Source of the DNA: Ignavibacteriales bacterium | Lineage (GTDB): Bacteria > Bacteroidota > Ignavibacteria > Ignavibacteriales > DAOSCP01 | Assembly (NCBI GenBank): GCA_035379625.1 | Contig: DAOSVM010000003.1 | Coordinates: forward strand, 334-64,333 | Reading direction: 5' to 3' | DNA: 64,000 bases | Part shown: positions 1-64,000 of the stretch, piece after piece | Position numbering within the stretch: position 1 is the stretch's first letter | Layout: each line of letters starts with the position of its first letter | Translations under genes and position numbers: made by a program | Notes under the pieces: model-generated | Databases searched by the model: none | Told to the model about the DNA's origin: nothing | The model's input: the letters and a program-made list of their open reading frames with translations, nothing else

Positions 1-2052
1 GCGATTGGTTTTGGATATAATTTTTGGAAAATTTCCAATCCAAATATCGATAAACAAAACTTTTATACAGTAGGATTTTCATATAGACCTTTAAAATTTT
101 TCGCATTTGACTATGGTTTTTCTAAATCTCTTAAGTCAAATAAAGAATTAAATTATGGAGCAATAGGAATTAGACCTTTTTCAACAGATATCTTAACTTT
201 ATTTGCTGATGGAAGTATTATAAAAGATCGAAAAGATTGGTCATATGGGATATCATCAAATTTTATTGATGGGATTAAACTAATTGCATCTTTCAATTCT
301 AATCATTTTATCAATTTAGGAATTGCACTGGAATTAAATAATTTTGGTATATCTACATCATATAAATCAAATTCTGATAATTATAATAAATTAACAACTT
401 TTCGTATTGGCAGCTTCCATGCTAATTCAATATTAAACAAAATTGAAGAAAAATATTCAAATAACTTTGTTAAATATGATTTCAACAATACAATAAAGTA
501 CCAAAAATACATATTGTTTGATAATTCTTATACATTGCTTAATCTATTAAATGAATTTGAAAAAATCAAAAATGATCCTACAATAAAAGGAATTCTTATA
601 AACACATCCGGGCTACAGGCAAACCGAGAATTTTTGTGGGAATTGCGTGAAAAACTGTTAGAATTAAGAGAAAACGGAAAGAAAATTTTAGTTTACATTG
701 ATAACGCTAATATTGATATTTACTATTTTGCTACCGGTGCTGATAAAATAATTATGGATCCGCAGGGAATGTTATCAATAACTGGATTTGCAGCTGGAAG
801 AAGTTACTACAAAAATATGTTGGATAAAATTGGGCTTGGAATAGACGAATTGAGATTCTTTAAATACAAGTCTGCTGTTGAAAATTATTCAAGGGATAAA
901 CAATCCGAAGCTGATAGTATACAACGATACAGAATGATTGAAGTTTTTTATAATGTTTACAAAAGTGATATTACTAAAGCACGCAACTTTAAACCTGAGC
1001 AATGGGATAGTCTAGTAAATAAGTACATTTATTATTTACCAAGTTTCGCTTTAGAAAATAATCTTGTTGATAAAATTGCTCGCTGGAGCGAAATTGAAGA
1101 TGAAAAAGAACTTTTCAACGGTAAACCACAGTTTAAAAATATAAGTATCAGTCAGAACACTACTACTTGGGGAAAGAAAAAGAAAATTGCAATAGTTTAT
1201 GCTATCGGTGCTTGTTCAATGGATGATGGAATTACAGCAAGAAATCTTGTCAATGATATCAAAGCTGTGATGACAGATGATAATATTGATGCAGTGATTT
1301 TAAGAGTAGATTCACCTGGCGGGGATCCTTTAGCTTCTGACCTAATAGCCGAGGTAATTAGAAAATATAAACACAAAAAACCAGTTATCATTTCTCAAGG
1401 AACAGTTGCTGCATCAGGTGGTTATTGGCTTTCTATGTATGGCACAAAAATTGTTGCATCTCCGTTAACTATAACAGGTTCAATTGGCGTAATTAGTGCT
1501 TGGATTTATGACAATGGGTTAAAAGAAAAATTAGGTATTACTACTAGCAAAATGAAAATTGGTAAATTCGCTGATATGAATTTCCCATTTACTTTACCAA
1601 TTTTACCAATTGGAATTCCTGATAGGGCTTTAACAATAGAAGAAAGACAACAGATGGAAACTGGAATTAAAATAATGTATAAAGATTTTGTAACAAAAGT
1701 TGCAAACGGAAGAGATTTAGATTTTAATTATGTTGAACCTATCGCTCAAGGAAGAATATGGATGGGCGAGGACGCTAAAAATATAAAATTAGTTGATGAA
1801 ATCGGCGGGCTTGAAAAATCTATCAAAATCGCTAAAGAATTAGCAAATATTTCATCAAATGAAGAAGTAACTATAATCGAAATGCCAAAAGAGCGACTAT
1901 TTAATATTGATATTATGTCGTTTATTGGATTCAAATCATATAATAATTTGGAAAAATATTTTTTATTATCTAAATTAGTACAAGAGATTAATAACAAACC
2001 TAGTACCATTTTACCATTAGACTTATATTTTGATTATATATTATCAAATTAA
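1..2052 (+). CDS. sppA: Signal peptide peptidase SppA, 67K (tandem S49) type, 5'-truncated by the window edge, with an extra beta-strand-rich N-terminal extension
   Basis: Frame +1 is open from nt 1 to the stop at 2050-2052, and the other two + frames hit stops within about 70 nt. The ORF track starts only at an internal TTG (514). There are two ClpP/crotonase-like S49 halves; the second has VDSPGG and the catalytic-Ser context QGTVAASGGYW. Confidence 0.8.
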   Translation, partial: AIGFGYNFWKISNPNIDKQNFYTVGFSYRPLKFFAFDYGFSKSLKSNKELNYGAIGIRPFSTDILTLFADGSIIKDRKDWSYGISSNFIDGIKLIASFNSNHFINLGIALELNNFGISTSYKSNSDNYNKLTTFRIGSFHANSILNKIEEKYSNNFVKYDFNNTIKYQKYILFDNSYTLLNLLNEFEKIKNDPTIKGILINTSGLQANREFLWELREKLLELRENGKKILVYIDNANIDIYYFATGADKIIMDPQGMLSITGFAAGRSYYKNMLDKIGLGIDELRFFKYKSAVENYSRDKQSEADSIQRYRMIEVFYNVYKSDITKARNFKPEQWDSLVNKYIYYLPSFALENNLVDKIARWSEIEDEKELFNGKPQFKNISISQNTTTWGKKKKIAIVYAIGACSMDDGITARNLVNDIKAVMTDDNIDAVILRVDSPGGDPLASDLIAEVIRKYKHKKPVIISQGTVAASGGYWLSMYGTKIVASPLTITGSIGVISAWIYDNGLKEKLGITTSKMKIGKFADMNFPFTLPILPIGIPDRALTIEERQQMETGIKIMYKDFVTKVANGRDLDFNYVEPIAQGRIWMGEDAKNIKLVDEIGGLEKSIKIAKELANISSNEEVTIIEMPKERLFNIDIMSFIGFKSYNNLEKYFLLSKLVQEINNKPSTILPLDLYFDYILSN

Positions 2053-2061
2053 GAGGATTAT

Positions 2062-2598
2062 TTGCTAAGAATAATCTTAAATAAATTTGTTATTTTATTT
2101 TTATTCGCAAATTTAAGTGCTAGTCCATTACAAACTTTCGATGAAGCTGAAATAAAAGCAGCCATATTTCAAAAAATACTATATTATATAAATTGGCCGC
2201 CATCAGCTTTTGAGCAACAAAATAATTTTGTTATCGGCATTGCTGGTAATGATTTAGTTAGTAAACTATTATTGCAAAATCTTAATAATACCGTAATAAA
2301 CGGTTATAAAGTGATCGTTAAACCTGTTGATAACCATGATAATTTAGCGAACTACCATGTAATTTATTTAACTAATTTAAACAAAAACATTGCTAAGAAA
2401 ATTGCTATTACTGCTTCTTATCATCCTGTTCTTTTAGTAGCTAATGAAATGCAAACATATGATTTGAATTTTCATATTATTTTATACACACTTGAAAATA
2501 AAGTAAAATTCAAGGTTAATCCTGACGCTGCTAAGAGTGTGAATTTAGTTATAAGTTCTAAAATTATACAGTTATCGAGAAAATTCGAGGAAAATTGA
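2062..2598 (+). CDS. YfiR-like periplasmic protein (DUF4154 family)
   Basis: N-terminal signal peptide and a size and sequence pattern typical of DUF4154/YfiR. Its TGA overlaps the ATG of the downstream sensor kinase (TGATG), the usual YfiR-plus-sensor arrangement. Confidence 0.6.
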   Translation: MLRIILNKFVILFLFANLSASPLQTFDEAEIKAAIFQKILYYINWPPSAFEQQNNFVIGIAGNDLVSKLLLQNLNNTVINGYKVIVKPVDNHDNLANYHVIYLTNLNKNIAKKIAITASYHPVLLVANEMQTYDLNFHIILYTLENKVKFKVNPDAAKSVNLVISSKIIQLSRKFEEN

Positions 2599-3701
2599 TG
2601 CCTTTGCTGAAATTGAAATCCATTAAATCAAAATTTATTTTTATTGTATTGTTAATTACATTACTACCTTTATTATTAGGTTATATCACATTATTTTTTA
2701 AAGATATCAATAGTATCAAAGAAAATACAATAAAATCAGCAATTTCGACTTTAGATCTTGTATGTGAAAATCTTGTTGCTCCACTAGACTTCGATGATAA
2801 AGCTGAGGCTACTAGACAATTAAAAATTGCAACTAGATTAGATTTTATTTCCGGTATTAGAGTATACGATAAGAATAATGAATTGTTTGCTAAATACGGC
2901 AATGAATTCTCACTAAAATTCAATAATTCTAAAGATAATGTTTTATTAAATAATAAAATTTACATTTTAAGACCAATTAAATACGAGAACAAACATTTAG
3001 GACATTTAATAGCCGAAATAGAACTCAACTCTCTATACGCTGAAATTAGGAATTACATAATCTTTTCACTCATTATTATAATAATTATTATTGGTATTGT
3101 TGTCCTTATTTCATTAAAAGCACAAGAATATTTCTTAAGACCAATTTACTTCCTAAATTCTACTTTCAGTAAAATAAGTCAAAGTGGAGATTATAAATTA
3201 AGAATAACAAAACCATCCTCTGATGAATTTGGCATTCTCTATGATGGTGTTAATAATATGTTAGAACAAATTTCTAAAAGAGATTCTGAAAAGAATAAAA
3301 TACTTAAAGAACTTCTTGACAGTGAAAAATATAACCGTACACTATTTGAAACAATTCCAATAGGGCTTGCTGTTATAGATTTTAATGGTAATTTAATTGA
3401 CATAAATCATGAATTTTCTAATATTTTTGGCTATTCATCAACCGAAATAAGTGAATTAAATTTATGGGTTCTACTTAATTTACCAACATCTGAACAGGAA
3501 AGAATTATCCAAGATCTTAAAAAATTTAGCACAATAGACGTTACAGAATATCCTGTTTATGCGCAAAACGGTACACCTAAAATCATACGATTTGGAACTA
3601 CACTTACTAATATTGGTGACAACGAATATATATTAGCTTATTGTGAAGATATAACTCAACAAAAAGAAGCCGAATTAGCTGTTAATAAAAAATCAAGATA
3701 G
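2598..3701 (+). CDS. Sensor histidine kinase, N-terminal fragment (TM - extracytoplasmic domain - TM - HAMP - PAS); reading frame is broken at 3687-3701
   Basis: Two hydrophobic segments flank an extracytoplasmic domain of about 140 aa, followed by a HAMP-like linker and a PAS domain (NRTLFETIPIGLAVIDFNGNLIDINHEF). It ends inside an inter-PAS linker with no kinase core. Confidence 0.75.
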   Translation: MPLLKLKSIKSKFIFIVLLITLLPLLLGYITLFFKDINSIKENTIKSAISTLDLVCENLVAPLDFDDKAEATRQLKIATRLDFISGIRVYDKNNELFAKYGNEFSLKFNNSKDNVLLNNKIYILRPIKYENKHLGHLIAEIELNSLYAEIRNYIIFSLIIIIIIIGIVVLISLKAQEYFLRPIYFLNSTFSKISQSGDYKLRITKPSSDEFGILYDGVNNMLEQISKRDSEKNKILKELLDSEKYNRTLFETIPIGLAVIDFNGNLIDINHEFSNIFGYSSTEISELNLWVLLNLPTSEQERIIQDLKKFSTIDVTEYPVYAQNGTPKIIRFGTTLTNIGDNEYILAYCEDITQQKEAELAVNKKSR

Positions 3702-3885
3702 ATATGAAGCTTTAATAAAAAATACTTCTGATGTAATTTTAGTTTGTGATGCCTACGGTACTATTACATACGCAAGTCCTTCAACAACTACAAACCTTGG
3801 TTTAGAAATTAAAAATGTTTTACAGACAAAAATTCATTCAATAATAAATAAAATTATATCTCCAAATAACACTTTAGATGAGATA

Positions 3886-5703
3886 TTGTCAAATACTAAC
3901 ATAAATGAAACTCAAATATTTCAATTTATTTTTGAAGTTGAAAATTCTAAACCAAAGTATTTTGAAGCTATTTGCACCAATTTATTAAAAAATAGTGCTG
4001 TTAATAGATATATTTTCAATATACGTGATATTACTGAAAGAATACTTAAAGAAATTGAAAAACAACTTAAAACTAAAGAACAAATTTATCAATCTGAAGC
4101 AAGATTCCGTGTAATCTCAGAAAATGTCCCTGATGTAGTAACTATTGTTGACTTGAATTATAATATTTTGTACATTACTCCTTCAGCACAAAACTTGTTT
4201 GGAATTTCGCCTAATCGTTTAATTAACTCTGATATAAAAATCTTATTTGAAGAAAATAACTTAACTCAGTTCATCACTCAATTTGAGGAAGTGCAAACTA
4301 ATTTTGAACATAAAACAAGTGAATATAAGCTCAAAAAACTTGATAAAAACAATTTAAGTTTTACCGCTGAAATTACAACAGGTTTAATAGTTGACGATGA
4401 AAGTGCCAGAGTTGTTGTAACTATAAGAGATATTGAACAGAAAAAATTAGCTGAAGAAAAATTAAAAGAATCTGAAGAAAGATTTCGATTTTTAGCAGAA
4501 ACTACTGGTGATGCCCTTTATAGATATAGATATGACACATTGAAATACGATTATCTTAGCCCAGCCATAAGTATCCTTACTGGTTATACATTCGATGAAT
4601 TAAATTATATAGGTTTTGAAAACATAATTTTAGAAGTTGAATATCCAGAACAGGAATTTCCAAATGTTTTTATGCCAGAACTCAACGAAACAAATACAAG
4701 ACTAATAGCTCAGTATAAAATAAAGACTAAAAATGGCGATGAAAAATGGTTAGAAGATCACGCGTTTATATGGAAAGAAAACGAAAATATTGTTGGAACT
4801 GTTGGTATTTTACAAGATATAACGCAAAGAAAAATTCTTGAACAAAAATTGAAAGAGAGGAATACAGAACTCGAAAGAACACTTGAAGAATTAAAACAAA
4901 TGCAATCTCAATTAATTGTTACTGAAAAATTAGCTTCAATTGGTCAGCTAACAGCAGGAGTAGCGCATGAAATAAATAATCCATTAGGATTTGTTTCTAG
5001 TAACTTGAACCGATTTGAAGAATATTTTTATGATTTATATGATGTATACAAAAAATGGGCAGAATTACGCGAAATATTAAGAAGTATTGCAGAATTTACA
5101 ACTGCTATAGATAATATTGAAAAATTTGAGAAAAAAGTCGATGTTGAATATATTTATAACGATTTTTCACACTTGATGCAGAATAGCAAAACTGGCATTC
5201 AGAGAATTAAATCGATTGTTGAGTCACTTAGAGGTTTTTCATACTTAGGTTCCGCAAGTGTATCTTTAGCAAACATAAATCAAGCAATTGATGAAACTAT
5301 TGTTATGGTATGGAACGAATTAAAATACAAAGCAATTATTGAAAAAGATTATTCTGAAATACCAGAAATTGTTTGCAATATTGGCGAAATTAAACAAGTA
5401 TTCGTTATTTTACTGATAAACGCATCTCATGCAATTGAAAGTAATGGAATTATAAATATAAAAACTTATAATGATAATAAATACATATATGTTGAAATAT
5501 CCGATAATGGAATTGGAATACCTGAAGAAAATTTACATAAAATATTTGATCCTTTTTTTACCACAAAGCCTGTTGGTAAAGGTTCAGGATTAGGTTTATG
5601 GATATCAGCAACGATTATTTCTAAACATAATGGAGAAATTAGTGTAAAAAGCCAAAAAGGTGTAGGTACAACTTTTTTAATTAAATTACCAATTAATGTT
5701 TAA
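3886..5703 (+). CDS. PAS/PAC sensor histidine kinase, C-terminal fragment (PAS x3, HisKA, HATPase_c); this frame is actually open from 3679
   Basis: H-box AGVAHEINNPL, N-box LLINASHAI, G1 DNGIGIP, G2 GKGSGLGL. The frame is open upstream of the TTG at 3886 and there encodes a canonical PAS start (RYEALIKNTSDVILVCDAYGTITYASP). Confidence 0.85.
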   Translation: MSNTNINETQIFQFIFEVENSKPKYFEAICTNLLKNSAVNRYIFNIRDITERILKEIEKQLKTKEQIYQSEARFRVISENVPDVVTIVDLNYNILYITPSAQNLFGISPNRLINSDIKILFEENNLTQFITQFEEVQTNFEHKTSEYKLKKLDKNNLSFTAEITTGLIVDDESARVVVTIRDIEQKKLAEEKLKESEERFRFLAETTGDALYRYRYDTLKYDYLSPAISILTGYTFDELNYIGFENIILEVEYPEQEFPNVFMPELNETNTRLIAQYKIKTKNGDEKWLEDHAFIWKENENIVGTVGILQDITQRKILEQKLKERNTELERTLEELKQMQSQLIVTEKLASIGQLTAGVAHEINNPLGFVSSNLNRFEEYFYDLYDVYKKWAELREILRSIAEFTTAIDNIEKFEKKVDVEYIYNDFSHLMQNSKTGIQRIKSIVESLRGFSYLGSASVSLANINQAIDETIVMVWNELKYKAIIEKDYSEIPEIVCNIGEIKQVFVILLINASHAIESNGIINIKTYNDNKYIYVEISDNGIGIPEENLHKIFDPFFTTKPVGKGSGLGLWISATIISKHNGEISVKSQKGVGTTFLIKLPINV

Positions 5704-5710
5704 GGTGTGA

Positions 5711-6874
5711 ATGGAAAATACTAACTTAAAATTGCTTATTGTAGATGATGAACAACCAATATTATCTGCTCTAAAAAGCCTTCTTAGAAAAGAGAATTAT
5801 GATATTTATACTGTAGACAATCCGAAAGAAGCTATCAAATTATTATTTACCGATAAATTTGATATTGTCATTTCTGATATGAGAATGCCAGAAATCAATG
5901 GAATCGCTCTTTTAGAAAAAGCTGCAGATTTTAACCCAAATTCATATCGTATTATTTTGAGTGGTTATGAAGATAGAAATATTGTTTTTGGCGCTATTGC
6001 TTCCGGATATGCTCATGCTTATATGATGAAACCCTGGGAAGATCAATTTTTGAAAGATGTACTTTCTCGCTCAGCAAAAATTGTAGAGAATGTAGTAAAA
6101 GTTGACAACAAAATTCTTCTTTCAAAGCTTAATTCTTTACCTACAGAATCAAAGTTTTCTGAGTACATTAGTAATATTATCAATGATGAAGATATTTCTA
6201 TAGATAAATTATCTGAAATGATTGTAAAATCTCCGGCTATTCTTTCCAAACTTCTACATTTATCAAACTCTGTTTATATAGGCTCAATTGGAAGAATTAC
6301 TACTGCTAAAGAAGCCATACATTTCCTAGGTATTAATTATGTTGTTACTCTTTTAAATAGTTTTGAGTTTATTAATAGCTTTTATAATACATTACCCCCG
6401 ATAATTAAGTTTTTCTTAGATTCATGGTTAGAAATATCTTCTAAGAGAGCAAAGATAGTAGAGATGATTATACAATCTAATGAAAGTTCTACCAAAAATG
6501 AACGCGATCTTTCAGTTATAGTTGCAATGTTTTGGGATCTTGCTATACTAATTGAAGCCTGTTTATTCCCAGATCATTTCATTAAGATTTTAGATAATAA
6601 TTATAAAGTTACCAGGGAAAATGCTTTAAAAAAATTTGGTGATAACTTTTATTTTCTTGGAACATTACTCTTGGAAATTTGGAATTTCCCATATATTATT
6701 ATTGAACATATAAATAATTTAATTACTAGTAATTTTATTAGTAATATTGAGCAAGCAGTATTATTAAGTGACTGCATTGTCACAAATTCTGAAATTCCAT
6801 TAAATTTATCTTCTGAAATAAAAGAAAAATTACTATATTGGAAATCAAAAACAAATTTTAATGAAGCCATATGA
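5711..6874 (+). CDS. Response regulator, receiver domain fused to an HDOD domain
   Basis: REC motifs (LIVDDE, IVISDMRMPEING, KPW). The C-terminal half has an HDOD-like pattern (LPTESKF..., KSPAILSKLLHLSNSVYIG, KEAIHFLGINYV). Confidence 0.8.
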   Translation: MENTNLKLLIVDDEQPILSALKSLLRKENYDIYTVDNPKEAIKLLFTDKFDIVISDMRMPEINGIALLEKAADFNPNSYRIILSGYEDRNIVFGAIASGYAHAYMMKPWEDQFLKDVLSRSAKIVENVVKVDNKILLSKLNSLPTESKFSEYISNIINDEDISIDKLSEMIVKSPAILSKLLHLSNSVYIGSIGRITTAKEAIHFLGINYVVTLLNSFEFINSFYNTLPPIIKFFLDSWLEISSKRAKIVEMIIQSNESSTKNERDLSVIVAMFWDLAILIEACLFPDHFIKILDNNYKVTRENALKKFGDNFYFLGTLLLEIWNFPYIIIEHINNLITSNFISNIEQAVLLSDCIVTNSEIPLNLSSEIKEKLLYWKSKTNFNEAI

Positions 6875-8115
6875 ATGTAAATTTTGTACCTAATAAAAAA
6901 GTTCTTTATATAGATGACGAAGTGCATTTATTACATGCTTTTAAAGCGTTAATGAGAAAACAAGATGTAGAAGTATTTATATTAGAAGATTCTACAAAAT
7001 TTCAAGAAGAAATTGAGAAAAACGGTCCATTTGCAGTAATTTTATGTGATCAAAGAATGCCTGGCATTAAGGGTGTAGAAATATTAGAAAACCTTGCTAC
7101 TACTCATCCCGATACTATAAAAATACTCATTACCGGATTTTCTGATTACAACGATACTTTAAGAGCCATTAATAGTGGAGGTATATCCCGCTATATACAA
7201 AAACCTTGGAATGATGCTGACTTAAAAAATACAATATTAGAAGCAGTAAATAATTATAACCTACTACAAGAAAATAAATACCTTATAGATGAGCTAAAAA
7301 AGAATAATATTTTACTTACCGATCTTATTGATGGTGCGTTGGTTAAAACTGTTAAGCTTTTAAGCGATGTCTCAGGTTTCTCTAATCCTGAAGCAGCAGC
7401 ACAAACTAACCGAGTAAAAAAACTTGGAATGGCAATCCTTGCAACTTATAAAGATTTATCATTTGATACAAAATGGCATATAACTTGTGCATTTGAATTG
7501 TTCAATCTTGGTATTGCTTTATTACCAGCTTGGTTGCAAGTTGCTTTGGCAAAAGGTGGATTAGCTACTTTAAGTCGTTTTCCTGCTGCAAAAAATCATA
7601 ATATACTTGCGGCTAATTTACTTGAAACAATTCCGCAATTTTCTCCTGTTGCTGAAATTATAAAACTATATACAAAAAATTTTGATGGAACAGGTGAGCC
7701 TGAAGATATCAACATATCAGGTGATAATATACCATTTGGTGCTAGATTATTAAATATTGTTATTGAATATGACAGATTAGCAAATGAAAACTTCAAAGGA
7801 GAAGCTGTTCTCCGTGATATGATGCAAAGACCAAATAGACATGATATTAGAATCATAGAGCATATTCTTCAACATTTAAGACCTCAACCTCAGGATAAAT
7901 CTATTATCACACCATCTGAAGAGCCAATTAATTTAACTATTTCACAATTGTTGCCAGGTATGATATTAGCAAACGATATAGTTTCTGAAAATGGAACGAA
8001 ACTTTTAAGTGCTAATACCATTATTAGTGATCTTGAATTGAACTTCCTGAGAATTTGGAGTAGTGCACGAAACGAAAAAATTAAAGAACCTATAACAGTT
8101 CTTTATAAAAAATAA
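6871..8115 (+). CDS. Response regulator, receiver domain fused to a degenerate (probably inactive) HD-GYP-like domain
   Basis: REC motifs (YIDDE, VILCDQRMPGIKG, KPW). The C-terminal region aligns by eye to HD-GYP (FDGTGEP...IPFGARLLNIVIEYDRL) but lacks the HD and HHE metal ligands. Its ATGA start overlaps the upstream gene. Confidence 0.75.
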   Translation: MNVNFVPNKKVLYIDDEVHLLHAFKALMRKQDVEVFILEDSTKFQEEIEKNGPFAVILCDQRMPGIKGVEILENLATTHPDTIKILITGFSDYNDTLRAINSGGISRYIQKPWNDADLKNTILEAVNNYNLLQENKYLIDELKKNNILLTDLIDGALVKTVKLLSDVSGFSNPEAAAQTNRVKKLGMAILATYKDLSFDTKWHITCAFELFNLGIALLPAWLQVALAKGGLATLSRFPAAKNHNILAANLLETIPQFSPVAEIIKLYTKNFDGTGEPEDINISGDNIPFGARLLNIVIEYDRLANENFKGEAVLRDMMQRPNRHDIRIIEHILQHLRPQPQDKSIITPSEEPINLTISQLLPGMILANDIVSENGTKLLSANTIISDLELNFLRIWSSARNEKIKEPITVLYKK

Positions 8116-10059
8116 TTATATTGTTCCTAAAATGCTTAAAGCTTGATCTATACCAAAATGCGTACCAGTTATCACGAGTGTATCTTTAGGTAAAATTATT
8201 TCATCCCCACCAGGATTAGAAATAGTTTTACCATCTCTAATTATTGCTATTATTGTTGTTCCAGTCTGTGCTCTTAAATTTAATTCTGATAATTTTTTAT
8301 TAACATTAGGATTGTCATCTGTTAAATAAATTGTTTCTGTTGCTCCTTGAGCTAATATACTTTCAACAATTGAATTTATATTAATTTTACTTTCTTTTTC
8401 TCTGAGGAATAAATATCCTTCGTTTCTAAATAAAGCCACTTGTTTCATAATAATATTCAATGGGATATGATATTTTTCTAAAACCTTACTAAATACCTGT
8501 AAAGATGTTTCATATTCTTCTGGTATAACAACATCAGCACCAAGTTTTAACAATATTTGCACCTCAGATACAAACTTTGTTCTTACTATTGAGTATATAT
8601 TTTGATTTATTTTTCTTACAACTTTAAGTATTTGCTTTATTGCACCGTAATCAGATATTGCCATTACAACAACCTTAGAGTTTTTAATCCCAACTGATAA
8701 TAAAATTTCTTCTCTGGTTGCATCACCAAAAACTATATTCTCAACGTTTTTATATTTTTGAACTGTATCAGGATTCAATTCAAGAATTACATACTTAATA
8801 CCAGTTTCTCTTAAAACTCTTGCTAAATTTTGCCCTGTTATCCCGTAACCGATAATTATTACATGATCTCTTAGAATAATATTTTGATTTTTTTCTGTTT
8901 TTTCTGGCAAAATTTTTATATTTTTTTTACTTAAATTTGAAATTAAAAAAGGAGTGATCATCATCGAAATTACTGTTGAACTCATTATTATATTATATTG
9001 ATATTGGGATAAAATATTATAAATATCACTATATTGTAAAATTAAGAAAGAAAACTCACCAATTTGCCCTAGCAATAAGCCAGAAATGAATGCAACCCTT
9101 GAAGGGAAACCGTATAATCTCACTATAGCATATACTACAATAAATTTTAATATTATTATGGTAATCGTAACCAGACAAATGGTAATGATATGTGATATAA
9201 AAAAATTAATTTCAAATAACAAACCAATTGCGACAAAGAAGAAGATATTTAAAATGCTTTTAAATGGTAGTAAATCGGCTATAATTTGATAATTATAATC
9301 AGAATCACTTAAAATTATTCCTGTTATCAAAGCTCCAACAGCTAAACTAAAACCGATGTAATGAGTTATAGTTGAGATAAAAAGTATTAAAAAGAAAATG
9401 CCTAAAGTAAATATTTCACTTGATTTAAACCCTGCAATAAGATGAACTATTTTGGGGACTATAAATTTTGCTGCGACAAAAATTCCAGCAATAATCAAAA
9501 ATGAAATTAATATTTTAATTGCTAAACCTGATGTACTATATTCTATATTATTTGTACCTAAAAATGGTAAAACCATCAAAACTGGAAGAACAAGTAAATC
9601 TTGTAAAATACTAATACTAAAAGAAATATTCCCTTGTGGTGTATCAATTTCATTTGTACTAATTAAATGATTCATTATAATAGCTGTGCTAGACATTACT
9701 AATGTAAATCCTATAAATAGACTGTTTTTTAAATTGTAGATAATAAAATACGATAAAATTGTAACTATAATAACTGTTATGACAAACTGACCTGTACCTA
9801 AAATTGTTACATACTTACCAAATTCTTTTAGTTTATTTATCGATAATTCTAATCCTATGAAAAACATCAGAATTGTTATACCTATTTCAGCTAATACCTG
9901 AATTGTTTCTTCATTGTGAATAACACCCAAGCCATTTCTCCCAAGTATTATTCCCAAAATAATGAAGCCTACAATACTAGGAACTTTAACTTTTTTAGTA
10001 AAATACAAAACTGGAATAGCAAATAGAAATAACAAAGATATTTGTGTAAATATTTGCAT
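8116..10059 (-). CDS. Monovalent cation:proton antiporter-2 (CPA2, Kef-type) with C-terminal RCK (TrkA-N/TrkA-C) domains
   Basis: Membrane domain with about 12 TM segments, then a Rossmann motif (VIIIGYGITGQNLA) and a TrkA-C-like tail. Confidence 0.85.
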   Translation of the reverse strand: MQIFTQISLLFLFAIPVLYFTKKVKVPSIVGFIILGIILGRNGLGVIHNEETIQVLAEIGITILMFFIGLELSINKLKEFGKYVTILGTGQFVITVIIVTILSYFIIYNLKNSLFIGFTLVMSSTAIIMNHLISTNEIDTPQGNISFSISILQDLLVLPVLMVLPFLGTNNIEYSTSGLAIKILISFLIIAGIFVAAKFIVPKIVHLIAGFKSSEIFTLGIFFLILFISTITHYIGFSLAVGALITGIILSDSDYNYQIIADLLPFKSILNIFFFVAIGLLFEINFFISHIITICLVTITIIILKFIVVYAIVRLYGFPSRVAFISGLLLGQIGEFSFLILQYSDIYNILSQYQYNIIMSSTVISMMITPFLISNLSKKNIKILPEKTEKNQNIILRDHVIIIGYGITGQNLARVLRETGIKYVILELNPDTVQKYKNVENIVFGDATREEILLSVGIKNSKVVVMAISDYGAIKQILKVVRKINQNIYSIVRTKFVSEVQILLKLGADVVIPEEYETSLQVFSKVLEKYHIPLNIIMKQVALFRNEGYLFLREKESKININSIVESILAQGATETIYLTDDNPNVNKKLSELNLRAQTGTTIIAIIRDGKTISNPGGDEIILPKDTLVITGTHFGIDQALSILGTI

Positions 10060-10097
10060 TTTTTATATTATATTTGAAGTTAATTTTGGTTTTTTAA

Positions 10098-11684
10098 ATG
10101 TATAGAAATTATTTTATTTTATCAAGGTATATAAAAGAACTAAATAAACTTTTAGTCGGCTCAAAAATATTAAATGCTTTTTCTTTTAAAAAAGATATAT
10201 TAAATATTACCTTAATCAAATCGTCTCAATTTTTCACGTTGGAATTTTCAGTTAATTCAGGTTTCCCATATATAAGAATAATAGATAACGAAATTAAACC
10301 TAAGAACTTTGTTAAAGTTTTTGAAGAATTACAAAACACCATTATTAACAATATCACTATATCTAACAGTGACAGAATTATTAAATTTGAAATAAATAAT
10401 TACAACTTATTTTTTACTATTCGTGGTAAATATACTAATGTCTATTTATTATCTTCTTCATTTACAAGCTTCAAGAAAGAAGAAGATGATTTTTTATTTC
10501 AATTTCATAAAGAACTTCTAAACCATAATTTTGTAAACGATTTAAGCTTTAAAATACCAACTGAGAATAATCTTAATAATGATGAATTAGTAAACTTAAT
10601 CAGATTTAAATATTCTTTTATTTCAAAAGATATTTTAAATTTTACAAAACATATTTATAACGAAATCTCTCTAACAAATATATTAAAAGTTATAGAGAAA
10701 ATTTATTCATCTAATCTAGTAATTATCAAAAATAGAAGTAGCGTAATTTATACTATCAAAGATTTTGCATTAGTTGAAGGTCAAATTTATGAATTCAATA
10801 ATGTTAAGGATGCAATTAATTATTTTGTTAAAGAAACCTATTTACAAAATGATTTCAATATTTTATATAAAAATGTTGATAAATTTATTAAAAATGAATT
10901 AAGTAAAATATCTAATTTGCTTAATAAACTAAAATCATTATTGGAGACTCCATCAAAAGAAGATTATTATAGACAAATTGCTAATTTATTGCTTATTAAC
11001 TTACATAAAATTCAAAAAGGAAAAGAAGAAATAGAATTAGAAAATATTTATGATAACTCCACTATCAAAATAAAATTAAACCCAAAATATACCCCCAAAG
11101 ATAATGTTGATTATTATTTCAAAAAACAAAAAGAAGAAAAAAAATTAAGAGAAGTTACTAAAGAAAAATTATTAAAATTGACTAAAGAATATGAAAGTTT
11201 ACAAAATAATTTACAAAAACTTGAAAAAATTAGTAATTATGAATTATTAAAAGATTTTGCAAAACAATTTAATATAAGAACTGTTAAAGTTGAAAATAAT
11301 AAGCCTAATAAAACTGATAAGTTTAGACATTTTATTATAAACAATCGATATCATTTATACTTAGGAAAGGATAATGAAACAAACGATTTATTAACAATTA
11401 AATATGCAAGGCCAAATGATATTTGGTTACACGTAAAAGATGCACCAAGTGCTCACGGAATATTAAGAAAAGATAGTTTAAAGGAAAATATCCCTTTAAA
11501 AGTTCTTGAAAAAGCTGCGTCTATTATAGCTTACAATAGCAAGCAAAAAGGAAGTACATTAGTACCAGTTATTTGCACAAGTAAGAAATATATATCAAAA
11601 AATAAACATATGGAACCTGGACAAGTAAAAGTACTCAAAGAAGAAATAGTCTTGCTTGTTAAACCTTCGTTAGATGTCAATTAA
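10098..11684 (+). CDS. NFACT-family / RqcH-like (fibronectin-binding protein A-like) protein with DUF814 domain
   Basis: The C-terminal DUF814/NFACT-R signature (NRYHLYLGKDNETNDLLT...DIWLHVKDAPSAHGIL) is preceded by a coiled-coil region. Confidence 0.7.
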   Translation: MYRNYFILSRYIKELNKLLVGSKILNAFSFKKDILNITLIKSSQFFTLEFSVNSGFPYIRIIDNEIKPKNFVKVFEELQNTIINNITISNSDRIIKFEINNYNLFFTIRGKYTNVYLLSSSFTSFKKEEDDFLFQFHKELLNHNFVNDLSFKIPTENNLNNDELVNLIRFKYSFISKDILNFTKHIYNEISLTNILKVIEKIYSSNLVIIKNRSSVIYTIKDFALVEGQIYEFNNVKDAINYFVKETYLQNDFNILYKNVDKFIKNELSKISNLLNKLKSLLETPSKEDYYRQIANLLLINLHKIQKGKEEIELENIYDNSTIKIKLNPKYTPKDNVDYYFKKQKEEKKLREVTKEKLLKLTKEYESLQNNLQKLEKISNYELLKDFAKQFNIRTVKVENNKPNKTDKFRHFIINNRYHLYLGKDNETNDLLTIKYARPNDIWLHVKDAPSAHGILRKDSLKENIPLKVLEKAASIIAYNSKQKGSTLVPVICTSKKYISKNKHMEPGQVKVLKEEIVLLVKPSLDVN

Positions 11685-13258
11685 TCTTTAGGAGTTAATA
11701 CGATAACAGGTACTATCATTTCTTCCATTGAAATTCCACCGTGTAAGAAAGTATCTTTATATTGATTTAAGTATTTATGATAATCAGTTACAAAAACAAA
11801 ATAATAATCTTCTTTAGCAATTATAAAATTAGTAGTTAAGCCAAATCTTGGTAATTTATAGTCATTTGGATTCATCAAAAATATTCCTTGCTTTGCATCT
11901 ACCTTTAACCCTTTGCCAAATTTGAATCTTAGATTAGGAGTAGCTGTTTTGTCATCCATAATTTTAGCCCCCCTTAAAGCTCTAATACTGCCATGGTCCG
12001 TTGTTATAACAACTTTTGTGTTTTTCATCTGTGATATAGTTTTCAACACAGATAACAATGATGAATGAGTAAACCAACTATTGGTTAACGATCGGAAAGC
12101 TGCCTCATCTAAAGCAATTTCTTTAATAACTTGTGAATCATGTCTACTATGGACAATCATATCTAGAAAATTGTATACAACTGCAACTAAATGAGAATTT
12201 TGATATGACATTATATTATTTTCAAAATTTCTTCCATATTCTGGATCAATAATTTTAATATACTTTAACTCATTTCTAAGTCTAATTCTTTTTCTATCTA
12301 ATAGCAATTGTAAAAATTCTTTTTCGTGTTTATTTTTACTTTTTTCATCAGTTTCGGAATCGTCATCCCATAAATTAGGATAGTATTTTTGTATTTCAGC
12401 AGGAAACAGGCCACTAAAAAGGGAATTTCTGGCATATTCAGTTGCTGTAGGTAAAATCGTAAAATAATCTGTTCTTTCGATATTAAAATAATCGATCAAA
12501 TGTTTTTGCATCACTAACCATTGATCGAGTCGCAAACAATCTATTACAATAAAAAAAACAGTTTGAGCTTCATTCAATAAAGGGAATACAAATTTATTAA
12601 CTATTTCTGTTGTTAAAATCGGTGTATTTTCATCATTTAAATTATTTATCCACTTTTTATAATTATTTTCTATAAATTTGGAAAATTCCTTATTACATTC
12701 ACGTTTTAAATTGTTTAATGTATCTCTTAATTCGCTAGTTCCATTTTTATCAAATTCTAAATCCCAATAAATAAGTTTATTATTAATTGATACCCAATCT
12801 TGCCAAGTTAGTTGAGATTGTAGTACCATATTTATTTCTCTAAAATCTTGCAGATAATCTTTTGCAAGATATTCGCTTGATATTTTTTTCTTTTCCAATA
12901 TTTTTTTGATAACAAGTAAAACTTGGCTTGGGTTTACAGGTTTTATTAAATAATCGGTAATTTTACTACCAATTGCTTCTTCCATCAAATTTTCTTCTTC
13001 GCTTTTAGTTATCATAACAACAGGAATATCAGGATTTATTTCTTTTATTTCTGAGAGTGTTTGCAAACCCGTAAGACCAGCCATCATTTCATCTAAAAAA
13101 ATTAAATCATAATGATTGGACCTCACAAGTTCAATTGCATCTTCTCCGTTTGTAACACTTTCTATTTCATAACCTTTATCTTTTATAAACATAATATGAG
13201 ATTTTAGCATTTCAATTTCATCATCTACCCAAAGTATTCTTTTCATAAATACCCTCAA
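11681..13258 (-). CDS. PorX-like response regulator: receiver domain fused to a PglZ/alkaline-phosphatase-like domain
   Basis: REC motifs (ILWVDDE, LIFLDEMMAGLTG, KPV). The C-terminal PglZ-like region includes VITTDHGS. At about 520 aa the architecture matches the PorX family. Confidence 0.75.
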   Translation of the reverse strand: MRVFMKRILWVDDEIEMLKSHIMFIKDKGYEIESVTNGEDAIELVRSNHYDLIFLDEMMAGLTGLQTLSEIKEINPDIPVVMITKSEEENLMEEAIGSKITDYLIKPVNPSQVLLVIKKILEKKKISSEYLAKDYLQDFREINMVLQSQLTWQDWVSINNKLIYWDLEFDKNGTSELRDTLNNLKRECNKEFSKFIENNYKKWINNLNDENTPILTTEIVNKFVFPLLNEAQTVFFIVIDCLRLDQWLVMQKHLIDYFNIERTDYFTILPTATEYARNSLFSGLFPAEIQKYYPNLWDDDSETDEKSKNKHEKEFLQLLLDRKRIRLRNELKYIKIIDPEYGRNFENNIMSYQNSHLVAVVYNFLDMIVHSRHDSQVIKEIALDEAAFRSLTNSWFTHSSLLSVLKTISQMKNTKVVITTDHGSIRALRGAKIMDDKTATPNLRFKFGKGLKVDAKQGIFLMNPNDYKLPRFGLTTNFIIAKEDYYFVFVTDYHKYLNQYKDTFLHGGISMEEMIVPVIVLTPKD

Positions 13259-13384
13259 AAAATTAATTTTGTTATTGTAACTATTTTTCAGGACAAAAAC
13301 AATATTAAATAGACTTTATAATATAATTTTTTTTCATTTATTTTTTTTGTAATTTTATATTACTACTATATCTTTAGGGGGCTT

Positions 13385-15046
13385 ATGGAACATTATTTAT
13401 CTTCGGGGTTAATATTAATAATTTTTATTATTTCTTCTCTGTTAATGTTTTTGAGAAAAATTCCTGCATTACTTGCATTACCAATTATGGCAATACTAAT
13501 GCCATTATGTGTAGGTATACAAATTTCTGATGTTTTCAATTTTGTTATAGGCCAAGGTTCTTTGAAATTGAATGAAGCTTACACTATAGCAATATTTGGT
13601 GGTATATTAAGTATATTATTACAGAAAACTGGTGTAGCGGAAAGTTTTATAAAAAAAGGAGCAGAATTGTCAGGAGATAATCCTTTTTTGATAAGTGTAC
13701 TTATGTTATTACTTATTGCCTTACTTTTTACAACAATAGGTGGATTAGGTGCTATTATCATGGTAGCCACTATAGTACTTCCTATTATGATATCTGTGGG
13801 GATTAGTCCATTAGCTACAGCAGGGATTTTTTTATTTGGATTAAGTATTGGTGGTATTTTAAATCCTACGAACTGGGCTTTATATACAGGAACTTTAAAA
13901 TTACAATTACAAGAAATTACTCCTTTTGCTGTTCAAATGTTTTTAATAGCATTTTTTATTTCTTTGGTATATATTGTACTGCAATTAAAATTTGATGGAG
14001 CAAATATAAAACTAAAAAAAATTATATTTTCTTTAATATCACTTTTCGCCATAATTTTTGTTTTGTACATAATATTCACACAATTACCAATTGAAACACA
14101 AAAGGTTATAGAAACTTTTTTAAAGAAAATTTGGATTTATACTAAACTTATTTTAATTGTATTCATTATATTTGCTTTTGTTTATAACATTTATCGTTTA
14201 TTTACGCATAAATCGGAAGAAATTCACTGGTTATCTTATTTTACTCCAATAATCCCATTATTATTCATTTTACTTTTTAATATTCATCCAATTGGTGCTT
14301 TCACAATAGGAATTTTTTATTGTTTTATCTCTACTTACAAGAAAAATCATCTCAACCTTTTAATAAAAAGTATGTTTGAAGGGAGTGCATCTGTCATGCC
14401 CGCAGTAATATTAATGTTGGGAATTGGTATGTTGTTAGTTTCAATTATGGGACCAGATACTAGTGTTATTAAACTTAAAGTTCAAACAGATAATTCTGGT
14501 AATGCTGTAGTATATCTTAGAGAAAAGAATAATTTTAAAATCCAAAATATAAATGATTTAATAATTAAATTCGAAAATAATAATGGAGCCAAAATAAAAT
14601 ATAATTTATCGAGTAATCTAGATAAATTATATATTGCTTCATCGCAACCTAACAAAGATTTAACAATAGAAATAAGAAATTGGAGAGTTCTTGCGATTTT
14701 ACAACCAATATTTTCTAAAATTGTTCCGCAAAATGGTTTTTCTTATTTTCTAATTTTCACATTATTAGCGCCATTATCTCTATATAGAGGTCCATTAAAT
14801 GTATGGGGGATGGGTTATCCTGTTGCCACAATATTTTTATCAAGCGGTATGCCAGCTATCGCTATAATGGCATTATTAATTTCTGTAGGACAAATTCAAG
14901 GGATAAGCGATCCTACAAATACACAGAATGTGTGGCTAGCAAATGAATTACAAATTGACGTTCAAAAAATTTTATGGAATACATTGCCTTTTACTTGGAT
15001 TATGGCTATATTTGGATTGTTGATTGCTAGTATACAAATTTATTAG
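13385..15046 (+). CDS. Polytopic membrane permease (ion-transporter-superfamily-like) with a soluble insertion of about 80 aa
   Basis: At least 10 hydrophobic segments. The N-terminal region resembles GntP/CitMHS/DcuC-type carriers. The substrate cannot be assigned from sequence. Confidence 0.5.
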   Translation: MEHYLSSGLILIIFIISSLLMFLRKIPALLALPIMAILMPLCVGIQISDVFNFVIGQGSLKLNEAYTIAIFGGILSILLQKTGVAESFIKKGAELSGDNPFLISVLMLLLIALLFTTIGGLGAIIMVATIVLPIMISVGISPLATAGIFLFGLSIGGILNPTNWALYTGTLKLQLQEITPFAVQMFLIAFFISLVYIVLQLKFDGANIKLKKIIFSLISLFAIIFVLYIIFTQLPIETQKVIETFLKKIWIYTKLILIVFIIFAFVYNIYRLFTHKSEEIHWLSYFTPIIPLLFILLFNIHPIGAFTIGIFYCFISTYKKNHLNLLIKSMFEGSASVMPAVILMLGIGMLLVSIMGPDTSVIKLKVQTDNSGNAVVYLREKNNFKIQNINDLIIKFENNNGAKIKYNLSSNLDKLYIASSQPNKDLTIEIRNWRVLAILQPIFSKIVPQNGFSYFLIFTLLAPLSLYRGPLNVWGMGYPVATIFLSSGMPAIAIMALLISVGQIQGISDPTNTQNVWLANELQIDVQKILWNTLPFTWIMAIFGLLIASIQIY

Positions 15047-15058
15047 TTGGAGAACATA

Positions 15059-16021
15059 ATGAAAGAAAAGTTAATTTATGTTGCAGGTCACAGTGGAATG
15101 GTAGGCTCTGCCGTTGTAAGAAAACTTAAAGATGCTGGTTACAATAATTTATTAGCCATTCCCCACAGTAAATTAGACCTAACTGATCAATTTGCTGTTA
15201 GAGAATTTTTTAAGAAGAATAAACCTGATATCGTTATTGTAGCTGCTGCAAGAGTTGGAGGTATTTTAGCGAACAATACTTATCGTTCTGAGTTTCTTTA
15301 TGAAAATTTAATGATTGAAACCAATATAATTAATTCTGCATTTCGCACAAAAGTTGAAAAATTAATTTTTTTGGGCAGTTCGTGCATTTATCCTAAATTA
15401 GCTGCTCAACCACTAAAAGAAGAATATCTCCTTTCAGGTTATTTAGAACCTACAAATGAACCATATGCAATTGCTAAAATAGCTGGAATTAAATATTGTG
15501 AAGCCTTATACCAACAACACAAAGCAAATTTTTATTCTTTAATGCCAACAAATTTATATGGGCCAAACGATAATTTCAATTTAGATACATCTCATGTATT
15601 ACCTGCTTTAATAAGGAAATTTCATTCTGCGAAAATAGGTGAATATTCAAAAGTTATTGTATGGGGAACTGGTAATCCACTTCGTGAATTTCTTTATGTA
15701 GATGATTTAGCAGAAGCTATTGTATTCTGTATGGAGAACGTTAATGCTGAAGATATATATTCAAGGAATATATCACATTTAAATGTTGGAACAGGTACAG
15801 ATATAAGTATTCGTGAATTAGCTTATTTAGTCGCAGATGTCCTTGATTATAAAGGGCATATTGAATTTGATAATACAAAACCTGACGGTACACCACGTAA
15901 ATTGCTTGATGTTTCTAGAATAAATAAATTAGGTTGGAAGCATAAAACCGATTTAAGAACTGGTATTGAAATGACTTATAATTGGTTTGTTGAGAACTAT
16001 AATAATTTAACTAAATTATAA
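15059..16021 (+). CDS. fcl: GDP-L-fucose synthase (GDP-4-keto-6-deoxy-D-mannose 3,5-epimerase/4-reductase)
   Basis: NAD(P) motif VAGHSGMVGSA, the SSCIYP and YAIAK catalytic motifs, and typical length. The ATG at 15059 is preferred over the TTG at 15047. Confidence 0.9.
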   Translation: MKEKLIYVAGHSGMVGSAVVRKLKDAGYNNLLAIPHSKLDLTDQFAVREFFKKNKPDIVIVAAARVGGILANNTYRSEFLYENLMIETNIINSAFRTKVEKLIFLGSSCIYPKLAAQPLKEEYLLSGYLEPTNEPYAIAKIAGIKYCEALYQQHKANFYSLMPTNLYGPNDNFNLDTSHVLPALIRKFHSAKIGEYSKVIVWGTGNPLREFLYVDDLAEAIVFCMENVNAEDIYSRNISHLNVGTGTDISIRELAYLVADVLDYKGHIEFDNTKPDGTPRKLLDVSRINKLGWKHKTDLRTGIEMTYNWFVENYNNLTKL

Positions 16022-16394
16022 AATTTATTTTATTGTTTTTACACCAATTTACTAATATAGTTTTATATTCCAATTTTCTAAATTCTTCCCAGTCTTCTAA
16101 AACATTATATTTTTTTAGAATGCTGGGAATATTTTTTTTATTACCATTTAATTTAATTTCATTTCGAATTATATTTTCTGTAGTTTCATCAAGATAACGT
16201 AGGAATTTTTCAAATATTAAATTTTCATTCAAATCTGTTCTATCGGGTAATGTAATGTAATGTTCGGGATGACTTAAAAATTCATTGGATTTTCCTTTTA
16301 CTATATGATAAGTTTTTAAGTTTAAATAGAGGGGTTGCTCACTATGATTTATAAGAGTATCTGTTAGGTAAGATATTTCAATTTGAGTTTTCAT
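16011..16394 (-). CDS. Hypothetical protein
   Basis: 127-aa ORF with coding-like composition next to a very AT-rich upstream region. No family recognised. Confidence 0.5.
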   Translation of the reverse strand: MKTQIEISYLTDTLINHSEQPLYLNLKTYHIVKGKSNEFLSHPEHYITLPDRTDLNENLIFEKFLRYLDETTENIIRNEIKLNGNKKNIPSILKKYNVLEDWEEFRKLEYKTILVNWCKNNKINFII

Positions 16395-16715
16395 AGTTTC
16401 ACCTATTATTTTATTTTATAATAAATTATTATTAGTTTATATTATATTTTTTTATTATAAATATTTTATTTATATTTAATATTTATATATAAAATCACCT
16501 AATAATAAATCAAATTATGAGTTACTAATAATAACTCTTTTTTTTAATAGTAATTGTGTAAATAACCATTTATATTTTTTTAAAGTAATTATCTTTTCTT
16601 TTTAGTTGATTTAATAATTAAATTTTAATATTATTTCTGTTAGCATATGTAATAAATAGGGTTGTTGTAAAATATATGTTGGGAACATTTTGATGAAAGG
16701 TTATGAATACAAAAT

Positions 16716-16737
16716 CATGCTTATACTGTCCGAGCTA
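16716..16737. repeat. Solo terminal-repeat copy of the TAGCTCAGAC...TAAGCTTA element family
   Basis: catgcttatactgtccgagcta matches the right terminal repeat of copy A (24103-24124) at 19 of 22 positions. As in copies A and B, an A-run and a terminator hairpin follow it. Confidence 0.7.
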
Positions 16738-16744
16738 AATAGAA

Positions 16745-16773
16745 ATAAAAAAAGCTGCCTTTTTAAGACAGCC
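16745..16773 (-). terminator. Rho-independent terminator of queD
   Basis: On the minus strand there is a 7-bp stem, GCUGUCU/AGGCAGC (one G-U pair), with loop UAAAA and a following U8 run, immediately after the queD stop codon. Confidence 0.7.
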
Positions 16774-16779
16774 TATTTT

Positions 16780-17193
16780 TTATAGTATTTCTTCTTGTTC
16801 TGCATAAGTATTATCTGTTTCTTTAACTTTAACTTTTATTTTTCTTATATGATTTGGTAATTGATGGCTTTTTATATAATTAATAAAAAACAAGACTAAA
16901 TTTTCAGCAGTTGGATAATCATCCATTATAAAAATTTTCATATTCATTTTTTTGAAGAATTCTATAAATTCGGTATCATCTTTGTGGAAAGCACAAGCGT
17001 GATCAAGCTGGTTTATTAATGGTTTTATAATTTCATTAAATATGTAATAATCTAGTACCATACCATGTTGTAATACATCCCCTTCCAATTCCAGCTCCAT
17101 AGAGTAGGAATGTCCGTGTATATTAGCACATTTATCTTTGTGAAACGAAAGCCTATGCCCCATTTCCCATTTAAAAGATTTAGCAATTTTCAT
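16780..17193 (-). CDS. queD: 6-carboxy-5,6,7,8-tetrahydropterin synthase
   Basis: PTPS/QueD fold motifs (GHRLSFHKDKCANIHGHSYS) and typical length (137 aa). Confidence 0.9.
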   Translation of the reverse strand: MKIAKSFKWEMGHRLSFHKDKCANIHGHSYSMELELEGDVLQHGMVLDYYIFNEIIKPLINQLDHACAFHKDDTEFIEFFKKMNMKIFIMDDYPTAENLVLFFINYIKSHQLPNHIRKIKVKVKETDNTYAEQEEIL

Positions 17194-17202
17194 ATTAAAA
17201 CC

Positions 17203-18549
17203 TTAATAAATTTTTTCAATTTTTATATTTTTAAAGTAATGATATAATATTTCATCGAACTTGTATCCTAATTCAGCCATCAAAGCTGCACCAATTTGGC
17301 ACATTCCAACACCATGCCCCCAACCTGCACCTTTTATTACAAATTCTTCTGGGATTTGAGAATCATGTTTTTTCTTCTTCAATACAACAAAAGCTGAACT
17401 GTATAAATGTGTTGGGGATAATGCTTTTCTGATTAATAATTCTTTCCCTATTGTTAAAGTTTTTTGGGTACCGACAATTTTTAATTTTATAATTCGACCC
17501 GATTTGCCTCTTTCAAGTGGGATTAAATCAATAATTTGCCCAAAATCTATATCAATTTTTTTATGAATTAAGTTTGACAATTCATTCTGAGAATATTTAA
17601 CTTCCCATCTAAAAAAATCAGGAGTAGTATTTTTATCATATTCTTGTAAAACTTGAGAAAGAACATTTTCGTCGTTAGTATTACAAAAAGCTGGTGGATT
17701 TGATAATATCCATTTTTCAGCATTATCTTCTTTTGTTAAATCTAAATCATATTCATCAGGAATATGTTTCCAATCAACAATAGATAACAAATAATCTTTT
17801 TTTACAGGTTCCCAAACATGTTCAAAATTTTCGGATATACCACCGCAAGATTTGGAAAATCGAGCGTCACAGATTTCACCATTACTAGTAATGACAATAC
17901 CAGCAGTATTTCTGACAGCTTTTTGAGCTGCATCGGTATAAATTTTAGCAATACCTTGATATCGTTGGCAATGATCATCAGCACATACATCAAAAAGTTC
18001 GTGATCTTCTCTATCCCACCATTTTATTAAAGTATCATCAGTTTGATATGTTGTTACATAATTTTCTTTTTTTTCTTTAAGTTTTTTATTTTTTTCCAAT
18101 TGAGCTAGTAGCCAACTTCTTGAAACAATAGCATGTGCTTTTAATAAATCTATTGAACTTGTAGCCCTCATCTCAGAACAAATTACACTTTCTAAATAGT
18201 GTTCAACGCCAATTATATTGATAGCGTGTAAGATATCGCCATCTTTTAATATTTTTAATTGACCTTGGAAACTTTGCTTTTCTTTTTCTTCCCAATGAAA
18301 ACCAATTCCTATAACTACATCTCTTAACACAAAAGAATTTTGGTTAAAATCTTTTGGTGTGAAAATTATTTCATCTGGACTTGTTAACATAGTATTTTCA
18401 GATTCAATAACAATTACTTTATTTTGAATACTTGCTTCAAACTTGCCTTTTATTGATTGATTAGTATTATTAATATAAAATTCTCCATAAAGTTCGAATT
18501 TTACTTTTTCCCCCTGTAAAATTCCTACTGAAATTAATGGCTGCTCCAT
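17203..18549 (-). CDS. SpoIID/LytB domain protein (peptidoglycan amidase enhancer family)
   Basis: Family motifs are present: KAHAIVSRSW, CADDHCQRYQG, FSKSCGG, GHGVGMCQIGA. Confidence 0.85.
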   Translation of the reverse strand: MEQPLISVGILQGEKVKFELYGEFYINNTNQSIKGKFEASIQNKVIVIESENTMLTSPDEIIFTPKDFNQNSFVLRDVVIGIGFHWEEKEKQSFQGQLKILKDGDILHAINIIGVEHYLESVICSEMRATSSIDLLKAHAIVSRSWLLAQLEKNKKLKEKKENYVTTYQTDDTLIKWWDREDHELFDVCADDHCQRYQGIAKIYTDAAQKAVRNTAGIVITSNGEICDARFSKSCGGISENFEHVWEPVKKDYLLSIVDWKHIPDEYDLDLTKEDNAEKWILSNPPAFCNTNDENVLSQVLQEYDKNTTPDFFRWEVKYSQNELSNLIHKKIDIDFGQIIDLIPLERGKSGRIIKLKIVGTQKTLTIGKELLIRKALSPTHLYSSAFVVLKKKKHDSQIPEEFVIKGAGWGHGVGMCQIGAALMAELGYKFDEILYHYFKNIKIEKIY

Positions 18550-18590
18550 CTGTCCCCCTATTTTTCATTTTTTTTTTGTAAATTATAATT

Positions 18591-20018
18591 ATGCTTTTAA
18601 AATTAAAAAAAAAATTCATCATTTTATATTTATTTTTTTATTTTATAATCCCTTTGAATTTTGTCTATTCAAAAGACAAAACAGCACTAGAAGATTCGTT
18701 AAATAATTATATTATCAACTTTAATCATTTTGACTATATCAAAAGAATAATAAATGAGCAAAATAATGGATTTTTAAATAATTACTTTATGCTTGATAGT
18801 TTAAATTATGAAATCAAAGATTCAACAGTTTATATCGTTCCACTCTACGGATATATTAAGAATAAACTTTATAGAATAAAATCTATTGAGACATTTGGGA
18901 ATAAGCTTACAACTCTAAGTACAATATCTCATATTATCAATATAAACGAGAATGACATTTTAAATTATAATAAAATTTCAAATATTAGTCATAAATTCAA
19001 ACAATACGAATTTATTATATTAAATTCTTATCAGGTTATTTTGGATACAAGCGGAAACGCGTATTTAAAACTTTTTTTACAAGAAAAGAGAAGCACTTTT
19101 TTTGATGGTATAATTGGTTTTACAAAAAATAATGATATTACTGAATTATATGGTAAGGTACAACTTTCTATAAATAACTTATTTGGCACCGCTAGGAAAC
19201 TTGGACTTTTATGGCAAAAACCTAAAAAAAACTATTCTGAAATCAATATTTCATATTATGAGCCTTGGATTTTAAATAACTCTTTATCAGCCCAATTAAG
19301 GTTTAAGCAATATAAGCACGACACATTATTTATTCAAACAGGTTATAGCTTAGATATTTTTTATTCAATTGATGATAAATCGTACATATCCTATGGAATA
19401 AGTGCAATCTACAATAATTCATCCCAAAAATTTAATAATAATTATCCAAATTCATCTGAATTAAGTTATAATTTTTCTTATAGTTATAATTCGTTAGACG
19501 ACAATTTTACACCTACAAATGGGTTTTATAATAAGATAGAAATCTCAAATATTTTAAAGAATAATAAGGATTTTAGTAAAAAATTTAATCAATATGAAAT
19601 AACATCTACTTTTAGGATTATAAACAACCTTCACGATAACTTATTTTTATATAATGCATTACATTTTTATTACAAAACTGGTAATAATATAACGTTAGAT
19701 AATTTATATAAAGTTGGTGGATTTAACACAATTAGAGGTTATGACGAATATCAATTTTTTGGAAATTATATTTTTTATTGTAATAATGAATTTCGTATAT
19801 ATACAGCTAATAAATCGTCATTTTTTCTTTTCTACGATTATGGAGTAATTAGAAATATAAAAGTTGATTATAATTTAGGAAATAATTATGTTAGAGGATA
19901 CGGTATAGGCACAATTTTTGAAACAAAAAATGGTAAATTCTCCCTTAGTTTTGCATTTAATAAAAACTTTAATTTTAATGAGTTAAAAATTCATTTTGGT
20001 TTTTTATCGCTATTTTAA
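18591..20018 (+). CDS. Omp85/BamA-superfamily outer-membrane beta-barrel protein (short form)
   Basis: Signal peptide, a beta-barrel pattern rich in aromatic residues, the Omp85 motif VGGFNTIRGYDEYQF, and a C-terminal aromatic residue. Confidence 0.7.
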   Translation: MLLKLKKKFIILYLFFYFIIPLNFVYSKDKTALEDSLNNYIINFNHFDYIKRIINEQNNGFLNNYFMLDSLNYEIKDSTVYIVPLYGYIKNKLYRIKSIETFGNKLTTLSTISHIININENDILNYNKISNISHKFKQYEFIILNSYQVILDTSGNAYLKLFLQEKRSTFFDGIIGFTKNNDITELYGKVQLSINNLFGTARKLGLLWQKPKKNYSEINISYYEPWILNNSLSAQLRFKQYKHDTLFIQTGYSLDIFYSIDDKSYISYGISAIYNNSSQKFNNNYPNSSELSYNFSYSYNSLDDNFTPTNGFYNKIEISNILKNNKDFSKKFNQYEITSTFRIINNLHDNLFLYNALHFYYKTGNNITLDNLYKVGGFNTIRGYDEYQFFGNYIFYCNNEFRIYTANKSSFFLFYDYGVIRNIKVDYNLGNNYVRGYGIGTIFETKNGKFSLSFAFNKNFNFNELKIHFGFLSLF

Positions 20019-20055
20019 TTATATTATATATATAAACATAAAATATTGAGACACA

Positions 20056-21462
20056 ATGAGTATTGATAAAAAGAATATTAATTTTAAAGATTTTACAAAA
20101 TCACATGAATATAATTATAAAGAAGAAGAGAAGAAAAAAATAAGGTTAATAATTGTTTCAGGCTCGTTAGCTTTGGTATCTTTTTTATTAATTGTATTTA
20201 CCTTACCGTATACTGTTTTATCTTGGAATGGCTTATTTGTTTATACAACAGTAATTGCCTTGACAGTATTTCTTTTAATCTTACTTTTAAGATATTTTGG
20301 TATATTAATTTTATCATATATAAATGTTGTTAAATATACATATGCTGAAGTACCTAATTTTTTCCCATTTGTATCCATTATTGTTCCTGCGTACAACGAA
20401 GGAGTAACAATATTTGATTCTGTAAATTCATTACTCAACATAGATTATCCTAATTTTGAAGTAATAATTGTAAATGACGGTTCTACTGATGATACTGCTG
20501 AACAGGCTCAGAAATTAGTCGGTTTACATAAAGGTAAATATAATAATTTAATACGCGTTAGTCTTATTAATAAGAAAAACGGTGGTAAATCAAAAGCATT
20601 AAATACAGGGATACAATATTCGAAAGCTGAATTTGTTGTCTGTATGGATGGTGATTCGATTTTGTCACCAGAAACTTTAAAATTAGGGATAAGGCATTTT
20701 ACAAATCCTGAAATAGGTGCCGTTGCTGGGAATGTAAAAGTTATTAATCGTCATAAACTTATCACAAAATTGCAGGCTCTTGAATATATCGAAGGGCTTA
20801 ATATGGCCAGAAACGCACAAAGTTTTTTACAAACAGTTAATATTATTCCTGGTCCAATTGGTATTTTCAGGAAAAAAGCCATCATATCAGCTGGTTGGTA
20901 TGATAGTGATACTTTTGCAGAGGATGCAGATTTAACATTAAAAATTGTTGAAGCAGGATGGAAAGTTACATATGAACCAATGGCTATTTCATATACAGAA
21001 GCTCCTGAGAAATTATATAACCTATTAAAACAGAGATATCGTTGGACACGTGGGATTTTACAAGCACTACGTAAGCACAAACATAGCCTTTTCTCACCTA
21101 CAAAAAATTTACCAAATTTTTTTGTTTTATGGTCAATGTTTTATGAAGCATTAATTTGGCCTACTATGAATCTTATTGCAAACATTTTTTTTATAGTTGT
21201 TGCTTTATTTTTTGGAATGTCAAATTTAATATTTTATTGGTGGGTTACAATTACTATTTTAGATGTTGTTACAGCATTATTTTGTGTAGCTGTTGAAGCA
21301 GAGGAATTTAACTTAGTTTTTTATGCTATAATATACAGATTGTTCTTTATAATGATTATCGATGTAACAAAAGTAATGGCTACAATTGAAGAATTTATTG
21401 GTTTGGGTATGAATTGGGGAAAATTGGAGCGAGTTGGTTTACTAAAGCCACAAACTCAATAA
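20056..21462 (+). CDS. Membrane-embedded family-2 glycosyltransferase (PgaC/IcaA/NodC-like processive synthase)
   Basis: GT2 motifs VNDGSTDDT and DGDS, the ED motif (AEDADL) and QRYRWTRG (QxxRW), flanked by N- and C-terminal TM segments. Confidence 0.85.
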   Translation: MSIDKKNINFKDFTKSHEYNYKEEEKKKIRLIIVSGSLALVSFLLIVFTLPYTVLSWNGLFVYTTVIALTVFLLILLLRYFGILILSYINVVKYTYAEVPNFFPFVSIIVPAYNEGVTIFDSVNSLLNIDYPNFEVIIVNDGSTDDTAEQAQKLVGLHKGKYNNLIRVSLINKKNGGKSKALNTGIQYSKAEFVVCMDGDSILSPETLKLGIRHFTNPEIGAVAGNVKVINRHKLITKLQALEYIEGLNMARNAQSFLQTVNIIPGPIGIFRKKAIISAGWYDSDTFAEDADLTLKIVEAGWKVTYEPMAISYTEAPEKLYNLLKQRYRWTRGILQALRKHKHSLFSPTKNLPNFFVLWSMFYEALIWPTMNLIANIFFIVVALFFGMSNLIFYWWVTITILDVVTALFCVAVEAEEFNLVFYAIIYRLFFIMIIDVTKVMATIEEFIGLGMNWGKLERVGLLKPQTQ

Positions 21463-22542
21463 TTATTCTGCATTTGCCAACTGCCCACAAGCAGCTTTTA
21501 TTCTATTACCTTGAGTATTTCGAATAAAAACTGTTACATTTCGATTTCTTAATTGATTAGCAAAATGTTCTATTCTATCCATTGGAGTAGGCTTAAGTTT
21601 TGCTGAAATTGAGTTTTCATCTTTTATCATATGAGATATACTATTAAAAGGAATAATATTTATTTTTGATGGTATTTTCGCTGCTAATTTTGATAATGCT
21701 TCAATATCTTCATCTCTATCATTAATCCCTTCAAACATTGTATATTCGTAAGTAATTCTTTGATTTGTTACATTATAATAATATTTAAGTGCTTCTATTA
21801 CCTTTTCAAGTGGATATTTTTTGTTGATTGGCATTATTTGAGTTCTAATATCGTTAAAACAAGAATGAAGGGATAAAGCCAATTTCACTCTAATCCCTAA
21901 ATCAGCTAATAATTTTATTTTTTCAGGTATCCCTGATGTTGATATTGTTATATGATGTCTACTTAGTTTTTTTGCCATATCATGTGTAAATATTTGAAGG
22001 GATTTAATGGTAGCTTCAAAATTTATCAAAGGCTCGCCCATTCCCATATATACAATATTTGTAATTTGTTTCTGAAGATTTCTTTGTGTAATAAAGTACT
22101 GATCTACAATTTCACCAGCTGAAAGATTACGTATATATCCCATCTGACCAGTAGCACAAAACTTACAATCTAAAGGGCAGCCTACTTGAGTTGAAAGGCA
22201 TAATGTCGTTCTGTTTCTACTTTCATCAGGGATTATAACACTTTCTATTTTTTTCCCATCAAGTGTTTGATAAACAATTTTTTTTGTATATTCGACATCA
22301 TCAAATAATTCTTTTATTGGGCTTAAAGTATCTAGAATTGTATTCTCCTGTAAATATTTTCTCAAGTCTTTAGGTAAGTTATCCATAACATCGTAATTAT
22401 CAACATTATGATTATATATCCAATTGAAAAGTTGTTTAGCTCGATACTTGGGTTGATTAATTGATAAAAAAAACTCTTCAAGTTCTGCTAATGTAAGCCC
22501 TTTTAGTATCATAATTCTTACTTTTTTTATTTTAGTATGCAA
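21463..22542 (-). CDS. rlmN: 23S rRNA/tRNA adenine-C2 methyltransferase RlmN (radical SAM)
   Basis: Radical-SAM cluster CPLDCKFCATG, the C-terminal GQLA catalytic Cys context, and typical length. The true start may be the internal MILKGLT. Confidence 0.9.
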   Translation of the reverse strand: MHTKIKKVRIMILKGLTLAELEEFFLSINQPKYRAKQLFNWIYNHNVDNYDVMDNLPKDLRKYLQENTILDTLSPIKELFDDVEYTKKIVYQTLDGKKIESVIIPDESRNRTTLCLSTQVGCPLDCKFCATGQMGYIRNLSAGEIVDQYFITQRNLQKQITNIVYMGMGEPLINFEATIKSLQIFTHDMAKKLSRHHITISTSGIPEKIKLLADLGIRVKLALSLHSCFNDIRTQIMPINKKYPLEKVIEALKYYYNVTNQRITYEYTMFEGINDRDEDIEALSKLAAKIPSKINIIPFNSISHMIKDENSISAKLKPTPMDRIEHFANQLRNRNVTVFIRNTQGNRIKAACGQLANAE

Positions 22543-22627
22543 ATTTAAGCAATATAATGTAATTAAAAAACAATTTTGAACTAAAAAAAGTTTAAATTAT
22601 GTTTTTTATTAAAATAATGAGGTACAA

Positions 22628-23089
22628 ATGTACTGGGTTTTTAAAAGTGAACCTTCCGTTTTTTCGATTGATGATTTACTAAATTCATCAAATCAAACTA
22701 CTTTTTGGGATGGTGTAAGAAACTATCAAGCTCGTAACTTTTTAAGAGATAACATTAAACTTGATGATCTGGTATTATTTTATCACAGTAATGCTAAAGA
22801 ATATACAGGAATTGTTGGTTTGTGCAAGGTTGTAAAAGAAGGTTATCCAGATCCTTCACAATTTAATCCTCAAAGTAAATATTATGATCCAACTTCGAAA
22901 ATCGATAATCCAACTTGGTATTGCGTAGATATTAAATTTCTTGAAAAATTTCCTAAGGTATTAACTCTTGACGAAATTAAAAATAATCAAATACTTTCAA
23001 ATATGAAAATTGCACAAAAGGGGAATAGGCTTTCCATTACACCTGTAACAAAAGAAGAGTTTGAAGAAATAATGAAAATAATTAGATAA
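22628..23089 (+). CDS. EVE (PUA-like) domain protein
   Basis: N-terminal YWVFKSEP...WDGVRNYQARNFLRD is characteristic of EVE/thymocyte nuclear protein 1-like domains. Confidence 0.85.
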   Translation: MYWVFKSEPSVFSIDDLLNSSNQTTFWDGVRNYQARNFLRDNIKLDDLVLFYHSNAKEYTGIVGLCKVVKEGYPDPSQFNPQSKYYDPTSKIDNPTWYCVDIKFLEKFPKVLTLDEIKNNQILSNMKIAQKGNRLSITPVTKEEFEEIMKIIR

Positions 23090-23132
23090 TAAAATATTTT
23101 GTAACCAAAATTAAATTATTCCATCATACTGT

Positions 23133-23546
23133 ATGAAAAAACAAATAAATATCAAGGGTAAAAATATGCAAGTCGAACATTTAACAAAACAAACGTTTCT
23201 TGAAAAAGTTTTCGATTACGAAAACAATAAAGAATGGAAATATCAAGGTAAAGTACCAGCAATTATTGATTTCTGGGCTGAATGGTGTGGTCCATGTAGA
23301 ATGGTAGGTCCAGTTTTGGAAGAATTACAAAAAGAATATGGTGACAAGATTCAAGTTTACAAAGTTAACACAGAAGAAGAACAAGAATTAGCAGCTGTAT
23401 TTGGGATTAGGAGTATTCCATCATTATTATTCGTTCCTGTAGACGACAGGCCACAAATGGCTGTAGGAGCATTACCAAAAGAGACATTTTATGAAATTAT
23501 CAACGATGTTTTAAAAGTTCCAAGACCAATTATAGTAACACCATAA
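23133..23546 (+). CDS. trxA: Thioredoxin
   Basis: WCGPC active site in a thioredoxin fold. The start could be the internal ATG at 23166. Confidence 0.9.
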   Translation: MKKQINIKGKNMQVEHLTKQTFLEKVFDYENNKEWKYQGKVPAIIDFWAEWCGPCRMVGPVLEELQKEYGDKIQVYKVNTEEEQELAAVFGIRSIPSLLFVPVDDRPQMAVGALPKETFYEIINDVLKVPRPIIVTP

Positions 23547-23554
23547 TTTTGAAG

Positions 23555-23582
23555 GCTCTCTTAAAAGGAGAGCTTTTTTTTT
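23555..23582 (+). terminator. Rho-independent terminator of trxA
   Basis: GCTCTC/GAGAGC stem, an A-rich loop and then T9. Confidence 0.8.
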
Positions 23583-23588
23583 ATTTAT

Positions 23589-24124
23589 TAGCTCAGACGG
23601 TGTAAGCTTAAAGCTCGTGCGCACGAAGGCGCACGGGCAGGCTAACGCCAAAAATATGGTAGATTAATTAAAGCATATCTTACATAATATCAACGACATA
23701 CAACATTTATGCATCTACCTAAATAACTATTTATTAAAAATTTTCCAAAGTAATACCAAACTTTAATAATATTAAAATATTTTCGGGATTACAATATAAT
23801 TGTATTTTCGATATATTCACTTGTTCTAAAAATATATTTGTATTTGCAATATAATTGTATATATGATATATCGGCAATTATCAATAATATATTTGTAAAT
23901 ACAATATAATTGTTTTACGATATAATAGAAAATGCAATTATATTACAAAAATAATTGTATCAATTTTAAGCTGCCACGCATTTAAGAAAAATTAGAATAT
24001 TAAGGCCTCAAAGCACCGCTATTTGTAAGGTGTCTAAGAGAAGAGTTTTGCGGGCCGTTCCGGCCCGCTGCCCCTTGCGGCATGACGAATGCCGCAAGGG
24101 GCTAAGCTTATACTGTCTGAGCTA
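23589..24124. repeat. Copy A of a composite intergenic element (22-nt terminal inverted repeats, three GC-rich hairpins, 55-bp phased AT repeats); MITE/BIME/inverton-like, unclassified
   Basis: Terminal inverted repeats are TAGCTCAGACGGTGTAAGCTTA (23589-23610) and the reverse complement of 24103-24124. Hairpins lie at 23613-23638, 24050-24068 and 24070-24102. A second copy is at 48787-49525. There is no credible ORF. Confidence 0.85.
23791..23913. repeat. Three 55-bp-phased repeats, each carrying the palindrome (A/G)CAAT-ATA-ATTGT
   Basis: The palindrome starts at 23791, 23846 and 23901, exactly 55 bp apart. TATATTTG (TAnnTTTG-like) lies at 23833-23840 and 23888-23895, also 55 bp apart. Confidence 0.8.
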
Positions 24125-24143
24125 TATATTTTATTTAATTTTT

Positions 24144-24182
24144 AAAATAAAAAAAGGCAAGCTCGCTTTTTGCTCGCCTGCC
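24144..24182 (-). terminator. Rho-independent terminator of sdhB
   Basis: On the minus strand the stem is GGCAGGC/GCUUGCC (one G-U pair), followed by a U-rich run, about 30 nt after the sdhB stop. Confidence 0.65.
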
Positions 24183-24210
24183 TTAATGATGTACTTTAAT
24201 TACTTCCTAA

Positions 24211-24984
24211 TTATAACTCAACATTATTTGAGCTAAGTTTAGCTTTAATGTATTCACGATTTAATCTAGCAATATGTGAAACTGGAATTCCTTTTGGACA
24301 TTCGGCTTCACAGGCATAAGTATTTGAGCAGTAACCAAAGCCTTCAGCATCCATAGTTTTAACCATCTTTTCAACTCTTTCTTTTCTTTCAACTTGACCT
24401 TGTGGTAAAAGAGCTAATTGGGAAACTTTGGCACTTACAAAAAGCATAGCCGAAGCATTAGGACATGTAGCAACGCATGCACCACAACCAATACAAGCTG
24501 CTGCTTCAAAAGCTTCCAAAGCTGTATCTTTATGAATTGGAATATTATTAGCATCACGTGCAGAGCCAGTATTCACAGAAACATAACCACCAGCTTGCAT
24601 AATTCTATCAAAAGCGGAACGATCAACTACCAAATCTTTGATAATTGGGAATGGTTTAGCTCTCCATGGCTCAATAACAATAGTATCGCCATCATTGAAA
24701 TGTCTCATATGTAACTGGCATGTTGTAATACCTTGTAAAGGACCATGAGCTCTACCATTGATAAACATACCACAGCTACCACAAATACCTTCACGGCAAT
24801 CGTGCTCGAAGGCAATAGGATCTTCACCATTTTTTTGTAACTGTTCGTTAAGAACATCTAACATTTCAAGAAAAGAAGCATCTGTTGAAATGCCAGTTAC
24901 TTTATATTCTTTAAATTCGCCTTTTTTGCTATTTCTTGGCTGACGCCATATCTTTAGTGTTAATGATAATTTCTTGCTAGCCAT
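24211..24984 (-). CDS. sdhB: Succinate dehydrogenase/fumarate reductase iron-sulfur subunit
   Basis: 2Fe-2S ([10 protein letters not shown]), 4Fe-4S ([12 protein letters not shown]) and 3Fe-4S ([12 protein letters not shown]) cysteine clusters. Confidence 0.95.
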
Positions 24985-26897
24985 TATTTGTAACTCCTTT
25001 GACTTAATTGAATATTTTCAAATACTAAAGGTTCTTTGTTTAATTCCCAATCGCCAACCTTTTTGAATTCCCAAGCAGCAACGTAAGAGAAATTTTCATC
25101 GTCTCTTAAAGCTTCGTTTTCTGGAGTTTGATATTCTTCTCTAAAGTGACCACCACAAGATTCATTTCTATGCAATGCATCAATAGCCATAAGCTCGCCA
25201 AGTTCTAAGAAATCTGCAACTCTTGAAGCTCTTTCCAATGAATTGTTCAAGTCATTAGCAGCTCCCACAACTTTAACATCTTTCCAGTATTCTTCTCTTA
25301 AAGCTCTAATTTCTGTAATTGCTTCTTGTAAACCTTTAGCATTACGAGACATACCAACTTTATCCCACATAATTTTTCCAAGTTTTCTATGGAATTCTTC
25401 AACAGTAGTTTTACCTTGAATTGACATTAGCTTGGTAACCATATCTTCAACATTTTTCTTTGCTTTAACGAATTCTTCGTGTTCAGTAGAGACGTTAGCT
25501 GGTTTATGAGTAGCAAGGAAATCAGCTATAGTATAAGGTAACACAAAATAACCATCAGCCAAACCTTGCATTAATGCACTAGCCCCTAATCTATTAGCAC
25601 CATGATCTGAGAAGTTTGCTTCACCTGCGACAAATAAACCTGGAATTGTGGACATTAAATTATAATCAACCCATAAACCGCCCATAGTATAATGAACTGC
25701 TGGGTAAATTTTCATTGGAACTTCATAAGGATCTTCACCAGTAATCATTTTGTACATATCAAATAAATTACCATATGCTTCTTCAATAGCTTTTCTTCCT
25801 TTTCTTTTTATTGCATCTGCAAAATCAAGATAAACGGCTAAGCCTGTTTCATTTACGCCACGCCCTTCATCGCAAACGAATTTTGCATTACGAGAAGCAA
25901 CGTCTCTTGGTACTAAATTACCAAATGAAGGATATTTTCTTTCAAGGTAATAATCTCTTTCATCTTCTGGGATATCATTAGGATGTCTTTTATCGCCAGC
26001 TTTTTTAGGAACCCAAACTCTACCATCATTTCTTAAAGATTCACTCATCAATGTTAATTTAGATTGTTCTTCACCATGTTGTGGAATACAAGTTGGATGA
26101 ATTTGGGTAAAACAAGGGTTAGCAAAAGCAGCGCCTTTTTTATGTGCTCTCCAAATTGCTGTAGCATTACTGTGTTTTGCATTTGTTGAGAGGTAAAATA
26201 CGTTACCATATCCTCCTGTTGCCAAAATTACAGCATGAGCGGAATATGTTTCTAAATCACCTGTAACTAAATTTCTACAGATAATTCCTCTTGCATAGCC
26301 ATCAATAACTACTAAATCTACCATTTCTCTACGGTTGAACATTTGAACTGTTCCTTTAGCAATCTGCCTATTTAATGCGCTATAAGCACCTAAAAGTAAT
26401 TGTTGACCTGTTTGCCCTTTCGCATAAAAAGTTCTCGCTACTTGCGCACCGCCAAATGATCTATTATCTAACATACCACCATATTCTCTAGCAAATGGTA
26501 CACCTTGCGCAACACATTGATCTATAATATTAGCACTTACTTCAGCTAAACGATAAACATTAGCTTCTCTTGCTCTGTAATCACCACCTTTGATTGTATC
26601 ATAAAATAATCTATATACAGAATCACCATCACCTATATAAGCTTTTGCAGCATTGATACCACCTTGAGCAGCAATAGAATGGGCTCTTCTAGGACTATCA
26701 TGGAAAGTAAAACATTTTACATTATATCCTAACTCCCCTAAAGTTGCTGCTGCTGATGCACCAGCTAAACCACTACCAACTACAATAATATCGAATTTTC
26801 TTCGGTTAGCTGGATTTACTAATTTCATATTAAATTTATGATTACTCCATTTCTCTCGAATATTTCCAGCTGGAATTTTTGAATCTAGTTTTAACAT
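24984..26897 (-). CDS. sdhA: Succinate dehydrogenase/fumarate reductase flavoprotein subunit
   Basis: FAD dinucleotide fold [12 protein letters not shown], the covalent-FAD His context ([14 protein letters not shown]), HYTMGG, and typical length (637 aa). Confidence 0.95.
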
Positions 26898-27565
26898 TAT
26901 TTACCTCCTCTTAACAAAAAATATAATGGTAAAGATGCAAATCCACCAGCTACAACTATAGCATATAATCTACCGATAAATTTAATTGCTGGTGTATATT
27001 TTTTATGGTTCAATCCTAAAGTTTGGAAAGCGCTTTGGAAACCATGATATAAGTGAAAACCTAAAATAATTGAAGCTATAAAATACAAGCTACCATAAAT
27101 TGGGTCTGATAATACGCTAACTGTAATATCATATGTACCAACTTGTTCCATAGCAACTGCTCCAAACTTAAATTCATACCATAGATTCCTTAAATGTACT
27201 ACCAAAAAGATAAATATTATACTAGCTGAAATCCACATAGTTCTTGACGCAAATGTACTCCCTGGATCTGTTCTCTTGTAATGATATCCTTCAGGTCTTG
27301 CGCCCCAGTTATGTAGAGTTACTCTTAAACCGTCATAAATATGTAAACCAAAACCTAAAACAAGAACTATTTCCATAATTTTTATAAAAGGTGCTAATGG
27401 GCCTTCAAGTGTTTTTACCCATGTTTCGAAAGCTTCTTTCCCACCATATAACATTAAATTACCTGTTAGGTGGACAACAAGAAAAACGATTAAGAACAAT
27501 CCTGTTAGGGCCATTAAAATTTTTTTCCCAACAGAATAATTCAATGCTCTTGTAAACCAACTCAT
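26897..27565 (-). CDS. sdhC: Succinate dehydrogenase/fumarate reductase cytochrome b membrane anchor (single-subunit, 5-TM type)
   Basis: Five hydrophobic helices with conserved His residues. It is translationally coupled (1-nt overlaps) to sdhA and sdhB, and AAGGAG lies upstream of the ATG. Confidence 0.85.
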
Positions 27566-27613
27566 TAAACATCTCCTTGAATTTATTTATTAATTTCCGA
27601 AATAATTTTTTAT

Positions 27614-27664
27614 TACTCTGGCGGTGTAAACCTAACGCACAACCAAAGGTTTTGCGTTTTTTTT
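27614..27664. repeat. Diverged solo end of the same element family (terminal-repeat-like sequence plus hairpin plus T-run) in the sdhC upstream region
   Basis: tactctggcggtgtaaacctaa matches the left terminal repeat of copy A at 18 of 23 positions (one gap, hand alignment). The hairpin AACGCA-C-AACC-AAA-GGTT-T-TGCGTT follows, then T8. Confidence 0.5.
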
Positions 27665-27938
27665 ACAATTCTTGCAGAATAAATTAAATAAACTATTAAT
27701 AAAATTATACAAACACGCTTATTATATTTAAGAAATGTAGCATAATTCCCAAAACATATTCTCCACTAAATATCAAAATTATGCATAAAAGATCATAAAT
27801 ATTTAGTATATTTTAAAACACCAACTTTTTATATAGCAAAAATATCAAATGGATTATAAATATAAATACTTCATACTAATTTAATAATATTATTCCAAAT
27901 ATTTAAAAAATACTAATACCACTCAACAAGGTCCTATA

Positions 27939-28625
27939 TTATTTCCCTTTTCTTAATAAGAAATATATAACAATCAATAATACACTGCCACTAAGGTAAT
28001 ATAACCATTTCGGTGTTTCTTTCAACTTAAATGGTTTAATGGTAGCAACTAAATATTTACCAGTACCTATTTCTGAATGTTTAAAAACCCAAGTAACTCT
28101 ATTTTTATACAATTCATTTGCATTGTGAGTAATAACAATTCCCGGCAAATAAACTACAACTTTAAATGTTAATGTAGAATCTGGAATAGTAAACAAAGCA
28201 TTCAATGGTGGGACAAACTCTCTAAAAACTTTCTGCCCTTCAGCACCATCTTTATAACTAATTCTAAAAACAGATAATGGTGGCACTTCTGAAAGCTTAT
28301 TAACATCCTTAAATTTGAACATTATTTGAGTATGGATAGTATTATCAACAGAATCGGAAAATGTATTAGCACTAAATTCACTTAAGTGTTCTGAAACATA
28401 TAACTTTTTTAATGTATCAGGATTGAATTGGTAAAATTTCGAAATAAATAAACTATCATTAACTCTTCTTGACTTTGTTGAATCATAAAAAGTATTCTTC
28501 CTTTTCATCCAATAATGAATAAAAAATTTACCTTCCCCATCTTTATTAAATTCAAACTCTTGATAATAATCGATACATCCGCTAATTAAAACTATTACAA
28601 AGAACAATAAGAATTTTTTTTTCAT
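27939..28625 (-). CDS. Hypothetical lipoprotein with C-terminal TM anchor
   Basis: Lipobox (LISGC) and a C-terminal hydrophobic helix. It is the last gene of the 35285-27939 operon. Confidence 0.6.
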   Translation of the reverse strand: MKKKFLLFFVIVLISGCIDYYQEFEFNKDGEGKFFIHYWMKRKNTFYDSTKSRRVNDSLFISKFYQFNPDTLKKLYVSEHLSEFSANTFSDSVDNTIHTQIMFKFKDVNKLSEVPPLSVFRISYKDGAEGQKVFREFVPPLNALFTIPDSTLTFKVVVYLPGIVITHNANELYKNRVTWVFKHSEIGTGKYLVATIKPFKLKETPKWLYYLSGSVLLIVIYFLLRKGK

Positions 28626-28665
28626 ACCTTACTCAATTTTTTTAATAAGCAAAAATACAAATTTT

Positions 28666-30582
28666 TTAAAATTTAAAGAAATTTTTTAATATTGGATATA
28701 ACTTTTCCTTAGTCACAGGTTTAGGCATAAATTCATTAAATCCAGCCTTTAAAAATTTCTCTTTGTCACCAGGCATTAAAAAAGCAGTAGCTCCTACAAT
28801 TAAAGAATTTTCATATCCCTTAGTATTTCGAATAATCTTCATTGCATCAATTCCATTATACTCACCTTCCAAATTAATATCAAGAACAATAAAATCATAT
28901 TTAAAGGATTTAATCATTGGTAGTGCTTCTTCAAAACTTGTACTAAAATCAACCTTCTTTAATTCATTAAACTGACTTTTAAATAAAATTTGTGAATCAA
29001 CCTGATCTTCTATATAAATACAACACAATTCTTCATACTTTTTACTTATTACATCTATTTCTTTTATTGCTTCTGAAACAGTTGTTTTTTTATCTTCTTC
29101 TTCATATGTTAATTCATTAACATTAGTTTTATTATTCTCTTTCAATTCAATATTTTCTTGTGGTTTATATTCCAAAGGTATCATTATACCAAATTCATTT
29201 TCATTATTTAAATATTCAACTCCTAAAAATTCCATAAGCTTTGGCAAAACAGAAACTTGCAATTTAGATATTCCCAATTCTTTCCTTAACTTATCATCTT
29301 TCTTAACAAAGATACTATCCAAAATTGAGATAAATTTTTTTGAAGCTTTTGAAAAATCATCTTTTAACGTAACTAAAAAATTCCCATCATGTTTATATGC
29401 TGAGAAAAACAATATTTGTTTTTTGAAGGGAACAACACTTATATTTAAGAAATATTTTATCAATGATATCAGTTTTTCACTATCTGATTCAATCAAAATA
29501 TTGGTTGCCATTTTTGAAAAATTAATATCAACTTCATATTTTAAGGATAAATTCGTAATCTCTTGCTCTATTTCTGGATATATATCAAGGAATTTAAACT
29601 TTGAAAGCATCACTTGACCATCATTTTCGAGAAGTGAAATAAATTCAGCAAAAGTTAACAAGATTTTATGTAAATATTGTGAATTTTGCTCAATAATCTC
29701 ATAATTTTCTCTTTGCTCATCCGAAGGATTTTGTATTGTTTCGTAAAGTTCACGAGAAAAGCCTAAAATTGCATTTATTGGAGTATTTATATCGTGTAAT
29801 ACATTCCCCAAAAAATCTATATCAACAACTTTTTTTTGAGTTTCCATTGTTTTGTAATATAATTCTAATGGAATGCAATGCAATAATATCAAATTTGATG
29901 TTAATTGGTTATTCGATTTATATGATTTATAAATCCTATATTTTATTTTAACCTTTCTATCTAATTTAATATTGGAATATTGGATTTCACTAACATCATT
30001 AATATCATTTTTAATAAAATTTTCAATAAACTCTTTATCATTTATTTCAAAATAATTAAATATCTGCCCATATAATATATCTTCTTTACTCATATTCAAC
30101 TGTTCGCTAAAGCTCTCGCTAACATTTTGTATAAAACCAAGCTCATCAATCAAGAATATAAAATCTTTACTAAGTTGTAAAAAATTTTCAATAAAAGTTG
30201 GCGAATAATCATCGATAGACTCTTTAATATTTGGGATTACTGAATTATTCCTATTAAACTCAAATATTAAAACCTGAGAATATTCTGGATCGTCCACAAC
30301 AAATATCTTTACTTCAAAATTAAATTTTTTATTAATTTTTATATTCAAATAATTTATATTAACAACTTTTAATTCTTTACTTTCTCTTACTTCATTTATT
30401 GCTGTTCTTAAATTTTCTTTTGTGCTATTGTCAAGTAAATCGAATAGTAATAGGAATTCATCTTCAATATTAAAAAGCTCTTTTGCTTTTTCATTAAAAA
30501 ATAAAATAATACCCGAAATATCTGTTATTAGAATGGCATTGTTACCTAAATTTACCAGATTCTTATATAAATTGCTATCCAT
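28666..30582 (-). CDS. Hybrid PAS - HisKA - degenerate HATPase - receiver protein (probable pseudokinase)
   Basis: H-box-like LHDINTPINAILGFSREL and a C-terminal REC domain (FIVLDINLEG, MPKP). The ATPase region has no recognisable G1 (DxGxG) or G2 (GxGLG) box. Confidence 0.7.
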   Translation of the reverse strand: MDSNLYKNLVNLGNNAILITDISGIILFFNEKAKELFNIEDEFLLLFDLLDNSTKENLRTAINEVRESKELKVVNINYLNIKINKKFNFEVKIFVVDDPEYSQVLIFEFNRNNSVIPNIKESIDDYSPTFIENFLQLSKDFIFLIDELGFIQNVSESFSEQLNMSKEDILYGQIFNYFEINDKEFIENFIKNDINDVSEIQYSNIKLDRKVKIKYRIYKSYKSNNQLTSNLILLHCIPLELYYKTMETQKKVVDIDFLGNVLHDINTPINAILGFSRELYETIQNPSDEQRENYEIIEQNSQYLHKILLTFAEFISLLENDGQVMLSKFKFLDIYPEIEQEITNLSLKYEVDINFSKMATNILIESDSEKLISLIKYFLNISVVPFKKQILFFSAYKHDGNFLVTLKDDFSKASKKFISILDSIFVKKDDKLRKELGISKLQVSVLPKLMEFLGVEYLNNENEFGIMIPLEYKPQENIELKENNKTNVNELTYEEEDKKTTVSEAIKEIDVISKKYEELCCIYIEDQVDSQILFKSQFNELKKVDFSTSFEEALPMIKSFKYDFIVLDINLEGEYNGIDAMKIIRNTKGYENSLIVGATAFLMPGDKEKFLKAGFNEFMPKPVTKEKLYPILKNFFKF

Positions 30583-31533
30583 TTACTTCACCAATATTTC
30601 TATTTCGGTTGAATAATCGGAGTAAACTTTTTCAGAAGTTGAATAAGCGGTAATTCTATAATATATTTTTTTATTTTTAATAATAATTTTATCATCAAAT
30701 TCTAATAAACTACCATCATAAATAACGTTGTAATGAGAGCCCTCGTACTTTTTTTCGACTCTGTAATTAATTGTTTGTCCAACATTAGTCCAAGTAAGTT
30801 TATTACTATTGCTTAAAGTATCATATTTAACAGCCAATACTGGGGTCGGTGGAGTTGAGTTCCACGAAACTGGTTTTGCACTTACTTCGTTACTCCATAG
30901 CGATGAACCATTAACACTTACCGCTCGAATTCTGAAAATGTAATTTTCGTTAAATGTAAGGTTAGAAATTATGGCAACTTCTTGATTTGCATTAACAATT
31001 ATAGAATCTTTGTATTTTGAACTTGACTGTGGCTTCCAAGCTAAAATAAAGAATAATTCATCATCTGTGTTATCCCACCATGTTAATCTAACTTGGTTAA
31101 TTCCATTTGCTGCCGCAAATAAATTTGAAGGTGCTGGTACTTTACTCCATTTTAAGGTACTTACTTCAGAAGTAAATTGTGAGAATGTTGTATCTTTATA
31201 AGATCTGATTTTATAATAATGAGTAATTGAAGGCTTGCTGGTAGAATCTACGTAATAAGTAATATTAGAAGGCAATTTAATTAGTAATTGGTATCCTTGA
31301 TTTTCAATTTTTCTCCATACTTCATAACCTGTTACATTAGCAGAAGGTGCAACCCAACTAACCAAATATTTATTCATTGAAATTTGTTCTATCGATATAC
31401 TTTTAGGCATTATCTCTGAATTAACAGCTGTATTTCTATTTACAGGCTCGCTATCAACGAAAAATTCTGCGCAACCTGTAAATAACAATAATATTAAACT
31501 AATCGTTCTTAAAAGGTATATTAATTTCTTCAT
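30583..31533 (-). CDS. Lipoprotein with three fibronectin type III-like repeats
   Basis: Lipobox (LFTGC) and three repeats of about 90 aa with the W...Y..Y.V.A pattern typical of Fn3. Confidence 0.65.
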   Translation of the reverse strand: MKKLIYLLRTISLILLLFTGCAEFFVDSEPVNRNTAVNSEIMPKSISIEQISMNKYLVSWVAPSANVTGYEVWRKIENQGYQLLIKLPSNITYYVDSTSKPSITHYYKIRSYKDTTFSQFTSEVSTLKWSKVPAPSNLFAAANGINQVRLTWWDNTDDELFFILAWKPQSSSKYKDSIIVNANQEVAIISNLTFNENYIFRIRAVSVNGSSLWSNEVSAKPVSWNSTPPTPVLAVKYDTLSNSNKLTWTNVGQTINYRVEKKYEGSHYNVIYDGSLLEFDDKIIIKNKKIYYRITAYSTSEKVYSDYSTEIEILVK

Positions 31534-33115
31534 TAGCCTTTAAATTTTTAATTGTTATTGTATAAAATTCTTCATTTCTTTCAATTATAATTCTTTCATC
31601 TTTTTTACTAAAATTCACTTTTGCAACATTTTTTGGTATTAAATAATTAATATATAAATTTTCTATCAAATTATTACTATTATTTTTTATATTGATTATT
31701 TTACTTCGTTTATCATTTTTAATTGTAACACTAAAACTATAGTAACTTTGTAATTTTTCCAAAAACTGAGTATAAAGGATAAATTTATTATTTTTCAATA
31801 ATTTTTCTAAAAAAGATTTTACTACAGCTGGCTCTATATAAAATGATGGATAGTTAAAATTATCATTTAAATACAAATTATATGGTATACCTAAAATATT
31901 GTTTATTTTTATATCGTAATTGAATTTTGACAATATCGTGTCTTGAGAAATATCTGGGTTAAAGTAATTTGCAATAGTATTATTTGTTTTACCTAAATAT
32001 TTAATACTTTTACTAATATTACCAATAATATTTTTCTGTGGGTTATAATCTGTAATAACTAAATCAGTTTTCAAAGCTTCTAAACTTTTCTGCCAATCGT
32101 CATCAAGTGAATTACCCATAAATTTAAATATTATATTACGGTTTTTTGTCTTAGAATTATAATCATTCCAAAATTGATTAAATTTATTTATAAATTGCTC
32201 TTTTTTATACCATTCGATATCAGATTCAAATAATACAGGGATAATATTAAATTCACTATTTTTTATATATGGTTTATAATTCTTAAACTGCTCAGTTACA
32301 ATAAAATTTATTGGTACTTTTTTTAATGTATCTATCAAATCTTCGATAGGTTTAGTTACATTTTCAATTGTACAATTTATAAAAATAGGAGTTTTCTTAT
32401 CTTTATCAAATATTTTCCCAGCTATAGGAATATTTAAGTAATAATATATAAAGTTTTTAATTACATTAGCAAAAGCATTTGTAATTTCAAAATTTACCGG
32501 TAATGAATTAAAGCTAATAGATGAATATAATATATTATTTTGATATCCAATTATCGTTTTTCCTTGATCTTTATTATAAAGTATAATATTTTCGATATTA
32601 AAAGTTTCCAAAGAATCTTTGATAACAAAAAAATCTTTTAATCCAATAGGCAAATCAAAAGAATACTTTGTTACGTTGCTAAAATAACCATCTCCAGATT
32701 TCAAAAATCCATTACTCTCAAAACCGCAAAAATCAGCAGTTACATCGACTATTTTATCTTTACTTTTTTTAAAAATACTTCCTAAAACGATAAAAGGATA
32801 ATCATTATTCTTTAAATTTAAGATAAATTTATAATCTTCATCGTTCATTACTGTTTTATCGGGCAAGATAAATAATTTATAATTTCTTATCGTATCGTTA
32901 TCTGAAAGATTATTTAAATAAAGAAAATCATATTGAATATCATTTGAAATAAGCAGTAACTCCATTTTTTGGAAAGAATCATTAGCATCATTTAACAATT
33001 CATTAGATAAATATTTATCCAATGTTTTAAATAATGCAACTTTAGATTGCATTTGTGGGTATGCAATTGTTGTGATAATAAGTGTTATAATTAAAATAAT
33101 TCTTTTCATACTCAA
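31499..33115 (-). CDS. Hypothetical exported protein, paralogue of the upstream 620-aa protein
   Basis: Signal peptide, and segments shared with 33112-34974 (YKLFILPD...; SLEALKTDLVITDY versus TLEALYELNLKYLITDS). Confidence 0.6.
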   Translation of the reverse strand: MSMKRIILIITLIITTIAYPQMQSKVALFKTLDKYLSNELLNDANDSFQKMELLLISNDIQYDFLYLNNLSDNDTIRNYKLFILPDKTVMNDEDYKFILNLKNNDYPFIVLGSIFKKSKDKIVDVTADFCGFESNGFLKSGDGYFSNVTKYSFDLPIGLKDFFVIKDSLETFNIENIILYNKDQGKTIIGYQNNILYSSISFNSLPVNFEITNAFANVIKNFIYYYLNIPIAGKIFDKDKKTPIFINCTIENVTKPIEDLIDTLKKVPINFIVTEQFKNYKPYIKNSEFNIIPVLFESDIEWYKKEQFINKFNQFWNDYNSKTKNRNIIFKFMGNSLDDDWQKSLEALKTDLVITDYNPQKNIIGNISKSIKYLGKTNNTIANYFNPDISQDTILSKFNYDIKINNILGIPYNLYLNDNFNYPSFYIEPAVVKSFLEKLLKNNKFILYTQFLEKLQSYYSFSVTIKNDKRSKIINIKNNSNNLIENLYINYLIPKNVAKVNFSKKDERIIIERNEEFYTITIKNLKANEEINIPFKND

Positions 33116-34974
33116 TTCACTATATCTATGTAATAAAATAATGACGTATTATTAGCAAGTTTATTAATTCTTAGTAAAATTTTATTCCCCATTACTTTAA
33201 TTTGAGGCAGTTTTTGCCCAATTATATCGGTTGAAATTTCAATTTTTTTAGCTATTTGATTTAAATCTACATAAACATCAAAATTATAAGCATCAAATTC
33301 ACTTGAATTTGAAATAATCAAAAAACATCTGTTTTCAGTTATTTTTTCAACTTTTGAATTTAGTTGAGTTCTAACAACCCACCAATTATATAGTTGTGAA
33401 AGATTTGTAACCCAAATACTATTTCTTTTCCAATAATCGAATAATTGTGGTATTACGTTGTAATATTCATTTTTTAATTGGTAGCTTGTATGATTTTTAA
33501 GTAAGAACAAACCACCTTCAAAAATAATTCTATCTACATCTTCTTCGTAGGTATAAAGTTGAAATTCTGGATCGTATAAATTATAGTTTTTTATAATTTC
33601 ATAATCATCGCGTGCAGTTTTTGTAAAAACTAAAATAGGCGTTTTCTTAAAATACACCGCAAATGGTAACGAACGATCCGTCAATGAATCAGTGATAAGG
33701 TATTTCAAGTTTAATTCATATAATGCTTCAAGTGTTTTATTATTAAATTTGCCTTTTTCAATAGAAATACCATTGATTTCTATACCATATTTATTTTTAA
33801 TCAAATCTTTAATATTTTTGATTATTTCATATTGTTTTGAATAACTATAAGGTTTATATTTTTTTTCATTGTTATCAAATTCATAACCTATATCCACAAC
33901 TGGCACAATATTACCGATATTTAATAATTGGGCAACCTGTTTTGGATATTTATTTAAAACATATTGATTTACCAAAAAAGTTGGTGAAAAATTATTAGCT
34001 TTACAAAAATTATAAATATTATAAAAGTTGCTTAAACTGTCATCTAATTTTATAGTTTGAATAGCTGCTGCTTGATAATTTTGTGGCCAATCTTTAACAT
34101 AAAATATTGGATAGTAACTTAACCAATTTAAGGAATTTTTAAATAGTTTTTCAAATTGTCCGTAATCCTCACTTTCTCCGATAACATTGGTTATTTCAAA
34201 CCCAAACCATACAAATCTTCCATTTCCATAATAACCATAGATGATACCCGCATTTTTTTTAATTCCTTCCTCGACAAGTCCATCATCATATCTGTAATTA
34301 TACCAAGTACTAGCTTGATTTACACGTGGTTCAACCACTTCTAGACAAACAGGATTGTCAACTATAGAAAGTTTTAATGGATATCCAGCTGGTATACCAG
34401 CCGTTAATGGAGTATTCCCTCTCAATGTATGTAATTTGTTTTTAGATTTTTCAGGTGTTATTTCGTGTGTATAATTTGAACCTAGAACCGTCATAACAAA
34501 ATCCCACCCACGCCATTCTTTCTTTTCATTCATTGTACAAACAGCGCCAGTAGCCCAAATTGAACCTCCATTTTCGACATATTTTCTTAATTCAAACATT
34601 TCTGCATCACTCACAGCTTTAACGCCAGGTAAAATAATCAATTTATATTTTGATAACTCTCCTTTTTCAACATCTGAATCATAAATTATCTTTGGTTTAA
34701 CTTTATTATAGGATAAATATCTTTTCCAAGTTTCTATATTAACTTCCAGCCATTTTGTATAGTTTGTATCATTTTGTGATGAATATTTAGAGTAAAGAAT
34801 AGCTACTTGAGTTGGCTTTTCGTTAAAGAGATTTAATATTGAAAAATCATTTATTCCAAAAGCGCCATAAATAGCGTGTAATGTTTTTAAGAAAAAATAT
34901 ATAGAAAAAACACTTAGTATTCCACCTGTTAAAATAATCGTTAAATAATTAACTCTACTTCTTTTTATCGCCAT
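33112..34974 (-). CDS. Hypothetical membrane-anchored protein; N-terminal GATase1-like module and C-terminal deacetylase-like module (tentative)
   Basis: N-terminal TM segment. LIILPGVKAVSDAEMFELRKYVENGGSIWATG resembles Glyco_hydro_42M/GATase1-fold modules. The C-terminal half resembles the polysaccharide deacetylase fold, but the CE4 motifs are not intact. Confidence 0.55.
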   Translation of the reverse strand: MAIKRSRVNYLTIILTGGILSVFSIYFFLKTLHAIYGAFGINDFSILNLFNEKPTQVAILYSKYSSQNDTNYTKWLEVNIETWKRYLSYNKVKPKIIYDSDVEKGELSKYKLIILPGVKAVSDAEMFELRKYVENGGSIWATGAVCTMNEKKEWRGWDFVMTVLGSNYTHEITPEKSKNKLHTLRGNTPLTAGIPAGYPLKLSIVDNPVCLEVVEPRVNQASTWYNYRYDDGLVEEGIKKNAGIIYGYYGNGRFVWFGFEITNVIGESEDYGQFEKLFKNSLNWLSYYPIFYVKDWPQNYQAAAIQTIKLDDSLSNFYNIYNFCKANNFSPTFLVNQYVLNKYPKQVAQLLNIGNIVPVVDIGYEFDNNEKKYKPYSYSKQYEIIKNIKDLIKNKYGIEINGISIEKGKFNNKTLEALYELNLKYLITDSLTDRSLPFAVYFKKTPILVFTKTARDDYEIIKNYNLYDPEFQLYTYEEDVDRIIFEGGLFLLKNHTSYQLKNEYYNVIPQLFDYWKRNSIWVTNLSQLYNWWVVRTQLNSKVEKITENRCFLIISNSSEFDAYNFDVYVDLNQIAKKIEISTDIIGQKLPQIKVMGNKILLRINKLANNTSLFYYIDIVN

Positions 34975-35285
34975 CTTAGCATATCACCCTTTCTTTCTTG
35001 CTCTTGTTGCTGCGACTCTTGTTTCTCTTCTTTTTGAATGTTAACTTGTTCAAAGCTTTTTGATATTTTTGGTTGTGGAATATTTGCAACAACAGGTTCC
35101 GGCGCTTTTTCTTTTACAACATTAGAGGTAACAACTTCTGCTTCATATGTTTTTGGTGCTTGCGCCTTAGCTTGAGCAGCTTTCTTTTCTCGTACTTTAA
35201 ACATCGTATAAGATCCAATAGCCAAAACAAATGTTGATATTGTAGATACCAAAATAATCATAGATAATATAGGAATAAGTTCCAT
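34965..35285 (-). CDS. Small single-pass membrane protein with a Q/E/K-rich tail
   Basis: N-terminal TM helix. It is the first gene of the operon and overlaps the next gene by 10 nt. Confidence 0.5.
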   Translation of the reverse strand: MELIPILSMIILVSTISTFVLAIGSYTMFKVREKKAAQAKAQAPKTYEAEVVTSNVVKEKAPEPVVANIPQPKISKSFEQVNIQKEEKQESQQQEQERKGDMLRWR

Positions 35286-35406
35286 ATTGGCCTCTATTTT
35301 AATCTCTCGTTAAAATAATTTTAAATTTTTGTTATTTAAAATATATATAATTTTTATATTTTATTTTTATATATTGCTTACTAAATTTAAAAAAAATAGG
35401 TTTATT

Positions 35407-36165
35407 ATGAAAATAGGTTTATTGCAATATAATCCAGTATTTGAAAATATTGAAAATAATATAAAAAATCTTTCCAATATTATCGAAAAAAAATTTGATA
35501 GTCATAAATTATTAATATTCCCTGAATTAACTCTAACCGGCTATACAATGAATCTTGATAAATTCAGGGATGAGACAGAAAAACAACAATATTTTTTTCA
35601 AAATATATCTTACAAATTTCATACCAATATATTTGCTGGTGTATTAGAATCTTACGAACATAAGTTTTATAATTCATTATATCATTTTGATGAATATGGT
35701 AATTTAATTACAAAATACCAAAAAATTCATCCGTTTTCATATGCTAATGAGCATATGTATTACATGCCAGGAAATACACCTGTTATAACAGAAGTAGAAG
35801 ACATAACTTTTGGTTTATCAATTTGTTACGATTTACGTTTCCCAGAACTATATAGATTATATGCAAAAGAAAGGATTTATGCATTAGTTAATATTGCAAA
35901 TTGGCCAGATAAAAGAATTGAACACTATTTATCTTTAAGTAAAGCAAGAGCTATTGAGAATTTATCTTATATGATTAGCGTTAATAGAATTGGTGATGAT
36001 CCTTATAATCATTACAACGGTAACAGTGGCGTTTTTGAACCATCTGGTAATGACCTAGGGCATATTAAAGACGATGAGAATTTATTAACCTTTGAGATTT
36101 TTAGTGAAACCGTTGAAAATGTCAGAACAAGGTTCAGATTTTTAGATGATATTAAACTTATTTAA
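35407..36165 (+). CDS. Carbon-nitrogen hydrolase (nitrilase superfamily) protein
   Basis: E-K-C catalytic triad contexts FPELTLTGY, YQKIHPF and LSICYDLRFPE. The ATG at 35407 is preferred over the upstream TTG at 35329. Confidence 0.85.
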   Translation: MKIGLLQYNPVFENIENNIKNLSNIIEKKFDSHKLLIFPELTLTGYTMNLDKFRDETEKQQYFFQNISYKFHTNIFAGVLESYEHKFYNSLYHFDEYGNLITKYQKIHPFSYANEHMYYMPGNTPVITEVEDITFGLSICYDLRFPELYRLYAKERIYALVNIANWPDKRIEHYLSLSKARAIENLSYMISVNRIGDDPYNHYNGNSGVFEPSGNDLGHIKDDENLLTFEIFSETVENVRTRFRFLDDIKLI

Positions 36166-36167
36166 TT

Positions 36168-37148
36168 ATGTTTACAATTAAAGATTTTTATTTTGACAAA
36201 TATAATGGTCTAAGTATATCTAACAAAAATTTAAAGCTTAATTTACTCTTTCAAGGGCTAACAATCTTAGATCTATATATCAGTGTTAACAATTCTTTTA
36301 TAAATCTAATTGAAGGCTATAAAAATGTAGAAGAATTTGAAACGTTCTCTGGTGCACGCTCTTGCCTAATGGCTCCTTATTCTAATAAAATTCGCAATTT
36401 TTCTTATACATTTAATGCAAAAGAATATAAATTTAATAATTTTATTGATGATAATCTTAAACATCATGGGCTGATTAAATTCAAAAAGTTTGAATTAAAA
36501 TCTTATAAAGAAGTTGCAAATGGGATTGAACTAATATTTTCAACAATTCTGAATGAAAATGAATTTGAATTTTATCCTTTCAAAACATATATTGATGTTA
36601 TTTTATATATCGATAATAGCTCGTTAAATTTTGAAATTGTAGCGCAAAATACTAATAATTTCGATATACCATTTGGTGCAGGATGGCATCCATATTTTAA
36701 GCTCATATCCCGAATTGATGACTGTTATTTAAAAATTCCGTCGAAAACCATTGTAGAACTAGATAATGATTTCTGCCCTTTAGAAAATTATAAAAAAATT
36801 TTAGAGAAAAATGACCCATTATATTTCGTTGATACATACAAGCTGATTGGAGATCAAAAAATTAATGTTTGCTTTACAGATTTAATTGTTGATAAGAATA
36901 ATTTTGCACATACCATTTTTTTTGATAAACAAAATAATTTATATTTAAATATTTATCAAAACAAAGGTGTTATATACATTTTTACAGGTGATGGGCTCAA
37001 ATATAGAGAAAGAGAAAGTATTGCTATTGAACCAGTTGAATTTATTACGGATTCATTCAATAGAAAAGAATTATATAAAGATTTGTTAATAAAACCTAAC
37101 AAAAAAAAATCATTTATATTTGGATTAAAATGGTCTAACTATGAATAA
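36168..37148 (+). CDS. Aldose 1-epimerase (galactose mutarotase-like) family protein
   Basis: Family motifs HHGLIKF and GAGWHPYF; typical length. Confidence 0.75.
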   Translation: MFTIKDFYFDKYNGLSISNKNLKLNLLFQGLTILDLYISVNNSFINLIEGYKNVEEFETFSGARSCLMAPYSNKIRNFSYTFNAKEYKFNNFIDDNLKHHGLIKFKKFELKSYKEVANGIELIFSTILNENEFEFYPFKTYIDVILYIDNSSLNFEIVAQNTNNFDIPFGAGWHPYFKLISRIDDCYLKIPSKTIVELDNDFCPLENYKKILEKNDPLYFVDTYKLIGDQKINVCFTDLIVDKNNFAHTIFFDKQNNLYLNIYQNKGVIYIFTGDGLKYRERESIAIEPVEFITDSFNRKELYKDLLIKPNKKKSFIFGLKWSNYE

Positions 37149-38091
37149 ATTTTTACAAAGAAGATTAATTATTATAAAATCTCTCATTTTATTAAACTTA
37201 GCAGATGAATTAAAAAAACAAATTAAATCTCTTAAAAAATTTAAGACTAAAGAAGATATAAGTTATATTATCTCTTTGCTTGATGAAGGTAAATATGAAT
37301 CTGTAATTACAGAAATTGATAAAAAAATAATAACAAATGGGAAAAGTGATTTATTTGAAGATACTACTATTAAGACTTTAAATTATTATCTCAAATTATT
37401 GCGCAAAAAACTTTTAAAGACACGAAAAAGACGAGAAAACATAGAAAGGAAACTTTTAGATTTTGGATTATTATACAATCTTGAAGTAGGTGGAATAATT
37501 GAGAGAATTTTATATCTAAGAAGAGAATTATTAAAGTATGAACTTGATCAAGATCCAGAGAATGATGAGTTAAAAGATGAATATAATGATGCATTTGAAG
37601 ATTTTGAGAAATACCACGCTGAAATTGAAGAAATGAAGAAGAAAAATTTACTAAACGATAATGAATTAAAAGATTTAAAAAGTAAATTCAGAAAGGCTAC
37701 TAAATTATGCCACCCAGATATGGTTGATGAAAGTATGAAAGAAACCGCTGAGCAAATCTTTACACAATTAAAATCTGCATACGAAAATAATGACTTAAAA
37801 GAAGTTTCAAGAATCTTAGAATTATTAGAAACACAAGATATCCTATTACCAAAAAGCGAAAATATTTCTGATAAAGATAAATTGGTTGCTGAGATTAAAA
37901 AAACTCTGTTTGAAATTAAACAAGAAGAAGATAATATTAGCGGACTTTTACAATCTGAGACTTATAAACTCATAAAAAATACAAAAGATATTAACGAATA
38001 TATAAAAAACACAAAAAAACAAATGCAAATTGAGCTTGAATCATTGGAAGAAATTTATAAAGAAAAGGAATTATTTTATTCTAAAAGGTGA
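37141..38091 (+). CDS. J-domain-containing coiled-coil protein
   Basis: HPD motif in a J-domain context (KFRKATKLCHPDMV...AYE), flanked by charged coiled-coil regions. Confidence 0.65.
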   Translation: MNKFLQRRLIIIKSLILLNLADELKKQIKSLKKFKTKEDISYIISLLDEGKYESVITEIDKKIITNGKSDLFEDTTIKTLNYYLKLLRKKLLKTRKRRENIERKLLDFGLLYNLEVGGIIERILYLRRELLKYELDQDPENDELKDEYNDAFEDFEKYHAEIEEMKKKNLLNDNELKDLKSKFRKATKLCHPDMVDESMKETAEQIFTQLKSAYENNDLKEVSRILELLETQDILLPKSENISDKDKLVAEIKKTLFEIKQEEDNISGLLQSETYKLIKNTKDINEYIKNTKKQMQIELESLEEIYKEKELFYSKR

Positions 38092-38094
38092 TAA

Positions 38095-38634
38095 ATGTTA
38101 ATATTAGGAATTGATCCAGGTACAAATAAATTTGGCTATGGTATTATCGAATTAATAAACAATAAACCAAAACTGATAATCTCAGGCGTTAGAGATTTTA
38201 GAAAAATTAAATATTTACCGACAATTTTAGATGAAATTTATAAAACTATTAAGGAACTATCGAATAATTATAAAATTGATATTATGTCAATAGAAAATGC
38301 ATTTTACCATTTAAATGTTGACGCAGTTATGAAAATAGGTTATGCCAGAGGTGCAGCGATGCTTTCGGCGATACATTCGAATATACAAATAGCTGAATAT
38401 TCACCTAGAGAAGTTAAAAAATCTATTACTGGTAATGGTGCAGCAACTAAACAACAAGTGCAATATATGGTTAAACAATTATTAGGTATCCAAAAAGAAT
38501 TGAAATTAGATGAAAGTGATGCTCTAGCTATCGCTATATGCCACTCACTTCGGAATTCCACACATATTACATCGAATAAAAAATCCGATTGGAAAAATTT
38601 CATCCAAAATAACCCTGGGAAAGTAATATTATGA
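38095..38634 (+). CDS. ruvC: Crossover junction endodeoxyribonuclease RuvC
   Basis: LGIDPGT N-terminus, the catalytic acidic residues (IENAF, DESDALAIA) and typical length. Confidence 0.9.
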   Translation: MLILGIDPGTNKFGYGIIELINNKPKLIISGVRDFRKIKYLPTILDEIYKTIKELSNNYKIDIMSIENAFYHLNVDAVMKIGYARGAAMLSAIHSNIQIAEYSPREVKKSITGNGAATKQQVQYMVKQLLGIQKELKLDESDALAIAICHSLRNSTHITSNKKSDWKNFIQNNPGKVIL

Positions 38635-39221
38635 TAGCATCTTTAAGAGGGAGAATTATTTACAAAACTCCTTTATATTTGATTTTAGATGTAAATGGCA
38701 TTGGTTATAAAGTTTTTACTTCAATAACTACCTCTGAAAAGTTAAAAGAAAATGAGGAAATATTTCTTTATACATATTTAGTTGTAAAAGAAGACGCTCT
38801 TGATTTGTACGGTTTTGAAAATATTGATGAAAGAAATATTTTCGAATTATTATTAAAAGTAAATGGTGTAGGCCCAAGACTTGCAATAAATATACTTTCA
38901 AGGATTAGTACTATCGAACTAATTAAGGCAATTCAAAATAAAAACAATAGTTTAATAAAATCTATCCACGGCGTAGGGGCTAAAACTGCAGATAAAATTA
39001 TAATTGAATTATATGACAAAATAAAACAAATTGATATAGTCGGTCCCTCCCAATCACTAAATACTTTCACACATAAAACAGATGCAGTACAAGCATTAGT
39101 AGTATTAGGATACTCTGAAAAGAATGTTGAAAAAGTAGTCGATGAAATTATTTCTCAAAATCCAGATGCTACAACTGAAGAAATTTTAAAGGCATCATTA
39201 AAATTTTTGACAAAAAGATAA
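38631..39221 (+). CDS. ruvA: Holliday junction branch migration protein RuvA
   Basis: MIASLRG N-terminus and helix-hairpin-helix motifs (VNGVGPRLA, IHGVGAKTA). It overlaps ruvC by 4 nt. Confidence 0.9.
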   Translation: MIASLRGRIIYKTPLYLILDVNGIGYKVFTSITTSEKLKENEEIFLYTYLVVKEDALDLYGFENIDERNIFELLLKVNGVGPRLAINILSRISTIELIKAIQNKNNSLIKSIHGVGAKTADKIIIELYDKIKQIDIVGPSQSLNTFTHKTDAVQALVVLGYSEKNVEKVVDEIISQNPDATTEEILKASLKFLTKR

Positions 39222-39283
39222 AAATATAATTGTATTATAAATATTTTTATTGTAATTTATAGTTAACAATTTATAGGTATAAT

Positions 39284-40831
39284 ATGAAAGTAAAAGCTTT
39301 CAAAAATGAACCCATTAAAGATTTTTCCCTCAAAAAAAATTATGAATTTCAAAAAGAAGCATTAAGACTCGTACAAAAAAAATTGGGCAAAACATATCCT
39401 CTCATAATAGGTGGGAAAAGTGTAAAAAGTAATAACACATTTAATTCCATAAACCCTTCCAATAAATCAGAAGTTGTAGCAACCTTTTATAAAGCAACAA
39501 AAGAACAAGCTATCAAAGCAATAGAAACCGCACATAAAACATTTAAGAGTTGGGCACTTACAAAACCAGAGGAAAGAGCTGAAATTTTATTTAAAGCTGC
39601 TCAAATTATTAGGGATAGAAGATTTGAGATAAATGCTTGGATGATAAAAGAAGTTGGTAAAAATTTTACAGAAGCTGATGCTGATACTGCTGAAGCTATA
39701 GATTTTCTTGAATTTTATGGGCGAGAAATGTTAAGATATGCTCAAAAACAACCTATTACACCTATTAAAGGCGAAAATAATGAATTATTCTACATTCCTC
39801 TTGGCGTAGTAGGAGTAATTCCACCTTGGAATTTCCCATTTGCTATTTTAGCTGGAATGACATCTGCAGCAATAGTTACAGGTAATACAGTAGTTTTGAA
39901 ACCTGCATCCGATAGCCCTATGATGGGTAAATTATTTTATGATGTAATGGCAGAAGCTGGCCTACCTGAAGGCGTTTTAAACTTCATTCCTGGATCTGGT
40001 GAAGAAGTTGGTGATACAATTGTTGAACATCCACTTACAAGGATGATTGCTTTTACCGGATCACTGCAAGTAGGTATTTCAATCTATGAAAAAGCAAGTA
40101 AATTAAATGAAGGCCAAATATGGCTAAAAAGAGTAATTGCTGAGTTAGGCGGCAAAGATGCAATCATTGTCGATGATGAAGCTGATATAGATTCAGCAGT
40201 AAAAGGCGTTATAACTTCTGCTTATGGTTTCCAAGGACAAAAATGTTCAGCTTGCTCTAGAGCAATCGTTGTTAATAAAGTTTATGATAAATTTAAGAAA
40301 AAATTACTTGAAGAAATGCAAAAAATACAAGTTGGTCCAGCTGAAGAAAATTATATTATGGGGCCTGTTGTATCAGAAAAAGCAATGAAAACAATATTAA
40401 ATTATATTGAAATTGGGAAACAAGAAAATAAATTGATTTTTGGTGGTGAAGTAATAAATAAAAATGGTTTCTATTTACAACCTACAATTTTTGAAAATGT
40501 AAAACCAAATGATACAATAGCACAAGAAGAAATTTTTGGCCCTGTCTTAGCTCTCATAAAAGCAAAAGATTTCAAGGAAGCCATTGAAATAGCTAACAAT
40601 ACAAAATATGGATTAACTGGTGCAGTATATTCAAATAACCAAGAAAAATTAGATTTTGCAAGAATACATTTCCATTGCGGTAATCTATACTTCAACAGAA
40701 AATGTACTGGTGCTTTAGTTGGAGGTCATCCATTTGGAGGATTTAATCTAAGTGGAACAGATTCAAAAGCTGGTGGAAGAGATTACTTGCTTTTATTCTT
40801 GCAAGCAAAAGTTGTAAGTCAAAAAATATAA
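39284..40831 (+). CDS. pruA: L-glutamate gamma-semialdehyde (1-pyrroline-5-carboxylate) dehydrogenase
   Basis: Aldehyde dehydrogenase motifs (ELGGKD, FQGQKCSACSR). At 515 aa its architecture matches the RocA/PruA type. Confidence 0.85.
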   Translation: MKVKAFKNEPIKDFSLKKNYEFQKEALRLVQKKLGKTYPLIIGGKSVKSNNTFNSINPSNKSEVVATFYKATKEQAIKAIETAHKTFKSWALTKPEERAEILFKAAQIIRDRRFEINAWMIKEVGKNFTEADADTAEAIDFLEFYGREMLRYAQKQPITPIKGENNELFYIPLGVVGVIPPWNFPFAILAGMTSAAIVTGNTVVLKPASDSPMMGKLFYDVMAEAGLPEGVLNFIPGSGEEVGDTIVEHPLTRMIAFTGSLQVGISIYEKASKLNEGQIWLKRVIAELGGKDAIIVDDEADIDSAVKGVITSAYGFQGQKCSACSRAIVVNKVYDKFKKKLLEEMQKIQVGPAEENYIMGPVVSEKAMKTILNYIEIGKQENKLIFGGEVINKNGFYLQPTIFENVKPNDTIAQEEIFGPVLALIKAKDFKEAIEIANNTKYGLTGAVYSNNQEKLDFARIHFHCGNLYFNRKCTGALVGGHPFGGFNLSGTDSKAGGRDYLLLFLQAKVVSQKI

Positions 40832-40847
40832 ATAGGAGAATTATCCA

Positions 40848-41306
40848 ATGAGCAATGGTCGTTCAGCACAAGAAAGAGTTGACAGAATTGTTAAAGTGTT
40901 ACCACAAATTTTTACCGGGGCTTTAATAAAAGCAAAAAAAGGCTCTAAAATAACAGTTGATGTTACTAATCAACAATTTAGAGCATTAAATACTTTAATG
41001 AACTTGCCAGAACTTACTGTTAATGAACTTGCCGATAAAATGGATATTGCACAAAGTACTGCTTCACAAATGGTTGAAAGGCTTTTTGAAGCTGGCTTAA
41101 TAGAAAGAATTCCTGATGAATTCGATAGAAGAAAAGCACATTTAATATTAACTAAAAAGGGTATTAAAGTAACCTATGAAAGATTAGACGCTATTAAAAA
41201 AAGTTACGAAAGATTATTATCATTCATGGATGAGGAGACACAAGAAAAATTTGAAAATGCTGTTCTTAAACTTTTTGACGAATATATAAATAGCAATAAT
41301 GGATAA
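40848..41306 (+). CDS. MarR-family transcriptional regulator
   Basis: Winged-HTH pattern (LTVNELADKMDIAQSTASQMVERLFEAGLIERIPDEFDRRK). Confidence 0.85.
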   Translation: MSNGRSAQERVDRIVKVLPQIFTGALIKAKKGSKITVDVTNQQFRALNTLMNLPELTVNELADKMDIAQSTASQMVERLFEAGLIERIPDEFDRRKAHLILTKKGIKVTYERLDAIKKSYERLLSFMDEETQEKFENAVLKLFDEYINSNNG

Positions 41307-41332
41307 AAAAAAGGCAAAACTGCCTTTTTTTT
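41304..41332. terminator. Weak bidirectional terminator between marR-like gene and SDR gene
   Basis: A8 - AGGCA AAAC TGCCT - T8 between convergent genes. The stem is only 5 bp. Confidence 0.45.
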
Positions 41333-42143
41333 ATAGTACTGATGTATTAGCAAAACTTATTGCGTCTTCACCACCATCTACTTGAATAACTCCACCATTT
41401 ATCCACATAGCTTCTGGTTTGGAAAGTATTGAAACTGCGTTTGCTATATCTTCAGGTACAGTTAATCTACCCATTGGATTTTTAGTTAAAGCTATTTCAA
41501 TTATTTTATTATTCCCACGTATTTTCCTTAATGCTGGTGTATCTGTAACTCCAGCCATTAAAGCATTTACAGAAATTTTTCTATTTCCTAATTCTAATGC
41601 TAATTGTCTTACATATGCTTCTAAGGCAGCTTTTGCAGCTGAAACAGCACCATAAAACGGGAATGCAACTCTTGAACCAAAACTTGTAAGAGCGAAAATT
41701 CTACTATTTTCAGGCATTAAGTTATTATGGACTAAATCTTGTGTCCAATAAACTAATGAATTAGCCATTACATCTAATGTCATCTCGATATGTCTATGAG
41801 TAATAAATTCAGAATTCTTATCTTTACCAATAAAAGGCAATAATGAACCAAATGCCAACGAATGCAAAAGTACTCTTACAAGGGGTTGGCCATTTGTAAT
41901 TTTAATAATTTCTTCAATAACGTGTTCTCTTTTTTTATGATCAGCAGCATTAACATTAAAAAAATAAGCCTCATTCCCATCATTTCTAATATCAGTAATA
42001 ATTTTTTCTACATTTGGCATAGTTGCAGAACGATCTAAATGCACCCCAATAATATTGTAGCCATCTTTGCTTAATTTTCTGGCTGTTGCTCCGCCAAATC
42101 CAGAAGATGCTCCTAATATAAGTGCATAATATTTTTGTGCCAT
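41331..42143 (-). CDS. Short-chain dehydrogenase/reductase family oxidoreductase
   Basis: Rossmann motif GASSGFGGATA and an SDR catalytic YxxxK-like region (YGAVSAAKAAL). Confidence 0.75.
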   Translation of the reverse strand: MAQKYYALILGASSGFGGATARKLSKDGYNIIGVHLDRSATMPNVEKIITDIRNDGNEAYFFNVNAADHKKREHVIEEIIKITNGQPLVRVLLHSLAFGSLLPFIGKDKNSEFITHRHIEMTLDVMANSLVYWTQDLVHNNLMPENSRIFALTSFGSRVAFPFYGAVSAAKAALEAYVRQLALELGNRKISVNALMAGVTDTPALRKIRGNNKIIEIALTKNPMGRLTVPEDIANAVSILSKPEAMWINGGVIQVDGGEDAISFANTSVL

Positions 42144-42248
42144 TATATACCTACTTTTATTTTACAATATTGCAAAAGTAAGAATAAATACATTTATTTT
42201 AAAGTTAATTTTAATTAAAGATATTATCAATAATGAAATAAAATTCAT

Positions 42249-43187
42249 TTATTTTGATTCTATCCATCTTTCAGCATCGATGGCCGCCATACAACCAGAT
42301 CCAGCAGCTGTAATAGCTTGTCTATATTTTTTATCTGCAACATCCCCTGCTGCAAATACGCCTTCTATATTTGTTTTTGTAGTTCCAGGTTCTACAATTA
42401 AATAACCTGTTTCATCCATATCTAATTGCCCAACAAACAAATCAGTATTTGGTTTGTGACCTATAGCAAAGAATAAACCATCTGTTGGGAAATCAGTTTC
42501 TTCACCTGTTTGTAAGTTTTTAATTACAACAGATTTTAATCTTTTAATTCCATTTTCTGTTACACCTTTTGCTTCGGTTATGGTACTATTTAATATAAAT
42601 TTAATTTTAGGATTATTCTTAGCTTTATCTACCATAATTTTACTTGCTCTAAATTCATCTCTTCTGTGTACAATATAGACTTCTGATGCAAATTTTGAAA
42701 GAAATGTCGCCTCTTCCATTGCGCTATCACCACCACCAACCACAACTACTCTTTGATTTCTAAAAAAGAAACCATCGCAAGTTGCGCAAGCAGAAATTCC
42801 GAATCCCATATATTCATTAACACCAGGAACATCAAGTAATTTTGCACTCGCACCAGTTGCAATAATAATTGCTTCAGCATAATATTCGCTTTTGGTAGTT
42901 TTTATATAAAATGGATGTTGTTTAAAATCTACTTTTTCTACTGTTTCAGAAAGTATTTCAGTTCCAAAACGTTGAGCTTGTTTTTTGGTAATATCCATTA
43001 ATTCAGGGCCCATTATCCCATTTTCAAAACCTGGAAAGTTTTCCACTTCAGTTGTAATGGTTAATTGCCCACCTGGTTGATCACCTTCAAACAAAACTGG
43101 ATTTAAATTTGCTCTACTTGTGTATATAGCTGCTGTAAGTCCTGCTGGGCCTGAACCTATTATAGCGACTTTTACATTTCTTGCCAT
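42249..43187 (-). CDS. trxB: Thioredoxin-disulfide reductase
   Basis: FAD motif GSGPAG, redox-active CATCDG, NADPH motif GGGDSA; 312 aa. Confidence 0.95.
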
Positions 43188-43278
43188 TTTATTACCTCAT
43201 TTATTATTATTTGAATTATATATGATACAATTTTCTTTATAAAGTTACTTATATAACATTTCAGCCGTTAAATAAAAT

Positions 43279-44199
43279 TCAATATTTCAAAAAATTTGTA
43301 TTTCTTTTCATCCCTTTTAATTTAGCTCGTAAAATTGGGCTTTCTTTAAAGTTATTCTTGAATTCTTTATTTGTCATATTTTCAAAATAATCGTAATCTA
43401 TATTCGGACTAATTAAATGCTCCTTAAAATCTTCTATTTTTGTGTCGTCAGAAAATTTATTATTCCATGGGCAAACATCCTGGCAAATATCGCAACCAAA
43501 TGCCCAATTCTCCATTTTAATTTTAAATTTTTCATTAATTTCATCTGATTTATTTTCTATTGTTAAAAAAGATATACATTTATTTGAGTCTATAACATAT
43601 GGCTGAACAATTGCATTGGTAGGACATGCATCAATACACTTCGAACAAGTTCCACAATGATCGTCTATTTTTAATGGATTATAATCTATTTTTTCATTAA
43701 TAAAAATTGTAGCTATAAAGAAAAAGCTCCCTTTTTTAGGATTAATTATATTCGAATTTTTCCCCATCCAACCTAAACCACTTCGCTCTGCCCATACTTT
43801 ATCCATTACTGGTCCTGTATCAACATTATAGTAATATTTCAATTCTGGTCTCAATTCCTTTAATTTTGATAACAAAATTTCCAATTTATTCCAAATTACT
43901 AAATGATAATCCTTACCTAATGCATATTTTGAAATTTTAGGTTTTTCAGGTTGGTATTCTACTTTTTGGTAGTAGTTCATTCCTAATGAAATGATTGTTT
44001 TGCAGTCATCTAGAATTAACTTTGGATCTTCCCTCTTATCAATATTTTTCTGCATATATTGCATTGTTGCATTATAACCATTTTCAAGCCAATTTGTTAA
44101 TCTTTCAATTTCAAGTGACAATTTCTCATATCCATTAAATCCTACTAAATCGAAACCTAAATCATATGCATATTTTTTTATAATTTCGGATGTTAACAT
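43279..44199 (-). CDS. queG: tRNA epoxyqueuosine(34) reductase
   Basis: Two 4Fe-4S motifs (CGTCSKCIDACP, CDICQDVCPWN) in the QueG arrangement. Confidence 0.85.
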   Translation of the reverse strand: MLTSEIIKKYAYDLGFDLVGFNGYEKLSLEIERLTNWLENGYNATMQYMQKNIDKREDPKLILDDCKTIISLGMNYYQKVEYQPEKPKISKYALGKDYHLVIWNKLEILLSKLKELRPELKYYYNVDTGPVMDKVWAERSGLGWMGKNSNIINPKKGSFFFIATIFINEKIDYNPLKIDDHCGTCSKCIDACPTNAIVQPYVIDSNKCISFLTIENKSDEINEKFKIKMENWAFGCDICQDVCPWNNKFSDDTKIEDFKEHLISPNIDYDYFENMTNKEFKNNFKESPILRAKLKGMKRNTNFLKY

Positions 44200-44200
44200 T

Positions 44201-44533
44201 TCACCAATTGAAAGATTTTTTTATAATTTTTGCATAAATATAGCCATTTTCAATTTTAATTTCATAAGAATTTATCCCTTTTCCACCATCTTGTCGCTTG
44301 CCTGTTTCTAAATTGAATTCCCAACCATGTGCTGGACATATAACACTTTTATTTTCAATAAAGCCGTCACAAAGAATAGAACGATGTTGGTGTGGGCATA
44401 CGTTGTCAACAACATAAAATTTATCGTTTATTCTAAAAACTGCAACTTCAATATCTAAATCATCAAGATAAAATTTTTGACCCTTAAAATCTTTTATATT
44501 TTCAACTGGGCAAATTTTTATATAGTTTTCCAT
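44201..44533 (-). CDS. Rieske [2Fe-2S] domain protein (NirD-like small subunit)
   Basis: CPHQ...CPAHG Rieske ligands; 110 aa. Confidence 0.8.
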   Translation of the reverse strand: MENYIKICPVENIKDFKGQKFYLDDLDIEVAVFRINDKFYVVDNVCPHQHRSILCDGFIENKSVICPAHGWEFNLETGKRQDGGKGINSYEIKIENGYIYAKIIKKSFNW

Positions 44534-44659
44534 AATATTTATTTTTTTTATTGAAATATACGTTTTTTTATGGTATTTTTCTCATAAATAATATTATTAA
44601 TTGACGCTATATTATTTGGCACACTAATTGATTAATAATCAACAAATTAAGGATAATTT

Positions 44660-45529
44660 ATGAAGGGAATCATTCTAGCAGGTGGAGCCGGTACGAGATT
44701 GTACCCAATTACAAAATTATATAGCAAACAATTAACTATTATTTATGATAAGCCATTAATTTATTATCCATTGTCAATATTAATGTTGGCAGGGATAAAG
44801 GATATTTTAATAATTTCGAATGCTGAAACCATTCCTCATTATAAAACTTTATTTGGCGATGGAAATGATTTAGGATTAAATATAAATTATGCTGTTCAAG
44901 CTGCACCAAATGGCATTGCTGAAGCTTTTATAATAGGCGAAAATTTTATTGGAAAAGATAAAGTTACTTTAATCCTTGGTGATAATATTTTTTATGGAAA
45001 ATTAAATTTTATTTATAATGCGGTACAAAACCATAAGGAAGGTGGTATAGTCTTTGGTTATCCTGTATCAGATCCCGAGCGTTACGGTGTCGTTGAATTT
45101 GATAAAAATGGGAATGTTCTATCAATTGAAGAAAAACCCAAACAACCTAAATCGAATTATGCTGTACCTGGACTATATATATATGATAATGAAGTTGTAG
45201 AAATAGCAAAAAATTTAAAACCATCAGCCCGTGGAGAATTAGAAATCACTGATGTAAATAAAGAATATTTACAAAAGGGGAAATTAAAAGTTGAATTGAT
45301 TGGCCGTGGTGTTGCTTGGCTTGATACTGGTACACCCGAATCTTTATTGGAAGCCTCTTTGTTTTTCCAAACAATCGAAAAAAGGCAAGGTATGAAGGTT
45401 GCCTGCTTGGAAGAAATAGCTCTAAAAAATGATTTTATTACAAAAGAACAATTTACAAAATTATTAGAAAAAATGCCAAAATCTTATTATAGAGAGTACT
45501 TAGAAAAGATAATAAAAATGGAGTATTAA
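44660..45529 (+). CDS. rfbA: Glucose-1-phosphate thymidylyltransferase
   Basis: [19 protein letters not shown]-terminus, [19 protein letters not shown]; 289 aa. Confidence 0.95.
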
Positions 45530-45530
45530 A

Positions 45531-47156
45531 ATGGAAAATTACACAACCTTTGTTGATAAAGCTTATGATAGTTATTCAAAAAAAGACTTTCATAAAGCTA
45601 TAGAACTAATCAACGAAGCTGAAAAACTTTTACCTAAAGATGCATCTATTACTGAAGGTGCTAGCATCTACAATTTCCGTGGTTTCTGTTATTTATCGTT
45701 AAATGAAATTGAAAAAGCAAAAGCTGAGTTCGAAGAAGCTTTAAACCTAAATCCCACCTCTCCACAAGCTTGTGTCGGTTTAGGTGAAGTTTTTTATTTA
45801 AATCGTAATGATGTTGAAGCAAAAAGAATGTATGAATACGCTTTAAATTACGATCCACAAAATCCACTAGCTCTTGCTGGTCTTAAAAAAGTTAATGCTG
45901 AATTAGGCCTTAATCCAGAAGATAATTCCTTGATAGATAATAAAAATCAAGATTTAATTGATAGCTTAGTTGAAGAAGCATATCAATTATTTAATAAACG
46001 TAAATTTGAAGAAGCACTAATTAAACTTGCTGAAGTTGAAAAATTATATAAAGTCAGAACTGCAGAGGTTGAAAACTTCAAAGGTATTATTTATTTAGCA
46101 TTAAATGACAAAAATAAAGCAAAATTGTCTTTTGAAGTTGCTCTTCAATTAAATCCTAAATCTTCCCAAGCTTGCGCTGGCTTAGGTGAAATTTTCTACT
46201 TAGAAAACAAAGATGAAGAAGCTAAAAAAATGTTCGAATGGGCTGTCTTCCATAATCCTCAAAATCCTATGGCTGTAAATGGATTAGCAAAAGTAAATAA
46301 AGCCCTTGGCAAACCTATTTATGATAACTCTCTTCAAGGTGATGAAATAAAGAAAAAATTAAACTTTGAAGTATTATTCGCTGATGCATATCAGGCTTTC
46401 CAAGATAAAAACTTCAATACTGCATTAGAAAGAATTGAAGAGTTTGAAAAAGCCGTTCGTGTTGCTGCATTAAATTTCAAAGGTTTTAATTATTTAGCAT
46501 TAAATGATATTGAAAGCGCTAAAAAATGTTTTGAAGAAGCTCTCGAACTAGATGAGACATCCTCTCAAGCTTGTGCTGGCTTAGGTGAAATTTTCTACTT
46601 ACAAAAAGATGATGTATCTGCAAAAAAAATGTATGAATTTGCAGTAGCATATAACCCGGAAAATAAATTTGCCATTGAAGGTTTAGCTAAAGTAAACAAA
46701 AGCTTAAATTTACCCAAGGAACATAACAATTTAATAGTTGAAGATATTTTAAGCGATGAAAAATTAGCTGCTATGATTACTCAAGCATATGAAGCTTTCG
46801 ATAAGAAAGATTACAAAGAAGCCTTACAAATTTTAAATGATTTTGAAAATAAAGCAATTGATTTATCAGTATCTGCTGATGTAAGTATTAAAAATTTTAA
46901 AGGCTATATATATTTAGGTTTAGGTGAAACAGAAAAAGCAAAAGAACAATTTGAAAGTGCTTTGGAACTTGACCCTGAATCTTCCCAAGCTTGTGCTGGT
47001 TTAGGAGAATGTCTGTATATTGCTGGTGACGACCAAGCAGCTAAAAAAATGTTTGAGTGGAGCATAAAACATAACCCTGGTAATGAAGTTGCTTACGCTG
47101 GTTTGCATAAGGTAAATAAAAATTTAGGATTGCCTATAAACCATAAAAGTTTCTAA
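45531..47156 (+). CDS. TPR-repeat protein built from four tandem modules of about 135 aa
   Basis: The block SSQACAGLGE(I/V)FYL...AKKM(F/Y)E(W/F)A...NP.N...GL.KVNK.LGLP recurs four times. Repetition is also visible at the DNA level around 45770, 46165, 46565 and 46985. Confidence 0.8.
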   Translation: MENYTTFVDKAYDSYSKKDFHKAIELINEAEKLLPKDASITEGASIYNFRGFCYLSLNEIEKAKAEFEEALNLNPTSPQACVGLGEVFYLNRNDVEAKRMYEYALNYDPQNPLALAGLKKVNAELGLNPEDNSLIDNKNQDLIDSLVEEAYQLFNKRKFEEALIKLAEVEKLYKVRTAEVENFKGIIYLALNDKNKAKLSFEVALQLNPKSSQACAGLGEIFYLENKDEEAKKMFEWAVFHNPQNPMAVNGLAKVNKALGKPIYDNSLQGDEIKKKLNFEVLFADAYQAFQDKNFNTALERIEEFEKAVRVAALNFKGFNYLALNDIESAKKCFEEALELDETSSQACAGLGEIFYLQKDDVSAKKMYEFAVAYNPENKFAIEGLAKVNKSLNLPKEHNNLIVEDILSDEKLAAMITQAYEAFDKKDYKEALQILNDFENKAIDLSVSADVSIKNFKGYIYLGLGETEKAKEQFESALELDPESSQACAGLGECLYIAGDDQAAKKMFEWSIKHNPGNEVAYAGLHKVNKNLGLPINHKSF

Positions 47157-47187
47157 TTTTATCAAATATAAAATTAATCAATATTAA

Positions 47188-47218
47188 AGCTGTCATTTAC
47201 GACAGCTTTTTATTTTTT
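47188..47218 (+). terminator. Rho-independent terminator of the TPR gene
   Basis: AGCTGTC/GACAGCT 7-bp stem, loop ATTTAC, then a T-rich run. Confidence 0.8.
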
Positions 47219-47267
47219 AAATTTTTTATTATTAATGATTTTTTAAAAATTAAATTTTAGGAGATCT

Positions 47268-48746
47268 ATGAATATCTTAAGAAAAAAAACAATAGAACAA
47301 TCAATAGCCGAAACAGAAGGTAAACATCAGTTAAAAAAAGTATTAGGCCCATGGGCGTTAATTAGTTTTGGTATTGGTTGTATAATTGGTACTGGTATTT
47401 TTGTTTTAACAGGTATCGCTGCTCACGATAAAGCTGGCCCTGCTCTTATTTTATCCTTTGTTCTTGCTGGTATTGTAACAATAATTTCTGCTCTTTGCTA
47501 TGCAGAGTTTGCATCAATGGTACCTGTTGCTGGTTCAACCTACTCATATTCTTATATTACTTTAGGGGAATTATTCGCATGGATTATCGGTTGGGATTTA
47601 ATTTTAGAATACACTGTTGCAGCAGCTGCTGTAGCTCACGGATGGTCTCATTATTTACAAAACTTACTAGCATTATTCAAAATCAATTTCCCATCTTTCT
47701 TAAGTAAAGCCCCTTTCGACTTGGATATTAATACCGGCCAAATGATTTTTACTGGTTCTTATTTCGACCTTCTTTCAGTTTTGATCATTACTACTCTTAG
47801 TATTATTCTTATTCGTGGAATGAAAGAATCCTCTAAATTAAACAATATTATGGTTATTGTTAAATTAGCTATTATTTTGCTTGTTATTTTTGTTGGCGCT
47901 TTTTACATAGATTTTAATAATTATTTCCCGTTCGCTCCTTTCGGATATGGCGGTATTTCTATTTTTGGAAAAACAATTTGGGGCAGTGTCGATGGCGCTG
48001 GCCAGCCCGTCGGAGTTATCGCAGGCGCTGCAATAGCTTTTTTCGCATACATCGGTTTTGATGCCGTTTCCACTAGCGCCGAAGAAACCAAAAATCCTGC
48101 GCGTGATCTCCCCTTCGGAATTATCGGATCATTACTCATAAGTACAATTTTATACATCGCTGTTACTGCTGTTTTAACAGGTATGGTAAAATACAACCAA
48201 ATCGATTTAGATGCCCCTATTGCTAAAGCTTTCGAAGCTCACGGCTTACACGGTATACAATTTATTATCGATATTGGCGCTCTTACAGGTATAACATCAG
48301 TAATTTTAGTCTTATTAATTGGGCAAACAAGAATATTTTTCGCTATGTCTCGTGATGGCTTATTACCCAAAAAACTTTTCAGCGAAGTTCATCCTAAATT
48401 CAAAACACCTTATAAATCAACAATATTAACAGGTTTAATTGTATCAATTTTAGCAGGATTTATACCTTTAAGAATTTTATCTGAACTAGTTAACATTGGC
48501 ACACTATTAGCCTTCGTAATAATTTCTGTAGCAATAATTGTATTAAGATATAAACTACCCAATATTCATAGACCTTTCAAAGTACCTTTTGGTATAACTC
48601 TACCTATATTAGGCGTCCTTTTCAATCTAATTTTAATGTTCTCATTACCAGTAGATAATTGGTTAAGACTTTTTGTATGGCTAGCAATAGGCTTAATCAT
48701 CTATTTCCTTTATGGTAGAAACCACAGCATTCTTAATAAACAATAA
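47268..48746 (+). CDS. APC-family amino acid permease (cationic amino acid transporter-like)
   Basis: About 12-14 TM segments and the signature FFAYIGFDAVSTSAEETKNPARDLP. AGGAG lies upstream of the ATG. Confidence 0.9.
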   Translation: MNILRKKTIEQSIAETEGKHQLKKVLGPWALISFGIGCIIGTGIFVLTGIAAHDKAGPALILSFVLAGIVTIISALCYAEFASMVPVAGSTYSYSYITLGELFAWIIGWDLILEYTVAAAAVAHGWSHYLQNLLALFKINFPSFLSKAPFDLDINTGQMIFTGSYFDLLSVLIITTLSIILIRGMKESSKLNNIMVIVKLAIILLVIFVGAFYIDFNNYFPFAPFGYGGISIFGKTIWGSVDGAGQPVGVIAGAAIAFFAYIGFDAVSTSAEETKNPARDLPFGIIGSLLISTILYIAVTAVLTGMVKYNQIDLDAPIAKAFEAHGLHGIQFIIDIGALTGITSVILVLLIGQTRIFFAMSRDGLLPKKLFSEVHPKFKTPYKSTILTGLIVSILAGFIPLRILSELVNIGTLLAFVIISVAIIVLRYKLPNIHRPFKVPFGITLPILGVLFNLILMFSLPVDNWLRLFVWLAIGLIIYFLYGRNHSILNKQ

Positions 48747-48754
48747 ATATTATT

Positions 48755-48780
48755 GCTCTCTTTCGAAGGGAGCTTTTTTT
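48755..48780 (+). terminator. Rho-independent terminator of the permease gene
   Basis: GCTCTCTT/AAGGGAGC stem (one G-U pair) followed by T7. It resembles the trxA terminator. Confidence 0.75.
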
Positions 48781-48786
48781 ATATAT

Positions 48787-49525
48787 TAGCTCAGACAGTA
48801 TAAGCTTAAGCCCCTTGCAGCTTGAAGAAAGCCGCAAGGGGCAGCGGGCCGGAACGGCCCGCTAAAATGATAAACCCTAACATAAGCAACACCTCAGATA
48901 CTCAGAAAGTTAAACCTAATATGTTATCGACTAAATAAAAATACAATTTTAAGATTACACAAATTCCAAAATTATTACTACAAAAAAGCAAACTCAAATT
49001 TACCATCTTCATAAACGTGCTTACCACTCCCCCGGGCAAAAAAATTGCTTCCGAAATGATAAAAATTATTTTTTTATTTTTATTTGCTGCTAAATTGTTA
49101 TTTCTGCTCTTTTTATAATTTTATTGTAATTAGAATTGTATCGTAAATACAATATCTTTGCCAATAATATATCGTATATACAATAATATAGTAAGAGCAA
49201 ATATATTTTTTGAAATTGCAATTATATCGTATATACAATAATATCGTGGATACAAATATTTTTTAAAGAACTACCAATATATCGTATTCGCAATTATTTT
49301 GTATGGCCTATTATATTGCAATAACGATATTTATTTACTCCCTTTTTACGTAAGCTAATTTTTCATAGAAAAATATTAAAACAACATTTAGTTATTTATT
49401 TAAATGTAAAAATATAAAACATATTGTTCAAATCTATTGAAAGGTCTTGGTGAAAATATTTTTGGGCGTCAGCCCGCCCGTGCGCCGCTCGGCGCACGGG
49501 CTTTATGCTTACACCGTCTGAGCTA
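48787..49525. repeat. Copy B of the composite intergenic element, interior inverted relative to copy A
   Basis: Terminal inverted repeats are TAGCTCAGACAGTATAAGCTTA (48787-48808) and the reverse complement of 49504-49525. Hairpins lie at 48810-48842, 48844-48862 and 49476-49501. The module order is the mirror image of copy A. Confidence 0.85.
49139..49296. repeat. Phased repeats with core TATCGTATATACAATA (three copies at exact 55-bp spacing plus one out of phase)
   Basis: ATCGTA(T/A)A... cores start at 49171, 49226 and 49281, 55 bp apart. A further one-mismatch copy starts at 49140. Confidence 0.8.
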
Positions 49526-49542
49526 ATAAAGAGTACTTTTTT

Positions 49543-49579
49543 AAAAATAAAAAAAGCAAGCTCGCTTACGCTCGCCTGC
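49543..49579 (-). terminator. Rho-independent terminator of the RND pump gene
   Basis: On the minus strand the stem is GCAGGC/GCUUGC (one G-U pair), followed by a U-rich run. By hand alignment it matches the sdhB terminator module at about 41 of 47 positions. Confidence 0.6.
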
Positions 49580-49600
49580 TTTTCAATTAACACTTACATT

Positions 49601-52600
49601 TTATTTGAAATACCTTGCCCTAATTTTATCAACTGTATTGTAAACAATCGGAACAATAACTAATGTTAAAAATAATGAACTAGTCAATCCACCAACCAAA
49701 ACCATTCCTAAGCCTGATTTTGCCTCACTACCTGCTGATGTAGATAAAGCTATTGGTAACATGCCAAAAACTAAAGAGAAAGTAGTCATCAAAATTGGTC
49801 TTAATCTTGTTTTACCTGCTTCAAGCAAAGCATCAAATGTTGGCATATTATGTTCAATTTTCATTTGGTTTGTTCTATCAACAAGTAATATTGCGTTTTT
49901 AGCCACTAATCCTACAAGAGTAATAATGCCAATCATCGAATATATACCTATACTCTTCATAGAAAGAGCTAATGCCAAAAATGCACCAACAGCCGCCAAT
50001 GGTATTGAAAATAGCACAACAAATGGATAAATATATGAATTATATAAAGCAACCATAATTAAATACACAAACAAAATTCCGCCTGCCAATGCGTATAGTA
50101 AACTACGCATAGAATCAGCTAGATTTTTTTGCTCACCTGTAAATTCATATGTAATATCACCAGGGAATTGAATTTGTTTAACTCTCTTAATTATTTCTTG
50201 AGCAACAACACCGCTTGATTTCCCAAAAACATTTGAACTAATAGTCACTGATGCAATTCTATCATATCTTTCCAATTTTGATGGACCAGTAGTAATCCAA
50301 ATATTGGCCACTTGTTGCAATTCAACCGGTTTCCCAAGTTGATTTATAATTGTAAATCTTTTAATATCTTCAGGTTTAAATTTATCGAAATTATCTAGTG
50401 CTATCTTTAAATTATAATCCGTACCATTGATTGTGTATTTTGCTTCATCATCACCAGTTAAAGCAATTCTTAAATTTTGAGATATTTCACCAATTGTAAG
50501 TTTATATTGCGCTAGTTTATCTCTTTGAATATCGATATTCAATTCTGGATTTCCATCCTCAGTAGATAAACGTACATCACTTGTACCTTCAACCTGCTGT
50601 GCAATATCAACAATTTTTTTAGCAGCTTCTAACACTTGTGAATAATTTGTCCCCTTAACTAATATCTCAATTGGTGACCTATTAGATGTACCAAACAAAC
50701 CAACTGGCGCTACTCTTACTTTAATACCAGGGAAAACAGCCAATTTTAGCTTTATATCTTGAGCCAAATCATCAGAAGATTGTGATCTTTCTTTTTTATC
50801 AACTAATGAAACCAGAACTTCAGCCGTATTAGTCTTGGAAAAAGTCAACAATGCTCCGCCACTTGCTCCAACATTTGTAATAATTTTATTTACTTCTGGA
50901 ATTTTGCGCAATTCGTTTTCAATTATTTGGACTTGTCTATTTGTCTCTTCTATTGTAACACCTGGTTGTAATTCAACTGTAACAATAATTTCCCCTCTAT
51001 CAACAGGTGGGAAAAATTCAAATCCAATAAACCCTAATGGAAATAACATAAACGATGCCAATGTAATAATAACCACAAATGTTGCAACTTTTTTGGGGCT
51101 CCTTAATGCCCAGGATAAAATTTTTTGATATAAAACTTCAAAACGTTTAAATTGATTTTCAAACCAAATTGCAAATCTTCCTAAAAAACTTTTGGCATCA
51201 AAATGCTCAAGTTTAGAAAATCGTGATGCTAAAGTAGGTGTAACAGTAAAGGAAACAAATAAACTCATCAAAGTCGAAAAAACAACTACTAAAGCATAGT
51301 GTCTTAAGCAGTTTCCTATAATATCGGTAATTAGTGCCAATGGTACAAAAACTACTACATCTACAAGTGTTATAGATAAAGCTGCAAAACCTATTTCGTT
51401 TCTACCTTTTAACGCTGCCTCACGTTGATCTTCCCCCATCTCTAAATGTCTATGTATATTTTCAAGAACTACAATTGAATCATCCACCAAAATACCAATT
51501 ACCAAAGACATTGCTAATAATGTAATGTTATTCAATGTAAAATCGAATAAATACATTAAGAAAAATGTTGAAATTAATGAAGTAGGAATTGATACCAACA
51601 CAATAAAAGAATTTCTAATACTATGTAAAAAGAAAAACATAACTATAGCTACAAGAATAACAGCCATAAATAAATCAAATTTAACAGCATTAGCAGAATC
51701 AATAATAAAAGTAGATGCATCTTGAGCAATTGTAAATTTTAATCCAACGTTTTTATACTCTTCTTCAAGCTTTATAATTTCCTTTTTAATTTCATTACTG
51801 ACCTCTACCGTATTCCCATCAGATTGTTTAACAACCAGCATACCAATTGCTGTATTTCCATTTAACCTATAAACATTTGATAAATCAATACTTCCGTCAG
51901 ATACATCAGCAATATCCTTTATTTTAATATCACCACCTTGTTTTGATTTACCAATTATTTGTTCTTTTATAGTATTAATATTATCAAATTTCCCTGCAAC
52001 TCTTACAACATATTGATTATCATAGCCTTTTATATTTCCTGTTGGGAAATCCAAGTTCTGATTTTTAATAATCTGCGTAACATTGAAAAGATTTAAATTA
52101 TATGCTTTTAACTTATCTGCATTTACATTTATTTTTATTTCTCTTTCATTGGCACCAATAAGAGAAACTAAACCAACTCCTTTTAGTTTAGTAAATCTTG
52201 GTTGAATTTTATCTTTAATAAACTGCGTAAATTCTTTTTCATCCAAATTAGAATTTAAAGTCAATCTTAAAACAGGAATCTCATCAAACGATATTTTAGA
52301 TATTACCGGTTGTTTTGCAGTTGAAGGAAGTTCATTCAATATTTGGTTAATTTTTCTCTGTGCTTCCTGGAGTGATTTATCTATATCTGCATCCATATCA
52401 AATTCCACAACAACTAAAGAAAAACCCTCCGATGATGTTGAACGTATTGCAGAAATTTTTTCTATTCCAGTTATAGCATCCTCAATAACTTTTGTAACCG
52501 AATTTTCAACCGAGTTTGGGGAACCACCCGGATAAACTGTTTGTATTGTTATTACCGGTGCTGTTAACTTCGGTAATAAATCATAATTTAGTTGTAGATA

Positions 52601-52684
52601 TCCATAAATACCCAATACCGATAAAACTGAAAATATAACTACAACTATTGTTGGCCTTTTTATTGAAAGTTCTGTTATTGTCAT
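49601..52684 (-). CDS. RND-family multidrug efflux permease (HAE1, AcrB-like)
   Basis: 1027 aa with 12-TM topology and two large periplasmic loops; AcrB-type N-terminus (ELSIKRPT). Confidence 0.95.
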   Translation of the reverse strand: MTITELSIKRPTIVVVIFSVLSVLGIYGYLQLNYDLLPKLTAPVITIQTVYPGGSPNSVENSVTKVIEDAITGIEKISAIRSTSSEGFSLVVVEFDMDADIDKSLQEAQRKINQILNELPSTAKQPVISKISFDEIPVLRLTLNSNLDEKEFTQFIKDKIQPRFTKLKGVGLVSLIGANEREIKINVNADKLKAYNLNLFNVTQIIKNQNLDFPTGNIKGYDNQYVVRVAGKFDNINTIKEQIIGKSKQGGDIKIKDIADVSDGSIDLSNVYRLNGNTAIGMLVVKQSDGNTVEVSNEIKKEIIKLEEEYKNVGLKFTIAQDASTFIIDSANAVKFDLFMAVILVAIVMFFFLHSIRNSFIVLVSIPTSLISTFFLMYLFDFTLNNITLLAMSLVIGILVDDSIVVLENIHRHLEMGEDQREAALKGRNEIGFAALSITLVDVVVFVPLALITDIIGNCLRHYALVVVFSTLMSLFVSFTVTPTLASRFSKLEHFDAKSFLGRFAIWFENQFKRFEVLYQKILSWALRSPKKVATFVVIITLASFMLFPLGFIGFEFFPPVDRGEIIVTVELQPGVTIEETNRQVQIIENELRKIPEVNKIITNVGASGGALLTFSKTNTAEVLVSLVDKKERSQSSDDLAQDIKLKLAVFPGIKVRVAPVGLFGTSNRSPIEILVKGTNYSQVLEAAKKIVDIAQQVEGTSDVRLSTEDGNPELNIDIQRDKLAQYKLTIGEISQNLRIALTGDDEAKYTINGTDYNLKIALDNFDKFKPEDIKRFTIINQLGKPVELQQVANIWITTGPSKLERYDRIASVTISSNVFGKSSGVVAQEIIKRVKQIQFPGDITYEFTGEQKNLADSMRSLLYALAGGILFVYLIMVALYNSYIYPFVVLFSIPLAAVGAFLALALSMKSIGIYSMIGIITLVGLVAKNAILLVDRTNQMKIEHNMPTFDALLEAGKTRLRPILMTTFSLVFGMLPIALSTSAGSEAKSGLGMVLVGGLTSSLFLTLVIVPIVYNTVDKIRARYFK

Positions 52685-52698
52685 TGTTATTCATTCCC

Positions 52699-53763
52699 TT
52701 AATTTTTTTCTTCAGTGGCTTTTACTTTAGTACCATCGGTTACATTTAATTTACCTTTTATTACAACTTTATCTCCCATATTTAGCCCACTGATAACCTC
52801 AACAAATTTTCCCAAATCTTGCCCAACCTTTATATTTTTTAATCTAACATAATCACCATCTACAATATATACATAAGGATTTTTTACACTTCCCAAAATT
52901 GCATCTCTTGGTATAACCAATATATTACTTTTTGCACTAAAATCAAAATTTAAAGTAAATAGCATCCCAGCCTTAAATCTGTTACTGCTGTTGGAAATAA
53001 TTAACTCAACAGGAAATGTGTGTGCTTCATCCCCTTTCGGTGCAATATATCTTATTGTACCATAGAATTTCTCATTAGGATAAACATCTGTTGTTAACTC
53101 AATTTTTTGTCCTACTTTTAACTTAAAAACATCATTTTCTGATACATTAACCCTTACTCTCAAATTAGAAACATCTGTTAAAGTAGCAACTACATTCCCT
53201 ACATTTAAAAATGATCCTAAATCAACAAATTTACTTGTTATATAACCAGAAAATGGAGCTATAATTTTTGTATCGTTATATTGTTTTTTTGTTGAAATAT
53301 ATTGATTTTTTGCATTTTCATAATTTAATCTTGCAACTTCATATTGAGTTTCTGAAATACTTTTACTCTTGTATAATTCTTCGTTCCTTTTCAAATCTTT
53401 TTCAGCTTTTTCATATAAAAATTTTGCATTTTCAAAAGCTGCTTTTTTTATTTCATCATCTACTTCCAATAATACACCTCCAGCCTTAACATATGTACCT
53501 TCTTGAAAATTTATTTTTTTTACCTTTCCAGAAATTTCAGATGCAATATTTACCTCTTTATCAGCATAAGCTGTAGCGACCAATTTAATATTCTCGCTTA
53601 CATTTCCTGTGCTTACAAATGTATAAGAAACTGGAACATAACTTAACATTGTTAGTTTGCTTGCTTTCTGGTTTATAATTCGTTTGTTGTTAATTAGTAT
53701 TAAGAGTATAACAGCAAAAACTACTATACCAACAATTATTAATTTTCTTTTTGTTGTATTCAT
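52699..53763 (-). CDS. RND efflux periplasmic adaptor (membrane fusion protein)
   Basis: N-terminal anchor followed by lipoyl, coiled-coil hairpin and beta-barrel segments. It sits between the TolC-like and RND genes. Confidence 0.9.
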   Translation of the reverse strand: MNTTKRKLIIVGIVVFAVILLILINNKRIINQKASKLTMLSYVPVSYTFVSTGNVSENIKLVATAYADKEVNIASEISGKVKKINFQEGTYVKAGGVLLEVDDEIKKAAFENAKFLYEKAEKDLKRNEELYKSKSISETQYEVARLNYENAKNQYISTKKQYNDTKIIAPFSGYITSKFVDLGSFLNVGNVVATLTDVSNLRVRVNVSENDVFKLKVGQKIELTTDVYPNEKFYGTIRYIAPKGDEAHTFPVELIISNSSNRFKAGMLFTLNFDFSAKSNILVIPRDAILGSVKNPYVYIVDGDYVRLKNIKVGQDLGKFVEVISGLNMGDKVVIKGKLNVTDGTKVKATEEKN

Positions 53764-53775
53764 TATAACACCTTC

Positions 53776-55083
53776 TTATTTGCTAATTGATTTTAAATAT
53801 TTTGCTTTTGCTATTTCATAATCAACAATAGATAATGTATAATTTATATTAGCTTGTAATACTGTTGTTTCTGCGTCTATCAACTCTGAGTTATTAACCA
53901 GCCCATTCTTATATTTTTCTTTCGTTATTTTATAATTAAGTTCAGCTTGTTCCAAAGTTTCTGAGCTAATATTTATTTTTTCAAACATTTTCTCTAGGTT
54001 TAAATAATTTTGAGTTACTTCTAAATTTATCTGGTCTTTCAAAATTTCATAACTCTGTTTAATTTGTTCAAGTTGAAATTCTGCTTGTTCTGTTTGGTAT
54101 TTCGGCAGCATCCAATTCCACAAATCGAAGGATAATGTTATTCCTAAATCCCAACTACTTTTGAATTCCTTTTTTTGTGGTATATATCTTTGATTTGGAT
54201 TTGAATAAATAAAATCAGCAAAGAAAAATATCTGCGGATACCAACCCGCTTTGGATAGAGTAATAGCAGAATTTGCTGCTTTTATTCTCATTTCAGTGGA
54301 AAGTAATTCTTCCCTATTCATTAAAGCATTGCTAATTCCATCATCAAGCTTAGAAGTATGCTTTTCTAAAAATTCTGGTTTATCTTTTAAAGTAATTTTA
54401 GTATTAAGTGGCAAACCAATCAAACTGTTTAAAAACAATAATGCTGTTTGTATACCATTTTCTGCATCAATCATAAGTAATTTTGTATTTGAAAGCTGAA
54501 CTTTAACTTTCATAACATCATTATCTGTAGCCAATCCATTTTTATAAAAATTTTCCACATCATTTAAATGAGCTTCTACCATAGTAATATTTTGTTGAAT
54601 ATTTTCTTTTAATTTTAATGCTCTATAATAATTCCAATACGCTGTTCTAATATTCAAAATTAATTCTTTCTCATCCTTTTTAAATTCCAATATAGAAGCA
54701 TTTTTATTGTATTCAGCAATTTCCGTTGCTGATGATAACCTAAAACCAGTAAATATTGGCTGGTTAAGTGTAATTTTAGTTGAATAATTATCCAAAATAG
54801 GGCTAAATGCTTTTGCGATACTCGAAGCTGCAGGTCCAAAATTTGGCGCCCCAACATCACTTAAACGAGTATAACCAGCAGTAAATTTCAAAGTCGGATA
54901 TTCTGCTACTTCTGTTTCTTTATATTTAGCCTCTACAGATTTAACTTTGTAATCACTAATTTTTAAACTTTTACTATTCTCAAGACCTATTTTTATACAT
55001 TCTTCAAGGCTTAAACTTTTGACTTCTTGAGAATAAATATTATTACTTAATAAGATTAGTATCCCAATTATAATTTTTTTCAT
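53776..55083 (-). CDS. TolC-family outer membrane efflux protein
   Basis: Signal peptide, a two-fold internal repeat and a typical TolC N-terminus (LSLEECIKIGLENS). Confidence 0.9.
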   Translation of the reverse strand: MKKIIIGILILLSNNIYSQEVKSLSLEECIKIGLENSKSLKISDYKVKSVEAKYKETEVAEYPTLKFTAGYTRLSDVGAPNFGPAASSIAKAFSPILDNYSTKITLNQPIFTGFRLSSATEIAEYNKNASILEFKKDEKELILNIRTAYWNYYRALKLKENIQQNITMVEAHLNDVENFYKNGLATDNDVMKVKVQLSNTKLLMIDAENGIQTALLFLNSLIGLPLNTKITLKDKPEFLEKHTSKLDDGISNALMNREELLSTEMRIKAANSAITLSKAGWYPQIFFFADFIYSNPNQRYIPQKKEFKSSWDLGITLSFDLWNWMLPKYQTEQAEFQLEQIKQSYEILKDQINLEVTQNYLNLEKMFEKINISSETLEQAELNYKITKEKYKNGLVNNSELIDAETTVLQANINYTLSIVDYEIAKAKYLKSISK

Positions 55084-55574
55084 ATTTCCACCAATATTTT
55101 TATTAATATATCAATCACTTTCGAAGTTATCTCTGAAATCACTTCATAAGCTTCAACAATTTTTTTCCTATCTTCTTTATCTAATAACTCCAAATAATAA
55201 CAGTGTTTCTGAATAAATTCCTTTTTCTTTTTTTCTAAAATTTCAATTCCATCATTTGTTATACGTACAATTGTTTTTCGCCTATCATATTGATCAATAA
55301 TTAAATCAATATAACCAGACTTTAACAATTTAGATAAGTGCTGAGAAACTGTGCTTTGTGCTAGTTTTAATATATTTTTTAACTCATTAACTGTACATTC
55401 GCCAACATCTCTTACTACATTCAACAATTGATAATGCTGCATCGAAAGTTTATCATCGCTTTCGAAATTAACATCACGATTAGCTAAAAAAATTGCCCTC
55501 ATCATATTTGGGATACTTTCAACAATTTTCTCAGCAGCCTCTATGGTTTCTTGTTCAAAATTTATATTTTTCAT
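55080..55574 (-). CDS. MarR-family transcriptional regulator, first gene of the efflux operon
   Basis: Winged-HTH pattern (CTVNELKNILKLAQSTVSQHLSKLLKSGYIDLIIDQYDRRK). It overlaps the tolC-like gene by 4 nt, and GGAG lies 7 nt upstream of the ATG. Confidence 0.85.
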   Translation of the reverse strand: MKNINFEQETIEAAEKIVESIPNMMRAIFLANRDVNFESDDKLSMQHYQLLNVVRDVGECTVNELKNILKLAQSTVSQHLSKLLKSGYIDLIIDQYDRRKTIVRITNDGIEILEKKKKEFIQKHCYYLELLDKEDRKKIVEAYEVISEITSKVIDILIKILVEI

Positions 55575-55596
55575 CTTAGCTCCAAATTATTTTACA

Positions 55597-55639
55597 TATA
55601 TACAATATTATTTACAATAAATTATATTTATATACGATA
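55597..55639. promoter_or_regulatory. Candidate operator pair in the marR promoter region: TATATACAATA and TATATACGATA, 32 bp apart
   Basis: Two copies of TATATAC(A/G)ATA lie 25-65 nt upstream of the marR ATG. The same 11-mers form the core of the copy-B phased repeats. Confidence 0.3.
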
Positions 55640-55646
55640 CCGGTTT

Positions 55647-55755
55647 GCGGCTTGCTGCTTTTTGTATTAACTTCTATAACAGCAAAACTGCATTGTAATT
55701 TTAAGATATTTTTTAGAAATATCAAAATATTTTTTCAATAATTGCAGCAAGCCGC
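55647..55755. repeat. Perfect 12-bp GC-rich inverted repeat (GCGGCTTGCTGC / GCAGCAAGCCGC) enclosing 85 bp of AT-rich DNA
   Basis: 55647-55658 is the exact reverse complement of 55744-55755. Confidence 0.7.
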
Positions 55756-55759
55756 TGTT

Positions 55760-56237
55760 AGCTTTTTGGTTTGGTGTTTTTATGTAGTTCATAAGGCTGA
55801 CACCAAGACAGGGTTGGGCAAAAGAGGTGTTTTCTTTCAAGATATATGTCGTTTTTTGTTTGGAGAAAATTTGTTATGTACCGTCGGAAAGTTTGTAATC
55901 AGTCTCTGAATTTAATCTTTTACTGGGTTTTCGGGAGCATTGGTTTTGTCTGTCCGTCAAGTTTTGTAATGATTCTGGGGTTATTTCCCAACCGAGAAAA
56001 TTTGTCATTTTTTTTGCCGAAGTGGCATTGACGTCAAATTGAATTGACGAGTACTTAACAATTTGTTCAACCTCAAAATTACAGAAAAATCGACAAGCCT
56101 TTTTCACTTCAAACTTCTCGGGCAAACTACCTTCCAACCGGATTTAATACAAATTTTTTCACCTTATCGGACATGAACAAATTTTAGGAGTATGACTTTC
56201 CAAACAACAACTTCCCTAAAACACCAAACTTGAAGCT
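55760..56237. other. 478-bp non-coding element bounded by long-range inverted repeats (candidate structured RNA or non-autonomous mobile element)
   Basis: GTTTGGTGTTTT (55769-55780) pairs perfectly with AAAACACCAAAC (56218-56229), and there is an outer AGCTT/AAGCT pair. GC is coding-like, but there is no convincing ORF and stops occur in all frames. Confidence 0.4.
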
Positions 56238-56255
56238 AAAAATATACAAAAAAAA

Positions 56256-57245
56256 TTATCGCTTGTCAAATTTTAAATTATAATATAAAAGAAAAATAAA
56301 ATAACAAAGCAATACAATTATATTATAAATATTATTATAAATTATTTCATAGATTTGATAAGTCATATCTTGTGGCATTGCAATACTTATGAACCAATAT
56401 GTATTTTCTAATTTCACAGGTATATAATGGTATACAAATTCTTTAATTTTTGTAGGATTTTCAGAAATATTTGTTGAAAATTCCCTGCCATTATTGATAA
56501 ACAATTCATACTTTTTTAATGTCTTGTTTAACTCATACAAACTAACACCTATAAAATCTTTATTCGGATAAGCTGCTATAATACCTTGTTGTGTTATTAT
56601 AAAAGAATAAATATTACTTTTGTCGTCATGTATTTTATCAATCATATTTTGAAGATAATCAAGGCTTAAGTCAACACCTGCAACACCTAAAAATTCGTTA
56701 TTTATAATAATCGGATAACAAAAACTTACAACTGTTATATCTTTTCCAGCTATTTTATATGTTATTGGTTTTGTTATAAAGGATTTTCTTGTATTTTTGG
56801 GAATATTATAATAGTCACCTCTTTCATCTTTCCTATCAAAATCTACACATGGTTCAAAATAATATTCATTTTTACCTCTATTCCAATAAGGGATAAATCT
56901 TCCGGTGTTATCATGCCCTAATTGATTAATGAATAATTTATCTTTATTATCAAATTTATTTGGTTCCCATACTGTCCAAATGCCAAATAACTCTGGCCCA
57001 TTTATCAATATTTCTTTCATTATTACAGTTACAAATTCTCTGTTTGTTTTATTCTGTTCTTTCATAATTTTTAATATATTTTGAAACCGTTTGGCAGTAT
57101 TCTCTGCTTTTATAAAATTAAAAGAAATATCATAACCAATTTTATAATAATTAGTTATATTATTTTGTTCTATACGAATTACGTACAAATTACCAAAGAC
57201 AATCAACAAAAAAAATATTAATGATATGACTAAATAATTTTTCAT
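56256..57245 (-). CDS. Cache-type extracytoplasmic sensor domain protein with two TM segments and no output domain
   Basis: TM1, then a Cache-like domain of about 270 aa, then TM2. The ORF ends 6 residues after TM2 (NLKFDKR). Confidence 0.65.
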   Translation of the reverse strand: MKNYLVISLIFFLLIVFGNLYVIRIEQNNITNYYKIGYDISFNFIKAENTAKRFQNILKIMKEQNKTNREFVTVIMKEILINGPELFGIWTVWEPNKFDNKDKLFINQLGHDNTGRFIPYWNRGKNEYYFEPCVDFDRKDERGDYYNIPKNTRKSFITKPITYKIAGKDITVVSFCYPIIINNEFLGVAGVDLSLDYLQNMIDKIHDDKSNIYSFIITQQGIIAAYPNKDFIGVSLYELNKTLKKYELFINNGREFSTNISENPTKIKEFVYHYIPVKLENTYWFISIAMPQDMTYQIYEIIYNNIYNIIVLLCYFIFLLYYNLKFDKR

Positions 57246-57289
57246 TATTATGTTCTTACGATTAACTTGAACTTTTTACCTTATAAGCT

Positions 57290-59335
57290 ATGTTATTTTT
57301 TATAAAAAAACAACTAAAAATGAATAAACTTTTTAACTCCTCTTCTAAATATTTAAGATCTCATGCAAATGATTTAGTTAATTGGCACCTTTGGAATAAA
57401 ACAACCTTAGAACTAGCAAAAATTCAAGACAAACCTATTTTCCTTAGTATTGGTTATAATGCATGTCACTGGTGTCACGTAATGCAACAAGAAGCTTTCA
57501 ATAACCCTGAAATTGCAAATTTCCTTAATAACTTCTTTATCTCTATCAAAGTAGATAAAGAACAACGTCCTGATATTGACCATGTCTATATGGAATATGT
57601 TGTAAGTACAACTGGTTCTGGTGGTTGGCCATTGAATGTTTTTTTGACTCCTAATTTAATACCTTTTTATGGCGGTACATATTTCCCTGCTACCAATAAA
57701 TTTGGAAGAATTTCATTCCTTGAATTGTTAAATAAAATTTATAATGCTTATCTACTCCATCGTAATGAAATTGAAGAAAAAAACAATATATTTTTTCAAA
57801 TTACAACTGTAGAAAATAAATCAATTGGCCAAAATTTCGATGAATTTGATTTTGACTATGCTAACTATTTAATACTTCAAAATAGTGATAAAATTGATGG
57901 TGGCATAGGTAATAATATTAAATTTCCTCATTACCCATTATTACAATATTTATTCAAATACTATTATTTTACAAAAAACGAAAACATCAAAGATTTTTTA
58001 ATTGTTACTTTAAATTCCATGATACAAGGAGGTTTTTACGATCTGATTGATGGTGGTTTTCATAGATATTCTACAAATAAAGATTGGTCTATTCCGCATT
58101 TCGAAAAAATGCTATATGACAATACAGAAATGATTAATCTTTATACTAATGCATTTAAAATTTTCGGCATACAAGATTATAAAGAAGTTGCTATCGATAC
58201 AGCTAATTTTATATTAACTCAATTAAAATCGTCTAAAACACTTTTCTATACTTCAATTGATGCTGATTACAACCACATCGAAGGCGATTATTATATTTTT
58301 TCGGAAAAAGATTTTCAAAATGCACTAGCACCTAGACTATTACAACATTTTGAAGAATTTTTTAATTTAATTGAATTCGAAAATAGATTTATCATCACAA
58401 AATCACTTTACTTCCCCAATAAAACTAATCCACGTTATCAAATAGCTAAAGAAATTATAATTAGTTTGAAAAAATATAGAGAAAAATTCAAAAACAAACA
58501 TATAATAGACGATAAAATTATTGCAAGCAATAACTTAAATTTAGCAAATGCTTTATTAAATCTTTATAAAATAACACAAGATAAAAATTATTATAATTTA
58601 TCGCATCAAATATTAAATACAATTTTGCGTAAAGGATTTGATAATGAGATTCTTTTACACCAAATAAATCATAAGTCTATCGATAAAATCTATGCATTTT
58701 TAGATGATTATAACGCACTAGTTTCACTTTTAATTTCTTTTTACGAATTAACAGCAAATATAAATTATCTATTAAAGGCTAAATATTTTATGGATTTTGT
58801 AATAAAAAATTATTTTGATAATAAAAATTTCATTCTACATTATACCAATAAATTTTTTAATGATTTACCTATAAATCCTGAAATTTATCAGGATACTCCT
58901 ATCAAATCACCTGTTAGCCATTTTCTTGAAAATATTTACTATCTTTCTATTGCTTTTGAAAATCAAGATTACGAAAATATTTTTAACACTCTCATAAAGA
59001 ATAACTTTAGTACTTACAAGATGTACCCTATTCATTACGCTGGAATGCTCGATATAGCTTTTACCTCATTAAAACATAAAAATGAAATAGTAATTTCTTT
59101 CCCAAAAGAAGTTGACATAAATTTGTTATTGAAATTTCATAAAAAATTTTTACCACAAGCTATAATTTTCCCTTGCAAATCGAACGAACAAATAGAAATA
59201 CCAATACTATCCGATAAACTATCAATACAAAATAAAATTACTTATTATTATTGCGAAAATTTTTCTTGCCAAGCCCCTTTATTTGATGAGAATCAAATTT
59301 TCGATTTATTAGGATATTATAATTTGGCACATTAA
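57290..59335 (+). CDS. Thioredoxin-domain protein of the YyaL/DUF255 family (N-terminal Trx-like fold plus (alpha/alpha)6 barrel)
   Basis: The N-terminus matches DUF255 (PIFLSIGYNACHWCHVM...SIKVDKEQRPDID); about 670 aa. The start is probably the internal ATG at 57320. Confidence 0.85.
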   Translation: MLFFIKKQLKMNKLFNSSSKYLRSHANDLVNWHLWNKTTLELAKIQDKPIFLSIGYNACHWCHVMQQEAFNNPEIANFLNNFFISIKVDKEQRPDIDHVYMEYVVSTTGSGGWPLNVFLTPNLIPFYGGTYFPATNKFGRISFLELLNKIYNAYLLHRNEIEEKNNIFFQITTVENKSIGQNFDEFDFDYANYLILQNSDKIDGGIGNNIKFPHYPLLQYLFKYYYFTKNENIKDFLIVTLNSMIQGGFYDLIDGGFHRYSTNKDWSIPHFEKMLYDNTEMINLYTNAFKIFGIQDYKEVAIDTANFILTQLKSSKTLFYTSIDADYNHIEGDYYIFSEKDFQNALAPRLLQHFEEFFNLIEFENRFIITKSLYFPNKTNPRYQIAKEIIISLKKYREKFKNKHIIDDKIIASNNLNLANALLNLYKITQDKNYYNLSHQILNTILRKGFDNEILLHQINHKSIDKIYAFLDDYNALVSLLISFYELTANINYLLKAKYFMDFVIKNYFDNKNFILHYTNKFFNDLPINPEIYQDTPIKSPVSHFLENIYYLSIAFENQDYENIFNTLIKNNFSTYKMYPIHYAGMLDIAFTSLKHKNEIVISFPKEVDINLLLKFHKKFLPQAIIFPCKSNEQIEIPILSDKLSIQNKITYYYCENFSCQAPLFDENQIFDLLGYYNLAH

Positions 59336-59375
59336 TTGATTATTCATAAATATAATATAATTTATAATACTTATT

Positions 59376-59990
59376 ATGAAATCAGCTCTTTTTTACTTAA
59401 ATCTTTTTGCAATTTTTTTTATCGTTCAATTATCTAATTTTGTTACAAAATTAAATGAGCAAACTGGTGATATTAATTTTTCTATTTTTTTCGCATTAGC
59501 GGTTACTAATTTTCTTTTAGGATTTATATTATCACCACAATCTAACCTCGAAAAAACCATTAAATTTCTTACTATCTTATTATTTTCTTCAGTACTAATT
59601 ACAATCCCCGTAGGTTACAATTACATCATTTTTGTCCCACAACGAGAAATTAAGATTTATCTTACAATTAATATGGTCTTTAAAAATATATTATTATTTG
59701 CTTTTGCATACTCAGGTTTGATTATAACAGAATTAAAAAAATTAAAACTAAAAAATTACGAATTAACAAATGAACTTGATAAAATAAATTCCGAAACTAT
59801 GCAAAATATTAAAAAAGCGGAACTACATCTTTATGAAGCTAAATTACAAGCTAATGAAATGTTAGAAAATGCAAAGTTGGAATTAAACAATCTTAAAAAT
59901 GGGAAAAAACATATAGAAAATGAAATAAAAGAATTTATAAAAACACAATGGGAAATTATTAAAAATTTCGAAAAGAGTAATTCAAAATGA
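59376..59990 (+). CDS. Hypothetical membrane protein with C-terminal coiled coil
   Basis: Four hydrophobic segments and a charged coiled-coil tail. It overlaps the downstream protease gene by 4 nt. Confidence 0.5.
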   Translation: MKSALFYLNLFAIFFIVQLSNFVTKLNEQTGDINFSIFFALAVTNFLLGFILSPQSNLEKTIKFLTILLFSSVLITIPVGYNYIIFVPQREIKIYLTINMVFKNILLFAFAYSGLIITELKKLKLKNYELTNELDKINSETMQNIKKAELHLYEAKLQANEMLENAKLELNNLKNGKKHIENEIKEFIKTQWEIIKNFEKSNSK

Positions 59991-61060
59991 ATAAATTTTT
60001 ATTTTATATTTTACTAACTTTTCAAATCTTTGCTTTCAATTTTTCCTCACGAAAAACAGAAATTACAGAAGTTGTTAAAAAAGTTAGCCCTGCTGTTGTA
60101 GGCATAACAGTATATCAAACACAAAAATATGTGGACCCTTTTTTCAGTTTTTGGGATGATGACCCTTTTTTTAAACAATTTTTCGGCGATAGAAGTTATA
60201 CTCGTGAAATACAAAGTCTTGGCAGTGGTTTTATAATTAGTGAAGATGGCTATATTGTTACTAATGATCACGTAGCAGGAAATGGCAATAAAATAATTGT
60301 AACTTTAACCAATGGAGAATCTTATAATGCAAAAATTATAGGTACCGATTATACATCCGATATTTGTTTACTCAAAATTGATGTTGATTATAAATTACCT
60401 TTTATTTCTTTAGGTGATTCTAAAGATATTATTATTGGTGAATGGGTTGTTGCTTTAGGAAATCCATTTGGACTTTTCAACATTAATGACCAACCAACTG
60501 TTTCGGTTGGTGTTGTTAGTGCAAAAAATTTGGTTTTAGATCCTTCACAACAAAGATATTATACTGGAATGATTCAAACTGATGCAGCAATAAATGGTGG
60601 AAATAGTGGCGGACCTTTAGTAAATATTAATGGTGAAGTAATTGGAATTAATACAATAATTTATTCCGCCGGAAGTGGCGGGAATATCGGAATTGGATTT
60701 GCTGTTCCAATAAATAAAGTAAAAAAATACATAGAAAAATTTAAAAAAGGTGAAAAAATTAATCGTAATTTTTGGACCGGCTTATCGGTTCAAAATTTAA
60801 ACGATAATATAATTCAAACATTAAAATTAAAATCACGAAAAGGCGTTATTGTTGATGAAGTAGCTAATAATTCACCCGCTTATTATGCTGGTATCAACAT
60901 TGGTGATATAATTACACAAGTTAATGATTATAAAATTTCTAACACTAACCAATTAGTTAGCGTTTTTTATGAATTTGAAGTTAATGATGTTGTAAATGTT
61001 CGTCTAATCAGAAACAATGAGACAATTGAAACTAAAATGAAATTATTAAAAAAAGATTAA
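59987..61060 (+). CDS. HtrA/DegS-like trypsin-family serine protease with one PDZ domain
   Basis: Catalytic triad contexts TNDHV, DICLLKI and GNSGGPLVN, plus a C-terminal PDZ domain. Confidence 0.9.
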   Translation: MNKFLFYILLTFQIFAFNFSSRKTEITEVVKKVSPAVVGITVYQTQKYVDPFFSFWDDDPFFKQFFGDRSYTREIQSLGSGFIISEDGYIVTNDHVAGNGNKIIVTLTNGESYNAKIIGTDYTSDICLLKIDVDYKLPFISLGDSKDIIIGEWVVALGNPFGLFNINDQPTVSVGVVSAKNLVLDPSQQRYYTGMIQTDAAINGGNSGGPLVNINGEVIGINTIIYSAGSGGNIGIGFAVPINKVKKYIEKFKKGEKINRNFWTGLSVQNLNDNIIQTLKLKSRKGVIVDEVANNSPAYYAGINIGDIITQVNDYKISNTNQLVSVFYEFEVNDVVNVRLIRNNETIETKMKLLKKD

Positions 61061-62157
61061 ACAATTTCTTTTGGAAAGAATAAACTAACTTTAGTACCAA
61101 CCCCTTCCTTGCTTATTAAAATAATTCTACCTTTTAACATTTCAACTAATTCTTTAACTATTATTAACCCAAAACCAGTACCCTTTTCTCCCTTTGTCCC
61201 TCTTGTAGTTTTAATAATGGATGGATCAAATAAATGCTTTTGCTGTTCTTCTGATATTCCAATTCCCCTATCCTGGATTACAATTTCTATTTCATCTTTC
61301 ATATTAAACAGAGAAATATAAATATTAGAGTGTGGTAATGAAAATTTTATAGCATTATTCAGTAAATTAACCAAAATTGTTGTTAAGATAGTCTCGTCAG
61401 TTTTAATTTGAGCCTTCGAAATTGATGAAAATAAAATATTTATATTTTTTTCATCAGCGTGTTTAGAATTTATATCGATAACATTATTTATTAGATCAAA
61501 AACTTCAATTTTTTCAAAAGTCGCAGACATATTTTTATTTGAAGCTTTAACCCAATTAAGCAAATTATTTACATAGTATATAAAAGAATTTGCAACTTGT
61601 GAAAGTAAAGTTATTTTTTTAATTGAAATTTCACTACAATTTTCTTTCACATCATCAATTAGTTCATCATCTAAAAGCAAAAATGAATTTAAATGGTTTT
61701 TTATATCGTGGCTTATAATTGATATTAATCTATTTTTTAACTGAATTTCATGTTTCAATTCTTGAATTTTTTCTAATGATAGGATTTTATCTAACACATA
61801 TGCATCATGTAAATCTTTATATTTGTTTGTAATTGTATCCGTTATTTTTATAAAATTTAATAAGAATAAACTTTTATCCACAATATACCTACTAAATATT
61901 AGAACATTTTTCCCACTACGGCTTGTAAAATAGTTTGAGTCGTACATATCACCATTTTTAATATTCTCAAGCCATGTTTTAAATAGCTCAGGATTTTTGA
62001 TGTAATCTAGTACATTTTCTTGACGTATTTTTTCTAAATAAATATCATTCGCTTTAACTACCCTAAAGTCTGAGTTACATAAACAGCTTGGGAAAGATAG
62101 TTCATTTAAACTAATTAAATTTTCAATATTTGCTAAATTTTCAAAACTCATTCTCAT
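61057..62157 (-). CDS. Cytoplasmic sensor histidine kinase
   Basis: H-box ISHDIKNHLNS, N-box LLNNAIKFS, G1 DRGIGIS, G2 GTGFGLIIV. No TM segments. Confidence 0.85.
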   Translation of the reverse strand: MRMSFENLANIENLISLNELSFPSCLCNSDFRVVKANDIYLEKIRQENVLDYIKNPELFKTWLENIKNGDMYDSNYFTSRSGKNVLIFSRYIVDKSLFLLNFIKITDTITNKYKDLHDAYVLDKILSLEKIQELKHEIQLKNRLISIISHDIKNHLNSFLLLDDELIDDVKENCSEISIKKITLLSQVANSFIYYVNNLLNWVKASNKNMSATFEKIEVFDLINNVIDINSKHADEKNINILFSSISKAQIKTDETILTTILVNLLNNAIKFSLPHSNIYISLFNMKDEIEIVIQDRGIGISEEQQKHLFDPSIIKTTRGTKGEKGTGFGLIIVKELVEMLKGRIILISKEGVGTKVSLFFPKEIV

Positions 62158-62352
62158 AACGGTAAATAATTTTAAAATCTGAATTTGAATTTGTTTAATG
62201 ATTGTGAAAAAATCAAGACTTTATATATTAATTTAATATTAATTATATTAATATCAAATTAATTTTTACAATGATAGAATACATTTTATTATAATACAAT
62301 AAAAATATTATTTAGCTGTATTAATCTTTTTGTTAATTGATTATTAAAATTA

Positions 62353-63999
62353 TTAAACCAATACTTTAGGCGTGTAGTTTATAATTTGGTGATCATAAAC
62401 ATTAATCTGTAATTTGTCATAAATCTCATCAATAAAAGTAGGTCCATATTTAGATACAAAATATATCCAACTAATGTATCTTTCTTGGAGTGTAGCTTCT
62501 GGATATAATGAGTTGTGTAATCTTTTAGCTTGCTCTATTAGGATAGAATTTTTTCTTAATTGAGCTTCATTAATTTTTTTCTTTAAAATATTAATTGAAT
62601 GAGCAATATTTTCATATGTTTTATTAAAATTATTTATTAAATTTTGATCAAAATCTTTAGTATCATTTTTCAACCTTTCAAAATCTAGACTAAAATTATT
62701 AAACAACTCATCAACTGCTTCTATTAAATTATTATCAACATTTTGTGAGTTAATTTTGTTGATAAAATCATTGTAATCAATAAATATGTCAATTAATTCA
62801 ATACCCAATTTTTCCAATCTTTTTTCATTTGATTTTTCAACGATAGTAGCACTAGCTCTTGGGTATATTATTGGTTTTACAAGATTAAAATTATCGTATA
62901 TACTAAAAATTTGAGCGAAATAAGCTATCTCGGAAGGACCACCAACATAGAAAACTGTAGGGAAAATGTAATCCTGACAAATTGGCCTTAAAACAACATT
63001 TGGACTAAAATTATAAGGTTCGTTATTTATCATTTCTATTAGTTCATCTGATGTAAGAACCTTATTTATTGATTTAATAATAAATTCTCCATTTCTTTCA
63101 GATGGTTCTATAAGATATCTTGAATTATCATTGGAAAAAAATAAATTAACTGGCCTGATTTTAATTTGAGCATGATAATTTTTCTCCAAATCTGCACTAA
63201 TAGAAACTAATTTTACTGAATGTTCAATATAATTGTTAATTTCATCAATGAAAATTGGCTTTAAATACTCTTTTACATCTTTTTCTATGGTATCAAAAAT
63301 AATTAGTCCATAACGATCGAAAAATTCAAATAACAATTCCTTAAATGCTTGACTAAAAGTTTTATTATTACAATAAATTTTTCTTAGTTTTTCTATTAAA
63401 TTAGATTTGAAACTTGAAATAGGTAAATTATTGTCTAATTGCGTAAGAAATGTTTCAATATTTTTATTTATTTTTAATTTACCAACACTCCCTCTATTTG
63501 TAAATTTCTCAACATCATCGTAAGTAATTTGTTTTAACTCATAATCTTTATCTAATAAATAAACATTTCTAATTTCATCAAAATCGTGATCTTCGACTTC
63601 CATCCAAAAAACCGGCACAAAACGATATTCATCAAATTTATGATTAAGTATATTACATAATTTAATGGTTGTAATAATTTTATAAATGTTGTAAAGAGGG
63701 CCACCAATTATTCCAGCTTGTTGGCCAGTAACAATTGCAAATGTTGTTTTTTCTTTTAAAAGCTCAATATTTTTTTTTGTAATTGTAGATGCTGGGTAAT
63801 CTTTATATTGCTTATTGAGTATTTCAACTAATTTTTCTCTATTATGGTAATTTGAGTTCATTATCTCTTGCATTGTTGCGAAAAGATCTTCTGCCTCACG
63901 AAAGTTTTTGTGATAATATTCTTTTACTTCATCAAAGTTATTAATATAATTTAAAAATAATTTAGAAAAATCTTCAAATTTTGAAAAATCAATATTCAT
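62353..63999 (-). CDS. bshC: Bacillithiol biosynthesis cysteine-adding enzyme BshC
   Basis: Characteristic VTGQQAGIIGGPLYNIYK motif and a length of about 548 aa. The start codon is at 63997-63999, just inside the window. Confidence 0.85.
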   Translation of the reverse strand: MNIDFSKFEDFSKLFLNYINNFDEVKEYYHKNFREAEDLFATMQEIMNSNYHNREKLVEILNKQYKDYPASTITKKNIELLKEKTTFAIVTGQQAGIIGGPLYNIYKIITTIKLCNILNHKFDEYRFVPVFWMEVEDHDFDEIRNVYLLDKDYELKQITYDDVEKFTNRGSVGKLKINKNIETFLTQLDNNLPISSFKSNLIEKLRKIYCNNKTFSQAFKELLFEFFDRYGLIIFDTIEKDVKEYLKPIFIDEINNYIEHSVKLVSISADLEKNYHAQIKIRPVNLFFSNDNSRYLIEPSERNGEFIIKSINKVLTSDELIEMINNEPYNFSPNVVLRPICQDYIFPTVFYVGGPSEIAYFAQIFSIYDNFNLVKPIIYPRASATIVEKSNEKRLEKLGIELIDIFIDYNDFINKINSQNVDNNLIEAVDELFNNFSLDFERLKNDTKDFDQNLINNFNKTYENIAHSINILKKKINEAQLRKNSILIEQAKRLHNSLYPEATLQERYISWIYFVSKYGPTFIDEIYDKLQINVYDHQIINYTPKVLV

Positions 64000-64000
64000 T

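Follow-up and report, generated by a model that had tools for sequence, protein, structure and literature searches.

Two loci in the 64,000-nt stretch of Ignavibacteriales DNA analysed here (the window), A (23589-24124, 536 bp) and B (48787-49525, 739 bp), raise the question of whether a segment of DNA is switched between two orientations or whether copies of a mobile repeat lie in opposite directions. The original prediction had described flanks that are homologous in the same orientation around an inverted interior, and had read this as a duplicated cassette whose interior flips by recombination between terminal inverted repeats. Its description was confirmed. The right flanks, for which about 41 of 47 matching positions had been counted, gave 41 identities in a 46-column local alignment (score 32), and the left-flank terminators, put at roughly three-quarters identical, could be aligned over 53 columns at about 72% identity (score 24). 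When 3000 60-mers were sampled at random from the window, scores this high came only from samples that overlapped the locus itself or its partner, and flank comparisons in the opposite orientation scored near background. When B was reverse-complemented, copy A could be aligned with it across 516 columns, 81% of them identical, with large indels, and a repeat search paired the two loci as inverted repeats (I1-I3), confirming the inverted interior. The G/G variant of the terminal repeat with its hairpin indeed lies on the left in A and on the right in B, and the window is, as had been stated, free of recombinases, no recombinase or transposase domain being found in any of its large ORFs or called genes. 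The interpretation fared differently, as neither the duplication of a cassette nor the flipping of its interior was supported by the comparisons described below. A and B are probably separate copies of a MITE-like, non-coding, high-copy mosaic repeat linked to terminator modules.

The window has a GC content of about 27% and a gene content of chromosomal housekeeping type. The 21-nt terminal-repeat pattern TAGCTCAGACRGTRTAAGCTT matches it five times, against 0.01 matches expected by chance, at 23589(+) and 24104(-) in A, at 48787(+) and 49505(-) in B and as a solo repeat at 16717-16737(-). The two repeats of A agree at 19 of 21 positions, as the inverted repeats of an inverton would. We refer to the terminus with the G/G repeat variant and the GTGCGC hairpin as the g-end and to the terminus with GCGGGCCGTTCCGGCCCGC plus GCCCCTTGCGGC..GCCGCAAGGGGC as the h-end; on the plus strand, A runs from g to h and B from h to g. 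Both copies lie between convergent genes, A between thioredoxin and sdhB, and B between an amino-acid permease gene (bcaP) and an RND permease gene. In copy A, the g-end repeat (23589-23609, plus strand, TAGCTCAGACGGTGTAAGCTT) is followed by subterminal GC-rich hairpins at 23610-23655(+), (C)GTGCGC..GCGCACG and then GGC-TAAC-GCC. A central AT-rich array at 23774-23930(+), delimited by repeat search and alignments, comprises about three 55-bp tandem units holding the TACAAT-ATA-ATTGTA dyad and TATATTTG motifs. The h-end hairpins GCGGGCC-GTTC-CGGCCCGC and GCCCCTTGCGGCAT-GACGA-ATGCCGCAAGGGGC occupy 24050-24103(+), and the A/A variant of the repeat, recognised by its match to the pattern, closes the element at 24104-24124(-). 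Copy B (48787-49525, 739 bp) lies on the minus strand, opposite to A, with its h-end repeat at 48787-48807 and hairpins at 48808-48866, its central 55-bp repeats at 49166-49317, and its g-end hairpins at 49460-49504 and repeat at 49505-49525. The dyad (window 23790-23804) has a 6-3-6 form, occurs once per 55-bp unit and is loosely conserved among copies; dyads phased at 55 bp could be a candidate site for a dimeric DNA-binding protein. A repeat of another kind was seen at 45671-47120, where four tandem units of about 400 nt (65-72% identity) lie within a 541-aa TPR-repeat gene.

Each terminus comprises about 80 nt, in which the 21-nt repeat, itself foldable, is followed by a long and a short GC-rich hairpin. 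At the g-end, TAGCTCAGAC was unchanged across 30 aligned copies, and the family consensus of the subterminal hairpin was GCCCGTGCGCC-loop-GGCGCACGGGC. The h-end of A has a predicted RNA fold of -53.1 kcal/mol (z = -9.3). In the second h-end hairpin, four base pairs change on both sides among 39 distinct copies, one of them being A-U in 20 copies and G-C in 16, and a variant of the whole stem, GCCCACGTGCGGC/GCCGCACGTGGGC, also exists; the observed covariation values were reached by none of 500 shuffles. This covariation shows that the terminal hairpins are under selection. The first h-end hairpin is invariant because it served as the search pattern.

If the interior were a switch, both orientations should be met at one and the same locus. 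At locus A, 11 independent assemblies, including those of strains about 4% diverged within the element, showed a single orientation at the level of consensus assemblies, in which a rare flipped minority would not show, and the g-end or the G/G variant adjoined thioredoxin in every one of them. Two further partial Logan contigs of this locus stop inside the repeat and have the same orientation. The orientation of locus B matched in the readable assemblies, and six other loci of the family, each followed in 2-3 datasets, kept the same flank at the h-end. Orientation is fixed across these assemblies. Moreover, the neighbours of A and B present their 3' ends to the element, so a flipped promoter would have no gene to activate, and promoter-like motifs in the AT-rich interior were no more frequent than chance predicts. 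Of the properties of an inverton other than the inverted repeats, none of the three sought at A and B was found, namely a second orientation, a recombinase in the window, and promoter or coding control of an adjacent gene. The original prediction had named as refuting it the lack of any alternative orientation together with many copies devoid of the homologous flanks; both were observed in the assemblies and loci compared, and by that standard the inverton is refuted.

A metagenome search with an exact 24-mer taken from the h-end returned 42 stretches, mostly from one sample, and copies were also found in two genome bins (L003 and L009); as hits were chosen by this exact 24-mer, both the copy census and the invariance of the first hairpin are biased. 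The copies occur in both orientations and represent about 35 distinct loci with unrelated flanks on Ignavibacteriales-type metagenome contigs, and the same repeat is present in an Ignavibacteriales genome bin. Contigs of 90-130 kb carry up to three copies each, and in one population a copy occurs roughly every 30-40 kb. Both ends were located in about 30 copies, which range from 262 to 739 bp, and 17 full copies could be aligned throughout, with the termini and the central 55-bp AT-rich array common to them; across this alignment the family looks mosaic. The copy tables behind these counts were read by eye from alignments rather than computed. When a genome collection was scanned with the terminal-repeat pattern containing two N, L001, L003 and L009 were real among the matches listed, the others listed being mostly chance matches in unrelated phyla, and no family copies were found in the viral contigs searched. 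Membership of A and B in this dispersed family is clear.

The elements contain no ORF longer than 68 aa, and, apart from weak terminator look-alikes, searching Rfam returned no family at either the gathering threshold or E<=1. Beyond the three terminal hairpins, the interior showed no conserved helices. The window encodes no RAYT (IS200/IS605-like Y1) transposase, and no autonomous element or transposase bounded by family repeats was present in the fetched loci; at the solo repeats of L022, L047 and L060, searched for a parent IS, only short non-coding stretches adjoin. TA is found on both sides of A, B and the L003 copy, whereas in many h-ends GAGCC is succeeded by AA, CA or AT; direct repeats of greater length are absent from the element edges. 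Terminal inverted repeats, small size, the lack of a transposase ORF and dispersal in both orientations are all features of MITEs. Some copies adjoin tRNA genes or the 5' ends of genes, and tRNA-like sequences were noted by eye within 100-150 nt of copies in L003 (~2270), L048 (~3000), L032 (~1700) and L054 (~12900). Short variants with little or no central array (L031 5828-6089, 262 bp; L052 1355-1776, 422 bp) differ in their g-end hairpin, which is CCGCACAAC-loop-GTTGTGCGG with a T-run after it. The copies at L009 2979-3533 and L061 2599-3138 have almost identical g-end flanks and unrelated h-end flanks, which points to a rearrangement at the element or else to chimeric joining of a metagenome contig via the repeat; metagenome contigs may be chimeric at repeats.

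A third trace of the family in the window is one-ended. After queD, a solo terminal repeat with two mismatches and a terminator of a third class together occupy 16717-16774 on the minus strand, the repeat lying 14 nt past the T-run of the class 3 terminator (GGCTGTCTT-AAAAA-GGCAGC). The solo repeat is adjoined by a 320-nt AT-rich stretch and then by the start of a 127-aa UPF0158-like ORF. We considered whether 16395-16716 is a further copy of the element and dropped it as not recognisable as one, since this DNA showed no clear homology to the interiors of A and B, only low-complexity alignments, and no second terminal repeat was found within 16395-16774. One-ended copies resembling 16395-16774 were also seen in L001, L022, L047 and L060.

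Comparison within the family also bears on the duplication that had been proposed. Copy A is 86% identical to the copy in L003, another genome, over 446 nt, and only 68% identical to B in the interior. Hence B is not a flipped duplicate of A, and on this divergence A and B are assigned to different core subfamilies and not to a recent duplication.

The homology of the flanks calls for an explanation of its own. On both sides of A and B the flanks are predicted to fold as intrinsic terminators reading toward the element, and they can be assigned to two classes, class 1 (GCTCTCTT..AGGGAGC-T7-9, with a conserved U.G wobble) and class 2 (GCAGGCGAGC-loop-GCGAGCTTGC-T7, with a conserved tandem G.A/A.G mismatch). 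The class 1 module of A, identified by terminator scan and RNA fold (-14.1 kcal/mol, z = -3.3), lies at 23551-23588(+) after the thioredoxin gene (stop 23546) and consists of the hairpin GGCTCTCTT-AAAA-GGAGAGC, T9 and ATTTAT, after which the g-end repeat begins. On the opposite side, the class 2 module of A, identified by RNA fold (-17.8 kcal/mol, z = -3.9), reads from sdhB (stop 24211) toward the element at 24139-24182 on the minus strand, as GGCAGGCGAGC-AAAAA-GCGAGCTTGCC, T7 and ATTTTAAAAA. The class 1 module of B, recognised by fold and homology, follows the amino-acid permease gene (stop 48746) at 48755-48786(+), and its class 2 module together with a conserved spacer (ATAAAGAGTAC-T6A5TA7-GCAAGCTCGC-TTAC-GCTCGCCTGC) reads from the RND permease gene (stop 49601) toward the element at 49526-49579(-). 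Class 1 is found at the g-end and class 2 at the h-end of A, and class 1 at the h-end and class 2 at the g-end of B. The class 2 module of B, spacer included, is nearly identical to L042 11622-11682, the neighbour of an unrelated gene for an outer-membrane beta-barrel, and it is nearer to this L042b module than to that of A. Convergence of ordinary terminators was considered as a source of the flank match and rejected, because one and the same U.G wobble is common to the class 1 copies, both the G.A/A.G mismatch and the spacer are common to those of class 2, and the terminator-like hairpins that L042 has away from elements are unrelated in sequence. Six convincing intrinsic terminators were found in the window, five of which adjoin a terminal repeat and one of which, at 47186-47209, is free.

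The same modules recur at other copies of the family. A hairpin with a T-run lies within about 40 nt of 20 of the 38 distinct h-ends and 9 of the 28 g-ends, and the order is invariably hairpin, T7-9, a gap of 5-8 nt (often via ATTTTAAAA and TTCAT) and then the repeat, so that incoming transcription is predicted to stop before the element. Class 1 was found at six h-ends and two g-ends, eight independent element ends that share the same U.G wobble, and class 2 at seven h-ends and four g-ends, 11 independent element ends; class 2 homology ends directly after the hairpin. Modules of classes 1, 2 and 3 thus stand at either end of the core in several combinations, a modularity of the REP/BIME type, and since they abut either end, class 1 and class 2 with the core placed either way between them is one of several combinations and not a pair of switch states. 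In about 0.5 Mb of fetched loci, every exact match to GCAAGCTCGC was located within about 50 nt of an element end, and exact class 1 matches were likewise near element ends except for one inside a coding region; these searches used exact 10-12-mers in DNA picked around elements, and diverged free modules could be missed by them. In the DNA examined, class 1 and class 2 modules otherwise occur only directly outside element ends, and at either end. L042a, an unrelated locus flanked by rplM and a glycosyltransferase gene, repeats the module arrangement of B; its class 2-like module is turned toward the 5' end of rplM and is therefore not a native terminator there. None of the five doubly flanked copies had symmetric modules. 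The recurrence of the modules at non-orthologous loci is evident from these copies, and the homologous flanks of A and B are accordingly best described, from their sequences, as recurrent terminator-hairpin modules and not as ancestral host DNA.

The corresponding sites in relatives agree with this description. In bcaP orthologues (86%, 84% and 73% identity) the convergent spacers measure 24-46 nt and the hairpin is absent or unrelated, and sdhB orthologues (93% and 85% identity) have different terminators; neither the element nor a class 1 or class 2 module is present at the sdhB and bcaP 3' ends of those relatives. In the closest relatives (L062, L063 and L067-L069), the neighbour past sdhB is not that of the window, and neither is the one past bcaP. 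As the genes on the far side differ as well, A and B lie at synteny breakpoints and these sites do not qualify as clean empty sites. A site with conserved synteny but without the element was not encountered, and the element ends given here are therefore provisional. As synteny breakpoints, A and B bound a 25-kb block (gene ends at 24211 and 48746).

How the modules came to accompany the core can be answered with less confidence than what they are. We favour outer modules that are either co-mobilised with the core or targets that the core occupies near-obligately. The core would be moved in trans by a transposase encoded elsewhere, and would either insert a few nucleotides downstream of terminator T-runs or carry captured terminators along; the inward- and outward-facing hairpins may then insulate the element transcriptionally. 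It is conceivable, although we propose it only tentatively, that the whole acts as a self-insulated mobile cassette which deposits ready-made class 1 and class 2 intrinsic terminators between convergent genes. Elsewhere in the host genome convergent genes are 0-50 nt apart and terminators are few; in the window, for instance, convergent genes are 0 nt apart at 21462/21463 and overlap by 4 nt at 11681-11684.

An unlikely explanation is that the modules are targets and nothing more, the core having inserted, in either orientation, into the spacer of a pre-existing repeated cassette of class 1 module, AT spacer and class 2 module between convergent genes. The near-constant junction between module and repeat, 5-8 nt past the T-run or past the TTTTAAAA motif, would be expected of such insertion, as would the unique, native-looking hairpins that occupy the same position at L023, L048 and L057. 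Many cores lack modules altogether, which also agrees with it, as the core alone thus appears to be the mobile unit. However, an unoccupied class 1 or class 2 module was found neither in the roughly 0.5 Mb of loci nor in the 64-kb window, the matching gene ends in relatives are without a cassette of this kind, and the orientation of the class 2-like module toward a gene's 5' side at L042a also counts against it. The alternative offered by the original prediction, independent insertions into a conserved terminator pair, can be judged on the same evidence: a mobile element lying in opposite orientations beside terminators is much closer to our reading than the switch, but the terminator pair is itself repeated DNA.

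Less probable still is a single inversion of 25 kb, in which recombination between inverted copies with symmetric modules flipped the block from sdh to bcaP and swapped the outer modules. With M1 and M2 for the class 1 and class 2 modules, one crossover would turn M1-g..h-M1 and M2-h..g-M2 into M1-g..h-M2 and M1-h..g-M2, which is the present arrangement, and both the position of the two copies at synteny breakpoints relative to the nearest relatives and the mosaic appearance of the family, consistent with recombination between copies, would fit. Against this stand the lack of symmetry in all five doubly flanked copies, the recurrence of B's M1/M2 arrangement at the unrelated L042a, the shortness of the identical stretches shared by A and B, the longest of which measure only a few tens of nucleotides, and the finding that no assembly contains the block un-inverted. 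Finally, that recombination between the 21-nt repeats flips the interior, A and B being a duplicated cassette in opposite states, is very improbable despite inverted repeats bounding 0.5-0.7 kb of AT-rich DNA with promoter-like motifs and flanks alike in the same orientation, given one orientation at A in diverged strains and stability at six other loci, no recombinase encoded in the window, neighbouring genes whose 3' ends and terminators are directed at the element from either side, the dozens of copies that lie at unrelated sites, many lacking these flanks, and the assignment of A and B to different subfamilies.

The interpretation of A and B as separate copies of a mosaic repeat carries a caution for inverton searches, since inverted repeats, homologous flanks and opposite interiors at two loci can together mimic an inverton; what needs checking is whether reads or strains differ in orientation at one and the same locus. 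It also defines an abundant repeat family for uncultured Ignavibacteriales, one that marks synteny breakpoints and is tied to intrinsic-terminator hairpins. Should the modules move together with the core, the family would illustrate a way for terminators to become distributed over a genome, and if the cassette proposed above is real, the repeat would be a vehicle that spreads terminators and not only a passenger that lands beside them. A practical consequence concerns assembly. Logan contig SRR4236673_2740 (24,719 nt; L015, L019) corresponds exactly to the A-to-B interval and ends a few nucleotides inside the terminal repeats; the repeat thus breaks de Bruijn (short-read) assemblies. Bacterial MITEs are the subject of a general review (PMC3184786). 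Our literature searches returned no paper on Ignavibacteria MITEs or hairpin repeats and nothing specific on terminator-targeting IS elements, and the repeat family is apparently undescribed so far.

Several known systems share part of this organisation. Invertons include the phase-variable invertible promoters of Bacteroides and the fim and hin switches, and the present loci resemble them in having short inverted repeats around a few hundred bp of AT-rich DNA. In contrast to invertons, no second orientation was seen in the assemblies, there is no invertase nearby and no downstream gene to regulate, and the family has dozens of dispersed copies. A second comparison is with elements that target terminators or palindromes, as bacterial class C group II introns target terminators and IS1397 and ISKpn1 insert into REP loops. 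The strong link to a hairpin plus T-run at a near-constant distance is shared with these elements, whereas the ribozyme and reverse transcriptase of class C group II introns are lacking here (Rfam negative), and the present family, unlike terminator-targeting elements, has terminal inverted repeats and no ORF, while the hairpins form a repeated family of their own that is tied to the element.

The closest parallels are found among small non-coding repeats. The Correia repeat-enclosed elements of Neisseria are bacterial MITEs of about 0.1-0.16 kb. Like these and other MITEs, the members of the present family are numerous, non-coding intergenic elements with inverted repeats at their termini, which lack an internal transposase and lie in either orientation; several copies have TA at both ends, and the elements can supply terminator-like hairpins. 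The family differs from Correia elements in its much larger size (0.5-0.74 kb), in its structured termini of about 80 nt with covarying GC hairpins, and in its central 55-bp array and accessory outer terminator modules. The REP/BIME of enterobacteria and the intergenic mosaic elements of Neisseria are, like the hairpins here, GC-rich extragenic palindromes that often lie between convergent genes, and REP/BIME are known preferred targets of some insertion sequences. The use of few modules in varied orders and orientations is common to REP/BIME and the present family, but here the hairpins flank or sit inside a long element bounded by terminal inverted repeats, a RAYT-type transposase is absent from the window, and the outer modules carry a T-run like true intrinsic terminators. 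In conclusion, these comparisons suggest that the family works like a MITE combined with BIME-like modularity.

Follow-up and report, generated by a model that had tools for sequence, protein, structure and literature searches.

A dispersed family of modular, possibly MITE-like intergenic repeats in one lineage of uncultured Ignavibacteriales

The 536-bp block at positions 23589-24124 of the window (the whole 64,000-nucleotide stretch of DNA analysed), here called copy A, is a member of an undescribed repeat family found at more than 100 sites in one lineage of uncultured Ignavibacteriales. We give about an even chance to the explanation that we favour, namely that copy A is a lineage-restricted, non-coding, non-autonomous, large and modular MITE-like repeat that was mobilised in trans. 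In its behaviour the element resembles a large genomic repeat of the MITE/REP type, and there is nothing to show that it is a new biological system. The family would add well-defined and abundant repeats to the Ignavibacteria, for which our literature search found no described repeats or MITEs. It is informative because it is large and modular, has structure-conserved hairpins and constant ends in old copies, and occasionally carries restriction-modification (RM) cargo. It raises the question of what holds the ends of a non-coding repeat constant for so long, and how its parts re-assort.

Layout of the copies in the window

Copy A lies between the convergent trxA and sdhB genes, which end at 23546 and 24211, respectively. 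The original prediction, that this is a non-coding intergenic block with 22-nt inverted repeats at both ends, GC stems of 10, 8 and 14 bp (the last perfect) just inside them, and repeats phased at 55 bp in its centre, was borne out in each of these points at the coordinates given below; Tandem Repeats Finder reported a period of 55 with 2.5 copies at 23790-23924. The features of copy A and its surroundings are as follows.

23551-23582, + strand: outer hairpin T1, GGCTCTCTT-AAA-AGGAGAGC with a T9 run, 8 nt before the core
23589-23610, + strand: left inverted repeat, TAGCTCAGACGGTGTAAGCTTA
23591-23607, + strand: left core, 17 nt, dyad-symmetric, GCTCAGACGGTGTAAGC
23613-23649, + strand: inner module hp1, a 10-bp GC stem-loop (23613-23638) and then a stem-loop GGC-TAAC-GCC (23640-23649)
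23774-23935, + strand: AT-rich centre with 55-bp phased repeats, conserved in the family consensus
24050-24068, + strand: inner stem-loop hp2, 8-bp stem, GCGGGCCG-TTC-CGGCCCGC, its sequence kept across the family
24070-24102, + strand: inner stem-loop hp3, perfect 14-bp stem
24103-24124, - strand: right inverted repeat, the reverse complement of TAGCTCAGACGGTGTAAGCTTA with 2 mismatches; core at 24106-24122
24147-24184, - strand: outer hairpin T2, GGCAGGCGAGC-AAAAA-GCGAGCTTGCC with a T7 run, 26 nt from the core

When up to 3 mismatches are tolerated, the window contains the 22-mer 4 times; shuffled sequences give an expectation of 0.00. The right module of copy A folds at -33.4 kcal/mol (z = -10.6), and the left module has a z of -2.8. 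Every 55-bp unit contains TATATTTGTA, the palindrome TACAATATAATTGTA and TACGATATA. T1 and T2 are the predicted terminators of trxA and sdhB, respectively. The element exceeds the limits first assigned to it (23589-24124), in that the T1 and T2 hairpins belong to what is repeated, or at the least accompany it.

The second full copy that had been proposed at 48787-49525 (copy B) exists and has the opposite orientation to copy A, and the two solo ends that had been noted elsewhere in the window were recovered at 16716-16772 and ~27613-27680.

16716-16772, - strand: solo end, 22-nt repeat at 16716-16737, core at 16719-16735
27613-27680, + strand: degenerate solo end of a third type, 5′ of sdhC, with a different inner hairpin
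48755-49579, - strand: copy B with its shell, T1-like hairpin at 48755-48780 and T2 hairpin at 49549-49579
48789-48862, - strand: T1-side end of copy B, core 48789-48805, hp3 48810-48842, hp2 48844-48862
49166-49317, - strand: centre of copy B, 55-bp repeats in the same array as in copy A
49477-49523, - strand: T2-side end of copy B, hp1 49477-49500, core 49507-49523

Copy B has ~260 extra bp between hp2 and the 55-bp repeats. The outer shells of copies A and B are in direct orientation, and their interiors are inverted. The solo end at 16716-16737 has 1 mismatch in the 17-nt core and 4 in the 22-mer; its inner hairpins are gone, and an outer hairpin, GCTGTCTT-AAA-AAGGCAGC with a T run, is present at 16747-16772. 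The solo end at 27613, which was typed by comparison with third-type ends of other loci, consists, in order, of CTCTGGCGGTGTAAAC, the hairpin CGCACAACC-AAA-GGTTTTGCG, T8 and ACAATTCTTGCAG.

Copy number, distribution, cargo and conservation of the family

The supposition that copy A belongs to a dispersed family proved correct on a scale far wider than the window: a pattern scan of metagenomes with the core gave at least 102 further loci, most of those listed coming from anaerobic-digester samples. The genome collection contributed 4 exact core matches in one Ignavibacteriales genome, together with one further core-pattern contig binned as 'Clostridium sp.', which is probably mis-binned. Viral contigs gave three chance core matches, all lacking the modules. 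Over the window and 116 loci (metagenome and genome-collection matches), there are at least 81 distinct full elements and at least ~60 solo ends. The full elements listed are mostly 0.26-0.8 kb long with a mode of ~0.53 kb, and on single contigs they occur at a density of one per 10-25 kb. The family consensus of ~545 bp can be aligned over its entire length. Between loci, the identity of copies does not exceed 91%, and the median best match is 79%; by this measure the copies are old.

All of the elements listed have the 17-nt dyad-symmetric core GCTCAGAC-R-GTRTAAGC in inverted pairs, with 8-1-8 symmetry about a single base; the extended end, a putative protein-recognition site of 17-24 bp, reads TTA-GCTCAGAC-R-GTRTAAGC-WTAA. 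Across 154 ends, 12 of the 17 core positions are 99-100% constant, and similarity falls off gradually outward from the core with no sharp boundary. The left and right cores agree at position 8/the dyad centre in 25 of 71 elements (34.6 expected), and both cores are identical in only 12 of the 71. The linkage of core bases to the inner module decays across the core, being strongest at position 17, followed by 11, 8 and 4.

Just inside each core lie one large and one small GC stem-loop, in which many changes are compensatory, such that structure is conserved and sequence varies. In hp3 there are many double compensatory stem variants (CCCCTTGCGGC, CCCCTTGCAGC, CCCACGTGCGGC, CCCGTTGCAGC and CCGCTTGCAGC), and an alternative hp1 stem, CCAGCGAGC/GCTCGCTGG, with the trailing GGCTAACGCC unchanged, is found in L083, L087 and L102. 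The block TTTGTAAGGTG, located 5′ of hp2, is also conserved in the consensus. Only the third-type end has a canonical terminator, which reads inward.

The interiors are interchangeable: the same cores bracket either the 55-bp-repeat type (type 1), a GGTGGCA-hairpin type (type 2), or restriction-modification genes. The interiors are AT-rich with one to four copies of the AT palindrome motif, and TATATCGTATATACAAT, a motif of the AT-rich centre, is found in type-2 interiors too. The cargo comprises an MTase and an HpyAIV-family REase in L055, and hsdS in L029, L052 and L089. Among 51 aligned copies there is no ORF conserved by position or frame, and a small toxic peptide or type I toxin-antitoxin system was rejected for want of a conserved small ORF. 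We likewise rejected hp1 and hp2/hp3 as terminators of an element transcript, as neither is followed by a U run in either direction. The view that the element matches no known RNA held up in an Rfam search of the window, which gave 0 matches at the gathering score; with E values up to 5, copies A and B and one type-2 copy gave chance-level matches only.

Both full copies in the window are indeed flanked by TA, as had been pointed out. The suggestion that this TA is a target duplication fared less well, because the -2/-1 positions are TA in ~78% of the ends of the family and a TGG variant recurs on one side only; the TA is therefore probably part of the repeat. Direct repeats of 2-9 bp at symmetric offsets of 0-12 in the flanks showed no excess over shuffled pairs, and the longest direct repeat between 45-nt flanks equalled the shuffled expectation. 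A TA target duplication is thus ambiguous, finds no support in these flank tests, and is doubtful.

Genomic setting and search for an enzyme

The elements are found preferentially at the 3′ ends of genes, at a distance of 5-35 nt from terminator hairpins. In all 14 cases in the ~1 Mb of loci listed, a core came after the T1-type hairpin (GCTCYC..GRGAGC followed by a T run), 12 times at a distance of exactly 8 nt. In the window and the loci listed, all 27 matches of the T2 motif (24 without three same-locus duplicates of copy A) lay 15-34 nt from a core. The motif was outside the core in 24 of the 27; in L082, L083 and L087, GCCAGC variants of T2 lie inside, adjoining the core. The T2 hairpin and its linker are joined to hp1-, hp23- and third-type ends alike. 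Outside the cores, the repeated sequence comprises T1 with 8 nt and T2 with ~25 nt. Five of the eight canonical hairpin-plus-T-run terminators in the window flank cores; the elements supply or mark most of them. Among 53 elements, 27 lie between convergent genes and 4 between divergent genes, with no bias in orientation toward 5′ ends or in strand relative to the neighbours.

No element was present in 48 kb of relatives with 84-94% protein identity. The trxA, sdhB and permease genes of these relatives end in ordinary terminators without the element, and T2 is absent 3′ of sdhB in relatives at 93% and 85% protein identity. An exact empty site was not recovered (a BLAST search of joined flanks against the loci listed gave 0 matches); at trxA, sdhB and the permease gene the far-side synteny of the relatives differs, such that no exact junction can be reconstructed. 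In assemblies, copy A has one orientation on both sides in all informative same-species contigs, and copy B is identical in the 3 readable contigs of 7. The elements break short-read assemblies of these digester organisms; the breaks of Logan contigs at the core arise from 30-mers common to other copies (e.g., L100) and are therefore uninformative on flipping. The elements also offer a ready marker for strain typing.

An association with a transposase had been raised as a point to check. We translated all ORFs inside seven long core pairs, clustered the 882 ORFs of all loci, and searched 35 ORFs located in elements or next to them with Pfam and NCBIfam. These ORFs were either housekeeping or RM genes, or artefacts of reading through type-2 repeats. 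In the ~1 Mb of loci listed, no transposase or recombinase gene lay between core pairs, by solo ends, or otherwise inside or adjoining any copy, and no Y1 transposase/RAYT gene flanked by cores was seen among these loci.

Explanations and known systems

Several features argue for a MITE-like repeat. The inverted cores are far above chance, the full elements and solo ends are numerous, the family can be aligned end to end, and the same cores surround different contents. The family is non-coding, with neither a conserved ORF nor an Rfam family, and its location at gene 3′ ends is typical of MITE/REP repeats. The left and right cores differ systematically at position 8, and differences between IRL and IRR are usual in insertion sequences. 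The absence of the element from the same genes of relatives shows lineage specificity, and the 12 constant core positions persist despite the median identity of 79%. The element has the terminal inverted repeats, the lack of coding capacity and the multiple dispersed copies of a MITE; no cognate autonomous IS with the same ends was found in the ~1 Mb of loci listed. Architecture, copy number, distribution, cargo and the pattern of conservation are observed; the enzyme, the way in which the DNA moved and a role in the host are inferred, as follows. A transposase or recombinase encoded elsewhere in the genome, probably dimeric, would recognise the core, and the neighbouring stem-loops would assist as accessory structures. 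It would have moved the unit, sometimes with restriction-modification cargo, into AT-rich DNA directly 3′ of intrinsic terminators at gene 3′ ends, where insertions would be tolerated. Selection, or gene conversion between copies, would have kept cores and hairpins constant in place; given this constancy, the elements are probably now also terminator-proximal protein-binding or insulating modules, by analogy with REP/BIME and Correia elements.

Doubt about the MITE-like reading comes from the missing autonomous partner in the ~1 Mb of loci listed, from the lack of a target duplication longer than 2 bp (the TA duplication being itself doubtful) and of an exact empty site, and from the dyad symmetry of the core, which is unusual for transposase ends. 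The T1 and T2 sequences, which lie outside the cores, repeat on every kind of inner end; the direct shells and inverted interiors of copies A and B are not what cut-and-paste ending at the cores predicts; and old copies with ends conserved in place are unexpected of dead MITEs. Much of this would suit a site-specific recombination module (inverton-, shufflon- or pdif-like) whose cores are crossover sites for a tyrosine or serine recombinase acting in trans, an explanation that we consider unlikely. It would account for the 8-1-8 symmetry, for the same T1...T2 shell around an inverted interior, for shells that never occur without a core in the loci listed, for T2 and its linker on all three kinds of end, for the decay of linkage across the core, for modules of differing content (RM cassettes included) with the same ends, and for the absence of target duplication and the conservation of cores in place. 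The DNA between cores would then be inverted or exchanged among terminator-proximal docking sites, a shuffling of non-coding modules and RM cassettes to which we assign a low probability. However, neither window copy shows orientation polymorphism (copy A in all informative contigs, copy B in 3 of 7), no recombinase gene is nearby in the loci listed, and half of the copies lie between convergent genes, where flipping would regulate nothing. Moreover, the two cores of an element are mostly unlike at the dyad centre (identical in 12 of 71), so recombination between left and right should be blocked if the crossover spans the centre. We are similarly sceptical of a chromosome-wide cassette system in which a trans-acting recombinase inverts or swaps modules among more than 100 terminator-proximal docking shells. 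It is improbable that such a system, which would correspond to pdif modules or shufflons but be chromosomal and mostly non-coding, underlies the family, or that non-coding insulator modules and restriction-modification cassettes are moved around the chromosome with the inverted interiors in the shells of copies A and B as the footprint.

It seems distinctly unlikely that the family is a structural or regulatory element of the host that multiplied through ectopic gene conversion and not by transposition; the same holds for the specific form of this idea, a terminator/insulator cassette with a nucleoid-associated protein at the cores and the phased AT palindromes. The gradual outward decay of similarity without a sharp end, the shells (terminators included) common to unrelated loci, the 5 of 8 canonical window terminators that flank cores, the constant cores against ~20% divergence elsewhere, and a phasing of 55 bp, or about five helical turns, fit such an element. 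Gene conversion, though, would require that more than 100 unrelated intergenic sites each had a homologous acceptor beforehand, and the core-bracketed restriction-modification cargo points to mobility. In relatives the same genes end in ordinary terminators and the element is missing, so its DNA arrived by insertion. We think it quite improbable that the family is REPIN/BIME-like, with a single-copy domesticated HUH (RAYT-type) transposase acting on the GC hairpins as ssDNA, and hardly more credible the vertical inheritance and long-term maintenance that this would imply. The structure-conserved GC stem-loops adjoining a conserved motif, the inverted pairs, the absence of target duplication, the extragenic, 3′-biased copies in the hundreds, the maintained ends of old copies and the narrow, lineage-specific distribution agree with it, as do the published traits of REPINs, namely inverted REP pairs, a single-copy RAYT and persistence (PMC3116915, PMC3337134, bioRxiv 10.1101/2022.05.22.493013). 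Yet REPINs are ~100 nt long and form one hairpin, and in this family a conserved AT-rich interior of 300-600 bp keeps the ends apart; where a REPIN has a GTAG-type tetranucleotide at the foot of its hairpin, the motif here is a 17-nt dyad of double-stranded appearance; the loci listed show no core-flanked Y1 transposase gene; and gene cargo is foreign to REPINs. Finally, a multicopy small-RNA gene or cis-regulatory RNA, with central promoters and a transcript of ~170-250 nt ending at hp2/hp3, is highly improbable. Every 55-bp unit does contain TATATTTG, which resembles the -7 box of Bacteroidetes promoters, and the 3′ hairpins are very stable, with compensatory changes and the conserved TTTGTAAGGTG before them. 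Against this, there is no Rfam match and no U run after the hairpins in either direction, genes or an interior of an unrelated type can take the place of the central part with the ends unchanged, the more than 100 copies occur in either orientation without strand bias relative to their neighbours, and the hsdS cargo of L029 reads opposite to the putative promoters.

Among bacterial MITEs, the Correia/NEMIS elements of Neisseria and the IS630-derived RUP and Nezha elements resemble this family in being non-coding, in their terminal inverted repeats of ~22-26 bp, in their many dispersed intergenic copies without an internal transposase, in the TA at their junctions, in their internal protein-binding or promoter-like sequences (putative here), and in their association with terminators. 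A further parallel is that no cognate transposase is known for the Correia elements. No sequence similarity to any of these families is known. Unlike Correia, RUP and Nezha elements, the present family is three to five times larger (~530 bp vs 100-200 bp), is modular with interchangeable interiors and occasional gene cargo, has paired GC stem-loops inside each end and dyad-symmetric ends, lacks a demonstrable target duplication, and has conserved ends in old copies. At 0.26-0.8 kb, the elements are at or above the usual upper size range of MITEs, whose traits we took in part from reviews (PMC3184786, PMC10969869).

The likeness to REP/BIME/REPIN sequences lies in extragenic, 3′-biased and inverted GC-rich palindromes forming a mosaic of few module types, in the lack of target duplication, and in persistence within a lineage in hundreds of copies (PMC3116915, PMC3337134). 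The family differs from them in its long conserved AT-rich interior, in its 17-nt core in place of GTAG plus a hairpin, in its cargo genes, and in that no RAYT gene was found among the loci listed; the two REP palindromes of a REPIN form one ~100-nt hairpin, and the ends here are 300-600 bp apart. Invertons (the Mpi-dependent switches of Bacteroides) and shufflons share with it dyad-containing inverted repeats around a few hundred bp, one repeat family at many loci, hsdS inside a repeat-bounded segment, and, between copies A and B, an inverted interior within the same shell. In contrast to these systems, no locus showed two orientations in assemblies, the core centres mostly differ, most copies have no gene to switch, and no invertase was found in the loci listed; only 12 of 71 elements have the identical crossover region of an inverton, and with 27 of 53 elements between convergent genes an internal promoter that switches a flanking gene is not indicated. 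Like the pdif (Xer) modules of Acinetobacter plasmids, the family has quasi-palindromic, inverted pairs of sites that bracket variable content, no target duplication, and modules re-assorted between contexts (PMC6449649, PMC13141974). In pdif modules the enzyme is encoded elsewhere (PMC6449649, PMC13141974), which for this family is a proposal. Unlike them, it is chromosomal, its modules are mostly non-coding, and GC hairpins stand beside the sites. Its core has an 8-1-8 arrangement and, set against general dif consensus sequences, no evident 11-6-11 organisation like that of the 28-bp sites bound by XerC/XerD.

Some smaller likenesses were judged by eye. That of TAGCTCAGACGGT to a tRNA D-arm and that of the core to Tn3, IS66 or dif ends were too weak to use, and TGTAAGCT bears a weak resemblance to XerD arms.

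Anatomy of the element and its copies in the window

Copy A lies within 23547-24210, the interval that separates the stop codons of the convergent trxA and sdhB, as originally predicted.

Members of the family in the window and the neighbours of copy A
23133-23546, + strand: thioredoxin gene (trxA), left neighbour of copy A
23589-23610: left 22-nt inverted repeat of copy A, TAGCTCAGACGGTGTAAGCTTA
24103-24124: right inverted repeat of copy A, reverse complement of TAGCTCAGACGGTGTAAGCTTA with 2 mismatches
24211-24984, - strand: sdhB, right neighbour of copy A
48787-48808 and 49504-49525: inverted repeats of copy B, further occurrences of TAGCTCAGACGGTGTAAGCTTA
16716-16737: solo end
about 27613-27680, upstream of sdhC: degenerate solo end of the third type: CTCTGGCGGTGTAAAC and a terminator hairpin that reads inward; its inner hairpin is of a different kind

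The terminal repeats lie where they had been predicted; with up to 3 mismatches, TAGCTCAGACGGTGTAAGCTTA has four matches in the window, against 0.00 expected from shuffles. The three GC stems of copy A (10 bp on the left, 8 bp, and a perfect 14 bp) fold in agreement with the original description, and the right module reaches -33.4 kcal/mol (z = -10.6). The phased repeats at its centre form an array of 2.5 units with a period of 55 bp. The second full copy claimed at 48787-49525 (copy B) carries the same array and is indeed the same element, inverted and with about 200 extra bp. Both of the predicted solo ends were recovered, and because the degenerate one lies upstream of sdhC, the sdhCAB operon has a family member on either side.

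Each inverted repeat contains a 17-nt core with the consensus GCTCAGAC-R-GTRTAAGC, a near-palindrome of 8-1-8 form with 3 mismatches to its own reverse complement; 12 of these 17 nt show 99-100% identity across 154 ends. Outside the core, positions -3 to -1 are conserved as TTA (T 77%, T 90%, A 78%; TGG is a recurrent alternative), beyond which conservation fades across about 10 T-rich positions, with no sharp edge. Immediately interior to the core are two GC stem-loops, one large and one small, and then an A run; this arrangement exists in three to four non-homologous versions.

Versions of the inner end
hp1: GCCCGTGCGCC/GGCGCACGGGC, then GGGC-TAAC-GCCC
hp1 variant: stem CCAGCGAGC/GCTCGCTGG
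hp3 + hp2: second version
third type: CCGCACAAC-TGAA-GTTGTGCGG-T6, then a small GCAA/TTGC hairpin

The many versions of hp3 are related through double compensatory changes, so that pairing, not sequence, is maintained; hp2, unlike hp3, is constant in sequence. The interiors are interchangeable between elements. Type 1, found in copies A and B, consists of two to four 55-bp units and type 2 of a string of GGTGGCA/TGCCACC hairpins; both share the AT motif TATATCGTATATACAAT, and no conserved reading frame was found in element interiors. At one locus represented by two contigs (L082 12100-12478 and L083 9796-10112), the type 2 elements differ by 62 bp, which suggests an altered number of GGTGGCA hairpin units.

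Abundance, host range and cargo

Scans of genomes, metagenomes, relatives and viruses establish a real, abundant family restricted to one lineage, and the dispersal proposed from the window alone is thus borne out. An exact-pattern scan covering a single genome for each species detected the core in just 2 MAGs, one of them an Ignavibacteriales MAG with 4 cores. The other is a GTDB contig labelled 'uncultured Clostridium sp.' (CAYXOL010000098.1, L013), which carries a full element; mis-binning is probable, because its flanks are identical to JGI contigs L061 and L114, grouped with Ignavibacteriales-like loci. Applied to metagenome contigs, the scan yielded at least 102 loci. Among the matches listed, JGI sample Ga0116168 is the source of most, with several loci to a contig: one of 128 kb, for example, has at least 5 and one of 43 kb has 4. 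Contigs encoding the thioredoxin protein, with the element downstream, come from several metagenomes (anaerobic digesters and related sources), and MAG GCA_964546855.1 has the same arrangement. No core was present in 48 kb of relatives at 84-94% protein identity, and a viral collection gave chance matches only.

Across the window and 116 loci (about 1 Mb), we counted at least 81 distinct core pairs and at least about 60 unpaired cores. The pairs span 147-801 bp in 74 of 81 cases, mostly 0.26-0.8 kb with a mode of about 530 bp; seven are longer. Four short-read Logan contigs of the trxA locus (L004-L007) stop within or just past the left core of copy A. A T-run, 8 nt, the core and the start of hp1 recur together in other copies (e.g., L100), and for this reason the family fragments assemblies.

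Some elements carry or adjoin restriction-modification genes. In L055 (2259-4621), two cores exactly bracket a complete 2.36-kb type II pair, an N6/N4 DNA methyltransferase with a RAMA domain and an HpyAIV-family restriction endonuclease. A full-length type I hsdS (398 aa) lies between 55-bp repeats and the hp1 module in L029 (3754-5721), and the orthologous thrC-proC locus in L052 (1573-2982) and L089 (467-1877) holds half an hsdS with one TRD; L052, L014 and L108 carry hsdM directly beyond the hp1 core, and L029 lacks it. An element in L078 has a disrupted right end; beside it lie genes for a TdeIII restriction enzyme and a methyltransferase, and a GC-richer, non-coding-looking block (7000-7660) separates that end from the gene pair. 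In the loci examined (about 1 Mb), no transposase, integrase or invertase was found within core pairs, beside solo ends or as a recurrent neighbour.

Gene ends, terminators and shells

For the 53 elements with both neighbours identified, 27 gene pairs are convergent, 22 tandem and 4 divergent; 72% of element sides face a 3' gene end, and neither element end prefers 5' gene ends. About half of the ends have a hairpin plus T-run 5-35 nt upstream, reading toward the element. Two hairpin kinds near cores differ from ordinary gene terminators. In the T2 motif, GCAGGCGAGC-GTAA-GCGAGCTTGC is joined to a linker, T7-ATTTTAAAAAATACTCTTCATTA, that is itself conserved. The window and loci contain 27 matches to the motif (24 when three same-locus duplicates of copy A are left out), all of them 15-34 nt from a core; 24 lie on the core's outer side and three variants on its inner side. 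The other kind, of the T1 type (GCTCYC...GRGAGC-T7), was found 14 times, each time ahead of a core, and the distance is exactly 8 nt in 12 cases; for comparison, 19 of 124 other terminators lie near a core. A strict hairpin-plus-T-run scan found only 8 canonical intrinsic terminators in the 64-kb window, five flanking cores and a sixth being a third-type inner module, and most window genes appear to lack one.

The element, with at least its T2 shell (the outer hairpin and linker), is an insertion in the window's lineage, because the corresponding gene ends in relatives lack it: sdhB relatives (93% and 85% identity) have different downstream terminators and neither T2 nor element, a trxA relative (94% identity) ends in a hairpin of its own without the element, and the permease beside copy B is followed in relatives by another gene within 35-46 nt. 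No exact empty site could be reconstructed in these relatives, because far-side synteny differed each time.

Within the window, the shells of copies A and B resemble each other when read in the same direction (31 of 43 columns alike on the left, 48 of 65 on the right, both far above 500 shuffles), and everything between the cores of copy B is inverted relative to copy A. The interior may have been flipped or exchanged at the cores over evolutionary time, conversion tracts starting from cores may carry shell sequence between loci, or the element may insert in either orientation into an always-occupied double-terminator repeat; the window and loci contained no empty T1/T2-type shells. Ends of the hp1, hp23 (hp2/hp3) and third types all occur with the T2 shell, in similar numbers, and variable positions of the core are linked to the inner module with a strength that falls from position 17 to position 4.

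Movement and nature of the family

How might such an element have spread? The family is non-coding, modular and bounded by inverted repeats. A single Ignavibacteriales lineage holds more than 100 copies, which sit as insertions at gene 3' ends, occasionally carry restriction-modification cargo and have no enzyme of their own. We consider the chances about even that it is a non-autonomous, MITE-like transposable element: a protein encoded elsewhere would recognise the core and move the element in trans, the stem-loops beside the cores would serve as accessory structure during mobilisation, and the element would have been retained since, perhaps for supplying or protecting terminators and binding a nucleoid protein. 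Identity between copies at different loci does not exceed 91% (median best match 79%), and among about 77 ends free of the search-pattern constraint at most one deviates at each of 12 core positions, where several would be expected had the ends decayed like the rest. Because of this constancy in old, divergent copies, the ends appear to be held constant in place, by selection or gene conversion. Only three of five MITE features were present; a target duplication is at most an ambiguous TA, and no autonomous partner was found in about 1 Mb of loci. No target duplication longer than 2 bp appeared at any offset tested, and flank-to-flank repeats equalled the shuffled expectation. The suggested TA duplication is ambiguous, since TTA...TAA is equally readable as part of the inverted repeat; the one-sidedness of the TGG variant favours the inverted-repeat reading. 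The description and cautious interpretation of the original prediction hold, except for its TA duplication and its outer boundary.

A site-specific recombination or cassette system, to which core-bracketed cargo and interchangeable interiors might point, seems unlikely. All informative same-species contigs, from either flanking gene, match the window orientation of copy A, and copy B is identical in 3 readable contigs of its 7. Just 12 of 71 elements have two identical cores, and this left/right difference resembles transposon IRL/IRR ends; the dyad-centre base agrees in 25 of 71 against 34.6 ± 3.8 expected, so that disagreement is commoner than chance, and a centre mismatch would hinder recombination between left and right cores. 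Spread of a host element by gene conversion is rather improbable, set beside the insertion shown by relatives. For a single-strand mechanism of the REPIN/RAYT type, suggested by the hairpins, the odds are about as poor: the element has neither the size nor the fold of a REPIN. That it is an RNA gene is very improbable; the compensatory changes in hp3 would fit such a gene, but the window has no Rfam match at gathering scores, with chance-level matches only over elements (E up to 5), as the original prediction held for copy A.

The features of invertons that can be tested on assemblies were also lacking, and the element belongs to none of the families tested. Considering the partial agreement with MITEs and the failed REPIN, inverton and Rfam assignments, we regard it as a variant of a known element class: a solid, moderately interesting new repeat family, not a categorically new one, whose scientific interest lies in the in-place conservation of its ends, the re-assortment of shells and interiors and the restriction-modification cargo.

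Separately, the gene for a 541-aa TPR-repeat protein in the window (ORF 45531-47156; Pfam TPR matches) contains four internal repeats (45671-47120) of about 229 nt each, at about 400-bp spacing and 65-72% identical.

Follow-up and report, generated by a model that had tools for sequence, protein, structure and literature searches.

The 55-bp-phased repeats in the window (the whole stretch of DNA analysed here, 64,000 nucleotides from an Ignavibacteriales bacterium) form the internal array of a high-copy, lineage-restricted, gene-less, MITE-like element family with TIRs and hairpin ends. For the array itself we tentatively favour the reading that it is a multi-site putative protein-binding platform serving the element's own propagation, which we consider a serious possibility rather than a probable one. 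A preliminary description of the two copies in the window had proposed an array of protein-binding sites of the iteron or operator type. This proposal is supported by our analysis, as the number, phase and core of the sites are kept in 27 copies and in subfamilies while the spacers drift.

The two copies and the architecture of the array

The elements in the window, referred to as copy A and copy B, comprise the following parts:

23590..24123, plus strand: copy A, a non-coding TIR element with hairpin ends, 534 bp, recognised by its TIRs and 27 full-length relatives
23590-23607, with its complement at 24106-24123: TIR AGCTCAGACGGTGTAAGC (18 nt) of copy A
23608..23650, plus strand: left subterminal GC-rich hairpin of copy A, with the stem CCGTGCGC...GCGCACGG
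24048..24105, plus strand: two right subterminal GC-rich hairpins of copy A, GCGGGCCGTTCCGGCCCGC and GCCCCTTGCGGC...GCCGCAAGGGGC
48788..49524, minus strand: copy B, 737 bp, confirmed by its TIRs and by alignment with copy A

The left hairpin module of copy A (per-site diversity 0.17) matches that of copy B as an inverted repeat at 86%. The right hairpins form an inverted-repeat pair with 48809-48866 and have a strong single-stranded RNA fold (z = -6.3). Copy B represents a subfamily whose interior is longer than that of copy A on the side of the array that faces the double-hairpin end. Across the family, elements measure ~530 bp and the array is central, ~185 bp from each element end. The sole ORF of at least 50 aa that touches copy A (68 aa, 24030-24236) crosses the end hairpins and leaves the element. 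Neighbours of copy A are a thioredoxin and an EVE-domain protein (Pfam), as well as a gene that we take, from reading its translation, to be sdhB; those of copy B are an amino-acid permease and an RND pump (Pfam). In the sister species G001, which belongs to the same genus, the orthologous thioredoxin/sdhB intergenic region is ~33 bp long and holds no element.

The 55-bp period described for both loci was upheld by Tandem Repeats Finder, which calls it at 23790-23924 in copy A (2.5 copies, score 159) and at 49166-49287 in copy B (2.2 copies, score 149); inside copy B, the program also reports period-17 arrays. We could likewise verify the starts given for the palindrome (A/G)CAAT-ATA-ATTGT (23791, 23846, 23901) and for TATATTTG (23833 and 23888) in copy A, and for the core ATCGTAT... 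in copy B (49171, 49226, 49281). The TAnnTTTG boxes had been placed in both copies; copy A has them in its units 2 and 3, but copy B in only one of its three units. The features of the two arrays are:

23774-23828, 23829-23883 and 23884-23938, plus strand: the three 55-bp units of the copy A array (Tandem Repeats Finder, 27-copy alignment)
23792, 23809, 23830, 23847, 23885, 23902 and 23918, plus strand: 11-mers CRATATAWTWG of copy A
23833..23840, plus strand: TATATTTG box of unit 2, part of the 11-mer AAATATATTTG; the second box is at 23888-23895
23846..23858, plus strand: palindrome GCAAT-ATA-ATTGT of unit 2; the other copies start at 23791 and 23901
23854..23867, plus strand: dyad ATTGTA-TA-TATGAT, one mismatch from ATYGTAWWTACRAT; others are at 23799 and 23892
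ATATTGTATATACGATAT: single dyad
49164..49318, minus strand: copy B array, nine 11-mers in an exact 17-17-21 lattice
49308, 49291, 49274, 49253, 49236, 49219, 49198, 49181 and 49164, minus strand: starts of the copy B 11-mers

Within the 55-bp unit there are three sub-repeats (17, 17 and 21 bp), each consisting of the 11-mer CRATATAWTWG and a subsequent TAWWTA linker; its consensus is AAAATATATT(T/C)GTAWWTAC(A/G)ATATAATTG(T/C)ATWTACGATATAWT. As the sub-repeats abut, they give rise to two overlapping dyads, ATYGTA-WW-TACRAT and RCAAT-ATA-ATTGY. The 22-nt core recognised in the preliminary description is the dyad ATAT-YGTA-WW-TACR-ATAT, and the palindrome recognised there is a junction, composed of the right arm of one 17-bp sub-repeat and the left arm of the next. 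The TATATTTG box, in turn, corresponds to an arm, ATATTYGTA, of the first 17-bp sub-repeat (11-mer AAATATATTYG), and its T/C wobble (40 T and 31 C among 74 units) is the same as that of the R in TACRAT. Allowing for one mismatch, 57 oriented elements contain 321 of the 11-mers, as compared to 9 in shuffles, and the distances between pairs of 11-mers peak at 17 bp (137 pairs), 55 bp (95), 38 bp (78), 34 bp (45) and 21 bp (27). This strict lattice is an argument for the platform.

A family expanded in a single lineage

The host genome (2.62 Mb, 28% G+C, 78 contigs) contains 250 TIR matches (125+125), whereas G001 has 8 and a pattern search of 39 other genomes of the order found none. From these counts and the empty site in G001 we conclude that the array belongs to a MITE-like family expanded in one lineage; the empty site is too diverged from the host site to read a target-site duplication. 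Pairing of the TIRs yielded 93 short elements of 159-1034 bp, which account for 1.9% of the genome and carry the 18-nt TIR, with a nearly invariant logo, at both ends. TA is found at both junctions in 48 of these 93, and their flanks share no direct repeat longer than TA. The full-length relatives of the copy A type number 27 and are 66-88% identical to copy A. Elements sit at the 3' ends of genes, on either side, and 35 of 64 lie between convergent genes, compared to a background of 11%, with no orientation bias. They are thus not tied to host genes, which also counts in favour of the platform.

With a profile derived from the unit, we detected 261 units genome-wide, 202 of them within paired TIR elements. 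Their spacing is 53-57 bp in 78 of ~120 cases, with a mode of 55 bp (n=31). The number of units per paired element ranges from 0 to 4; it is exactly three in 41 of the 93, four in 8 and zero in 15, and the profile found no unit in TIR pairs that enclose genes. Copies of the element lacking the array had been named in advance as evidence against binding sites, and on this point the outcome is mixed: given the 15 elements and the gene-enclosing pairs, the array is not strictly needed by every TIR-bounded unit. All 27 full-length copies align with three units in one common register, each unit bearing its own signatures. The module retains its fixed orientation and these unit-specific signatures across subfamilies with different flanking interiors.

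One subfamily, named GCCAC, has an interior of GTGGCA/TGCCAC palindromes, from which the 55-bp array is absent. In 15 of the 19 GCCAC elements listed (manual count), the dyad is nevertheless kept, in one or two copies within the palindrome GGTGGCAATTATATCGTATATACAATATAATTGCCACC, where GGTGGCA/TGCCACC clamp it into a 38-bp palindrome that has no -7 box. Because this subfamily retains the dyad alone, it is the dyad, and not the TAnnTTTG box, that the subfamilies have in common.

A metagenome scan with a two-unit array pattern returned 48 loci. Twelve of these had arrays, all within TIR elements; 11 of the 12 contigs match the host genome at 99.96-100% over their full length, whereas for the twelfth the match covers a part, at 99.2%. 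As the metagenome arrays come from the same organism only, they provide no independent lineage for comparison. The remaining 36 loci lack a TIR and, apart from one stray hit, essentially do not match the unit profile. In viral contigs, the array pattern had no match and the TIR pattern three single matches, which is below the estimate for random sequence. A literature search found no description of MITEs in Ignavibacteria.

The host genome has no ORFs repeated at 70% identity or more, no transposases of the families PF13358 (IS630-type) and PF01797 (IS200-type) and no Y1/HUH transposase gene. Its single match to PF01609/PF13701 is a truncated IS1380-like remnant (C8:17281-17953) beside a solo end (C8:16960), which we rejected as the autonomous partner of the family on account of its truncation and the lack of a matching second TIR. 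We also rejected the long TIR pairs, which enclose host and defence genes (hsdS, a methyltransferase with a possible restriction partner, a helicase fragment and housekeeping genes), no transposases and no arrays. Altogether, neither a transposase with matching TIRs nor an array-binding protein was identified in the host genome, and no link between the array and any regulator came to light.

The motifs of the array are largely confined to the elements. The palindrome TACAATATAATTGTA (up to one mismatch) occurs 48 times genome-wide, 46 times within or beside elements, and a host regulon for it was rejected, since the two non-element sites, compared to 3.2 expected, are both in coding sequence. 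The palindrome RCAATATAATTGY has 27 occurrences in elements and none in other intergenic DNA (0.07 expected). The dyad ATYGTAWWTACRAT occurs 73 times in the host genome, against 1 for its reversed control, and 3 times in the sister species, against 3; by these counts the motif belongs to the element, as would be expected of the platform. By zone, 62 of the dyads are in elements, 6 in other intergenic DNA (0.10 expected) and 5 in coding sequence. Two isolated dyads, C6:13328 and C6:13350, lie 22 bp apart, ~125 bp upstream of thrA, and are not kept in the corresponding region of G001. At the position of these dyads, a Thr leader and attenuator are found in more distant relatives. A further isolated site, C5:88690, looks like a fossil array.

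Constraint on the array and its possible causes

Per-site diversity, computed among the 27 full-length copies, differs between the parts of the element:

TIRs: 0.05-0.12
subterminal hairpins: 0.17
array boxes: 0.18
array spacers: 0.34
left interior: 0.39
right interior: 0.33

The divergence of spacers around a retained core, which had been noted from the comparison of two copies, therefore holds true for the whole family (0.18 in boxes vs 0.34 in spacers). Insertion columns number 8 in the array and 38 and 102 in the flanking interiors. The boxes contain fewer shared, and thus older, variants than the sequence elsewhere (ratio 0.54, p=2e-7), although misaligned indel-rich interiors may inflate the shared-variant counts there and so lower the relative diversity of the boxes. 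Private (singleton) substitutions, which we presume to be post-insertion and which are only a proxy for terminal branches and phylogeny, amount to 0.43 per site in boxes and 0.52 elsewhere (ratio 0.83, p=0.30). Since it is the shared and not the private variants that are depleted, the constraint is on lineages making new copies; we infer from the aligned sequences that inserted copies decay freely, whereas boxes are kept in the copy-producing lineages. This pattern is predicted by an element-level cis-acting function and not by ~100 promoters or operators useful to the host.

The constraint on the boxes thus appears to lie where the platform would lead one to expect it. In such a platform, ~6-9 sites would allow the cooperative assembly of a sequence-specific, probably dimeric, DNA-binding protein. 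The assembly would serve the element, for example by recruiting or positioning a mobilising or accessory protein, and would be akin to the repeated transposase-binding sites or internal enhancers of larger transposons rather than to the promoter or operator of a host gene. The 17-bp spacing speaks against it, as it corresponds to 1.6 helical turns, which is unusual for cooperative dimers on one helix face, and so do the lack of an identified binder or transposase and the 15 of 93 elements without a unit.

We consider it rather unlikely that the array is a functionless passenger, in which a 17-bp motif and then a 55-bp block were triplicated in an ancestral master copy and have merely been inherited since, the apparent conservation being a product of shared ancestry and AT-rich low complexity. 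The private substitutions, not significantly depleted in boxes, would agree with this, as would the absence of the array from some elements and from all gene-enclosing TIR pairs, and the empty search for a binder. However, in the same copies, shared variants are half as frequent in boxes as in the adjacent AT-rich interior (p=2e-7). Furthermore, the lattice and the unit number (three in 41 of 93 elements) are kept although the copies diverge by 15-34% overall and indels are numerous nearby, and the dyad persists alone in a subfamily whose interior is unrelated.

A role as structural DNA, with the chain of AT-rich palindromes acting by its shape or melting instead of through a sequence-specific protein, strikes us as unlikely. 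The array might then be an easily unwound or cruciform-prone region that aids extrusion of the GC-rich subterminal palindromes, it might form hairpins when a transposition intermediate is single-stranded, or it might bend the DNA. Hairpins are indeed present at both ends of the element, the clamped dyad of the GCCAC subfamily extends to a 38-bp palindrome, and the array as single-stranded DNA folds somewhat better than shuffles (z = -2.3). This z-score is weak, though, with 5 of 200 shuffles folding equally well; neither melting nor bending needs fixed C, R and G letters or a strict 17/17/21 register, and the Y1/HUH transposase gene is absent.

The boxes had also given rise to the suggestion of repeated promoter/operator modules, in which each unit would combine a Bacteroidota-type promoter (-7 element TAnnTTTG) with an overlapping operator palindrome, yielding three tandem regulated promoters. 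This seems improbable to us and was not borne out, considering the lack of a -33 TTTG, the T/C wobble and the arrays facing convergent genes. The host plausibly uses this type of promoter, since TAnnTTTG is enriched upstream of ORF starts, with a sense peak at -40 to -31 (79 sites vs a baseline of ~25, and 36 in antisense); the distance from TATATTTG to the palindrome downstream of it is 5-6 nt in two units of copy A, and the BrickBuilt MITE of another Bacteroidota member shows promoter activity (PMC4596501). Yet the promoter-zone TAnnTTTG sites of the host genome have a T-rich -33 signal, whereas the flank upstream of the array boxes is A-rich, and a -33 TTTG at 17-23 bp upstream accompanies 1% of the array boxes, compared to 21% of the promoter-zone sites and 6% of far-upstream controls. 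TTCG replaces TTTG in 31 of 74 units, copy B has one box in three units, and the GCCAC subfamily retains the dyad without a -7 box. The gene that the array faces is convergent, so that its 3' end is the nearer one, in 49 of 64 cases. Downstream of the array, sequence conservation is low (diversity of 0.33 and 102 insertion columns) and no Rfam family is matched, a search of 23400-24300 at a permissive E-value returning chance-level matches only. A small RNA driven by the array was rejected as well, the downstream interior being indel-rich and lacking consistent compensatory changes in the 27 copies when inspected by eye.

A broader conception, to which we attach little probability, regards the TIR-plus-hairpin chassis as a vehicle for interchangeable recognition-site cassettes, with ~100 arrays and ~600 sites for one lineage-specific DNA-binding protein. 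There would be two cassettes, an AT-type array of 17-bp dyads and a GC-type one of GTGGCA/TGCCAC palindromes, and the arrays would be distributed over the chromosome at positions behind gene ends. This protein might represent a new kind of mobilising enzyme, recognising both the internal dyads and the structure-defined hairpin ends; the dispersed arrays could also be a genome-wide sink or scaffold, and isolated dyads, such as those at thrA, newly seeded regulatory sites.

A host regulon for the dyad was rejected as the main explanation, G001 showing no enrichment and not keeping the thrA dyads; for the same reasons, and given the fossil-like appearance of C5:88690, an ancestral host regulon is unsupported, and the isolated dyads are specific to the genome that had the burst. 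It is accordingly very improbable that the element captured and amplified the operator of a host regulator, its arrays now being decoys or seeds, e.g. upstream of thrA: the excess of dyads in non-element intergenic DNA and the pair at thrA would fit, but not the sister species without enrichment or thrA dyads, the isolated site resembling a fossil array, or the private substitutions that are not depleted in inserted copies.

Significance and comparison with known systems

MITEs are usually regarded as structureless relics of insertion sequences. The family described here carries a strictly phased, hierarchical internal array of palindromic sites, whose conservation points to selection on the propagating copies. 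If a protein that reads the 17-bp dyad were found, it would most likely be the enzyme, or a cofactor, that moves the whole family, and its identity would explain the burst behind the 250 TIR matches (~125 elements). The analysis also advises caution with TAnnTTTG matches inside repeats of AT-rich genomes of the Bacteroidota lineage, which need checks of flank and orientation before they are called promoters.

Plasmid iterons and centromere arrays (sopC, parC) consist of short repeats in phase, in some cases with inverted-repeat cores, on which a single DNA-binding protein assembles in many copies. The present array resembles them in being a phased array of short repeats, but it has no rep or par gene, no DnaA box that we noticed and no plasmid context, occurs in ~100 dispersed chromosomal copies and has no match in viral contigs. 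Motifs that are repeated and read by element-encoded proteins are also known from the ends of Mu and its internal activation sequence with operators, from the TnsB sites of Tn7 and from the 12-bp TnpA motifs of En/Spm. Here the likeness, a short motif repeated at defined spacing inside a mobile element, goes no further than an analogy in mechanism: such arrays either have a subterminal position or occur in elements that themselves code for the binding protein, whereas ours is central and no ORF is contained in the element.

The Correia elements (CREE/NEMIS) of Neisseria are high-copy MITEs with TIRs and TA junctions, which lie in intergenic DNA near genes and have an internal IHF site. They measure 100-155 bp and carry a single IHF site, with promoter boxes at their ends. 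The family shares with them the TIRs, the high copy number and, in the 48 elements mentioned above, TA at both junctions; it differs in its element length of ~530 bp and its 6-9 central, repeated palindromic sites, and no IHF-type site was recognised.

The closest described element, with the Correia MITEs also close, is the BrickBuilt MITE of Porphyromonas gingivalis (Klein et al. 2015), whose internal repeat is a spacer-free minisatellite of 23 nt in 1-22.8 copies (PMC4596501). It occurs ~19 times per genome, and promoter activity has been measured for it (PMC4596501). Both families are species-restricted, intergenic and gene-less, belong to the Bacteroidota lineage, and have inverted-repeat ends and an internal tandem repeat flanked by a distinct 'leader' and 'tail'. 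In contrast to BrickBuilt, the family described here comprises ~125 elements per genome and has GC-rich subterminal hairpins, and its array is fixed at 3 x 55 bp (17+17+21), with palindromic cores, spacers and unit-specific signatures; no evidence of a promoter was found in it. What is new relative to BrickBuilt is a fixed three-unit, hierarchical, palindromic array in a MITE.

Element interiors and related dyads

The genome that holds the window (G000) also contains a second subfamily of the element. It shares the TIRs of the array-bearing type, and its interior consists of many GTGGCA/TGCCAC palindromes. Examples, all outside the window, are:

G000 C10:37695-38078, second-subfamily element
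G000 C11:63547-63917, second-subfamily element
G000 C18:40054-40313, second-subfamily element

One interior palindrome of this subfamily, the 38-bp GGTGGCAATTATATCGTATATACAATATAATTGCCACC, contains the dyad of the AT array. Dyads were also found outside the window at G000:C6:13328-13365, where ATAGTATATACAAT and ATCGTATATACGAT lie with a spacing of 22 bp about 125 bp 5' of thrA. These are not kept upstream of thrA in the same-genus genome, and more distant Ignavibacteriales have at this position a Thr-rich leader peptide and an attenuator hairpin.

Genes and remnants at element ends

TIR pairs 2.0-2.4 kb apart have defence-type genes between them; the loci concerned, in G000 and its sister species (G001), are:

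G000:C39:10953-13317, gene-enclosing TIR pair
G000:C2:108701-110670, gene-enclosing TIR pair
G001:C3:175787-177197, locus L042

Judged by reading their translations, the enclosed ORFs encode a putative N6-methyltransferase-like protein with a possible restriction partner, and a putative hsdS-like specificity subunit. The hsdS-like ORF of L042 begins within the first ~850 bp of the locus, a stretch that also contains the left TIR and is 97% identical to G000; the genes neighbouring this locus are about 74% identical between the two genomes.

A solo element end was found adjoining a transposase remnant outside the window:

G000:C8:16960-17953, TIR with double hairpin, and IS1380-like transposase remnant

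No second TIR matching this end is present. The remnant is truncated, covering positions 16-233 of the 435 in the PF13701 profile with one internal stop; G000 has no other DDE_Tnp_1 relative.

Two small MITE-bearing contigs in the G001 bin match contigs of G000, C33 at 99.6% identity (to C47) and C31 at 91.7% (to C53), while the remainder of the G001 genome shows about 74-78% identity. These matches point to cross-binning or recent transfer, and the sister species may therefore have fewer genuine elements than its eight TIR matches indicate.

Other sequences in the window and promoter type

Terminator-like sequences lie immediately beyond the right-hand TIR (+ strand sense) of both window copies:

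24150-24185, AAAAAAAGGCAAGCTCGCTTTTTGCTCGCCTGCC, beyond copy A
49553-49590, AAAAAAGCAAGCTCGCTTACGCTCGCCTGC, beyond copy B

The two are very similar, and each stands behind the downstream minus-strand gene, though the copies face opposite ways. Elsewhere in the window (45671-47120), a 229-nt segment occurs four times in diverged form (65-72% identical) at a spacing of about 400 bp. All four repeats fall within a 541-aa ORF (45531-47156), whose predicted product would by implication be an internally repeated protein.

Across the whole G000 genome, TATAAT has no sense-specific peak 5' of ORF starts. TAnnTTTG in sense orientation peaks 31-40 nt 5' of ORF starts, and a T-rich element precedes these sites by about 19 nt. 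Taken together, these patterns suggest that Bacteroidota-type promoters are in use in this Ignavibacteriales lineage.

Follow-up and report, generated by a model that had tools for sequence, protein, structure and literature searches.

A terminal-repeat-bounded element of Ignavibacteriales and its probable membership of a high-copy, non-autonomous mobile family

The 739 bp at positions 48787–49525 of the analysed window, a 64-kb (64,000-nucleotide) stretch of Ignavibacteriales DNA, are a second copy (copy B) of an element also found at 23589–24124 (copy A), in opposite orientation. Copy B is probably a member of a high-copy, non-autonomous mobile family of this lineage, which is bounded by terminal inverted repeats (TIRs) and is of the MITE or mobile-insertion-cassette kind; since the elements encode no enzyme, they would be moved in trans. 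A metagenome scan for the element gave at least 104 stretches with 73 TIR pairs below 1 kb, 69 of them distinct among the matches listed. The family extends far beyond the two copies from which the sequence-only reading had started, comprising at least 69 distinct short copies, which span 151–805 bp, and longer gene-carrying forms.

Parts of copy B and related sites in the window

Copy B combines near-identical TIRs of 19–23 nt with GC-rich hairpins adjoining both ends and an AT-rich core that holds an array of 12-bp palindromes. The left TIR (TAGCTCAGACAGTATAAGCTTAA, the A/A variant; 48787–48809, plus strand), recognised in the sequence and by a TIR pattern scan, is followed by hairpin H1 (48810–48842), for which repeat search and folding gave stem halves at 48810–48823 and 48829–48842, i.e., a GC-rich 14-bp stem with a 5-nt loop and, in copy B, one A-C mismatch. 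Hairpin H2 (AGCGGGCCG-GAA-CGGCCCGCT; 48843–48863) has a stem of 8–9 bp, seen in sequence, fold and covariation. Further inwards lie a subfamily-specific module of about 245 bp (48866–49110) and the array itself (49115–49325), whose motif T[TC]GTAnnTAC[AG]A occurs in exact form at 49141–49152, 49172–49183 and 49227–49238, with degenerate copies between. These palindromes are paired 17 bp apart within a super-period of 55 bp, which is also the period of the TATCGTATATACAATA-type repeats at 49166–49317. The AT-rich right arm (49326–49463) carries a palindromic block, CATTTAGTTATTTATTTAAATG, at 49385–49406 and ends at the small hairpin H4 (GGGC-GTCA-GCCC; 49464–49475; fold and alignment). Hairpin H3 (49476–49501, plus strand; terminator scan and fold) pairs 49476–49487 with 49490–49501 in a perfect 12-bp GC stem, followed by TTTATGCTT, and resembles a terminator for transcripts that exit the element to the right. 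The right TIR (G/G variant; 49503–49525, minus strand; sequence and TIR pattern scan) closes the copy.

On the left, the intrinsic terminator of an amino-acid permease gene (48755–48779, plus strand; terminator scan) stands 6 nt from the TIR, and on the right a terminator-like hairpin, GCAGGCGAGCGTAAGCGAGCTTGC, with a T-run (49548–49579, minus strand) follows the RND pump gene and is the sole copy of its kind in the window. Copy A (minus strand) is of the same family, with internal orientation opposite to that of copy B and a different arm subfamily. The third site with such an end in the window is a solo terminal repeat at 16719–16737 (minus strand), which lacks hairpins and for which no partner end was found. 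The TIR pattern matches the 64-kb window five times (two full copies and one solo end) vs. zero times in 100 shuffles. As single-stranded DNA the ends form much more stable folds than shuffles do, the two ends of copy B reaching z = –6.4 and –4.0, and the H1/H2 end of copy A z = –10.6.

All parts of copy B described from the letters alone were recovered in place or within a few bases, and copy B proved to be, as proposed there, a longer, inverted copy of copy A's element, with reversed module order and placed between convergent genes. The right-hand stem is real, with a length of 12 bp instead of the 10 bp given for it. The near-identity claimed for the left ~80 nt of the two copies was confirmed over about 83 nt, where one stem base and a 1-nt indel have to be added to the H1 loop and adjacent stem positions as differences; the last ~70 nt of copy B also align well with the reverse complement of copy A in a pairwise alignment.

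Terminal repeats, hairpins and insertion sites

Across 181 distinct ends, TIR positions 3–19 are conserved to 95–100%, except for A/G at positions 7, 11 and 14. The terminal two nucleotides are less conserved, which is unusual for a transposase cleavage site. They read TA or, at nine or more H1/H2-side ends, a heritable GG variant, and both belong to the element; a TA duplication of the IS630/Tc1 type is ruled out by the inheritance of this GG variant. The 19-bp core of the TIR is an imperfect palindrome (AGCTYASAC-S-GTSTRAGCT): 14 of its 19 positions agree with the reverse complement, and in the fold the AGCT termini are paired with each other. Directly inside each TIR stand one or two GC-rich hairpins, which vary in sequence and keep their pairing. 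Comparison of H1 in 58 copies showed pair 34–48 as AU in 33 and GC in 24 of them, and pair 37–45 as UA in 47 and AU in 8. For H1 and H2 together, 96.4% of cells are paired and 37 cells are changed on both sides, values reached by none of 500 shuffles. H2 alone is paired in 95% of cells; in a pair of otherwise identical alleles (L106 vs. L019), one lacks it.

Many dispersed copies in one genome (at least 69 distinct TIR pairs below 1 kb), terminal inverted repeats and the lack of an internal transposase gene are features of MITEs that were found here, whereas a target-site duplication was not: over 81 boundary offsets, 69 copies gave no excess of matching flanks at 2–9 bp. This speaks against the preferred reading and is atypical for transposons of DDE-type transposases and for MITEs.

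Among 58 copies, 28 lie between convergent, 25 between tandem and 5 between divergent genes, and 70% of the flanking gene ends are 3' ends. An inward-pointing terminator stands 5–36 nt away at 68 of 183 ends, with none at 37–70 nt. The flanks are symmetric and contain no G in their last 8 nt, both end types have similar profiles, and what the insertion sites have in common is AT-richness, not a copy of the TIR site. The terminator-like module GCAGGCGAGCGTAAGCGAGCTTGC recurs 26 times in 1.1 Mb, 24 times at 14–33 nt from a TIR. Taking these data together with the preferred reading, a trans-acting enzyme would recognise the TIR, probably along with the adjacent hairpin, and insertions would go to, or persist at, G-free T-rich sites immediately beyond intrinsic terminators at the 3' ends of genes, presumably leaving no detectable duplication.

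Several of the same observations would also suit a large extragenic palindromic element of the REP/BIME/REPIN type, spread by a domesticated RAYT-type Y1 (HUH) transposase acting on single-stranded hairpins, namely GC-rich hairpins that show compensatory changes and adjoin a conserved linear motif at either end, the lack of a target duplication, the mosaic modular make-up, and the placement at gene 3' ends and between convergent genes. We consider such an origin improbable, as the units measure 300–800 bp and contain a long AT-rich core, while REPs have about 35 nt and REPINs about 100 nt. Moreover, the invariant part is a 19-nt linear repeat next to interchangeable hairpins, the symmetric flanks do not fit the one-sided target motif of IS200/IS605-type insertion, and no Y1 gene was seen in the DNA examined, which is part of the genome. 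Palindrome-associated elements derived from IS200/IS605 feature subterminal hairpins, no TIR and a one-sided motif; hairpins are present here, but a strong TIR is as well.

Copies A and B agree in their flank types, with a GCTCTC-type hairpin to the left and an GCAGGCGAGC-type hairpin to the right, around mutually inverted cores. Flanking terminator hairpins were considered as oriented parts of the element and rejected, because they occur on either internal side and are absent at 19 of 51 copies, so that they form no fixed module. The GCAGGCGAGC-type hairpin is nevertheless strongly tied to the TIR.

Inverted cores between equal flanks, together with inverted repeats around a promoter-like array, are what could be expected of invertons, promoter switches that a master invertase would turn around at their site as in Bacteroides, with A and B as the two orientations. 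The chance of this being the case is minute, as homology covers the whole 300–800 bp across at least 69 loci and hence reaches beyond the repeats, 3' ends account for 70% of the gene ends alongside, and divergent contexts make up only 5 of 58. In addition, the orientation relative to downstream genes is unbiased (10 vs. 9), no invertase gene was found nearby, and none of ten same-locus pairs from different assemblies is inverted, where assemblies give the majority orientation only.

Mosaic core, spread and gene-carrying forms

Subfamilies arise because the copies exchange, lose and duplicate arms, hairpins and array units. Copy B is in a long subfamily with the extra module of ~245 bp, which recurs in seven other loci, at 89% identity in L054 and at 73–79% in L050, L052, L067, L027, L035 and L085, and which lies beside H2 inside the element wherever its position is readable; the 64-kb window holds no second copy of it. 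The extra DNA of copy B had been noticed before, at about 200 bp, and is a subfamily module of somewhat greater length. A middle that "drifts freely", as the sequence-only reading had it, finds no support: A and B are from different subfamilies of a mosaic family, and the AT-rich arms of each are common to many other copies, the right arm of copy B to ~34 of them. The claim of that reading that ends and repeat cores are conserved is correct, with H1 pairing held by compensatory changes in 58 copies and palindrome cores that vary much less than the intervening spacers. Where alleles of a single locus were compared, H2 was missing from one, and elsewhere there were ~50 nt of additional length, roughly one 55-bp array unit.

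In 28.9 kb of elements there are 93 occurrences of the palindrome motif, vs. 40 in the other ~950 kb, where most lie within 450 nt of a solo end. A regulator with the palindrome in its own promoter was sought, and the few isolated sites away from elements were uninformative. A small protein in the extra module was likewise rejected: an ORF of 34–36 codons occurs in four copies, where 12 of 22 substitutions fall on second codon positions and 14 are non-synonymous vs. 4 synonymous. By eye, each 55-bp unit shows one Bacteroidota-type –7 box (TAnnTTTG), on the strand directed towards the H1/H2 end. As cargo genes lie on the other side in four of five long forms, this box does not explain cargo expression.

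From the sequence we infer that the element may have promoter activity, terminator activity and protein-binding capacity. The array is most plausibly a set of multiple sites at which a dimeric DNA-binding protein would bind and which overlap promoter-like hexamers, and each end, read outwards, consists of a GC hairpin with a U-rich tail behind it, i.e., a predicted terminator. The element would then be a self-contained, insulated cassette of a protein-binding/promoter array and terminators.

Stable hairpins followed by U-rich tails at both ends, read outwards, could alternatively mark a host gene family for a small RNA or a cis-regulatory element, the copies being paralogues kept for their function, and a 12-nt run within the block at 49385–49406 is indeed invariant in 18 aligned copies. 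The evidence renders this very improbable: there is no Rfam match at either threshold (Rfam 15; none in the window at gathering thresholds, and at the other only chance-level matches on the flanking terminators), the only predicted internal helix beyond the end hairpins is without compensatory change, internal arms are interchangeable between subfamilies, and the site is empty in a relative.

In this relative (L126), the same pair of permease (84% identity) and RND pump (78%) genes is separated by an intergenic region of just 35 nt, so the site can be empty. Among the fetched loci no empty sites were found, and neither window site showed presence/absence differences between close strains; the evidence for mobility is thus the copy number together with a single empty site, found in a relative of only ~80% identity. 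A full copy was also detected in another Ignavibacteriales MAG (L008), and the interior of copy A closely resembles it. Annotated plasmids and phages as well as viral contigs contained no similar DNA, and a literature search for MITEs of Ignavibacteria returned none. With about one copy per 15–30 kb, the family may account for a few per cent of the genome. Contigs end and assemblies are interrupted at the element, which should therefore be masked or modelled when Ignavibacteriales MAGs are binned or scaffolded.

No ORF of at least 40 aa is common to the copies, and 1.1 Mb of element-bearing DNA contains no recurrent or transposase-like ORF; clustering of all ORFs of at least 120 aa returned only chemoreceptor-like paralogues and syntenic duplicates. 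A Pfam scan of 20 ORFs that adjoin solo or long-range ends yielded defence and housekeeping genes only. An autonomous partner with the same TIRs was found neither among the matches listed nor in the 1.1 Mb of fetched DNA.

Longer units with the same ends enclose genes, mainly of restriction and defence, so that sizes range from empty to 9.4 kb. Examples are an HsdS gene (L032, 3752–5723), a 9.4-kb unit with a PLD-SNF2 helicase, a Schlafen-like protein and an Eco57I-like methylase (L046, 2144–11525), a TdeIII restriction-modification system (L074) and GmrSD (L047). Where there is cargo, its place would be between the array and the H3-type end. A type IIG methylase gene is common to two islands, at 99.8% identity, and is separated from the H3-type end by different genes in each; many solo ends exist.

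These forms bear on another explanation, according to which the ends are recombination sites and the units are exchanged or integrated as modules by a site-specific tyrosine or serine recombinase encoded elsewhere, comparable to the dif modules of Acinetobacter plasmids or to gene cassettes. Insertion without target duplication would agree with it, as would the many solo ends, the same-ended units from empty to 9.4 kb of defence genes, the two islands with their near-identical methylase and differing genes towards the H3-type end, and the TIR core, since an imperfect palindrome (here 14 of 19 positions, with pairing AGCT ends) is the kind of site bound by a recombinase dimer. We nonetheless rate this as unlikely: no recombinase gene adjoins any copy, the two end sites are inverted, and recombination between inverted sites flips DNA without moving it, and the insertion sites are alike in AT-richness only and contain no copy of the site. 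Furthermore, the TIR is not known to resemble the XerC/D dif consensus.

It is conceivable, though unlikely, that the short copies represent empty units of a cassette system not described before, in which an enzyme would recognise a 19-nt quasi-palindromic end plus hairpin and insert the unit beside intrinsic terminators with no target duplication. The unit would be an insulated expression cassette with an operator/promoter array between outward-facing terminators, loadable with defence genes (HsdS, type II and type IIG restriction-modification, GmrSD). If so, the family would be a transposase-less vehicle shuffling anti-phage genes within Ignavibacteriales genomes. Four features that do not usually occur together in bacterial MITEs are combined here: no target duplication, interchangeable hairpins with pairing kept, an internal palindromic array resembling protein-binding sites, and ends in common with defence-gene units. 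The mobilising enzyme, if found, could be an unusual transposase or recombinase preferring terminator-adjacent sites, and the family would then show how defence genes move in a little-studied phylum.

Relation to known systems

With 739 bp, copy B is inside one size definition of MITEs (50–1000 bp; PMC4596501) and outside another (30–300 bp; PMC4133298). REP/BIME of enterobacteria and REPINs are likewise GC-rich extragenic palindromes forming module mosaics, with a preference for 3' ends and convergent genes and without target duplication; in contrast to the Ignavibacteriales element, they are much shorter and have neither an invariant linear terminal repeat nor an AT-rich core with array. TIMEs share the short non-autonomous form (262 bp), ends that also bound larger mosaic, gene-capturing units, and AT-rich insertion, whereas their repeats are of the Tn3 type, with 38 bp and duplications of 5–6 bp, and those described here measure 19–23 nt, are unrelated and leave no duplication.

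Mobile insertion cassettes, e.g., MIC231 of Bacillus cereus or the qnrD and qnrS2 mic elements (definition in PMC3913671), consist of two inverted repeats around passenger genes without a transposase gene, which fits the long forms L032 and L046 but not the gene-less copy B. They use IS231 repeats and are moved in trans by IS231, usually with target duplication, neither of which was found for the Ignavibacteriales family.

The architecture most resembles BrickBuilt, a MITE of Porphyromonas gingivalis with 19 copies of 84–991 nt, varying with repeat number, and with TIRs like those of ISPg1 of the IS5 family (Klein et al., 2015; PMC4596501); the 464/PgRS elements, whose repeats have 41 nt, are also among the closest known systems. 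By description, the arrays are set apart: BrickBuilt has contiguous 23-nt direct repeats (PMC4596501), the Ignavibacteriales element 12-bp palindromes in pairs 17 bp apart, with spacers and a 55-bp period. The Ignavibacteriales family has at least 69 copies, no cognate IS was found for it, and its GC-rich covarying TIR-adjacent hairpins, terminator adjacency and gene-carrying forms are unreported for BrickBuilt. Promoter elements lie in the repeat region of both, measured for BrickBuilt (PMC4596501) and only predicted in the Ignavibacteriales element. Both have hosts from the Bacteroidota/Ignavibacteria group, lack a transposase gene, are strictly intergenic, occur in partial and solo forms, and carry small TIRs on non-repetitive "leader" and "tail" arms around an internal array of variable repeat number.

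Copy B and the dispersed family it belongs to

Copy B lies between an amino-acid permease gene (47268-48746, + strand) and an AcrB-type RND pump gene (49601-52684, - strand). It starts at 48787 with a left terminal repeat of 23 nt, which is followed by the 14-bp hairpin H1 (48810-48842), the hairpin H2 (48843-48863), about 245 bp of AT-rich DNA (the "extra" module, 48866-49110), a repeat array with a 55-bp period (49166-49317), a second AT-rich arm, a small hairpin (49464-49475), the perfect 12-bp hairpin H3 (49476-49501) and the inverted terminal repeat of the right end (49503-49525). Re-reading of 48787-49525 bore out the layout that the sequence-only reading had given. Pairwise alignment with the reverse complement of copy A, the second copy in the window (23589-24124), likewise confirmed the claimed near-identity of the start, which extends over about 83 nt; the last ~70 nt are also near-identical, the centre matches at ~75%, and copy B bears an insertion after H2. 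What had been observed thus stood, while its interpretation proved right in part only.

The pattern of the terminal inverted repeat (TIR) occurs five times in the window vs. never in 100 shuffles, namely at both ends of each copy and as one solo end at 16719-16737, and single-stranded DNA folding of the ends far exceeds that of shuffles (z = -6.4, -4.0, and -10.6). The puzzle of two copies resolves into a dispersed repeat family. In a scan of the genome collection, another Ignavibacteriales MAG proved to contain one complete copy plus a solo end (L008, L001), and when metagenomes were scanned with the 22-nt repeat, at least 104 stretches matched, mostly from two sets of bioreactor-type contigs. 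Among the 1.1 Mb of matches listed, we counted at least 73 inward-facing TIR pairs less than 1 kb apart, at least 69 of them distinct (151-805 bp). Searches of viral contigs, annotated plasmids and phages found no similar DNA, and an Rfam search gave no match. Contigs of several assemblies stop inside or at an element, as expected of a dispersed repeat; short-read contigs from several samples (L124, L131, L132, L133, and L135) end either in the element itself or at distances of 18-120 nt from the flanking genes of copies A and B, and the family fragments assemblies of this organism.

The element can be absent from the permease/pump site, since only 35 nt, a single bidirectional terminator, separate the two stop codons in L126 (GCA_020049655.1; permease 84%, pump 78% identity), the nearest relative that shares the gene pair. 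Within-species strains all carry both window copies, and none of the fetched loci showed an empty allele.

From 181 distinct ends, the TIR logo reads T-A-G-C-T-C-A/g-G-A-C-R-G-T-R-T-A-A-G-C-W-T-A, with positions 3-19 conserved at 95-100% save three A/G sites and positions 1-2 looser. The A/A and G/G forms, which had been taken for distinct variants, are not linked states, as the two R positions occur in every one of their four combinations. The TIR is also similar to the 5' portion of a tRNA, from position 8 to the end of the D-arm (compared with L098 360-454 and L114 4362-4456), TAGCTCAGACGGTGTAAGC of the TIR matching TAGCTCAGATGGTTAGAGC of a tRNA gene at 15/19 positions; this likeness may be due to chance.

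Modules between the ends

Each TIR is followed directly on its inner side by one GC-rich hairpin or two, and the hairpins come in several types that can replace one another. In 58 copies of the H1/H2 type, 96.4% of cells are paired and compensatory changes occur at pair 34-48 (AU 33, GC 24), where only copy B is mismatched, and at pair 37-45 (UA 47, AU 8). None of 500 shuffles reached the observed values, and hairpin pairing is under constraint. The core palindrome T[TC]GTAnnTAC[AG]A (12 bp) is found 93 times in 28.9 kb of elements vs. 40 times in the other ~950 kb, and an unpaired end lies no more than 450 nt from most of these 40; the array is specific to the family. Its palindromes are paired 17 bp apart with a super-period of 55 bp, and their cores and TATAT flanks are conserved, whereas the ~17-nt spacers are not.

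The middle of the element had been thought to drift freely; it is instead a mosaic of modules, with arms, extra DNA and array units common to other copies. The AT-rich arms divide into subfamilies: the right arm of copy B is common to about 34 copies and includes a palindromic block of which 12 nt are invariant across 18 aligned copies, and the interior of copy A is closely like that of the copy in L008. The additional DNA of copy B recurs in seven other loci at 73-89% identity, adjoining H2 wherever its position is readable. Alleles of the same locus from different assemblies also differ, in two such pairs: L019 334-830 and L106 6943-7468 (497 vs. 526 bp) by the loss of H2 and a gain of about 50 nt elsewhere, i.e., approximately one array unit, and L078 12098-12480 and L079 9794-10114 in length (383 vs. 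321 bp). Hairpins and array units are unstable at the strain level.

In the copy-B subfamily, the motif TTATTTAG(Y) occurs in inverted orientation at 48925-48945 and 49385-49406, about 120-150 nt from each end and within the most conserved blocks of both arms; it is absent from the copy-A subfamily. The two sites may represent a second, subterminal pair of putative binding sites.

Read outwards, each end consists of a GC hairpin and a U-rich tail (H3 followed by TTTATGCTT, H1 by TTAAGCTTAT), and the array carries sigma-70-like hexamers overlapping the palindromes. Consequently, we read the element as a predicted insulated cassette with a putative protein-bound promoter/operator region.

Insertion sites, terminators and cargo genes

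Copies reside mostly at the 3' ends of genes, often beside terminators. Among the 58 copies that have a called gene on either side, 28 lie in convergent, 25 in tandem and 5 in divergent context, and orientation relative to the downstream gene is random (10 vs. 9). This lack of orientation bias and the 3' location speak against the element being an inverton, a reading further disfavoured by homology spanning the whole element length and by inversion in 0/10 same-locus pairs.

The eight flanking bases nearest the element lack G and are rich in T, on both sides and at both end types. An inward-pointing hairpin with a T-run lies 5-36 nt away at 68/183 distinct ends and at none in the 37-70 nt range. 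Strong intrinsic terminators are few in the 64-kb window, about seven in all, and five of them abut a TIR if the one beside copy A, read by eye, is counted despite its mismatches; the others are at 41310-41327 (bidirectional) and 47186-47209. In element-free loci of relatives, ordinary terminators occur about once per 6 kb. The terminators beside elements are thus probably native, and the data fit both targeting of these terminators by the elements and survival of elements only next to them.

One 24-nt terminator-like hairpin, GCAGGCGAGCGTAAGCGAGCTTGC, followed by T7 and ATTTTAAAAAA..TCTTCAT, lies at 49556-49579, with a variant at about 24155-24181 and further occurrences in 24 other loci (e.g., L073 11657-11680). 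In 24/26 copies it is located 14-33 nt outside the TIR, in two distance classes and on either internal side, and at the copy-B site it resembles the native terminator of L126. It could represent a preferred target, hitch-hiked flanking DNA or a second small repeat family.

The solo TIR at 16719-16737 (TAGCTCGGACAGTATAAGCATGAT...) has no hairpins and lies 14 nt from a minus-strand intrinsic terminator (16752-16774). The DNA on its inner side comprises 300 nt that are very AT-rich and an ORF of 127 aa (16011-16394) weakly matching UPF0158, and the search for a partner end was negative. Ends of this hairpin-less type also bound one gene-carrying form (L095) and occur as a solo end in L098.

Such gene-carrying relatives, or long forms, exist in several loci, with defence genes within or adjacent to units that have the family's ends. 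L032 (3752-5723) holds an orphan HsdS gene between array and H3-type end, the exact protein being on record for an Ignavibacteriales MAG with an accession near those of the window proteins, and L112 carries another HsdS allele. L095 (2442-4495) encodes a repeat protein with no family assigned. Inward-facing ends in L046 (2144-11525) enclose genes for a PLD-SNF2 helicase, a Schlafen/AlbA_2 protein, an Eco57I-like type IIG methylase and a SAM methyltransferase. The methylase gene recurs at 99.8% identity in L047, where the neighbours differ and GmrSD precedes the end. In L074 (6571-14081), a TdeIII restriction-modification pair adjoins the H3-type end, followed by type I HsdR. The cargo genes of 4/5 long forms point towards the H3-type or hairpin-less end. 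The link with defence genes is real but not exclusive, as many other solo ends adjoin ordinary housekeeping genes, and it may partly stem from a general tendency of mobile DNA to cluster in defence islands.

Within L046, the PLD-SNF2 ORF (1213 aa, uninterrupted) contains at 4286-4436 a facing pair of repeat-like sequences 151 bp apart, which may represent a minimal copy that entered the coding region and left the frame open.

Proposed mobilisation and relation to known elements

The family is dispersed, modular, bounded by inverted repeats and transposase-less. No ORF is common to the copies; one of 34-36 codons recurs in the extra module, but was rejected as coding, since changes fall mainly at second codon positions (14 non-synonymous vs. 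4 synonymous). Clustering of all ORFs of at least 120 aa in the 1.1 Mb of matches listed gave no recurrent transposase-like protein, and none of 20 ORFs adjoining solo or long-range ends proved transposase-like in Pfam scans. The elements would therefore be mobilised in trans by an enzyme recognising the TIR, probably plus the adjacent hairpin; our leading guess is the transposase of a rare autonomous element outside the matches listed.

A flanking direct repeat of 2-9 bp was found at none of 81 boundary offsets. Duplication of a terminal TA was also ruled out: GG replaces it at at least nine ends of one end type in different loci, and the TA is consequently part of the element. A site-specific recombinase would suit the lack of a target duplication, the looseness of the terminal dinucleotide and the TIR core of 19 nt, which is an imperfect palindrome (14/19 positions matching its own reverse complement); we nevertheless consider such an enzyme an unlikely mobiliser. 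Movement by a RAYT-like Y1 enzyme appears more improbable still.

In contrast to MITEs and MICs, the family shows no target duplication and has no known cognate IS; we therefore describe it as behaving like a MITE/MIC, not as a proven member of any IS-derived family. Its long forms fit the definition of mobile insertion cassettes (PMC3913671) and resemble Tn3-derived TIMEs, which bound larger mosaic units (PMC4133298). In architecture, the closest described element is BrickBuilt of Porphyromonas gingivalis, in which leader and tail arms with small inverted-repeat ends surround an internal repeat array, and which is 84-991 nt long, strictly intergenic, present in partial forms and endowed with promoters active in both directions (PMC4596501). 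The family stands out by an unusual combination of features and by its link with defence genes.
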